From Welwitschia mirabilis (lineage: Eukaryota): DNA of 48,502 nt. Under the pieces are notes generated by a model that ran no database searches, was not told where the DNA came from, and was given only the letters and a program-made list of their open reading frames with translations. The DNA is taken from positions 12,303,674-12,352,175 of the forward strand of contig JBOZIK010000001.1 in assembly GCA_051453625.1 (NCBI GenBank), given 5' to 3'. A program made the translations under genes and the position numbers. Positions within the stretch are counted from its first letter, which is position 1; every line of letters begins with the position of its first letter. Below are positions 1-48,502 of the stretch, piece by piece.

Positions 1-169
1 ATTTATAATGGGCAACATGTCACACTTTTTTCAACCTATAAAAAAATCGTGGTCGGCCTGACTTATTGGGCCGACTTTTTGACAATGTCAGTGACATGTC
101 GCTGACAAAAAAATCGAATAAAAGTTGTGATGAGAGAGAAATAACGTGCGAGCTAGAGGAACTCACAGG

Positions 170-170
<1 letters not shown>

Positions 171-216
<46 letters not shown>
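171..216. repeat. (GA)n microsatellite
   Basis: Near-perfect AG dinucleotide run with one interruption; explains the ERERER / SLSLSL ORFs 66..365 and 20..268. Confidence 0.95.
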
Positions 217-219
<3 letters not shown>

Positions 220-261
220 CTGTGCGACTTTCGCGTGACAGGAGAGAACTATTGGAACTTG

Positions 262-388
262 GAAACAATGCTGCCTGCCTGAGGAACGGCGTTGCCTGCC
301 TAAGAAACAGGTTGCCTGCCTGCCTGAGAAATGGTGCTGCCTGTCTGCTTAAGAAACGGCGTTGACTGCCTGAGAAACAGCGCAGCCT
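262..388. repeat. GC-rich minisatellite, ~21-25 bp unit (TGCCTGCCTGAGAAACGGCGT-like), about 5-6 copies
   Basis: Repeated TGCCTGCCT(G/A)AG(G/A)AAC motif seen directly in the sequence. Confidence 0.85.
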
Positions 389-552
389 GGAGTAATAAAG
401 TGTTTTCTCATGATGATGATGAATAAAATGAGTAATAGGAAGATACTTTGGGCAAGGAAGACATTCTTCAAGATGAACAAGAATATAACATGGATGTAGA
501 ACAAGAAGAGCAAGAACCTAAAAATGAAGAATAAAAGGTTCCTTCAAATTTG

Positions 553-857
553 GTCAAGACATCCATTCGGGTAGTAAAGCGACTTGACAAGTATTCTCCT
601 TCTTCACATCCTGTTTACTCAATGATATAGGAAAACCACAAACTGTTTCAAAAGCGAGGTCATGCAATGATTGTAAACAGTGGGAGGTTGCAATGTAAAA
701 TGAGTGAAAATCACTCATGCCTAATCACACATGGGAACTATTGTAGTTGTCGAATGGTACAAAAGAACTACTCAACAAATAGATCTCATAATTAAGGCCA
801 GATTTTCATAGTCTTACCACGTATGAGGCAAGACTTGTGGTCAAGAATTTTGAACAA
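553..857 (+). mobile_element. Ty1/copia pol remnant (integrase-RT linker and start of RT), pseudogenised
   Basis: Manual translation: VKTSIRVVKRLDKYSP, LLNDIGKPQTVSKARSCNDC, then KQWEVAM*NE*KSLMPNHTWELL*LSNGTKELLNK*IS...TYEARLVVKNFEQ (675-857), matching copia consensus W..AM.EEM.SL..N.TW.L..LP.G...L..KW......YKARLVAKGF.Q; several stops. Confidence 0.85.
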
Positions 858-1244
858 ATTATGTTCCTTGTTGTGGAGGATGATCCTATAACCCTTTAAT
901 GTTTTGAGTCTAATCATTGTGTATTCTCATTGCACCCTGACATATTGCTAATGGAAATTGTTAGTATATTGTTCTTTGGTTGATTGCAGTTTTTCAGTAG
1001 GTAAGAGTTTACATGCTAAAGTGAAAGCTCATAAAAGCTAACTACATTGGACCTCTTTTCCATAACATTGAGATTGCATTAGGTTTGTTCCCACAGTTTC
1101 ATACAGGATCCTTTTACACTAAAAGGTTATAGAAGGTTCTTGTTCTCATGCCAAATGGAACCATTTAAGTAAGAGCTACCCCCTTGTTACAGTTGCAACT
1201 CAACTCTTCTCTACCATGACGCAGTCTGGTTTGGTAAGTTTGGA

Positions 1245-1374
1245 CATGGATGCTTTAATCTTGCTAATGGTTGTCTTAATGGGACGTCCCATGGCATCAC
1301 GATGTTATGCATGGATGCTTTAAGCTTGCTAATGGTTGTCTTAATGGGACGTCCCATGGCATCACGATGTTATG
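1245..1374. repeat. 65-bp tandem duplication (2 copies, 1 mismatch)
   Basis: CATGGATGCTTTAA(T/G)CTTGCTAATGGTTGTCTTAATGGGACGTCCCATGGCATCACGATGTTATG at 1245 and 1310. Confidence 0.95.
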
Positions 1375-2786
1375 CATGTTATCAGTATTCTAATTACTTC
1401 GCATGGATTAAGAAGGTAGATTTGGCTTCAAGTCAGAGACTGTCAACATTTGAAGCAAAATCTTGTATTAAAGTTTTTATAATATATTGCAATATTGTAA
1501 AGGAAGATTAGTCTTTCGTCACCCATTTACATGTAGTAATTAAAAATTAAAATGAAACATAGAGTCAGTAGAGGGTGAGATTTAGGGTTCTCAAGCTTTG
1601 GCTTCAATTAAAGCCCTAACCCTATTTAAATGGCTCAGATTCTTGTACATTATATAGGGACAACTTCATCTGCATGACTAGGAATAAAACTCCTCCTCTC
1701 CATGTGGATGATTTGTTCCACCGTTAACGGTTTTTCAATGTAAAACCAGACATATTGTGGTCTCCTTTTTTTTTTTTTTTTTTGCTTTTTTGTTGTTTCA
1801 TGATTCACCATTGTTTTGTTGTTATGTATAGGCTGATTTTTCGTAACAAGATGCAAGGGTTGTTAACACTTCCTTAGCTTCTCATTTTCAATTGTCAAAA
1901 TAGCATTGTCCAAAGACAAAAGAGGAGGCTGAAGTGGTGAAAATGTTCATATGCATCAGCATCAGATTCCTTGTCCCATACAAATGAAACCCACTTAAGA
2001 CTTGCAATTTTCATGATTTTGGAATTGCAATTCAAGAGTCCAAAATCATGATTTGAAGTGGAATCAGATTCCAAACTCCAAAATCACAATTTGAAGTGAA
2101 CTACAATTCCTACAATTCCCATGAGGCCAAGCTCTCCGGAATCACAATATGCAATTCTACATTTTACCTCAGAAAAATCACTTTCCAATACATTTCTAAT
2201 GTATTACACAAGTTCTATGGTTCAAGTAAAGGAGGAAGAAAGCCTGCAAACAGCAAACAAAATTGAATATTCAATCAAATCCACTCAATCCATTAATCAA
2301 AAAATGAATTTCTTTTGTTGTTTCAAAAAATCATTGGAAGAAACATAGAACATTTAATGATTTCATTATTATGTGACCTCTTTTTAGGTACTGCACACAT
2401 TATATCATTTTGTAGTTTCTTTGCAACTTAAACATTGATGGATATCAAATTCTGGGTATGTAATTATGTATAATTCCTCTGAACTATGGGAACATTTATT
2501 TTTGATATAATAGAACATTCCTTGCTTAACACATGATAAAAAATTATCAATTTTGTTCCAACTACATGTGTGTTTAGCTTATCTTGGGCTTTTATATTGG
2601 CTATTTTAAGTTGTTTTTGAGCGTCATGATTAACTGGATCTAAATACTGTTGGAAAAATTTAAAAATTCCTTTTTTCATTTTTTTAAAACCTAAGTGTCC
2701 CATATGATTCAGCCAATTCCTGTGATTTAAATAGTAAAAATGAAAACATGATTGCTCATCTAGACCTGAATGTCAAAAGTACAGAT

Positions 2787-3370
2787 TGTACACATCCAGG
2801 CATAGCATGTGCAATGGGAAATTCATGGGAAATTATGGCTGGAATCATTGGTAGGCAGCGAAGTGGATTGTAATGTACTTGGAGGGTATCCAAATTTGGT
2901 GGTGGTGTCTTCTATTCAGTCTTCTATGTGCAAATTGTGCAGCTGATCAGGAAGAAGATCACCAACAGCTTTAATCCTTTGTGTTGAATAGAGGAGAAAT
3001 CAGCTTGTTGTTAATGCTTCAGCCCTGTAATGTAGTGAACAACTGAAGCAGAATATGTGGCATTATAAAAGATTGCACGGAAGTCTTGCGTTTGCACAGG
3101 CTCGTTCTTTCTTTTGTACTAAAACAAAAGGAGTAGCAGACATTTTATGGCAGCCAAAGTGCGATCCTTTTCACCAAAAACCCTACATATCGAAGAAGGA
3201 CAAAACACATTCATGTTAAGTTCCACTTTAGAAAAGAAGTCATATATGAAGGACAGGTGAATGTTCAAAGGGTACAGACAAAAAGGAATGTCGTTCATTT
3301 CATGAGAAAGGTGGTGCCCTTGGAGAAACATTAAGTTCTGCAAAGAACCATTTGGGAAAGCTGTGACATG
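2787..3370 (+). mobile_element. Ty1/copia pol remnant (end of RT and RNase H), pseudogenised
   Basis: Frameshifted motifs CTHPGIACAM (cf. CTRPDIAHAV), KFMGNYGWNHW*AAKWIVMYLEG (cf. RFMSNPGKEHWQAVKWILRYLKG), TTEAEYVAL (3039-3065), FYGSQSAILFTKNPTYRRRTKHIHVKFHFRKEV...VHFMRKVVPLEK (cf. [32 protein letters not shown]...ADMMTK). Confidence 0.9.
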
Positions 3371-3428
3371 AGCAATGGGCATTAGAATAGTGCATCTCTT
3401 CTCTGGAAGGATGGTTAGATTTGTCTTC

Positions 3429-3444
3429 AAGGAGGAGCACTGTT
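3429..3444 (+). mobile_element. Copia polypurine tract and probable start of 3' LTR
   Basis: AAGGAGGAG (3429-3437) just downstream of the RNase H remnant, followed by TGTT at 3441, the canonical PPT-LTR junction. Confidence 0.6.
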
Positions 3445-4687
3445 AAATGCTAGAGTCAAATCTTCATTCTATGGCTTATTCTTTATTCTTAGTGAGTTAG
3501 TGTTGACATGTTACCCCAAAAAAAGGGAAAGAAAGAAAAAGAAAAAGAAAACATCATTTTAAATAAGGTGTAACTTTTCCTGTATTGTTGAAAGGCAAGA
3601 CTTATTATTCCTTGTGACGTCAATGTGAGATTAGGATTAAACCCTAAAGGAAATTGCTATAGGGATGCTTTAGGATAGAGGGAAGACAGTCTCATTTGGT
3701 CCAAGTTTGTTGATGAGGGTTCTCTGTTGGCCAGCAATGGTGTGTTTGACGGTTTAGACAAGCTTTCAATGACGGCTAGTGGCCTTAAGCTTCACTCTTT
3801 TGGTTGATAATCAAAAATTCTGCATTGCTCTTGTGTTTTTCCCTTGGATTAGAGTTTTCCAGGTAAACCTTGGATGTTCCTTTTGTTGCTGCTGGTATCT
3901 TTCTGTTGCTTAAATTTGTAGGACGAAAAACAAGATTTCTGGAGCAAGTATTAAGCACTTTAAAAGCTAAAATGAACTTTAGGATCCAAACTCTCTTATA
4001 AGTGTCCAAAATGTGTTCTTTGCATGTGTGATCACAGTAGCATGGTATTCAAAGCATCTTTAGACATAGACTGTCAACAATTAAGGTTTAGCATTTTTGC
4101 TTGATGATCAATGTTAAAGCTTCTTCCCAAGATGATATGTCATTAAGCACTTATATACTGTGACACCTTGTCTTTTACTAGAGCTTTTGGTTTTACCAGA
4201 TTCTCAAATTCTACATTCCATATTGCCAGTTTCATAGCATTTTCAACTATTGTCCTAACTTACTTTGTTCAATTTGTTAGAATGATGCAGCCAAACATAG
4301 GAAATGTATTCAACTTTGCAAGTAAATTACTAAAAGCAATTCAAAAACACTGTAATTCAAAAGTTTTCAATTCAATATCAATTGCAAGTTCAACTAGTTA
4401 ACATGTCTCCTTTGACATTATCATTTTGCACTTGGGAGGTTGTTGCCATTGCAACTTTTGAACATTGTAGTTGTATGCACGGGATCACTGAAGAAACAGA
4501 TAAGGCAGGTAGTGACTGCCATGCTGGGAAATTGGAATTGCAAGTCAGATCTTCAGTCAACGTTTAAAAAAAAAATCACTAGGCAAAAGTCATTCAGTTC
4601 AACTATACAGTACAAAAAATTACAATCCAAAAAAGAGCAAAATGTTTTATCCAAAAAAAAAAAAAAACAAAAGCACAAAGCACCTAC

Positions 4688-4873
4688 CAAACTGGGAAAT
4701 CTTCCCTTGAAGAGTGAAGAAATGTCTTCAGAGCTGCTTACTTCTGAGTCTCCAATGATGAAAGATCCAAAATCTTGTTTTGAAGAATGGATGTCTGTAC
4801 AGAAATAGACAACAGTTGGCTGCAAAATTTCCAACTTGTGCAGCAATTCTTCCTTTGTAGAAGGCTCTAGAAC
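4688..4873 (-). CDS. Exon 2 of ARID4-like gene (N-terminal region of AT-rich interactive domain protein 4 family)
   Basis: TTGCAG acceptor, 186 bp (62 aa) VLEPSTKEELLHKLEILQPTVVYFCTDIHSSKQDFGSFIIGDSEVSSSEDISSLFKGRFPSL, donor TTG|GTAGGT, phase 0 both sides; aligns by eye to recalled ARID4 VLNNPTPEEF...DFVYLQG...VGPLVLG...DALVTLFGSTLPTT. Confidence 0.7.
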
Positions 4874-6333
4874 CTGCAACTGTAGTTGCTAAAAGCTTTA
4901 ATCTCTCTTGAGAGTTAATCTAAATTAAGCATCTGTTAAATTTTGTGTCAACATTAAACCACATATAAATAAGAAAAGTCTTCATAACTAACAACAACTT
5001 TCAATGGATATAAACACATTCACATCTGACCATAACTGATTAGAAAACAACAATCAGAGGTGACCCTCGAAAAACAGATTTAACTTGCCTGGACACCTGG
5101 GGATGCAACAATAACAATGGATGCAAGGCATAAGGGGTGAAGTGACTAAAGCATTTGTATTTTCACATAATAGAAGCATTGAGGCCAATCATGTAAAATT
5201 GGATAAAAACATAAAGCTAAGTAAATAGTTAAGATTCTGAGGAACCATACAAATAAGCTATGTGGTCTATTCTTCTTCAAACTATAGGATTATAGAATCC
5301 TATCTAAACAGATCATGTAACAATGTGGCTGAGCACAGCTAGGCTTCATGACATTCAAATGTGTGTTAAAAGAAAAATAAAGAAGAAAGAGAACAAACAA
5401 GAACACATGCAGACACGGAATTAAAAAACAATTTATGTTATTTCCCTGCCAGTGTGTATACAGAAAGAATTATCCTGTGCTATATATTTTAATGTGGTAT
5501 CTGCATGTCTGTCCTCTTCCACTTGCAGCAGACCGAGACAGTGCCTCTGTAAAATTTGAATGAATTTGAATCATATCAGGTTTTCCGTTTGGTATTAAAG
5601 CCAAAAAGCATTTTTTGTTGGAAAGCAGCCTATCTTTAGAAGGAAGAAATAGAAGGTTTATTGAATACTCCAAACGAAGGCAGACATATCAATGTGTCCG
5701 TGAAATAAAGCAGCTTAACGCTATTGATATACTGAAAGCTGTCTAATCGACAGCAATGAACCTTACGTAACAAGCTTATAACGAGAAAGGGATATGCGCA
5801 TCAGAAATGCCTTGACAGTGCAGTTCAGTCCTACGAGACTTACCTGCTTGCACCGAGTTCATTTCCTTGTGTAGTATGTGTAATGTTCGATCGCGTTTTC
5901 ATTTGGAGCAACGCATGTTACAGAAAAAGTGTGACGTAAATAAATAATTGAAAAGCTCACGAAAAAACACAGTCGCATGATTCACGGTCCTCAAAATAAA
6001 AGGAAAATGGGTGCACCACATGAAAACCTACAAGTAATAAGTGTTCAATTACCGAACTCAATTATGCATTCGAGAAAACCTACTCAAAACAGACCCAATG
6101 GGTGTACATAAACTGAAGAAGAAGCAAATTTTGAACAGATTCGGAATACTAGGAAAAAAACCAATAATACACAACAATACACTCGATAAATCTACTTGCA
6201 TTGGAGAAGAAAAGCCGATTTCCGAACACTCCATCTTAACCGAAAAAAGAAAAAGGTGAAACGACATGATTGGAACTAAGAAATGTGAGCAATTAGAGAA
6301 TTCACAGACAAGAAAAGGGAAACAAGAAAGTAC

Positions 6334-6537
6334 CTGAAGCGAAGACCGAGTACCGACGTCTTTGAAGTCGCGAGTGAACTTAAAATACTGCTCTTCGGCA
6401 AATCTCGAAGAACCACTGGCAGGCTCCATCTCGCTATTGGAAATGCAAGCAGAATGCTTTCTGCCGCAGACAACAACAACAACATTGCTGCTGCTGGAAA
6501 GGCGAGGGCGTTTTGGCAACAAATAACTACCAGCCAT
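6334..6537 (-). CDS. Exon 1 of ARID4-like gene
   Basis: ATG at 6537, 68 aa MAGSYLLPKRPRLSSSSNVVVVVCGRKH...QYFKFTRDFKDVGTRSSLQ, donor CAG|GTACTT in phase 0 joining exon 2; NVVVVVCG resembles ARID4 CNVVAVVSG; lies in a CpG-rich island. Confidence 0.65.
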
Positions 6538-6934
6538 ATCTCGAACCGAAGAAAACAAGCGAAAAAGCCCTTGGACAAAAAAGTAAACGATTTTGAGCGT
6601 CGTTGCTTGGCAAAAACTGAGGATTTGAAGCCAACAAAGCTTGCTAAAGCTCTGGCAGAGATTCCAAGAAGCGATCATAGCCTGAAAGCCGTTGAATTTG
6701 TAGAAGACGAAGAATCAAAAACGGAAAACGCATCAAGGAAAACAAGAAGTCAGGGTTTAAACAAAGGAGGACAGAATGGACGATCGTGCCCTTTCTCCTT
6801 CTCTTTCTGATTCAGCTTCGTTGTTGATTATCACTACCACCATGCTCATCAAGTTCTCTCTGTATTCCTGTGTAGATTATCTTAATAAATTTTTCACTTT
6901 TACTTTATCTGGAATTTTATTTACTCAAATTTAA

Positions 6935-7148
6935 CTCCTTTTTCATTTTTTTAAATGATTATATTTCACCAGTTTTTAACTATATTTAGTACCTTATTCC
7001 AGCATACTTGAGATGCATGTGTCAGAGTCTTTTTGGAAACGCTCCTCTTTCATTTTTTTAAATTCTTATATTTCACTAGTTTTTTTAACTATATTTAGTA
7101 TCTTGTTTCAGCATACTTGAGATGCATGTGTCAGCGTCTTTTTGGAAA
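6935..7148. repeat. ~107-bp tandem duplication upstream of the ARID4-like gene
   Basis: CTCCT...TATATTTCAC(C/T)AG...CAGCATACTTGAGATGCATGTGTCAG(A/C)GTCTTTTTGGAAA at 6935 and 7042. Confidence 0.9.
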
Positions 7149-8271
7149 TTTCTTAGCATACTTTCTTCTTTCAGTTTTGGTAACTTGCTTTATTTGAATC
7201 TTTTTTTATTTTTTTAAAGAAATAACTTGATTTCATTATCTCCTTTTTCATTTCAAATTTTTTAAGACAAGCTAAGTGGAAAGTTCTTTTAAGGATTTTG
7301 CTCCTACAAATTATTTAAAATTTTCTATGATAATATTATATTTTTTAGAGAGTGCATAAACATGGTTTATTGAAGTTACTCGTGAGTCGGCTTACATTCA
7401 TTTTATTTTATTTTCATTTTGATTAGCATGATTCTTTTTATCAATTATGTTGTGTTTTGCTTTCCTCCATTTTCATGTATAAAGTCTTACATACAATGAC
7501 TAATTGTTGGTTACATTCTAGACAAAGAACATGTCTTTTAGCATCAATTAGAGTCTCCTTATTTGATATCCACAATTGATAAAATTTCATCTTTAATACT
7601 ACTAGTAATTGATGCATGCATTTTTAGCTCTTCACCTATCTTTGCATCCTATATTATACCATTTGTAATGAACTTTTCTAAACAATTCAACAAGGTAAGC
7701 ATACAACTCTTTTAAGTACTTTATTTTAATAATGTGAGCATACCAAGCATTATGTCTTCCCTTCTACGATTTACTTGCTAGACAATTGTTTAAGTTGTAA
7801 ATCAGAGACGGGTCCAGATTGTCGCTCGTATTTCCCTAGAGTCAACATGTATTATGCATGTGAACATTAACATTAAATTAGAGTTGAAGTTATTTGAAAG
7901 CTAGTTCAACGTAGATATGTTTAGCACAGAAACTAGGATGCACATTAATCCACCCTTTTGTTAACTATAGAAGTAGATAACTAGTGACTTTTATGTCATC
8001 AATAGTTAGTCATTGTTATAATCTCTCCTTCTAAAGCATTAATGAAATTTATTTTCACTCATATCTTTGTTGCAAAATTCAACACTCAAAAGCATAGTAC
8101 AATATTGGTTAATATGGCTTCACACTACAAACCTAGGTCATCCATTTATAGTTGTTTTTAACATGAGACTTTCTTAATTGCTTCCGCACAAAGATAAATT
8201 TAACTTCATCCTAATATACATACCATTTCTTGATTTTTGTAAGATAACATTTGAATGCTATTTAATTATAG

Positions 8272-8281
8272 NNNNNNNNNN
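8272..8281. other. Assembly gap (10 N)
   Basis: Run of N. Confidence 1.
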
Positions 8282-11200
8282 ACTTAAAAGTACATTTTAC
8301 ATAGGAAAATACTTTTAGTACACTAAAATGTATTGAGCTTGAAACTTAATTCCCTAAAATAGAAAACCTCAATATTTTGTAAGGAGTTGAGCTTGATAGC
8401 TACTTTAACTATTATTGGTAAACTAATTTGTTTGTGTTAGTGAATGAGGTCGTTTGCATTACTAGATCATTAGTTTACATTCTAATCGCAAGACATGTTA
8501 GAAAATTAGAAAATATTCAACAATACTTGTAATGACATATCATTTATCCCATAATGCATTAACAAGTCATAATTTCCACTGGTATCATTGAAGGACAAAA
8601 TGATTTAAGGTCAAAGTACAAGTAACTAACTGTATGACATGGAGCATAAGTGCACATTATTAATATCATTTTTAAGGATGGTACTATAAATTATTTTAAT
8701 AAGTATTAATTTTTTATGATTTTTCTGGTGACACGAAAACTTCACTAACCACATCATTGTCTATATATAAAAACAAGTATTCTACATTAACTTGGACCAC
8801 TTACATTATCACGAATGAGAATAAGAAAAGAGTTGATATTTATCTCTTCATCTACTATATTAGTGAAAATGTTTACTAGAGAAACCACCAAGTAAAGTAT
8901 TATGCACAACCTTTTTGTAATCCATTCGAAACTTTGTGGAAAAACCATAAAGAGGTTGCATACTTAGCAATCATTTATTAGCATACCTTTATTGATAGCC
9001 TAAAATCTCGTGGGGTTGTATGAAAAATTCATCTTAATGATTTTGTTAAGTTGAACGCTAATATCAGGTAGGTTACATTAGCAGCTTGTTTCATTATGAA
9101 AGTTTAGGTAGTTAGTCCACATGCCTCTTGTCAACTTAGGTTAAATACCTCAAAATTATAAAATGAAGAAGAATAAAACAAGGGTAAGGAATTTTGCTCC
9201 ACAAGCAACATAGAAAGCAAGACATACATTAAGTGTACAAAAAAAAATACTCATGAGTGAAGCAAACTTATTAAAAGATATGAGGAAAATGTATGTGCTT
9301 CATAATTTGAACCAGAAATTTCCATATTAGTAGATTAAATGGAGAATAATAAGATCAAAGAAATGAGAACTTTCAAAGGAAGAAAGAATGAGAACTCCTT
9401 TGATTTTAAGGGTCTATCAAATGGTTTGTGTTTTTTTGACAATCACTAATGATGGCAAACATCTGTAGTACTTTAGTATTACATTTGAAGTTTTAGTATT
9501 GTGTTGGTTTACTACCTTTATACCTTGCATCATTACAAGCTAGAGTGAAAAAATGAAAGTATTTCTTTAGTAGTATTATTTTTTTGGATGTTTGATCATG
9601 ACAACATAGGACATTTAGAACTTTAAGGATATGTAGAAATAACCAAGGCATGATGTCATGAAAGGATTCTCATAATTACTTGTTTGTCTCCCCTCATATG
9701 GGTTTAGGATAACAAAACGTATGATGTCTTTCTTTAATGGAATGAACTCAGAAACTAAGAACTATTTAGACATAATTACATAGAATTAGACTTATAACAA
9801 GGTGGCTTGTGAGTTATAGGGTTTAATACAAGGCTTGACTAATTTCACCAAAATATAGGATATTTAGGAGAATCAAGATAAATTTAATAAAGACATAGCT
9901 CCAAGAAAGGAGGAGGTAAAGGACGTGGATATATCAGTGGAGGCTATTTGCTTTATGACTATAATAAAGCAGAAGATCAACAAACTTAATAGTAATCTCA
10001 ATAATTGTGTTTTAACTATAGAGATAAGAATTTCATCTAAACTGATAAAAAAGTAGGGATGACACCCAAGTAATCATTAATAAAGTCATTAAGAAAAGAT
10101 AGCGATCATAAAGCCTCTAAAAACTTTAAGGCATCTAGTAATGAAGGAGAGGAATGCACTTGTTGTATGTTTGAGCATCTCCCTAATACATGCATTATTT
10201 TTGCTAAATTTGCAAAGTGGTATAACTACTCTAGATTAATGTTCTTAAATCAAGAACATATTAGCCCTAAGTCTTTTACTATCTAATTGATTACAGACCC
10301 ATGCTAGTAAGGATCTATAGGTAAAAGTGAAATCATCCTCCATCATGGTATTCTTCACCTAGATATCCTTCTTAGTATTTGACTTCATTTGCTGATCCAC
10401 ATTAATATCCAAAGGGATACTAATAACTACCTTCTACTTAATTGATGTAAAATTCCTATTATCCATTAATGTGTCAAGTGTTAGCACCTTTGGCCATCTA
10501 ACTAATGAATAATCAAGGCCAATTGTATCTTTAGTTGCCATAATATCTCTATATTAAATCTGCTTTAAGTGTTCAAGTAATATCATTTTAAGGATAACCA
10601 TGACCTTGAAATCCCTCTTTGACCTCATCTGTGAATGGATACTAATTACATATCATTCATTGACCTACCTGGTTGGGCACGAACTACTTGGTTATACTAC
10701 TAATAGTTCTTTTGCATTAATGATTTTTTTTATGTATCTATAGGAAATGGTTCACCAATCATAAGAAACCCTTTTATAGGAAAATTAGTGAAAGAAAAGG
10801 AATTTTAAAGAGATAGTCATATTTTTTTCATTTTGTTAGGATCCTTAGTAAAAAGGTTCAGATTGCTCTATTTTAGGTTTCATTACCCAATAAGGACTTC
10901 AAAAAGGTATGTGTGATAATTATCTTTTTAATAATACAATTTAGTGGAGATTGCATGTGAGGGAAAAATCAAGCACAATTATCATTGATGTGTAGGTGAG
11001 GAGTAACCCTGCAGTTACATTGTTGTGTATTTCAAAATCCATGATAAATCTCATATCATACAATAAATATTTGTGACTTCAATTAGCATCACTCTTAAAT
11101 TCTATAGCCTTTTTGGTTTTGGTGGATGAATCTTATTTTGTAGTAAGATCAATGACGTCACAACCACAATAGAAGAATAGAAACATCCACTTGATTTTTA

Positions 11201-13910
11201 AGTTCTTAATATGCTAGAACTAGAGGTAAAGTAACTAAAAATGTCAAGGCATTCATGATTGAGCATTGTGAATAGTAAGATTAAAATTTAAGGGCAATAA
11301 TGGATGCATTTTTTATAATGACATGCTATTTAGCAAGGCTCCTTATAATCATGGAAATGTTAATAGTTATAAGTTCCACATGATAGGGAGTTTTAATAAT
11401 GGATTTAATTACAATTTATGGCAATTTATATGATGACCAACTACAATTTTTTATGAATTAAGAAAGGAAAAACATGATTCTACAATTTTTTTTATGTATT
11501 AAAAAAAGGAAAAACATCATTCTACAATTTTCAATAGGGGCTTGTCGTTGGTCAATTTAGCAGTTATAAATTTTCTTTCAAAGGGAGAGACTTTAGAAGA
11601 AATGACAACATTGGTTTTTCTCTAATGTTAAATTCAAAGGAAATTTAGTTGATGCTTAAATTAGCCATAAATGTTATAGCATGCATAAGCCTTAAGGGAA
11701 TCTTAACAGTTCAAGAAGGTAATCAAATGAAGAATTTTCTTGCCATTAAGTATTACATAAACATTGAGTAAAATAACATTTTCTATATACTAGAAATTTT
11801 GTGTATCACTTTGTAAAGATTAGTGTTACCATAATCAAAGAAGAAAATATTAATGCTCTTCAGTATTTTAAAATACATGAATTAGTATTCAAAATAGGAA
11901 ATGTCGTAGCTTTACTTCTCATCCTTGCATTCCTATGTGGTTTAGATCATAGATCTTATGCTATGAATTCTATGTATTAGTTAAATGGATTATAAATCTA
12001 TATCTTATAATTTTATATCATTATGTCTATTATAAGAGTATTAACCATTCTATATATTCTTATCTTCATGGTTATGATTACTTGTTATCCACCTAAATTA
12101 TATTTTCTATTTTTAGCATATACTCTATATAAGGCACAACCTAGATACTTATAATCAACACAATTTATTACAAGAAAAACTAACAAACATATAAGAAGGA
12201 AGAACCAACAACCACCATATATATAAATTAATATATCAAGCCATAGTGATGTGGATGGGGTATGACACCTCACATGGATGGGATATGACATCTTTATGTA
12301 TGACAATAGTTAATATCATGGTTTCTATTTCTCTTTCATGAATTACTTTCTTGTACCTTAGTTCCAATAAGTAATAAAACTTATAATCTCATTATATTAT
12401 GTAGAACAAGCACTGTATGCCTTAATAAAATACCATGCACTAAGTCTCTATTATGAAACTAAACCTATTTAATGTAAATGTAGTTTTATAATTCTTAACT
12501 TAACTTATAAAATTCAATAATTTCATATAATTATAGTACTAAATGTAAAATATTAATCACTTATAAATGTGAACCTAGTTATTAATAAGGGAAAAATCCC
12601 AATTAGGAGATCCTAATGCTAGATCTATAAATATGAGTACCTACTCTTTTATTGTGGTTCTTGCTAATATTATTGTTGTACCATTATGTTGTTAAAATAA
12701 AAGCTCTTTTTCTTTTTTTTTTTGTTTTACAACATTTTCTCCATTTTTTAATTTCCTCTTGACTTCAATTTTCTCGTAACTCAATACTTCAACCACTAGT
12801 CTTCCTAAAAGTTGATCTTTAATATTATTTGTTATTGATACTCCTTATGATGTATGTAAGTATATTTAAATTATAATGACTTTATTAAATTCTTAAAAAT
12901 ATGCTATCATCATATTCATCTTCAAAAAATGAAATTAAACATCTTTTTATTGATCTAAAGATTAAACTAAACCAACTAAGATCTCGTATCTATCATAACT
13001 ATTTTTTATATCTTTATATTATTAAAAGCATCACTTAATTTTTCCTATATTCTTGAGATATTATTGTCTACAATATCTATATTTGTTTTGTGTGTTTTTT
13101 CTCATTATTATTTCTAGACTTATTTACTCTTTAAACTCTTATGTAATTTACAACATTTTATCTCTAGAACATACAATTTAATAAGTAGAAAAATAAATTT
13201 TTTCTATTAATTAAAATAAGGATATTTTACTTGTAATTCCTGTTATAGGTTTGTTACTTAGAGAATATTATGTCCTTCTTATTAAGCTCTTTTTATTAAC
13301 ATTGAAACCATTATCTTATTTATGATTTTTAATTTTTCAAACCTACAATATATAAATGCTAGTGTGTTTAATGATATTTAAAAAATAAAATTCTCTTATC
13401 AGTATATACAAGTGTTGTAATAATATATTTAGGAAATTGTAAGATTACTTCAATGTGTTTTTAAATAAAAAGTCCCTATACGTTTTAAATTTTATTGTGT
13501 TTCTAAGAATATTAAAAATGAAACTAAAGCTAGTATTTTGTTAAGTGTAAGAAAGACCATAGGATCTATTAGATAAGATTAATGTACATGTCAAAAGTTT
13601 ATGAAATTTTCATTTAATGAACATAATTACATAGCATTTTTGTGACATTTCAAAGAATTATCATAAGATATCAGTGACGACTTGCTAGTAGATTCTTCTT
13701 AAAACCATATTATGTGCTCATAATTTTGGTAAGAGAATTAAGAAATGACAAATTAAAAGATGTTTTTCTTTTTTTTTGAAGTAAAAATCAATTGAGTAAA
13801 TTTTGGTTTTACTGCTATTATTGATAGTTATAACACTAATTAAACAGTGACCAAGAGGTTTAAATCCCTTAGTTAAAATATAATATTTTTAGAGGGTTTG
13901 CTAACAAGAT

Positions 13911-14097
13911 AATAATTCAATTGCTAAGGTAACTTCTACATAGAAGGTTATAGTTTTGAATCTTTAGATGTTCTACTTAGCACCAAAATTTTTTGTAAGG
14001 TTCTAAGCATAATTAATCACTTATTTGGGTGATCATCATGGTTGTGCTCCCAAGAAGAGGTATGATTACTAAAAGTTTCAAGTTGAACATTGTCCCC
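13911..14097 (+). mobile_element. Copy of ~180-bp tRNA-headed SINE-like repeat
   Basis: Shares body motifs ATCATGGTTGTGCT...AGGTATGATTACTAAAAGTTT(C/T)AAGTTGAACAT with the copies at 21549-22366 and 42372. Confidence 0.65.
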
Positions 14098-15714
14098 TTA
14101 AAGGTTCTGTATGTCGTGTGTAAGATTCATTTGATCATATGAACATTTTTATAAAATAAAATTTTAAAATATTTACATTTAGTAAATTATGATTCTCATA
14201 GAATGAAAAGAGAAAATTTAATTCTCTTTTGTAACAAAAGGTAATGTGTTATACTCCATAATTTAATCTTTAACATAAAAATTTGTATTCTTAATATTTA
14301 ATCATTTTTACTTTCTTTTATTTATCTTAATGTCATAAATGATTCTGATATGAAGGGAGTAGTAGGGCTAAGCAACTTCCTCACCTATCTAAAGAGCTTT
14401 AGTAATGTGGAAGAGATTCCTATACAAACACAAGTAAGTGAAGGGTTGTAATTCTTCATTTTACATCACATCCTTAATTTCTACATTATTCTATAGCCTT
14501 TTTTGTCTTTGGATAAAATGCAAAACTTTATTAACCTAAAAACTCAAGTAGTACATCAAAGCAAAAGTTCATCACATTAAGTAGATTGGAGAAAGGATGG
14601 ATAAAGGAAAGATAACCTTAAGAGGCTTTCCAAGCATTTTAATATAATGAATATTAATTTCACACACTTAAATCGAGCTATGTGAGAACCTAATGATAGT
14701 TTCACTTAATAAGTACATATAAATGAGGTAAGAGAAGGGATACAAAAAGTAGATATTCATCAAAATTAGGATTTAATTGAATAAAGTGGATCAGTTGAAT
14801 TTGTAACAGATAGTTCTTATCATGTACTTATGTGTCATCATTACTGTATTTACTAAGCATCTTACTACCTATTTTATCACCTTATATTTTGCCATCCTCC
14901 GTTGCCAAATCATGATTATCTTATGATGACTCGTCAAGAAGGGTTTTCTAGAAAAGGCTATTTAAGATTTAATTTATGCTCGAGTCCTAATTTTTCTCTA
15001 GAAGCTTAATTGTAAAGGAGTGAAATAGGATCTTCAAGTCACGTTCAACACCCCCTCCCTTTACTTACTACTTAGTAAAAATAACGATTTAAAGTGAAAA
15101 AAGGTTTATACAAAACCAACTAGCTTTGAACATCAACAAGTACACATGGAGTTCTATAAATTTGTTCAAGTGTCCCTTTAGCATGGTGAACTACTTTTAG
15201 ACAAGAGTACAATATTGTTTGAAGGGCTTAGAAAACTCATTTTTAGAGTAGTGTCCTCTTAATCTCTCAAGCATCACACTCATCAGACAATAAATTTGGC
15301 TTTAAGAGATCTAGCTTTAGTAACTTCTAATTTCATACTCTTCTGGGTTAGAACTAATAATATCTACTATACATATATCTTAATGTCATAAATCCATGAT
15401 TTTCTTCATCATATTTATTAACAAGTTATTCAAAAACATCGTGAATCTATCCTTTGACCTTAACAAATTTTATTTAATTTGGTGAAAATATAAGCAAACG
15501 ATGTATTGGCGATATAGTGCTAGTCTTAAGATAAGTAAATGGCATCTAATAAAATTGTAAACTATTGTAATAACTAGTGTTGAAAGTGGTGTGAGGAGTG
15601 GAGAGGGAATTGATATTAAAATAGTATTTAGGATTAGGTTTAAGAAGGAAAGTATAATTAAGTGGCTAACATTAGGGAAAAATAAAAAATAAATGATAGA
15701 GAAGAGAGAAATTT

Positions 15715-18700
15715 TTTATTTTTGAAAATACAATAGTTACAAAGTTTTCATTTAATCCCTAAGACTACAGCGTAAGTGGTTCTTTGATATTTTGAAACTT
15801 GGGAAAATGTGTCATGTAAGGATTACTACGTATTACAACTCATTTGAGGCTAAATTTTTCAAAACAAATCTATAATGAAAAAATAAATGTTGTGGAGTTT
15901 CCATGTCTTCCCCTTAAAATTAAAATCTAATGGAACATTGAAATGATAATAAGAGTGTTTTTTTTAATTAATGTAAAGTTACATGAAACTTTTGATTTTT
16001 TTCATATTTTAACACTCCATAATTTCTTTAATTTATTATTATGCTTAAACTTTTCACAATAGATTAATTAAATGTTAATGTTATTATTTCCTAGAGGAAG
16101 ATAGATAAGAGGCTAAAAAAGATGTGACAATATAATCTATACTAATTTCTAAATTCTTGTTTGTATGTCATATCCTTGCTAAAAATTTTTGCCTTATGGT
16201 TCTTATAAATATCATTTAAGGTGTATTCTGATTCAAATGGTGTCCATAAGCTAATTCTTCTAACATACATCTAAGATAGATTTAATACCTAAACCTATTA
16301 TAGAATGTTACTAAACCATCACTTCAAAGAATTCTAGATTAATTCTTTCATGTAATTTTTCACTGAAATGAATGAAATTGCAAATAAGAGAATTTCTGAT
16401 ATGAGTTTCTTTTAATGTGATTATAAAAAAATTTGTTATATATACTACCATTGAGTTGATATAAGCATTTAATAGAATAATTCTCATAGCACTAGTTTAA
16501 AAAAATTCTAATACTTGTGAGTTTTTATACTTTATTAACTACTTTTATCCAAAATGGGTTTTATTATTTCCTTTTGCTAATTCAACCTCTTAAGTACTTA
16601 ATTAAAAATGAAACTATGACACACTGTAGACAAGTGACATTTCTATTATGGTGAAACATATAAGTATGAATGAAGGATGTTTTTACCTTATTAATTTTTG
16701 ATATAGAAAATAAATAGAAAATTTCAAGAAGATTTTTTACCTTAGATGTGGTTTTTACGCAAAATTAATACATGACACGTTGTCATCTATAAATAATAAT
16801 ATCGAATTCTCAAAGTAGACATAAAAGGAGATTAATGATGATAACAAACAAAATGGATAAAAGAAGATAGTCTTACTATATCCCTACCTTATCCTAAAAG
16901 CATTCATAACATTCTCTAGTGCAGATTTGTGAATGATAAACTAATTTTGTTAAAAATTTGATGAACTTAATCTATAGCTTATCAAATACTCTCTCTTTTG
17001 TGTACAAAAAGATGGTCTTCCATTAAAACTTAATTAAAGGACTTTATTCTGTCTAATTTAAAATCATGGTTTTTTTTCTTTTCTTGTGATTTTATCTAAT
17101 AATCTAAAAACACCTTATCCAAAGATTTGGAAAAATTTTATATATAATAATGTAAATGTTAAATAAGAAATAATCAAAAATAGTCATGGCATGAGGTTTA
17201 TTTAGTAGTAGGCATATAAAAAATCATTAAGGGGTGGATATGAAACTTTTCTTTTGAGAACACTTTAGTAGTACATATGTATGTTTTAATGATTTCTTAG
17301 TGGAGTCTAAAGAATTAAATTAAAAATCCATTTAGACCTAATGATTTGCATTTTTTAAAAATCATATAAATACATTTTATAGTGATGGAAGGCATTTTGC
17401 AAATTCTCTTAGAATCTTACTATTGTATATAGTTAGAGAGCTAAAACATCCTTGACACTACATTTCAGGAATGCATCATACCTCACTATTGATGCCTGAA
17501 TTTTGATTTTAATTGTTGTTTAAAAATAGAATTTGATGTTTATATCACCTTTGGAAGGCCATTTGACATGAGATTATTGTTTCCTAGATACTTCTTATTT
17601 TCATTTCATATTAAGCAAAACTGCAAAAAGCTTTATTTCTATGACATGGAAAGTGTCTCTTTATTTATTTCCATTTTGAGTTTTTATTAAAGACATTGTA
17701 AGTTTTGATTTTCATAATTGACATTCATATTATAGTTTCTTCCTCCAAATTTTTAGAATCCCTTTTAAAAACTTTAATCTTTAAAACTATACAAATGATG
17801 AAGAGTCATTGATTAGAACATTCTAAATGTTTTAAACTAGAACATTTAATTTAGGGTTTCTAATTAACAAACCTTAAATTAGAAGATGTGGTTTTAGAAA
17901 AATGGAGTGATGATCAAACTAGAATCTCAATGAGATTTTAGAATAAATGAATAAGATAAAAATAATATGACTATACATCTATCAATGAAATAGAATATAG
18001 TATTAGGTGCTTTATAGATTAATTTCATGAAGAAAAATATCAATGAGGTAATACACTTTAACTCCATGATTTAGGAAAAAGTTTCCTCCTAACTTTTTAT
18101 GAGGTCTTAATGTTTGTTTGAAACCTAAAATATGTACACGTATCATGTATAAATAGTTTAGGTGTTGTCACTAAGTTTGGAAATCATAGAAGTTAGTGCT
18201 TCTTCATGTCATATCATCAATCATTTAATCAATTATGAAAAACAAATTATTGCAAGCCTACATCCAATTGTAATATTTTTTAACAAAATCATGAGACTTC
18301 CTTGAATAATAAATCTAGGCATAGTAATGAAATTTCACATCCTATAAGGTGTAAAACGACGAGGTTTGAAATCATCTAGTTTTATCTCTTAGAAAAGGCA
18401 AAGTAATGTTGATAAATCATAAATAAGGAAGTATAGATGGGAAATATTATGGATGTTTTATAATCCTTTATAATTCCATGAAATGATCATTTCCAATTCT
18501 TTGTTTGTGAGTTCGAAGATTCTTTTAAAGTATTAGTTGTGCATTTTGTTTGGTAGATTTTGAATCCTCTTCTTGCATTTTTGTGTTAGGGATTAATAGG
18601 AATGTTTCATTTCTAAATTATAATCAAGTGGAGGATGTTGTTGTCTCATTAACACGTTAGCAAGATGTTTTGATACTAGTTTATTAGCAGTGTTTGAGTG

Positions 18701-20022
18701 GATTAGGGGAAGAGGAGTTATAATTTTCCCTTCTTTGGATTCTAATTCCAATGGAGCATTTACAATGAAAAAAATCTAAAGAATAAAGTGTCTTAGACTT
18801 GGTAAGGAAAGGAAGGGGATAAAAGAGAATTCGATGGAAGAAAATTCAAGAGGATTAGTAGGCAATAGGAGTTTAGAAGCAAACATTAATTTTTAGAATT
18901 AGCTAAAATTTCTAGGCTGAGGTGATTTGTTTTCACATCTATGTGTTAAAGGATATTAGATATAACTTTTAAATTGTTTTTTTATTTTTCTTTATTTTCT
19001 TTCTTTTTTTAATATTTCCCCTAAGATACACCTTGATGGATCCTTGTTTTATTTTTTCTTTTTGTTTGACTTACTTATAGTTTTTTTTCATGTTTTATTT
19101 TATTTGATATGATATTTGTTAAAATCTACATGTATATCTAAAATAACCTTTTCAACCACAGTGGTAACATTGACATAAAACATACTTAAAAGGTTTTATA
19201 CCCTAGGAAATTTTAACTTTTTTTTCCTTTTTGGTTTTCAAAGACATTGTTTGAGAATTGAACTTGCAATCAAAAATCCACAAAAGCATTATTATACTAG
19301 TAGGATGTTTCTTCAGAGACAAAGTGTTAACTTTTATTTTTTAGTTTTGAAAATATCCATATTTATGTAAATACAAATCTAAGTTGCAACGATTCTAGTG
19401 CCATGGTTTAATTTTATAATCCTTTAAAAGCACTTGCACTATGTTATATGATTCTAGATTGAGAATTTCTGGAGTTGGATTATGATTTAAAATAAACATG
19501 ATTTTTTGTTAAATAATTTCCTCTTCCATAATGAATGGCCCTTATTCAATAATGGCTAAACCTTGTCTACTAAAAGAATATGGAGTAGTTGAAAGAACAA
19601 TGATTAATAAAAACAAAATGTAACTTACCATTTTAAAGTAGAATAACTTTATATGAATTTTGAATGTTTTAGATCTGATCACATTAACCCCTAACCTTAT
19701 CGATGCAAGCGAAACCTTTAATTGTGAAAAATTTGCTAATAAGACTATTCTAATAGCAATACTAAACTCATTCCTCATAAGGTTTTAAAATATTAATGAT
19801 TAATATCAACATCTTTTTCATGCAACAATCAAACGTTTATTGATTTACTTTTTTCCATTATGCTTCCATACCCTACTTTGTTGTTAAGTAGGAATCAACC
19901 TTAAAGCTTGAATTTAGTAGAAATCTAATATAGAATAGAAAAATTCTATAGGATATCATTGACATCAAGAATCAAAATCCCATGAAAAGATGAAAAACCT
20001 CACTTAGGAGGTTCACCCTAAA
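15715..20022 (-). mobile_element. Decayed L1-clade LINE (ORF1 + ORF2 endonuclease/RT), boundaries approximate
   Basis: Minus-strand motifs in correct order: ORF1 NGKLHFVF / PYSFSRQGLAIIE*GPF (DUF4283-like) and zinc knuckle CYHCG*KGYFRYTC (19169-19128); ORF2 start MIISWNYKGL (18490-18461); FIDRCIV (17989-17969); FDHHSIFL (17918-17895, cf. SDH.P); KLDRIKSFN (17059-17033, cf. KLDMEKAFD); RIR*G (cf. GIRQG); FIDD (16793-16782, cf. FADD); T-rich tract near 15715. Confidence 0.75.
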
Positions 20023-21070
20023 GAGATGATTTGTTTTTTACATCTGTGTGTTGAAAGAGAGAACCTTGGCAGATCCTTTTTTTTTGGGTTTGACTTACTT
20101 ATAGTTATTTTTTCATGTTTTATTTCATTTAATATAATATTAGTTAAAATCTACATGTATATGTAATATGACCTTCTTAACCATAGTGATAACATGGAAT
20201 TAAAGCATCCTTAAAATGGATTTTGAAAGGTTCTATACCCTAGGCAGTGTTAACTTTTTTTTTCTCTTTTTTGTTTTGAAAGACATTATTTGAAAATTGA
20301 GCTTACAATAAAAAAACTATAGAAGCACTACTATACTATTAAGATGTTTCTTCCGAGACAAAGTATTAACTTTTTAAATTTTTTTTTAAAGTTTTGAAAA
20401 CATCCATATTTATGTAAACACAAATTTGGGTTGCAACCATCATGGTCTCATGATTTAATTTACACTTGCACTATTGCACCATGTTGTATGATTCCAAATT
20501 GAGAATTTAGAGTTGGATTTATGATTTGAAACAAACATAGATTGTTTTTTCAAAAGACAATTTCCTCTTCCATAATGAACTACCTTTATTCAATAATGGC
20601 TAAACCTTGTCTATTAAAAGAGTATGGATTAGTTGAAAGAACAATGATTCATAAAAACAAAATGTAATATACCATTTTAAATTAGAATAACTTTATATGA
20701 ATTTTGAATCTTCTAGATCTGATCACATTAATCCCTAACCTTAGCAATGTAAGTGCAACATTTAATTGTGAGAAATTTGTTGATAAGACTATTCTAATAG
20801 CAATACTAAACTCATTCCTTATAAGGTTTTAAAAGATTAATTATTGTAATATTAGCATCTTTTTGCATGCAAGTATCAAACTTCTATTGATCTATTATTT
20901 TTCAATTATTCTTCCATATCCTACTTTGTTTTTAAGTAGGAATCAACCTTAAAACTTGAATTTAGTAGAAATCCGATATAGCATAGTAAAATTATCTAGG
21001 ATATCATTGACACAATCAAATAAAATTCCCTGAAAAGATGAAAAATCTCAATCATGAGGTTTACCCTAAA
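20023..21070 (-). mobile_element. Tandem duplicate of the 5'/ORF1 region of the adjacent LINE (copy of 18919-20022)
   Basis: Collinear similarity over ~1.05 kb from GAG(G/A)TGATTTGTTTTT to GAGGTT(C/T)ACCCTAAA; knuckle reads CYHYG*EGHITYTC (20194-20153). Confidence 0.85.
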
Positions 21071-21548
21071 GTTTAGATGGCTCTAAAATTGCTCTAAAAC
21101 CCTTGTTCTTATAATAGGCTTCAATCCTATAAGATTTTTTTAATTACAAGTAGGCTTGCTCTTTTTTGTTCTTCCAGTTTCTTTTTTTCTATTTTATCTT
21201 TTAGACAATGGACATAACTAAAGTGACTTTTCATTATTTAACATTAATACTTTGGAATAATGTATGTTAAAAACATTTACTTTTTTAAACAAAGGGTACT
21301 AAGGTCTCCTAATAAGAATTTTGCTTATTATAATGTATAGCATTATGTTACATAAAAAAATAAATATAAATAAATAATATTTAACCTGGTTACACTATTG
21401 TTTAGGCTTTCATATTTCTATTCTCTAAACCAAGTTATTATATACTAACTAGTTTATTATTATAAAATGATATATGAATATTAGTAATGAACATGATATA
21501 TGAATATTAGTAATTAAGTGGATCTTAATATGAGCTATGTCACCAACA

Positions 21549-22366
21549 AGGTGGTAGTCCAATTGGTAACACTCATCCTCAATTTAGGAGGTCATAGGTT
21601 TAAGCCTTTAGATGCCTTGCTTGGTATAGTATAGGGCCCAGGCATAATTACATCATTTGTTTGGATGATCATGGTTGTACTTCCGAGGGAGGGTATGATT
21701 ACTAAACATTTTGAGTTCAACATGCTCCACTTAATTAGAGCCATGCCATTAGTATGATAGTTCAACTAGTGATACAGTTGTCCCTTATTTAGGAGGTTAT
21801 GGGTTTGAACATTTGAATGTCTTCCTTGGAATACTATAAGTCCCTAGAAATAATTAAAGTGGTTGTATTTTCAAAAAGAGGTATAGTTAGTAAAAGTTTT
21901 GAGTTTCACATCCCCCATAATATGAACCATGCTAATATGATGGTAGTTCAAATAGTCAAACACTTGTCTTCCATATAGGAAGTTGAGGGTTTAAAACATT
22001 GGGCATTTTGCTTGGAACACTATGAGGCCTTAAACATAAGTAGAATGATTGCACTTCTAAATGAAGGTATGGTTTAAAAGTTTTGAGTTTGGAATCCACT
22101 AGTTAATATAAGTGTATTTAACTTTGAAAATTAAAAACACAACATAATTATATTTATTTTGTTAAATTGTTTATGATTTATAGGATGATAGGCCTTTTAG
22201 TTGGACACTCACCTTCCCTTTGGGAGTCCATGGGTTTAAACCTACAGATGTTTTGGTTAGCACACTCTGAGGCTTACGCTTAACAAAAATTTTTGTTTGA
22301 GTGATTATGGTGTTTGTACTTCTTAGCGAGGTATAATCACTAGAAATTTTGAGTTTGACATTTCCC
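21549..22366 (+). mobile_element. Cluster of four tRNA-headed SINE-like units (21549-21728, 21752-21916, 21936-22097 head-to-tail; 22183-22366)
   Basis: Units start with A-box-like sequence (TAGTCCAATTGG at 21555-21566; TAGTTCAACTAG; TAGTTCAAATAG), B-box-like GGTTT(A/G)A ~42 bp later (21597-21606), and end in TTTTGAGTT(C/T)..CAT.CC-like sequence. Confidence 0.7.
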
Positions 22367-22537
22367 TAATTCCATTGATAGTAATTCATAAGAAACATGT
22401 TACATTTTATAACAAATGAAATGTTGGTTGAGTAGTATTAATCCTCTTTACCAATAGCATACACAAAATTTTTTATACGAACAAAGTTAAATTTGAAAAA
22501 TTCTAGGATGTTTTATTACACTTGGTTTAGGGATTAA

Positions 22538-22778
22538 CAATTTGACCAAATGGCCTTGCTTCTCCTAACAAATAATATAGCATCTTATGAAATAGATCAA
22601 AAATTTGATTTAGTTATGGTTATAAGTGACTCTTGCATCACAAAACATAATTTGACTAAGTGGCCTTCCTTCTTCCAATATATGACATAGCATCTTATGG
22701 AATAGATGAAAAATCTAATTTAACTATAAATCTGATTTAGTTTTGGTAACATAAGTAACCATTGCATGATAGAACATA
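22538..22778. repeat. ~110-bp tandem duplication
   Basis: AATTTGAC(C/T)AA(A/G)TGGCCTT...ATAGCATCTTATG(A/G)AATAGAT...TGATTTAGTT...ATAAGT...TTGCAT...AACATA occurs twice. Confidence 0.8.
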
Positions 22779-23016
22779 GCAAGGCAAAAGGATAATCTTA
22801 AACCTAACCACTTGCATAATTAGCTTCCGAAAGAAGTTTAGGTTAGAGACAACCCAGAGATGCAATGTGATATAAAGCTAACACAATGAAAACCTCAAGA
22901 TCACTTTTGGATTGTGTATTGAGTGAGAAACAAAAAAGAAAGAAGAAATACATGGGAATCTTAATCGTAAAAAAATTAATTAATATCAGCCTCTCACAGT
23001 ACTAAAAATAATAAAT

Positions 23017-23340
23017 TGTAACTCGCTCATAAATGCCTTATAACTCTCTTATTAAAAAGTATTGTGCAACTCCCTCCTAAATGCACTATAACTCCCTTCG
23101 AAATAAAGCACATTGTAAGTTCCTCCAAAATGCGCGATAATTCCCTCATAAATAAAGCATACAATAACTCCTCCTAAATGCAGAACTCCTTTTGAATAAA
23201 GCATATTGTAACTCCCTCCTAAATACACTCTAACTCTCTTTTAAATAAAACATATTGTAGTTGTTTTCTAAATGCACTGCAACTCTCTTTTAAATAAATT
23301 AAAAAAATTATATTATAAGCCTCTTCTAAATAAATTATAA
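23017..23340. repeat. Minisatellite upstream of the AAA-ATPase, ~50-bp unit made of two TAACTC(C/T)CT subrepeats, about 6 copies
   Basis: Repeated TTGTAACTCCCTCCTAAATGCACTATAACTC(C/T)CTT...AATAAAGCA motif. Confidence 0.8.
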
Positions 23341-23766
23341 TGCACCTTCTTTCCAACATAGCAATTACACTTCGATATTTTTATTTTCCACAAAATACCC
23401 CTAAATAATAATGCAAAGTCATTTTAATTTTATTTTCCAAAGATACTCTGCATCTAGTCCACTTTAATATTAATTTAATAGTCAAAAAAAGAAATTTCAT
23501 ATCCTTTCTTATATCTCTCCTTTAATACTTATCCACTTGAAAACTTCTTGTAAGTCCCACAGTCCTTGGCTTTCAGACACTCAAAATGTTTAAAATTTGT
23601 GTGTAGAATATTCTCTTCCAAGGAATCGAATGACAAAGTCTCTTGTCCCATTAAAAAATAAAATATCAGTAAAAACCAAGAATTGGAAAGCAAAACCAGA
23701 CGAAACGTCAAAGAAAAGGAAAAAAAAGAGCCGGCTGTTTTGAATTGAAGATTTCCTTCACAGCAG

Positions 23767-23998
23767 GCGCGTTTTTGACAAATCCAGACACCAGCGCAGC
23801 CGAGAATCGTAGACAACAAATATTGTAAATTTACAGACGTGAAAAATAGCGAAAACGTAATTTTTTGGATTTGGATTTCGATTTTTATGTAATATTGACG
23901 GGGAATTATCAGTCCACGTGTACACGCCTTCCACGCTCTATTTACTCCTGCCGCGGTTGATCTTTGTCTGTCCGGCCCACGCACGCTACGCACCGCGC
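23767..23998 (+). promoter_or_regulatory. CpG-rich proximal promoter/5'UTR of the AAA-ATPase with G-box and CGCG boxes
   Basis: CACGTG at 23915-23920; VCGCGB motifs GCGCGT (23767), CCGCGG (23951), CCGCGC (23993); CpG-rich compared with flanks. Function inferred, not shown. Confidence 0.4.
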
Positions 23999-24063
23999 TG
24001 GTTTTTGATCCGACGCTTTTTCAGACCCAATTCGGACTCCGCTGGCGCAGATCGTTGTTGCAG

Positions 24064-25650
24064 ATGACTGCAATTATGGAATTTAGCTTTGCCTGCTGGT
24101 TGGGTCTTTCCCTTGTTCTTCTCGTGGTTTTGCTGAGACTTCTGCAGAATTCCGTAGGGTCAATCCTCCACAGATGGATTGATGGCTGGGTGGTGCGTTG
24201 GAGGCCGTGCAAGCTTTTTAGGGTTCCAGAATTCTATGGCTCGGATGGGTTTCAGCAGCAGAACGATCTTTACAGAAAGGTGAGCATGTATGTGGGCACT
24301 CTGGGGGACACAACAGAGACCCCTTACGTCAATTTGATCAGCCCGGAGATGTCGAAGGAGATTCTGGTGTCTCTGGAGGCGGGGCAGAGTGTTGAGGACG
24401 TGTTTCTGGGCGTGAGACTGCGGTGGATCCATGAAGTTGCAGAGACGGATGGAAGGAGCATGAGGAGCTTCGTTTTGAAGGTAGGAAAGAAGGATAAGGT
24501 TGGACTGCTGAGGCCTTATTTGGAGCACATTGAGGCTGTTGCAGACGACGCAGAGCAGAGATGGAGGCAGCTCAAATTGTTTGTGAATGATTTTTGTGAC
24601 AACTTTTCGAGGGAGCGATGGGCTTCTGTGCCGTTCACTCACCCTGCAACTTTTGAGAGCCTTGCACTTGATTCTGAGCTCAAAAGCGGGATCAAGGCTG
24701 ATATCGATGCCTCTCTCAAGGGCAGGAATTATTATCACAGGGTTGGGAAGCCATGGAAACGGGGCTATTTGTTCCACGGGCCTGCCGGCACCGGCAAGTC
24801 CAGCATGATTGCAGCCATTGCCGCTTACTTGCACTACGATGTTTATGATCTGGACTTGTCGAAGATTCGAGACTGTTCGGATATGAGAATGGCTCTGATG
24901 CAGACCCACAGAAGATCAATCATTGTTGTTCAAGACATTGATTGCTCTGTGGAGTTTGTCAGCAAGAGTGGTGGCTCCGTTGATGGCGAGGAGCTGGGAA
25001 GCGATGGCACCGGTGACATTTGCAGGGTCTCTGTTTCCGCTCTGCTGAATTTCATGGAAGGTCTCTGGTCATGCTGTGGGGAGGAAAGAATTCTTATTTT
25101 TACTGCAAATTCCAAAGAGAAGTTGGACCAGTCTCTGTTCAAAGCAGGAAGAATAGACACGCAATTTTTCTTTCCTCCCTGCAATTTCTCAGCCTTCAAA
25201 GCGATGGCACACAATTACCTGTCACTGAGGGATCACAAGCATTTCACTCTCGTGGAAGAGGCCTTCAGGGCTCCTGGTGTTTGCATGACTCCGGCAGAGG
25301 TTGCAGACGTCCTGTGGAGCCACAAAGGCTCTCCCAGTCGTGCGCTCAGGGCCCTCGTCAGTGCTCTCCATCAGAGCGCAGGCAGGGATGTCCAGAGCCC
25401 TGTTGGGTCCCCCCAGACCCCACACCACTCTAATAACCACCAGGAGACTGAAAGCAAGGTTTCCAGTAAGGGCATGTTGCAGGGCAGAGGAGGCAAAAGC
25501 CAGGCGATTACTGTGAAGAGATCAAGGGGCAATCCAGAGAATTCAGTTATTGATATGAACCAAATGAGGAAGCTGCAGAATCTGTTCAGGCTAAACAACA
25601 GGAAAAGCAAGAAAGCATGGGGCTTTCAGATGGTAGATGACGATTGCTGA
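24064..25650 (+). CDS. BCS1-clade plant AAA-ATPase, At2g46620-like (N-terminal TM helix, AAA-associated domain, AAA domain), intronless, 528 aa
   Basis: Long ORF; hydrophobic N-terminus; FRVPEF..Q.N.LYRKV..Y; FTHPATFESLALD; YYHRVGKPWKRGYLFHGPAGTGKSSMIAAIA.YL.YDVYDLDLS (Walker A 24778-24801); LLNF.EGLWSCCGEERI.IFT.N; GRID; MTPAEV; C-terminal MRKLQNLFRL. First ATG 24064 (alternative 24076). Confidence 0.95.
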   Translation: MTAIMEFSFACWLGLSLVLLVVLLRLLQNSVGSILHRWIDGWVVRWRPCKLFRVPEFYGSDGFQQQNDLYRKVSMYVGTLGDTTETPYVNLISPEMSKEILVSLEAGQSVEDVFLGVRLRWIHEVAETDGRSMRSFVLKVGKKDKVGLLRPYLEHIEAVADDAEQRWRQLKLFVNDFCDNFSRERWASVPFTHPATFESLALDSELKSGIKADIDASLKGRNYYHRVGKPWKRGYLFHGPAGTGKSSMIAAIAAYLHYDVYDLDLSKIRDCSDMRMALMQTHRRSIIVVQDIDCSVEFVSKSGGSVDGEELGSDGTGDICRVSVSALLNFMEGLWSCCGEERILIFTANSKEKLDQSLFKAGRIDTQFFFPPCNFSAFKAMAHNYLSLRDHKHFTLVEEAFRAPGVCMTPAEVADVLWSHKGSPSRALRALVSALHQSAGRDVQSPVGSPQTPHHSNNHQETESKVSSKGMLQGRGGKSQAITVKRSRGNPENSVIDMNQMRKLQNLFRLNNRKSKKAWGFQMVDDDC

Positions 25651-27703
25651 TCTTGTGGTCATTTTTCTCTCATTTCTTGACAATCCTTTACGAAGGTGGT
25701 AACCTGCTCAACCTGCTAGATTGACAGGATTCCCATTCCTCATTTCTTCCATCAAAATTTTTATGGATTATTTCATGATGTGTCTGTAAACTGATACTTC
25801 TTGTTTCCGTTCTTCGCGATTCTCTCATCTGCACTTGGTTTTTGAGGTGCATTAGTTAACTCACATACTCAATTTATCACACAATTGATTTCAGAGTCAT
25901 TGTTGATGAATTCTTGAAATTGTGTCACTCTTTTTTGCCCGAAAGAAAATGTACTCTTACAAATTTAAGCATATCAGAATTACTGAATGCATGATGGCAA
26001 AATTTAAGCTGTTTCTTTGTAAATAGAGCGCTGTTCCCGTTAACTTTGTGGTTGTGAGTTTGATTCTTAAATAACTGAAACGATGAAGGGTTGCATTACG
26101 CTTCTTGTATTTTGGGCAAATCAGCAACTGGGATTGACCTCTCAGCCAAAATAATACGTCCCATAACAAAACAAGGAAAAGAAAATGAAGGCAGAAGGAT
26201 TCAACCATTTGGAATAATAACCAAAAAAGGCAACCCCAAACACTTTTACAGACCTGAAAACAAACAGAGAAATGCACTAAACGCTCAAGGGAAGTAAAGA
26301 AGAAAATGGTGCTGCTGCAGAAGACTTAGAACTAAGCCAATTTTTTTTCAAACGGGGATCAGGAAAGGACATAACTGCAGTATCAGAGCACCAGAGTCAA
26401 GCTCGCAAGCTCAATATCAGACTTAGCCAAGAACACAAAGAACAAGCATGGGTAAGAACTGTGATTCTTCCATTAACAGAACTAAAAGTTGGTAATTGAA
26501 TTGGAGCCCTGATACAGCTTCAGATGTCTTTTGCTCTTTCCCTTATAACTCACTCTGCGACAGAAAGCTTATGAAAAAGAAACAAGTATAAAAGGCCCAC
26601 AGAGGATCCCAGAGCTCTGTAAGGCAAGACTTTTCTTGAAAGCTTGGGGCCTTTGGTAAGTGGTAGCTCTGTTTCTTCACGGATGAAATGCTAACACTAT
26701 GTGAAAGTTAATAGATATGCGAAAAGATGGTCAAGGTGTGAAGTTAAATTTTGTATTAGAGTTTTAATTTCTTTTAATGTTAAACAAAGGTTAGATTTTG
26801 TAATCCATTTGAAAGCTAAAGTGTAAGGTGAAGCTTACGAGTAAATGGGCGGTAAGACTTAAGGTTTCTAAGTTTGACTCAGGCTAAAACCGCAACCATA
26901 TCTAAAGAGTTTAGATCCTTGCACATTGGATGTCAACAAGTTCATTTGCATGATTTGAAATAAAACTCTTCCTTCTTCTTTGGATGTTTTGCTCTACCTT
27001 TGAGAGCTTTACCATGTATTTTTCATGTCTTGCAGCTTTTTTTGTTTTTACTTTTTGTTGTGTATGCTATCATTGATAGTTTTATTACATGAACTTTAGT
27101 GTTTAGCAAAGATGTATCAAATATACACTCGCAAGGCCTTATACAAAATTCATAAGACAAGCCATTCAATCACAAAGCCTGACCATCTAACATTGCATAA
27201 AGACCGTAGTGGATTTCTTTGTGCAAATAAACACTTTTAGAACAGAATAAGATTCATACATGTAAAAAAGAAACCTAGATATTTTCCCTTCAAAGTGTGT
27301 AAATTCATGTTCACAATAACCAAGGATTTCTTCACTTTTGTTAATAAGAAACATTCTCCTATAAACCCTGCACAAGAAGCCTTTCCCTTTCCACATAGTT
27401 CTATGTAAGGCAAGATCCTCTTAATATCCCACCTCTCAATGTTTGTTACACATTATTTCTCTATTATCTTCTCTTTTACATGTTCCCTCATTTAATACTA
27501 ACCATTATTGTCTCAGGTTTTATGTTGAGCTTCGCAAAACCTTCTTTGTCACCCCTACATACTTTCCTCCTTTGTGATGCTCGTCTTAAACTTCAACTAT
27601 AGTACATTTATATTTCCTTTCTTTATTACATCAAACATTCATTAAGCAAATGAGTTACCATAATATAGAGGCTTTGTCCATGTTTTTGTTTTATCACCCA
27701 ACG

Positions 27704-27713
27704 NNNNNNNNNN
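27704..27713. other. Assembly gap (10 N)
   Basis: Run of N. Confidence 1.
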
Positions 27714-28950
27714 TCTTTTTTTTTTTTTCCAAATAAAACAAAGCGTGCCATTAGTAATACTTCATTTTATCCGCTTATCTCTACTTTGTTTTGGAACATT
27801 TACCCTTTTTTGCCTATAAAATAATAATAAACATCAAAACACAATACCAAGGACGTTAGTTATAACCAAAACATCGTTACCCATCTCTACTTACACAAGT
27901 TCAATTCTATATGTATCATCAGGGTTCTATTAACCCCTTGAAATTTGAAGCTATTCTCAACAACCTACTTTATTATTCATCTTTGTTTTTAATTTTATTA
28001 TTTAATAGATTTACCAAAAAGGATGTCATCAAGACCTTTATCTTAGACAACTAATGTTGAAGCATCCATATCAATACAAATAAATATAAAACTGATCCTA
28101 ATGCAAACACAACCTATGAAGACTTTATTTATCTCTAAGCAACTTGTAGCATGAAACGTGGCTTCTCAATACATATTTTAGACTATAGCTATAAAAAATG
28201 TTAAGACAACTACTTTTCTATCCAACACCTTTCTCACCTAATCCTTTGCACACATTATTTTAGCTTTATGAAAAGCACATGTTCATTATTCTCCACCACT
28301 TAAACCTTCTTCATTAATTTCTTAGTCAATGGTTGATAGTCTTCCCATCAGTACAGAGTACTTTTCAAATATCATCTTTGATTCTTTCTTATTCAATGCT
28401 TCGTTTGTCTCTCTTACATTGTTATGCTAGACTTAATTTGAGTTTCATTTTATGGTATCTAACATATATATCAACATTCTAAAATAAACTTTCTTTATAT
28501 ATCAACATTCTAAAATAAACTTTTTTTTTAATAGTATTCAATTATACACCGTAACTAAGAATTTACTCCACAACAATGGCTACAGATTTGTATCCTCCAT
28601 TATCTTATCCTCTTTTAGGGTTTGCAGAAGAGGTAATAAGAACACGTGTAAAGAAAATAACATATAAAAAATTTATTTTATACCTCCCAATATTTTAAAA
28701 AATTAAAAAAAAGCTTTCAGTTCTACAAAATCTTCAAAACTAGGTTGTTAAGTGATAGGCTTGACTAGCTCGCTTCTGCCAAACCAGCCTTTATTATTAG
28801 GTAAGGACAGGGACAGTCAAATGCTACTTTGTTGCTCAAAAAACAAAGGTTTGTTTAAAGCTTATAACAATTATTAAAGGTCAAAACATTTTAAGAATTT
28901 GACATTTATGAATCCATGTTCTGTCCTATTAAAATGTGAAAATGAATTGA

Positions 28951-29447
28951 ACAGGTATTAAAGCATGGTGCCTATCTAATTTGACCCATGCATGTACCAG
29001 GGTTGGTTTCACCATGTTTTGGAGTTAGGTGCTTAAATGTATTTGGGTTGACTTATGGCTCTCCTTGACTGTTCATGTTGTGTGATACCCAAGGTGCAAG
29101 CTTCAACATTTTAGGGACAAATCATAAAGGAGACAGCGACATTTGCTGACTCCATGTCACATTTATGATTGCATGTTTTGTTGTGCTAAAATGGAAAAAT
29201 GAACTGGACAAGTATTAGAGCATGGCGCAAAGCTGATTCAACCCATGTATATTGAACAGTTAGTTCCACCCATGTTTTTAAGATAGAAGCTTTAATGTCT
29301 AAGTTGTGAGATATATAGCATGGAGATTGGCTCAAGTCTCTCCCTGTCTATTTATGGTGTGTGATACAAAAGATGTGAGCTTCAACACTTTAAATACAAA
29401 TCATAAAAGAGACAGAGACATTTGATGACCACTCGTCACATTTAATG
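28951..29447. repeat. Diverged tandem duplication (28951-29167 and 29208-29447)
   Basis: Shared ACA(G/A)GTATTA(A/G)AGCATGG...ACCCATG...GTGTGATAC...AGCTTCAACA...ACAAATCATAAA(G/A)GAGACAG(C/A)GACATTTG...GTCACATTTA. Confidence 0.8.
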
Positions 29448-29728
29448 TGCAGATGCACAGTCGATAATCAACTGCTAAAGCAAATCAGTAACTCTTATAA
29501 GTTAAAAATATTAAAAAAAGGACAAGCATTCATTTACAATGTGATGAGCTTACTTTAGCACAAGGATAGTCATGAGGTAAAATCATTTTACAGGTGACTT
29601 CAAAATAGATTCGCAACTAATGAGAGAACACATCAACCGTATAGAAACTTGCAGTGATCTAAAGATTAAAGGCAATCAAAACCAATATAATCTCAGAAAA
29701 TACTTTGAAAATAATTGGCAGTTGAAAC

Positions 29729-29919
29729 TCAATCATCAGGAGTTATTTTTGTAGAAGGAAAAGTGCCCAAAACATCCATCTTCATGCAATAATCCAAGCT
29801 GATGGCTGCAAACATAAAAGCAAGTAAACTCTCCCCAACTGCAAATGCTGTCTCAATAGCTTTTGGAGCTAAACTGCCAATGCCATCCAAGGGAAGCTCT
29901 ACCTTGAATTGAGTAAGGC
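29729..29919 (-). CDS. Exon 3 of conserved probable plastid membrane protein (At4g24090-like, cyanobacterial-type C-terminal domain)
   Basis: AAACAG acceptor, phase 1; (G)LTQFKVELPLDGIGSLAPKAIETAFAVGESLLAFMFAAISLDYCMKMDVLGTFPSTKITPDD*, stop TGA 29731-29729. Three exons total 969 bp = 322 aa + stop. Confidence 0.85.
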
Positions 29920-30096
29920 CTGTTTGGATGTAAAAAATCAGACCATTTTAATGAAAATTATAAAGGATTTTGCACTACAATTAATCAAACTAATTTGCAG
30001 GCTCCATTAGCAGAGGATGGCTACTGAAATGTTCAATTAGCATAACAGTAGCTACTGAAATTTCCGAAAGTTTGTGCATAAATGGCACCCACCAAC

Positions 30097-30469
30097 CTCT
30101 AACAAGAGCAAAGGCTGCAACAGCGCCAGTTTTCAACTGAGCATTTTCAAGGTTCTGTCTCACTGTATAACGATACGTCACACCAAAAAGGGCACAACTA
30201 ATGAAAACTATTGCCACTTCAGCAACAAGCCCTTCAAAGCTCTTTGCTTGAAAAAGAGCCAGGGGAACACTTCCAAACATCCCAACCACCGCTGAAACAC
30301 CTGCAGCTTTTAGGGACTCGATTCTTTCTGCATTTTCATCAATATCTGAATCCTTCCACTTACTTGAAAGATTACGTATTCTATTTCCCGTTCCAACATT
30401 TAGTAATTCTAACTCTGTCTTTCGCATCCTCCCTTCTAGTTCTGAGAACTCCCTCATACATTCTGCAAT
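30097..30469 (-). CDS. Exon 2 of conserved probable plastid membrane protein (At4g24090-like)
   Basis: TTAAAG acceptor, IAECMREFSELEGRMRK...DENAERIESLKAAGVSAVVG...SCALFGVTYRYTVRQNLENAQLKTGAVAAFALVR G|GTTGGT donor; ERIESLKA / FGVTYRY / LK.GAV.AF.LVRG are the recalled family motifs. Confidence 0.9.
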
Positions 30470-30919
30470 CTTTAAATGAAACAAAAACACATATGTTAGG
30501 GTTTCAAAAATGCATTGACGTAGTATAAAACTTGATTGCATAATCTTGTCCAATGAAATCAATGCTTCAAATATAACTCTGATTTTCTACATAAGTCGTT
30601 TCATATGACTGAAAGTGAGATCTGTTTATCCGAAACCAGACGTGCAGTATCATTGTATCATTCACTTCCAGACAGTAAAAACATAAACACTATTTTATCG
30701 AAACATTTCTCATGCGGTTTTGCAGAAACCCTAATTTCTATGCGTAAATCGAATTTCGTTCCAGATGAATCGAATTTCATTCTCAGCTCAGTAAGGAAGC
30801 AAAAGACAATGCATAAATGCAATTACGCATTAGTTAGATTGTAACTAACCGTGATTCCAAAAGTTGCGAACTATTTTCATATGTTAAACACGGGCTTCAA
30901 CTGAATTTGAAAGTATTAC

Positions 30920-31324
30920 CATTGACTGAGCGCCTTCCAAACTTTTCACAGATTCTTTAAGTTCTGCGGCCCTTCTTTGCTGTCGCTCGACTTCGTCGAG
31001 CTGTTGTCTAGCATTTTGGGCTCTCTGTACAGCAGACTGTAGGTCTGTGAGAAGTTCTTGGTTATCTTTGGAACTCAAAAGCTTTTTCACTTCCCCTTCA
31101 ACAGCATGAAATAACTTATCGTCATCTTGGGATATTTCGCCATTTTGTTCCTGTGAATTGGAGGAACGAAGCCTGATGCTTCTCTTACCGGCCTTTTGCA
31201 CCGACAGGGTCTCATCTGCTACCAGGTGAACGGCTAGTTTCTTATCCGCCACAGAAGATCTGGGAATGTTTGGGCAGACCGGGAGCTGGGCCGATCCCGA
31301 GAGAGGCAACCTTAGGGCCCTCAT
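30920..31324 (-). CDS. Exon 1 of conserved probable plastid membrane protein (transit-peptide-like N-terminus, coiled coil)
   Basis: ATG 31324; 135 aa with S/R/A-rich N-terminus then heptad-like LQSAVQRAQNARQQLDEVERQQ; donor ATG|GTAATA, phase 0 matching exon 2. Confidence 0.85.
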
Positions 31325-32067
31325 TTTCTCAAGGGTCTCGTACCCAGCTGCACGGTTTAAATCGTGTAGTTTAGAAGACCAATTGCTGAAGTAGCTAAAA
31401 CCTTTTTATTTAATATGTGAGAGGGTTTGAAGAGGAATTTAATTGTAGAGCAATGATTTTGTGTTTTTATATTTGTGAATTTGATTTTTAGAAAAAAGTG
31501 TTTTAATAAAAGAAAAAGAAGAAGGAAAAAAGAAATGGATTATAAGGTGTGGGTTATAGAGATGAAATGCATTAGGTGATGACTATACTCTCAAAATGGA
31601 GGAATGGTTATAAAGTTTTCAAGTTTTATATCTCATAAAAAAATTAAATAATGTGACTTACAAAAATAATGTTAATGCATATCTCACTGCTATAAACCCT
31701 AAACCATAGCCTATAGTCTATGTTTTAAATTGCTTTGATTTTAAAATCTTATGGGTATAAGAGTCTTAATACCCATATCTTTTTTTAACATAAAAATGCA
31801 TATTTATGACTAGCTACTTCAGCTAGAAACACAACATAAAATACTCGTTCATTGGCCTCCCATCAAATTGTATAAAGAGTTATTATAATCAAAACTTTAC
31901 ACAAATAAAGATTACTGCAATTAAAATTTTGTACAAAGTTTCACGACTCATTTAGGAGGTTATGACAATTTTATGTACTTAACATCTAAAAGCAATAGCC
32001 ATAAGGATACCTATGGTTGTTGCCCCTCAATAATGGTGTACTTCTTGTAGAGGGCTTGAAATGCTAT

Positions 32068-32200
32068 CATTTGGCATATATGTACGAGGGGCTTCAACAA
32101 TGATACATTGTGAAACACATATATACCTCTTATTCTAATACCATCATTTCGCATATACGTGCAAGAGGCTTCAACAACGATACATTGTGAAACACAAATA
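32068..32200. repeat. Short direct repeat (~57-bp core, 2 copies)
   Basis: TCATTT(G/C)GCATATA(T/C)GT...GGCTTCAACAA(T/C)GATACATTGTGAAACACA twice. Confidence 0.85.
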
Positions 32201-32699
32201 TGTCTTACTCTCAGAATTTCGAGTTTTTATTTTACCTTAATTTTTGTGGGTTTTCAACAAAAATAATCTAAAACAAGTGAAGTAAGATCAAAATATATTT
32301 TCTTTTTCGTTCAACACGTTTGTTTAGTTGTTTTGTCTCAAAGGACATTAAGTTGAGGAACGTGGAAGGAAATGGACTTGACAATGTTTCTATAGGAGTA
32401 AGATACCCTAGAACTTTTTATTTTTAAGAAAAATGAATATTTTTCTTAAGATTGAATGCAAAGTCATGAGGGAATTATAAAGCATGAGAGGATAAGATAA
32501 AGTTATTTAAATAAATATTTTTCTTTTTTAGTAACCTTATTATCCTAATTAATAAATTTTGGTTACACTGAAGGAAATTTATCAAAGAAGTAAAGAAAAA
32601 AGTCTAATGCCATGCAAATAAGATATAAGAAATGTAATGGTGTAGTAAATTCTAAAAAAGTGTTAAATCTAGAACTCCTTTTTATCTTATAGAAAGGAG

Positions 32700-32880
32700 A
32701 TGTGAAACTTGAAGCTTTGAGTAACTATAACTCCTCTTAAAGTATTAACATTACAATTGCCCAAAAAAGTGATGTAATTAGGCCTATGGCCTTTTATCAT
32801 GCTGGTAAGATTATCTAAAAGTTCAAATCACAACCTTCTAAAAGAAGGATGAGTGTAACACTAGCAGAAATACCATCCCA
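32700..32880 (-). mobile_element. Copy of tRNA-headed SINE-like repeat
   Basis: Reverse complement shows ATGGTA...ACACTCATCCTT...AGAAGGTTGTG.TTTGAA...ATAGTTACTCAAAGCTTCAAGTTTCACATC, collinear with the 21549 unit. Confidence 0.6.
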
Positions 32881-33903
32881 TGGGTAATCCATGTTATCTT
32901 ATGATTATAACTAGAGGGGTTCAATAATTGTCATAACATCTAGGTTTCTTAAAAATTTGATTATGCTTAATATTATATTATAGAATGTTTAAAAAGGAAA
33001 ATATCATGTCTTGCCTCTTTAGTCATCTTATTTGATCTTTTACTGTCAAAAATTTATAATAATTTTTTCATCTATTTAACTTTTCAATAGATTATTTTCA
33101 AGGACTTTGTGTGTCATGTCCTTTACTCTTGAATGATTTGCATTCTTTTTTTAAGTCATAAAACTTTAATCTTTTCAAGTTACTTGATGTGCATTCCCTC
33201 TTGTTATAAATCTTATAAATACATTTAGTGTGATTAATAACTTGTGATTGTATAATTTACTTAGATTCATCTCCTTTTTATTCATTCTTTAAGCCATTTA
33301 AAATTTCCTTAAAGTTGGAAATCCATCTAGTTAGACTATTGAAGAATAAATTGACAACTTTAAGTGATATAATTCTTACTAATAAGGAATTGCTAAGGAC
33401 TTAGCCTTATCTATTTCATAATAAAACCTTTTATTGCTCATCACCATACCACATAACAATATCCATGCAATTCATTTTCCAAATAAACATAGAATCTTTA
33501 TATAAGTATAGCCTTTAAGGTCCTTGGAAACTATGCACATGTTTCAAAAACCTTTATAGAATATCATTAAATTCTTAAGGTAACCCATAAAAATTCTCTA
33601 GTAATATGCTTTAACATATCATAAGTAGTTTTCCTAATTATCTAGAAAATTAGAAGTTTAAAGGACTTAAGCTAAAGGTAAAAGGGATCTTAGACTTTGC
33701 TTTTACAAAGATTAAAATATTAAAGAATGTATTAGATAAATTTGTGCTATTTGGTACAGTTAAAAAAAAAGGAAAAAAACAAAAAGTAAGAAGTAGAGGA
33801 ACTAATTAATTGAAGAAAATCTTTAAGTTAGAAAGGAAAACTACAAAAATGAAATATGACATTGCAAAAAAAAAAAAAAAAAAAAAATAAAAAAAAAATT
33901 AAT

Positions 33904-34003
33904 NNNNNNNNNNNNNNNNNNNNNNNNNNNNNNNNNNNNNNNNNNNNNNNNNNNNNNNNNNNNNNNNNNNNNNNNNNNNNNNNNNNNNNNNNNNNNNNNN
34001 NNN
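33904..34003. other. Assembly gap (100 N)
   Basis: Run of N adjoining a tandem repeat. Confidence 1.
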
Positions 34004-34231
34004 CCCAATACATTTGGGCTGCATACAGATCTGGACGTCCCGTTTTGCAGGTCGGACGTCCCAATATATTAGGACCGCATTTAGAGCCGAACGTCCCATT
34101 TAGTAGGCTGGACGTCCCCATACATTTGGACCGCGTCCAGAGCCGGACGTCCCAGTTAGCAGGTCGGACGTTCCCATACATTTGGACCGCGTCTAGAGCC
34201 GGACGTCTCAGTCTGAGAGGCGGACGTCCCG
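34004..34231. repeat. GC-rich 56-bp tandem repeat (about 4 visible copies), two GGACGTCC palindromes per unit
   Basis: Unit starts at 34004, 34060, 34116, 34172 (CCC(A/C)ATACATTTGGACCGCGT.TAGAGCCGGACGTCCCAGTTAGCAGGTCGGACGT). Confidence 0.95.
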
Positions 34232-34596
34232 TTTGGCATAGCTTCTAATTTTTCACATGAAACGATGTGCTGATACCAGTCCTTTGCTCATCATTGAAAC
34301 CAATTATCTCTACAGACAAGTCAACATTTAGTAATGGTTAATGTGGACATTGCAAAAAAAAAAAAAAAAAAAAAGGAAGATAAAGGTAATGTTATCATAA
34401 ACCTTTTTTTTTTAAGTTCGTGAGACTGTCAAGACTAATTTGCAATCATTATATATATCATTCCTATTTGTATAATTGAAAGGTATCTTTTAGTTAGAAG
34501 AATTTATAGTTAATGAATTTGTGAAGACATGCATTGTGTAGTCATATGCTTGATTGTTTATCATAGGTATATTCTAATGGGAACATAGTATTATTA

Positions 34597-34997
34597 GAAG
34601 GTGTTTAACTTGAAACTTTTAGTGATTATACCTACCACTCAGAGTATAACTCCATGACAAACAAATGACTAAATTATACCTAGGGCCTTAGAGTTTGCTA
34701 AGTACAATATCTAAAGGTTTAAAACCAATAGCGCCTAAATGAAAGATGAGTGTTCCACTAATTAGACTAGCCGCTCATGAACGGAATACAATATTATTAT
34801 TTAAGACTTTTAGTAACCATACCTTCTTGAGAAGAGAAACCACCACAATTACCAAACTTAATGATTTTAAGTATAGATAGAGCCATGATTAAATTATGCC
34901 AAGGCCTTACAGTTTGACAAGTATAACATCTAAAGGTTCAAAACCAATAGCTCCCAAATAAAAGATGAGTGTTTCACCTATTAAACTATCCTTTCAT
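34597..34997 (-). mobile_element. Two tandem SINE-like units (34597-34778, ~34800-34997); third unit continues at 36693-36866
   Basis: Repeated ACTTTTAGT(G/A)A(T/C)(T/C)ATACC...ATCTAAAGGTT(T/C)AAAACCAATAGC...AAAGATGAGTGTT; reverse complement of the 21549 unit. Confidence 0.7.
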
Positions 34998-35022
34998 TAG
35001 TAAGAATACAACATTATTATTT

Positions 35023-36675
35023 TTTGAGAAATGATAAATAGATATATGATATTAGCCTAAAAGGTAAGGAACTATACAACATAACTTAAAAGTTATTTTT
35101 TTAAAGCATGGTAAAATCTCTCTGATAGTCAAAGGCCCAAATATTAGCATATAATTTTGTTTAAAAAGTAGCATACCCCAACAAGTTTACAACAAAACGA
35201 TATTCAGAAGACTCTAAAGGTGGGAAATTTTCTAGCCAATTCCTAGGGCTCTGTAATTTTAGGAAATTCATTGAAAGAAGAGTTGAGATTGCTTATCATC
35301 TTTGATGTCCTCCTTTGTCTCCTTTTCTATTTTACCTTTTTTGGTATTCATTCTAATTTTTTTGTCTGTCTGTCCAGTTTTTCAAGTTCTACTAGCTATT
35401 AGTGCATTTAAAACATGCTCCTTTGCATGATTATTATTATCTCTTTCCTCCTATCCCTTTTTCATTTCTGATGGCTATCCTCATTTGGAAGAGCGAACTA
35501 ACATGTTGTAGATGTGCTGTGTGTTCTACTTTTCCTATTTGGCTATTTCCTGTTCATTTCATATTTTATTTTCTTACATTTGTTCTAGTTCTTCCTTTGA
35601 TAGAATATCATATGTATTTGATTAGGAGATTGGATTATTATTTGGGATTAAATATGATCTCTTTTTGCAATCTTTTCTTTTGATTTCTTACTAATCATTT
35701 TTTTCCACTTTCTCATTTTTCTTGCATTTCTCAATCATATGCCCATTTTCACCAGATTTTAAACATTACAATGGAATATTTTCAATTTCTAGATTAAAGA
35801 GTTATTTCCCCCCACATAGTATCCAAAATTAGTTTTGTTGCCTTGAAGCTATCTAGTTTCATTTAAAAACATATTCTAGCCATTACCATTTTTGCCATAA
35901 AATCTATATTCCTATCAAGTTTAACAAACTCTTCTAGCATGTCACCAAGTTGTTTAATGAAATCTAACTGCCATATTTTTAGGTGAAGGTTTTAGATATG
36001 AATCCAAACCTAAATCTACTTAAAAATGCTAAGTTTATCCAGAATGAAAGGGGACCATTTGGTTCGAGCTAAACTCTACATCCAAAAAAATAGGGTCCTT
36101 CAATTAAAACCTTATTCATTTCTTCTTCTGACTCAAAAATAAAATGTAATAATCCATCTCTAAGAGAGATTATCTTGCAACTTGCAAGAAACTTCTTTGC
36201 ACATAATGAACAGGAGCCCTCCTAAGGATTGGAATTTGCCAATGAAGCTATTTTTGAAACGAGCCTCTAGATGCTTAAAGTAGATAATGGACACCTTTTC
36301 ATGGATGATAGCTCCTTTACACTTGAAATCAAAATCTAAGTTAGGGAAACCTTGAGGTTTGCTTCTCCTTATTGAATCCGACTAGGATTTAGTACTCAAT
36401 GATTCTGATATCATTGGAGAACAAAGTCTCTCTTCTGAAAGTGCATTAAAGACATGCTACAATAAGGGTAAAAGGCCCTGAAAACTAAAAAATACCTTCA
36501 TAAAGCCTCTAAGAAAGTGCTTGCATGAAGAAGTCGCAAAAGAGGCAATGCTTCAGCGCATGGAAAATGTGCTAGAGGTGAAACTGCCCCTTTGTCTTCT
36601 AGTGTGTACCATGAAATCCAAACCCTAGCTTCTGTGCCTCGCTTTCCTCTACCTCTATCTACTAATGATTCTTCC
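35023..36675 (-). mobile_element. ORF1-only L1 derivative (half-L1/HAL1-like), copy A, pseudogenised
   Basis: ATG 36414; EARFKNSFIGKF, ISLRDGLLHFIFESEEEMNKVLIEGPYFF (DUF4283-like), KQLGDMLEEFVKLD...MARIC, knuckle CLKSGENGHMIEKC; T-run at the 3' side; flanked by ATACAA(C/T)ATTATTATTT at 35006-35022 and 36676-36692; no ORF2 motifs seen. Confidence 0.8.
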
Positions 36676-36692
36676 ATACAATATTATTATTT

Positions 36693-36866
36693 AAAAATTT
36701 TAGTGACTATGCCTTCTTGAGAAGAGAAACCACAACAATTACCCAAATGAATGATTTTAATTATAGATAGAGCGTTATAGTGTGCTAAGCATGAATTTTA
36801 AATGTTCAAATTCATAATCTCTTTAGCGAAAAATGAAATGCTCCATTAGTTGGACTAATACTCCGT
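36693..36866 (-). mobile_element. SINE-like unit displaced from the 34597-34997 array by the ORF1-only element
   Basis: TTTTAGTGACTATGCCTTCTTGAGAAGAGAAACCAC..CAATTACC...ATGATTTTAA.TATAGATAGAGC matches 34808-34883. Confidence 0.7.
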
Positions 36867-39818
36867 TAGGAAATATAATGATCAACAACTATAACAATTT
36901 CTTTTTTTTAAATTAAATAAACTTTTTAGAATTGAACTTATAACCATAAACTCATGGGAATACTCCTCTACCATTAACTTGCTTTCATGAATGTTGCATT
37001 GATAATGAATATGAGCTTATTAGAAGAGGACCCAACATTCAAAATAAAAATCACTCTCTTTGGAATGTAATAAGATATTACTTTCTTTTCAAGCTATTAA
37101 AGTTGAGGAATGTAGCTATCTTTAAATATAAAATGATTTATTCTTTTCTTTTTTCTTTCAAACTTAATGTAATACCATCTCTCTTTGGTTTTAATCCCTT
37201 TGATAATGTTGTCAAAGAAAATTTATAAGTTTCTGATCTATGTAAACAATGTTTAAATTCTCTGAAGTTTGACAACTTTGTTCTATTTAGAATAGCCTAA
37301 TGATGTATCTTCAATGTTTTTGTTTCTGAAGATGGTTAATAAAGTTATCTTTCCAAACCAAAAAATATAATGATTATATATAATAAGTTACTAAATTATT
37401 ATTAAAGAAACTATTTTTTATATATCTAAAACTTAATTAGAAATTTATTGATGAAAAATAAAAGTCTTTAAATATCTTTATGAAAGAGAAGGGATGTTTT
37501 TCAAAAAATTATAATTCATACCATTTGATCTATATATATTAGGAAATATTAATGGAAGAACTTGTCTTTATTGCACTTTATCTTTAATACAAATCCTTAT
37601 CATAATCTAGCATTCAAAGAGATACCTAAGTAATTTTATTATCTTTAATAAATAGGTTTATATGTTAAACCCACTTCATAATATTAGGGTTACCTTATTG
37701 ATATCTAAATTTGTCTAAAGAGTATCCTTATAAGAATATTGTTTATAATAAAACCCTTAAAATAAATAAAAAATCATTTAATTGGATGATTGTGATGGTC
37801 ATACTCCTATCGAAGGTAAGGACACAAAAAGTTTTAAGTTCAACATCCTTCCATTTATAGTTTTCATAAAGAGAATATTTTGTGGACTTAAGGCTTAATT
37901 AGAGATAGTAAAAAAGAGTTTTGATAAGAGATGGATTTCTAATACTATTTAATAAATATGTTTTAATTTGATGAGTAAAATAGATCACTAACACTAAAAT
38001 TGAATAAACCTTACATAAGAAACTAAGAACATTAAACCAAAAGGATAACTTACATTTAAAAGGAAGACATGTTTGTGTGATTAGTTAAGAGTGATAAATG
38101 ATGTAGGACTATATAAGAACATTCTTAACCTTTAGTGATGATTATCATATTATTTCTGAAGAAATTTCATATTTTATAATTTTAAAGATAATTTTCTCAG
38201 AAGTATGATCAAAATCAAATAAGACTTGGGTTGTGAAAGTTAACAAAGTTCATTCACATGTAAAGAGATCAATAATTTCACTACTAGAATGTTCGTTAGA
38301 GGAGTCTATTCCTAAAAATAAAATTTTAAAGTATTAAAAAAAGTATTCAAAATTAGTCTATAGTGGTATTATATTCACATCCTAATATTTTTTAGATAAG
38401 GAGGTAGTTAGAAAAGTCATGTGTTCTTTTAGAAAAAATGGTGTATGTTTTGTGATAAGTCTAGAGATTACCACAAATTCAAATGTTCTATTAACAAGTG
38501 ACTAGAAGAAGTATTCCACTTCATAGGTGTTTAATACTTCTAAATGAATGCTTATTCTTTATTAATAAGGAAGGAATTAAAATTTATCTTATATATTTTC
38601 AAATGTCATATAGTGCCTCTATAGAAGAAATGGAAAAGAGAACTTTAGTTAAGAGTATGTATTTCATCATAACATTTCTTATTTTGCATCTAATAGTAGA
38701 TGTCATAAAATGTTAAGATTAATAAGAGGTGGATATAACTAAGTTATGATGAAGTAACTATAGAAATTACAAAGGTTATCAATTTGTACCACCAACTACT
38801 ATTTTTGTAATATGCTTTACAGTACTCACTTAGTTATGTATTTTGTGTGATAAACCATAGAGTTCCTAAATGAAGTTTATGAAGCTTAATATTTTAGTAT
38901 TCTACTGTATTCATACATTTTCAAGTTATCTCCTAGTGCATAATAACATGTTTTTGAAGTAAGATAAAATTTTAAAGAAAGAAGAGTAGTCCATGGATTT
39001 ATTAACATGTGTAGTCAATTCAACTTTGTGTAAAAGAATCATTTTTATACTATTGTTTATACTCTTCTATTTTCTAGGTATAAGACTTCTTGAATTCGTT
39101 AGCCTTATAATTTCACTTTTTAAAACACACTATATAATAGTTGATGAGAATATATTATTAGAATCCTTATTGACGGTAGGACATGACAAAATTGTATAAG
39201 TTAAACTAGAAGAAAGCAATGTGGATTATATCTAAGAAGGTAAAGAGTGAAATATTAAGAGATCATCTCCATCATAGAAAACACACTTTTGAGGTTTTTG
39301 ATAAATATAGATAATGGAGAAATATTTGCTTAATAAAGCATAAAATGGATGTTAGAAAGTTGCAAAAACAAAATAGGGATTTCATGAAGAATCTTAAGAG
39401 AGTAATTTTGTGATAGCAATAAGAAGTTGAAAAAAGTATAATAGTAGTTCAAAAATCTTAAAACCAAAGTTAAAGGATTATTTCTTCATTATTTATAAAA
39501 AGTTTTATGTTGATCATATTACTAACTACAACCTCTTAGTGGGTTAGTACTTGATAGAAGAAATTTGAAAATTAAAAAAAAAATTTTTTATTTATGTAAT
39601 AATAATGATGAACTGAAGAGTAAAATAAAAGTCTTACCTAGAAAACTTGGTTTCATTTATGACAAAGAACAAAAATGTAGAATTTGAATTGATAAAAGCA
39701 CTAAGTAAGCTTCATAAAAAATGAGATGCTCATTAGCCTATAAAATATGAGTTCAAAAGCTTGAAAAGTAAATTGTAGATTTAAAGATACCTTCACTATA
39801 ATTGATAGGAATAAATGG

Positions 39819-41476
39819 TTTTTTTTTTTAAAGAAACAATAGACTAATATATTATATTATCATAAAAGTCAAGAAAAGATACAACATAGCTTAAAAGCTA
39901 TATTTTTAAGCATATTAGAAATCCCTCTAATAATCAGAGCCCTAAATATCAGCATCTAATTTTATCAAAAAAATGGCATATCCCAATGGGTTTATAATGA
40001 AATGGTATTTACAAAACTCCAAAAGTGGGAATTTTTTTGGCCAATCTGAAGGCCTCTATGATTTCAAAAAATTCATTGGAAGGAGAGTTGAGATTGCTTA
40101 CCATCTTGGATCTCCTACTTTGTCTCCCTTTTAATTTTACCTTTTTTGGTATTCATTCTAATTTTTCTATATAGTTTTTAAGTTTTGCTAGCTGCTGATG
40201 CATCTGAAATATGCTCCTCTACATGGTTATCATTCTCTCTTTTCTCCTGACCCATTTTCATTTCTGATAGCTATTCTAATTTGGAAGATGGAATTAACAT
40301 GTCATAGACGTGCTCTGTGTGTTGGATTTCCTATTTGGCTATTTCTCATTCATTTTATTTTTGTTTTCCTACATCTATTTTAGTTCTTCCTCTAAAAAAA
40401 AATCATATTCATTTGCTTGGAAGATTGGATCATTATTTGGGATTGAGGCTAGTTTCTTTTTGTGATCTTTCTTCTTAACTTCTTGCTAGTCATTTTTTCC
40501 CCTTTCTCATTTTTCTTGCATTTCTCCACTATATGCCCATTTTCATCACACTTCGAACATTGTAACAATATATTTTTGATTTCTAAGTTAAAAATCGATT
40601 CCCCCCACACAATATCTAAGATTAGTTTTTACTTTAAAGCTATTTGGTTTCATGTAAATACATATTCTAACTGTTGCTATTTTTGTCATTAAATCTGTAT
40701 TCTTGTCAAGTTTAACAAACTATCCCAACATATCACCAAATTACTTCAAGAAATCTGGGTGTCATACTTCCAGGTGAGGGTTTGAGATATGAATCCAAAC
40801 CGAGATCTTTTCAAAAATGGTGGGCTTTTCAAGAATGAAAGGGGATCATTTGGTTAGGGCTAAACCTTTATGGCCAAAAAAATAGGGCCTTCTTGCTAAA
40901 ACCTTATTCATTTCTTCTTAAAACTAAACAATGAAATGTAATAATCTATATCTAAGAGGGATTACCTTATAACTTGTAGGGAACTTATTATTGCACTATA
41001 GACATACTTTTTAAATGGACAGGAGCCATCCTAAGGATTAGAATTTGCCCATGATGCTATTTCTGAAACGAGCCTCCAGATGCTTAAAGTAGTAAATGGA
41101 CATCTTTGCATGGATGATATTTTCTTCATGCTTAAAACCAGACTATAAGTTAGGAAAGCTTTGAGGTTTGCTTTTCCTAATGAATTCGCATAAGATTTAG
41201 TACCCCATGATTCTATTGCCATTGAAGAATAGAGTCTTGCTTCTAAAAGCACATTGAAAACACATTACATCAAGGGCAAAAAAACCCTCAAAACTGAAAA
41301 CTACCTCCAGAAAGCCTCCAAGAAAGCCCTTGCACTGAGAAGCCACTAAAGAGGCAATGCTCTAACGCATGGAAGACATGCCAGAGGTGAAACTGCCCCT
41401 CTGTTTGCTACCACGTATCCTGAAATCCAAGCCCTAGCTTTACTGCTCCACTCCCTTCCCCCTGTTCTACCATTGA
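39819..41476 (-). mobile_element. ORF1-only L1 derivative (half-L1/HAL1-like), copy B, pseudogenised
   Basis: Collinear with 35023-36675 end to end; ATG 41222 (MAIESWGTKSYANS), EARFRNSIMGKF, intact CX2CX4HX4C knuckle CSKCDENGHIVEKC (40559-40518); T11 at 39819-39829 (poly-A tail on minus strand). Confidence 0.8.
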
Positions 41477-42371
41477 CAAATCTTTTTAATAGTTTATCTT
41501 TAATTTTCTTCTATCATTGATGCACTTATGATTACGCTAATACATTAATGATCTTGAATATTCTTGAAATGGTTTCAAGTTTATGAAAGATTTTGTCAAA
41601 TAATTTTCAAAGGGAAAACCACTTCTATTATCCAAGTTACAAGAAAGGTAAAAAAAGCAATGCAAATAAGAATAAAAGAGATGGGCCTATATACTAATAT
41701 GTTAAGTTGTTGAATTCTCTGATGGAAGAATGCAATAATTCATATTTAGTAAATATATGAGATATACATATTTCGTAGGCTATAGTTAATGAACATTTAA
41801 TGAGAATAATATTTTGCTTAAAAAATGTTTTAAATTACTTTATTTTTCATTTTATATTTACTAGAATTTATAAAAATGTAATAATATTAATTTTGAGTTT
41901 CCTTTATGCTACTTAGGGAATAACTTTAAGTGATATGGTGATGAACAAAGTTGAGGAACAAAAATTTTTTTTTTTTTTGTTTTACAATAGAACTTGTAAG
42001 CAAATTTTTAAATAATAAAGTACTGCATATTAGGTTGTTGGTTTTTTATACAAGAAACTTATGGTTTCATGAAGGATTGTCTTAATCCTATGTATAATGG
42101 AAAAGGTCATGATCCTATAATGATCACTAAGTAATATAAAGATAAATAAAATATGTAATGATAAATCTTTAGGATTAACTATAATAAATAAAATTAATAA
42201 TAATTAAAAACTATGATGAAACTAAAATAGAAGGGAAAAGGGAAAAAAACAAATGATACTACATTAGATTTCAATTTAGCAAACAAATGGATTATAATGT
42301 ATAATAAAAATAAAGTATGATTTTATGAATATTAAAATTAATTTCAACAATTCATTAGTATTCTGGGCCAA

Positions 42372-42556
42372 TGAGGTGGTAGCTCAAGTGGTGGAATGCT
42401 TGTCCTCCATTCTAAACTTGTGAGTTTAAATATTTAAATGGTGTACTTGGTATACTATAAGAACCTAGGTATAATTAAAAATTTGTAAAGATGATCATGG
42501 TGGCTTTACTTAAAAGAGAATTTATAATTACTGTAAGTTTTAAGTTTAACAACCCG
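42372..42556 (+). mobile_element. SINE-like copy with best-preserved A box
   Basis: TAGCTCAAGTGG at 42380-42391 fits the Pol III A box TRGCNNARYGG; body GATGATCATGGT...AATTACTGTAAGTTTTAAGTTTAACA. Confidence 0.65.
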
Positions 42557-43159
42557 TTTCTCCCAATTATTGTTAATGAACATTCAATGAAGAGAATATT
42601 TTTCTAAAAATATAAATGTTCTATGTTAATTTGTTTTCTATTTGTATTTACTAACTATAAAAAAAATTATTTTTGAGTTTCCTTTATGCTCATTAGGGAA
42701 AAACTTTAAGTGATACAGTGATGAACAAAGTTGAACATTATAATAATCTTTTCCTTTTTGTTTCACTATAGTACTTGTAATAAATTTTTAAATAATAAAG
42801 TATTGCATATCAAGTTATTATACTTTTTTAGAAGGAACTTATGATTGCATGAAGGCTTCTCCTAGTCCTAGGTATAATGGATAAGGTCATGATCCTATAA
42901 TAATCACAAAATAATATAAAGATAAATAAAATTTTTAATTCTAAATCTTTAGGATTAACTAGTAATAAACAATAAACAAAATCAATAATAATAAAAAATT
43001 CTCATGAATCTAAAATAGAAGGAAAAAGGGGAAAAAAAATCAAATAATGATATATGAGTTTCAATATAGTAAACAAATGGACTATAATGTATAATGACAA
43101 GAAAAGTATGATTTTGTGAATGTTGAAATTAATCCCTAAAATTAATTAGTATTTTAGGC

Positions 43160-43350
43160 TAATGCAATAGTAGCTCAACTGGTGGAACAATTATCCTCCA
43201 TTCTAAAGCTTATGGCTTCAAATATTTTAATGACCTACTTGGAACACTATAGGAACCTAAGCATAATTTCAAATTTGTGAAGGTGATCATGGTGGCTTTA
43301 CTTGAATGCAAGCTCATAATTATTATAAGTTTCAAGTTTGACATTCGATT
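43160..43350 (+). mobile_element. SINE-like copy in second unit of the 787-bp duplication
   Basis: TAGCTCAACTGG A-box-like head, GGCTTCAAAT B-box-like, GGTGATCATGGTGG...AAGTTTCAAGTTTGACAT body. Confidence 0.65.
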
Positions 43351-43424
43351 TCCTCCAGTTAGCATTTTACATGATAGATTATACAAATTCATTCATGAAA
43401 AATTAATGTAATGTCTTTTGCTAG

Positions 43425-44501
43425 TGTTGCGCTACAAACTTACGTATATTTGATAGGGTATTCTAAAGTTATTTTGTAGGTAAATAGATAGGTAAATGGT
43501 CGGTTGTCATGATAATGGAGAGATAAAATGAAAAAGATGGAAATATGCAATCTCCATGATAAATTACAAGCATCTTGAGTAAATATAAATAATCTGTATT
43601 TTTGATGATAACTTCCTACAAACAATAAGGCTGATGCACTGATTAAAAATTTATTGAAAACCATCATCCACCTCATCGTCTAGACAATAGGACAATGACC
43701 ATGCCAACTGGATGCTGACTAAGGTCTGACTGACAGCTGATGTGGATTTGATCATGAGGTGGCATCGTCTCCTTTATTATCCAGATGACTAGCCGAACGA
43801 CACTGATTATAATGCCTGCATTAAATGTTCACCTAAATTTCGTTGCTTGTACTCCGATTCCTTTCTGTGTGGCCGTTAAGTTTTACCCATGCTTTTCTGT
43901 CTATTCTATTTCATGTTTTGAATCAATAAATAGAGTCTTCCCCTCAACTTCTCCTTGTCTTCATTTGCACCCAACATTTTCGTGACATGAGATCAAAGGG
44001 CCGGAGAACCATCTCGTAGTTTCAAAAATAAGTTTTCTTGGTGTTGGACAGTGTTTCCTCCATTGAGGTACAACTAATTTATAACATGGATGTGGTGTGA
44101 TTTCTAATATAAAACATTTCTTTTTGTGCTTCAATGTATGAATGGTCTTCTCTCTCATAGTTTATGTTGCTTGAGATTTGGTGACAGTTTCTTTTGTGAT
44201 ATAGGTTATAAGGACAACCTTGGTCAAGGTTGTGCTTGGATAGTTTAGGTGTGTTATTATTTCCTCTTCCTATATTAGCCTTGCACAAGTGTATTTCATT
44301 TCATTTTCATGTTTTGTAAGTTATTTTTATAGGTTAAGTTATAGTTTTTCTCTCTTAAAATCAACTCTCTTATTTCTATATTTTGGCCTTTGACGGATTA
44401 CGACATTCGGGTTACTCCCATCTATTGTGTTTGTGCATATTATTTATGATTAATAAGATTCTACTTAGGACATAAACATTACATAAATTTGTACTGCAAC
44501 A
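43425..44501 (+). mobile_element. 5' LTR of Athila-like Ty3/gypsy element (1077 bp)
   Basis: Starts TGTTGC (43425) and ends GCAACA (44501), a perfect 6-bp terminal inverted repeat, immediately followed by a PBS and gag-pol remnants. Confidence 0.75.
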
Positions 44502-44503
44502 TT

Positions 44504-44521
44504 TGGTGCCATTACTAGGGA
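44504..44521 (+). mobile_element. Primer binding site (degenerate tRNA-Asp type, as in Athila)
   Basis: TGGTGCCATTACTAGGGA versus TGGCGCCGTTGCCGGGGA; differences are all C>T/G>A transitions; 2 bp after the LTR end. Confidence 0.7.
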
Positions 44522-45339
44522 AGGTTACTTGGAGTTTGAGATTTGTCATTTCTTCAGTAAGTATTTCAGCTCAAATTCTTACTGTAGCAGTGGTGTAACA
44601 GTACCTACAGTAGCATGGGTTTCCCATTTTTGCAAAGTTAGTTTTCTGTTTTTTGAATTGAAGTCTATTTTTTTGTTGTATAATAAATGTTCATTATCTG
44701 CTTCATCGTCCAGATGAGACATGGCGACGACGGCCTCTATGCTGTGAGCTTTCTGTTTTAGTTTTTCTATTAAATTTTTAGAATTTTAGTCACATCATCC
44801 CCTTTGTTATCTAAATGACTCAGGTGGATGGCAGTCTGTTTTCTAAGTTTTCTTGTCAAGAGCCAGTTTTTCATTTTCATTTTTTACTTTTTCTTTTCTT
44901 ATGGTTTCTGTGTTTCTGTCATCTAAGATATCGTCCAGATGATGATAGGGATGATACTTTCATAGATCTGAGATTAAACATGAATGGTTAAATCTAATAA
45001 AATAGAAAAATACCAGAGAGAGTAGCTATTGATTCCTGAAAATATCAAATAAAGTTTGATAAATCTTAAAATAGAAATAGGTAAAAATAGTGAAGGTACA
45101 TAAGATTTTGAATTTCCTGCAATTTCCACTTCTATTTCTGTAGAGTTTGATTTTTCTACCATGTTGATCTTAGCCTAAAACCTTAAACAACCTACTTCTC
45201 CAAATTCACTTCTTGTCATTAGAAGCCTTACTTCCACTCCTTCTCCGACTAGTATTCATGTCACTCTTAGAGATCTTATAGTGAATAAAAAAATTATAAT
45301 CCGAACTCCTTTTGACTTACCTCCCGGTGATGATGTAGA

Positions 45340-48300
45340 ACTCTATAACTTAAATGCTTATCCTACCTTTAGTGGAGAACCTAATGAAGATCCTTTACAA
45401 CACATCAATGATATAAAATAAATTTTTCTTAAAAAAGAAAGTATAAGTGATAGAACTTCCATGGTTATCTTTCCCATCACTTTGAGAGATAAAGCAAAAC
45501 TATGACTTAAAATGATTCCTCACAAAGGTCTAAAATTTTAGAGTCAAGTTGAAGAAGCATTCATTAAGATATTAATGAGTGAAACCATCATACAAAAATG
45601 TAAGAAAGAAGCTACAAGCTTTTAAAAAATGGCTAACAAAGATTATGCCTCTACCTATGAGAGATTTTTTATTTATTTACATTCAAACCTTATGGATGCC
45701 TTTACATAGGTAGAACTAGTTGACTATTTTTACAATGGAATAAATAATCATACAAAGCAACTTGTAAATTTTTCTTATGGAGGCAACTTATTGAACTAAA
45801 CCCTAAATGATGCTTGAAAAGTATTAAAAAATTTGATAGAAGTGAGTCAAACACGGCCTAAACCCTCATCTAGAGAGAACTAAACTATAGACTAAATCAT
45901 TAAAGATCTAAAAGAGGTAAAATATGAGAAGAATAAAATAAGAACAAAAAATGAACCAACTAATGTCATTAAAGATTTTACTTTACATTAGAAAAATAAC
46001 CCAAATGATTCTTGATGCTAAAGTGGCAACTAAAAAGAGTGAAGTTGTAGTTTTGACTAGTGATTTATATGAATATAGCTACCATATTACAAAAAAATTT
46101 CCCTTGTTTCCCACTTATAAAGAAAAAATTTATGAGGAAGTTTATGTTTTTAACTAAATAATTTTAAACTACAACCAAAATCATAACCAAAGATAAGTCC
46201 AAAATTAGAATAACTTTTAACATAGGATGAGTGAACAACCAAACTTTAGAAATTTTCAAACACATCATCATAACTTCCAATCTTTTAGAAATAGATTTGA
46301 GAATTCAAACTTTTAATCCAATAACTTAAACAACTTGGCAAGCCCATTCAACACCCACAACCATAGTGATCCTCTTAGGAATTCTATTAAGGAGTTAAAA
46401 AAAATATAAAAAAGACAAATACCAACATAGAAAACCTTATGAGTATTTTATAATAAACTATTCTTACCAACCAAAGATCATAAGAGTCTTTTCTCATTCA
46501 ACCTTTACTGAACCCTAATGAAGTAAAAAAAGATTATAAGGTAGTGATAAGAAGTATAAATGACATAACTCCTCCTATCCATGAGGCTTCAACATTACAA
46601 AGTGACAAGAATGATGAGGAAGAAGACATAAAAATATTAGAAAACCATCCTTTTTCTTTTTCATTAAGTAATAAAAAAAAGATCCTTCACAAAAGAAATC
46701 TGCTATCCCATGGCTTGATAGGTTTAATAAAATCCCATTTTTGATGATTATTTGAAAGCCTTAATGTAAAATATGACTATCAACTTATTATTTTGAAAAA
46801 TTTTACAAGAAAACCCAAGATATTCTAAGCTATGAAAAAACTTAATAAGAAGAAAACAAAAATGAGTCATCCCTAGTAAAGTTTTCTTAGCTCAATCCAT
46901 TAACAATTCAGTGTGCCAAAAATGTCCAAAGTTTAAAGATTCAGGGGGGCAATAACTATGAATGTCACTTTAGAAGAAAATCATAGAATAAAGAAAGCCT
47001 TGATAGAAATTAGAGCTAGTTTCAACATTATTCCCTTACACATTTGTCAATGACTTGGTTTGGAAGAAAGAGTAGAATCTACATGTATTATCTTAAAGTA
47101 AGCCAATACTTCTATGAAAAAATCATTAGGTATGATCAAGGAGTTTGTCATTCAGATAGAAGAAGCTTTATATCCCATTAATGTAGTTATTTTAGAAGTT
47201 GAGCACTATGGTGGATATCCATTACTTTTAGGTAAAGCTTTCTGTGTAACAGTCCCCTATATCATAGATACAAGAAGCAAATTGATGAATTACCATTTTA
47301 AGAATAAAATTTTTTTAATAATAGTATTTGATGCAGCTAAAAAAGCTTTACTCAATGATTTAAATTTAAAGGAAGAAATTAGATCAACTCTATTTTTACA
47401 ACACTATCACCTTAAGAAAAGATAGTTTATGCTTCAAAAACCAATCCAGTTTAATGATAAATAGAAAGTAGACTACCTATTTATTTTTAATGATCAACTT
47501 GGGTTTGATCATCTGACAACTAAGTTTTCTGATCTAGAGGGTAGTGAATCTGAGTTTTTCAACTGTGTAGAAGTCTAGGAATTTAGCAGACTTAAGATTT
47601 CTTATGTTGAGGGGAGGTCTCCAGTATTGACATCCAGATGATAGTCTATTCTTTTGAGAATTTTCCATAAACCAAAAATCTAATCTTAAACCTTTAGATA
47701 GTGGAACGAAATATATTTTTTTGAACACTAACCTAAACAAAACATTGACTCTTAGCAAAATACTTACTCCTTAATAATAATTAAGTCTTATCTATTTTTT
47801 ACAATATAGAGTAGATGCATTTGCTTAGTTACATAATGATTTAACAACCATACCCACTTTCATTGTGTAACATAAAAACTACCTCAAAGAAAATGCTAAA
47901 CCTATAAGGTAACCTTAATGTAGCCTCAATTGAACTTTTAAACAAATAGTAAAAGATGAAATCATAAAACTTAAGGATGATGGAATCAATTACTCCATTA
48001 TTAATAGTGAGTGGATTAGCTCCTTGATGATAGTTCTTAAAAAGGATGGAAGAGGATGCATGTGCATAGACTTTCAAAAACTAAATAACGTTACCTTTTC
48101 TTGATTAGATTCTTTATAAGATTCAAGGTCATGCTTTCTGTTATTTCCTTAATGATTATAGTGAATATAATCAAGTTTGCATTATTAGAGAGAACTAAGC
48201 CAAAATTACTTTCACTTCTCCTTTTTGTACTTTTTCTTTTATATGCATGCCTTTTGGACTGTGCAACGCTCCTAATAACTTTTTGTGTGCTATGATGGGT

Positions 48301-48502
48301 ATCTTTTCTGATATACTTAAGGACTCCATTAAGATTTTCATGAATGACTTCTATATTTATGTTGAAAGTTTTGAACAAATCTTAAATCATTTAGAAAAAG
48401 TCTTAGACCATTGCATTTCTAGTGGCCTCCACTTGAGTTAGGAAAAGTGTTTTTTTCTTGTAGAAAGTGGCATTGTTTTAGGTCACCATATCTCTCAGGA
48501 GG
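45340..48502 (+). mobile_element. Athila-like Ty3/gypsy gag-pol pseudogene (gag, protease, RT), runs off the window end
   Basis: gag YPTFSGEPNEDPLQHI, IFPITLRDKAKL*L, YFYNGINNHTKQLVNFSYGGNLLN; protease PKFKDSG, KALIEIRASFNIIP, YPLLLGKAF; RT KKDGRGCMCIDFQKLN, MPFGLCNAPNNF..MMGIFSD....IKIFMNDF, LHLS*EKCFFLVESGIVLGHHIS; many stops and frameshifts. Confidence 0.92.

What the first reader, a model, noticed from the sequence alone, without database searches (positions are those of the whole stretch)
35023..41476. Two co-terminal ~1.65-kb ORF1-only LINE derivatives (half-L1/HAL1-like non-autonomous retroposon family)
Seen: 35023-36675 and 39819-41476 are collinear along their whole length, have about the same length and ends, different flanks, a T-run (minus-strand poly-A) at the 3' end and a GC-richer 5' leader; both encode only an L1 ORF1 (DUF4283-like block plus CX2CX4HX4C knuckle) and I see no endonuclease or RT motif. 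Copy A has a 17-bp TSD. Established: ordinary L1 copies are 5'-truncated and so keep ORF2's end, not ORF1; ORF1-only 'half-L1' (HAL1) elements are described mainly from mammals. Inference: this is a discrete family that was retrotransposed in trans by an autonomous L1 while keeping its own RNA-binding ORF1p.
Basis: partly seen in the sequence, partly recalled or inferred. Interest (0 to 1): 0.75.

Follow-up and report, generated by a model that had tools for sequence, protein, structure and literature searches.

The report
Plant half-LINE family lacking copying enzyme
Two old, broken copies of an abundant plant jumping gene carry LINE-1's first gene but only a probable stub of its enzyme gene, so the family likely spread by borrowing the copying enzyme of full-length relatives, a design described in mammals that my searches did not find described for plants.

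Summary
Observation largely confirmed. The two minus-strand copies are 77% identical end to end with unrelated flanks. Both carry a broken plant L1 ORF1 (DUF4283) and end in poly(A). Copy A's 17-bp target-site duplication is real: a neighbouring tandem unit shows the empty site.

Public runs show a repeat family: about 80-160 times flank depth, 29-30 contigs per run ending at the same poly(A) with unlike flanks, and third copies collinear from ORF1 to poly(A).

Against a simple picture: this tail is a minority among ORF1 relatives. A second, transcribed class leaves it at ~35165, and I could not follow where it goes. No partner or intact copy was found, and A versus B shows no purifying selection.

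Verdict: most likely a HAL1-like non-autonomous L1 family in a gymnosperm-like plant (~0.68). The design is known (HAL1, TRE5-A.2), and this scan noted it before in animals and fungi. A plant case was not found in print.

The parts
35023..36675 (-). Copy A of the short L1 derivative, 1653 bp, dead
   Evidence: bounded by the TSD
35006..35022 (.). TSD of copy A, 3' side
   Evidence: 16 of 17 match to 36676-36692; 0 of 20000 in null
36676..36692 (.). TSD of copy A, 5' side; on the element strand a T-run is followed by the A-rich TSD, as at L1 endonuclease nick sites (consensus recalled)
34786..34802 (.). Empty-site paralogue: the same 17-mer, present once, in the neighbouring ~220-bp tandem unit
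36415..36675 (-). 5' leader of A (GC 42%), presumed internal Pol II promoter (inferred)
   Evidence: no Rfam match
35268..36414 (-). Broken ORF1 of A (~380 codons): DUF4283 at ~35869-36185, damaged knuckle at 35724-35765
35165..35271 (-). Probable decayed ORF2 start of A (~35 codons), ATG overlapping the ORF1 stop, with a 2-nt deletion shared with B
   Evidence: motif recalled, Pfam negative
35023..35164 (-). AT-rich 3' tail of A (GC 24%) and poly(A) remnant
39819..41479 (-). Copy B, ~1660 bp, dead; TSD not significant
41223..41479 (-). 5' leader of B (GC 46%)
40073..41222 (-). Broken ORF1 of B: DUF4283 at ~40657-40968, complete CX2CX4HX4C knuckle at 40518-40559
39970..40076 (-). Probable decayed ORF2 start of B
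39819..39969 (-). 3' tail and 11-nt poly(A) of B

Best explanation
A and B are dead copies of a dispersed ~1.65-kb plant L1 derivative that carries ORF1, a probable decayed stub of ORF2 and a short tail with poly(A), and that likely multiplied as a family of its own by using the endonuclease/reverse transcriptase of a full-length L1 in trans. Shown: the shared anatomy, many independent insertion sites ending at one poly(A) position, a true target-site duplication, and no EN/RT domain hit. Inferred: an ancestral L1 lost ORF2 beyond about codon 35 and gained or kept a short non-coding tail; the leader drove Pol II transcription; ORF1p was made in cis and coated the RNA; a partner's ORF2p primed on the poly(A) at a T/A-rich nick. 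These two copies have since decayed neutrally.
For: Repeat depth over the element is about 84x (X1) and 158x (X2) the median of unique flank bins, and falls at the element's edges (summed contig depth, not a copy number). Contigs leave the stretch at A's poly(A) with a T-run and mutually unlike flanks: 30 in X3 and 29 in X4, agreement 0.45/0.49, median loose length 255/233. 75 (X1) and 83 (X2) contigs leave B at 39847 with a T-run plus A-like 3' end. Third-copy contigs about 17-19% different run collinear from the stub or ORF1 end into the tail: records 1, 5, 10; record 10 (16 pieces shown per call, of many thousands). Depth does not rise towards the 3' end, as it would for ordinary 5'-truncated L1s. 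A and B share a 2-nt deletion at the ORF2 start, so they descend from a template whose ORF2 was already dead. The stub varies by indels among relatives (loose ends at 35206). The tail is AT-richer than ORF1 (24% against 32%) and has no Pfam hit in 3 frames of either copy. TSD with empty-site control. Plant L1s are proposed to recognise poly(A) only (PMC3747384, passages). Pol II transcripts need ORF1p as well as ORF2p in a human assay (PMC2666806, abstract).
Against: In raw DNA reads (X19, a capture library, about 30% read) the ORF1 end is about 23x deeper than the A-type tail and about 4x deeper than the stub, so most relatives of this ORF1 end do not carry this tail at 80% likeness. A second class leaves A at 35165-35169: 37 contigs in X3, 17 in X4, and 10, 13 and 5 RNA reads in X13, X14, X16. 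Only 30 nt of its continuation were visible, so it may be a full-length L1. No intact ORF1 was found. A-versus-B changes are flat over codon positions: 82/71/75, p=0.67; ORF1 core 43/39/51, p=0.43. The 5' leader is about 10x shallower than ORF1, so a shared genome-wide 5' end is not shown. B has no significant TSD. No autonomous partner was identified. The ORF2-stub call rests on a recalled motif.
Confidence: 0.68

Rival explanations
1. The short copies are by-products of an autonomous L1: its RNA was repeatedly polyadenylated early, about 240 nt into ORF2, and copied by its own or a sister's ORF2p. There would be no self-propagating short family.
For: The elements do begin ORF2 right after ORF1. 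This route also gives co-terminal poly(A) ends and TSDs. ORF1-end relatives outnumber the tail. Premature L1 polyadenylation is known in mammals (recalled, no call).
Against: A and B share a frameshift at the ORF2 start that other relatives lack. The tail is AT-rich and gives no domain hit. The other abundant class diverges at 35165 instead of running on through the tail and past the poly(A) site. Among the rows shown, loose ends at the poly(A) are heterogeneous flank, not a shared continuation.
Confidence: 0.18
2. They are remains of full-length L1 insertions that lost ORF2 after insertion, or 3'-broken fragments, and only look co-terminal.
For: Both copies are old (23% apart) and the region is full of decayed repeats. 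B lacks a clear TSD.
Against: A's TSD encloses exactly the short form. Dozens of contigs share one 3' end, and third copies have the same ORF1-to-tail join. Independent deletions would not share a breakpoint.
Confidence: 0.08
3. B and A arose from one insertion by local segmental or tandem duplication; this window has several tandem duplications.
For: The copies are 4.8 kb apart in the same orientation; other tandem duplications lie at 19053-21071 and 41781-43361.
Against: Similarity stops at both element ends (flanks 51-57%). B lacks A's flanking repeat and TSD. The family is dispersed.
Confidence: 0.02

Closest known systems
HAL1 (half-L1) of placental mammals and marsupials (Smit 1999; Bao and Jurka 2010, not held; seen through passages of PMC5753468, PMC5786205, PMC3627910, PMC4161310)
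   Same: L1-derived, keeps ORF1, lacks ORF2; presumed mobilised in trans; such forms arose independently several times.
   Different: Plant-type ORF1 (DUF4283 plus CCHC knuckle), whereas mammalian L1 ORF1 is the Transposase_22 type (bioRxiv 10.1101/050880, passage), so an independent origin. Keeps a probable ORF2 stub. Long-lived ORF1 coding capacity, reported for guinea-pig HAL1 (PMC3627910, passage), is not shown here.
ORF1-present bipartite non-autonomous LINEs: HeT-A (Jockey clade), Ag-Sponge (CR1 clade) (PMC5786205, passage)
   Same: One ORF1-like protein plus a 3' end; depend on a partner's ORF2.
   Different: Other clades, animal hosts. Here the tail could not be traced to a partner's 3' end.
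TRE5-A.2 of Dictyostelium discoideum (PMC5633606, passage)
   Same: Non-LTR variant lacking ORF2 sequence, mobilised in trans by the ORF2p of TRE5-A.1 (shown experimentally there).
   Different: Targets tRNA genes and has a known co-resident partner; this family inserts at AT-rich sites and its partner is unknown.
Autonomous plant L1 LINEs such as poplar Celine (PMC11288735, passages)
   Same: DUF4283 ORF1, overlapping ORF1/ORF2 layout, short 3' UTR, poly(A), TSDs of 10-30 bp.
   Different: About 6 kb with EN and RT, and copies mostly 5'-truncated; this family is 1.65 kb and keeps the 5' part.

Membership tests
ORF1-only non-autonomous LINE (HAL1-like class) | ORF1 of LINE origin present | tested here: met
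   DUF4283 in both copies; knuckle complete in B
ORF1-only non-autonomous LINE (HAL1-like class) | No EN/RT-coding ORF2 | tested here: met
   No EN/RT Pfam hit in 6 whole frames or 8 tail translations; only ~240 nt lie between the ORF1 stop and the poly(A); a probable ~35-codon dead stub remains
ORF1-only non-autonomous LINE (HAL1-like class) | Many independent insertions sharing one poly(A) 3' end | tested here: met
   30 and 29 contigs at 35020 with unlike flanks; 75 and 83 at 39847
ORF1-only non-autonomous LINE (HAL1-like class) | Target-site duplications around the short form | tested here: met
   1 of 2 copies: A 16/17 with empty-site control; B not significant
ORF1-only non-autonomous LINE (HAL1-like class) | Shared full-length 5' end across the family | tested here: inconclusive
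ORF1-only non-autonomous LINE (HAL1-like class) | ORF1 intact or under purifying selection in source copies | tested here: inconclusive
   Both copies broken; flat codon-position spectrum; two dead copies have little power; no intact relative found
ORF1-only non-autonomous LINE (HAL1-like class) | 3' part derived from the autonomous partner's 3' end (bipartite structure) | tested here: inconclusive
   No shown row of reads joins the tail to another upstream sequence at ~35165 (24 of 768 loose-end rows shown); no partner sequence in hand
ORF1-only non-autonomous LINE (HAL1-like class) | Mobilisation in trans by a partner ORF2p | not testable with these tools
   Inferred from TSD, poly(A) and lack of ORF2
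HAL1 in the strict sense (mammalian lineages) | Descent from mammalian L1 with its ORF1 type | tested here: not met
   Plant DUF4283 ORF1 in a plant genome
Ordinary 5'-truncated plant L1 copy | Keeps the 3' end of ORF2; depth highest at the 3' end | tested here: not met
   ORF1 kept, no RT; depth not higher at the tail

The most novel reading that the evidence does not exclude
The first seed-plant half-L1 radiation: a plant L1 lineage gave rise to more than one ORF1-only family that break off at the same point about 35 codons into ORF2 and carry different tails, one of them still transcribed. ORF1-only parasites would then make up most of this LINE lineage in the genome, and plant ORF1p would be needed in cis while ORF2p is freely borrowed.
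Probability: 0.25. Interest if true: 0.62.

Novelty: new member of a known kind. Interest (0 to 1): 0.42.

Why it matters
It would extend the ORF1-only (HAL1-like) way of life to land plants. Published lists of non-autonomous plant elements that I saw name LARDs, TRIMs, SMARTs, MITEs and SINEs but no such class (PMC9033089, passages). It would support poly(A)-only recognition by plant L1 ORF2p and give a natural test of what the DUF4283 ORF1 protein does: if it is selected in elements without ORF2, it must act in cis on its own RNA. Such families also escape RT-based LINE surveys. The mechanism itself is not new.

Tried and rejected
No whole genome is held, so the direct BLAST-with-flanks test could not be run; public runs were laid instead.

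Protein searches for relatives of ORF1 found nothing: 0 of 249 candidates; 0 hits among 1.84 billion with a profile that kept only 112 positions; 0 of 1606 longer candidates at E<=10. These are weak blanks for decayed queries. No language-model look-alike search of ORF1 was obtained.

A 22-nt conserved motif in metagenome contigs gave 4 loci, all 4 chance matches without further similarity. Exact look-ups of the neighbouring AAA-ATPase failed.

The stub gave no Pfam hit and only chance PDB hits. A text search for the motif found nothing relevant. The shuffle test of the motif (1 and 0 of 20000) used a pattern drawn up after seeing the sequence, so it is only indicative.

Tails and leaders fold no better than shuffles (z -0.96 to 0.77). 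No Rfam match. A whole-window Pfam scan for a partner ORF2 was not obtained; a motif scan of six frames found no L1 RT or EN motif in the window. No RNA holder was listed for the stretch itself.

Segmental duplication, and a false TSD produced by the flanking tandem repeat, were considered and rejected.

Full report
OBSERVATION. The two stretches are homologous from end to end: 35001-36631 matches 39806-41440 at 77.5% over 1655 columns. By part, identity is 74% in the leader, 79-80% in ORF1, 72% in the next 103 nt and 73% in the tail, against 51% and 57% in the flanks. Both lie on the minus strand and end in a T-run on the plus strand, 6 nt in A and 11 nt in B. Pfam finds DUF4283 in both (B E=3.3e-12; A E=3e-7 and 0.0096 in two frames), a weak zf-CCHC in B only (E=0.16), and no endonuclease or RT in any of the 6 frames given. 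ORF1 runs from an ATG at 36414 (A) or 41222 (B) to a stop at 35268 or 40073, about 380 codons, broken by stops and frameshifts in both. The knuckle is complete in B; A has Ser for the second Cys.

TARGET SITE. A sits in the second unit of a ~220-bp tandem repeat. The 17-mer that flanks A on both sides (16 of 17 identical) occurs once at the same place in the first unit, which is therefore an empty-site control. None of 20000 random AT-rich windows matched as well. On the element strand the site is a T-run followed by A-rich sequence, the kind of site L1 endonucleases nick (recalled). B's best candidate, 8 of 10, is reached by 8.3% of random windows and is not evidence.

The ORF1 stop overlaps an ATG, and the next codons read I-S-stop-N-Y-R-A-L-G in A and I-F-stop-N-H-R-G-L in B. 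Other genomic copies read M-I-I-[S/F]-stop-N-C-R-G-L-G: loose-end consensus of 206 and 215 raw reads in X19 and of 31-48 contigs in X3 and X4, and likewise in X1. This looks like the first strand of a plant L1 endonuclease. I know that motif from memory only; Pfam, PDB and a text search did not confirm it. A and B both lack 2 nt right after the ATG that those relatives have, so they share a derived frameshift. The resemblance fades after about 35 codons. The remaining ~140 nt are 24% GC, with no domain hit in three frames of either copy. The anatomy is thus leader, ORF1, probable dead ORF2 stub, short tail, poly(A).

IS IT A FAMILY? No genome is held, so I laid 8 of 24 listed public runs. Summed contig depth inside B is about 84x (X1) and 158x (X2) the median of 11 flank bins and drops at the element's edges; this is no copy number. 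At A's poly(A), 30 contigs (X3) and 29 (X4) leave with a T-run and mutually unlike sequence (agreement 0.45 and 0.49; median 255 and 233 nt). In the wider lay, 75 and 83 contigs leave B at 39847 with a T-run plus an A-like end. Contigs about 17-19% different from the window, so neither A nor B, run collinear from the stub or ORF1 end into the tail: 35020-35295, 39822-40103 and 35114-35478, and 35114-35361. Depth is not higher at the 3' end than in ORF1, the opposite of a 5'-truncated L1 population. Each lay shows only its best rows (24 of 5413 and 24 of 768 loose ends; 16 pieces each), and X1 or X3 may be the window's own sample.

AGAINST A SIMPLE PICTURE. In raw DNA reads (X19, a capture library, about 30% read) depth is about 1335 at the ORF1 end, 313 in the stub and 59 in the last 84 nt, a 23-fold fall. 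Contig depth falls less. Part may be faster divergence of the tail below the 80% cut, but the A-type tail is a minority among relatives of this ORF1 end. A second class follows A to 35165-35169 and then leaves with a common sequence: 37 contigs in X3, 17 in X4, and 10, 13 and 5 RNA reads in X13, X14 and X16. RNA depth in X14 is about 14 above 35163 and nil below 35107, and no RNA read was 99% like the window in any of the 3 RNA runs laid. So the transcribed relatives are mainly this second class. Only 30 nt of its continuation are shown and I recognise no endonuclease motif in them; it may be the autonomous parent or another short family. No shown row joins the A-type tail to a different upstream sequence at that point, so the tail is not visibly shared with an abundant longer element. 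The leader is about 10x shallower than ORF1. A-versus-B substitutions are flat over codon positions (82/71/75, p=0.67) and mostly transitions (258 of 366): neutral decay, no evidence for selection on ORF1. Three protein searches found no relative.

HOST. The intact AAA-ATPase gene at 24064-25650 is At2g46620-like. Its best named hits are from Ginkgo, Cryptomeria and Wollemia at 45-49%, so the host is a plant, probably a divergent gymnosperm such as a gnetophyte (inference; a fern is not excluded). The window is 31% GC. Heavy methylation-driven C-to-T decay is described for one gnetophyte genome (PMC8275611, passages), and would explain recurrent stops at Trp and Gln codons; I therefore give the majority stop in the stub little weight.

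MECHANISM. Most likely (0.68) an ancestral plant L1 lost ORF2 beyond about codon 35, and the short form spread on its own: Pol II transcript from the leader, ORF1p made in cis, a partner's ORF2p priming on the poly(A) at a T/A-rich nick and leaving a 17-bp TSD. The products are shown; transcription, cis action of ORF1p and the partner are inferred. Plant L1s are proposed to recognise poly(A) alone (PMC3747384, passages). In a human assay Pol II transcripts need ORF1p besides ORF2p (PMC2666806, abstract), which would explain why ORF1 is kept. The main rival (0.18) is repeated early polyadenylation of an autonomous L1's RNA; the shared frameshift and the non-coding-looking tail argue against it, but only the parent's sequence can decide. 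Post-insertion deletion (0.08) and local duplication (0.02) fit badly.

KNOWN SYSTEMS. HAL1 encodes only ORF1p and arose several times in mammals (PMC5753468, passages; Bao and Jurka 2010 not held; also passages in PMC3627910 and PMC4161310). HeT-A and Ag-Sponge are parallel cases (PMC5786205, passages). Dictyostelium TRE5-A.2 lacks ORF2 and is mobilised in trans (PMC5633606, passage). DUF4283 is the main plant L1 ORF1 domain (bioRxiv 10.1101/050880, passages; PMC11288735, passages). It works like HAL1 but is not a member of the mammalian lineages. Seven searches of the open library (listings, with passages read only for the papers named) showed no plant ORF1-only LINE family, and a land-plant review names none (PMC9033089, passages). 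Repbase, Dfam, subscription papers and supplements were not seen and may hold one. This scan's own unchecked notes list the design in rays, a reptile, an octopus and mushrooms; none for this DNA or genome, and no plant ORF1-only family came up.

VERDICT. Real and more than chance. Probably a HAL1-like family in a new host group; old, with partner and selection unproven. New member of a known kind; interest 0.42.

Noticed in passing
window 35165-35169 (relatives in runs X3, X4, X13, X14, X16): A second class of relatives shares the ORF1 end and the stub, then leaves with a common different sequence; it accounts for most RNA reads in this region. Candidate parent L1 or second short family.
   Followed up: partly
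window 34665-35022 and 36676-36773; also 14007-14101, 21555-21722, 22197-22355: A ~220-bp tandem unit hosting copy A is itself a dispersed repeat (depth ~200-390), with RNA reads from relatives at 34901-34942; type unknown.
   Followed up: partly
window ~35075-35110 and ~39880-39920: Both tails fold into a hairpin at the same place, about 55-90 nt before the poly(A); whole-tail z-scores are not significant. Could be a 3' recognition signal.
   Followed up: partly
window 33861-34374: GC-rich 56-bp tandem array (34004-34230) next to a 100-N gap, bracketed by two long A-runs that are each preceded by the same short motif.
   Followed up: no
window 19053-21071 and 41781-43361: Two old head-to-tail duplications, ~1.0 kb at 83% and ~0.79 kb at 79%.
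   Followed up: no
window ~48060 (+) and ~3200 (+): Decayed Ty3-type RT motif and Copia-type RNase H motif (motifs recalled).
   Followed up: no
window 24064-25650 (+): Intact single-exon AAA-ATPase, At2g46620-like, only 45-49% identical to its best gymnosperm hits.
   Followed up: partly
window 35206 (relatives in runs X4, X19): A further variant of the stub with a different upstream segment (18 contigs, 83 reads), suggesting more subfamilies.
   Followed up: no
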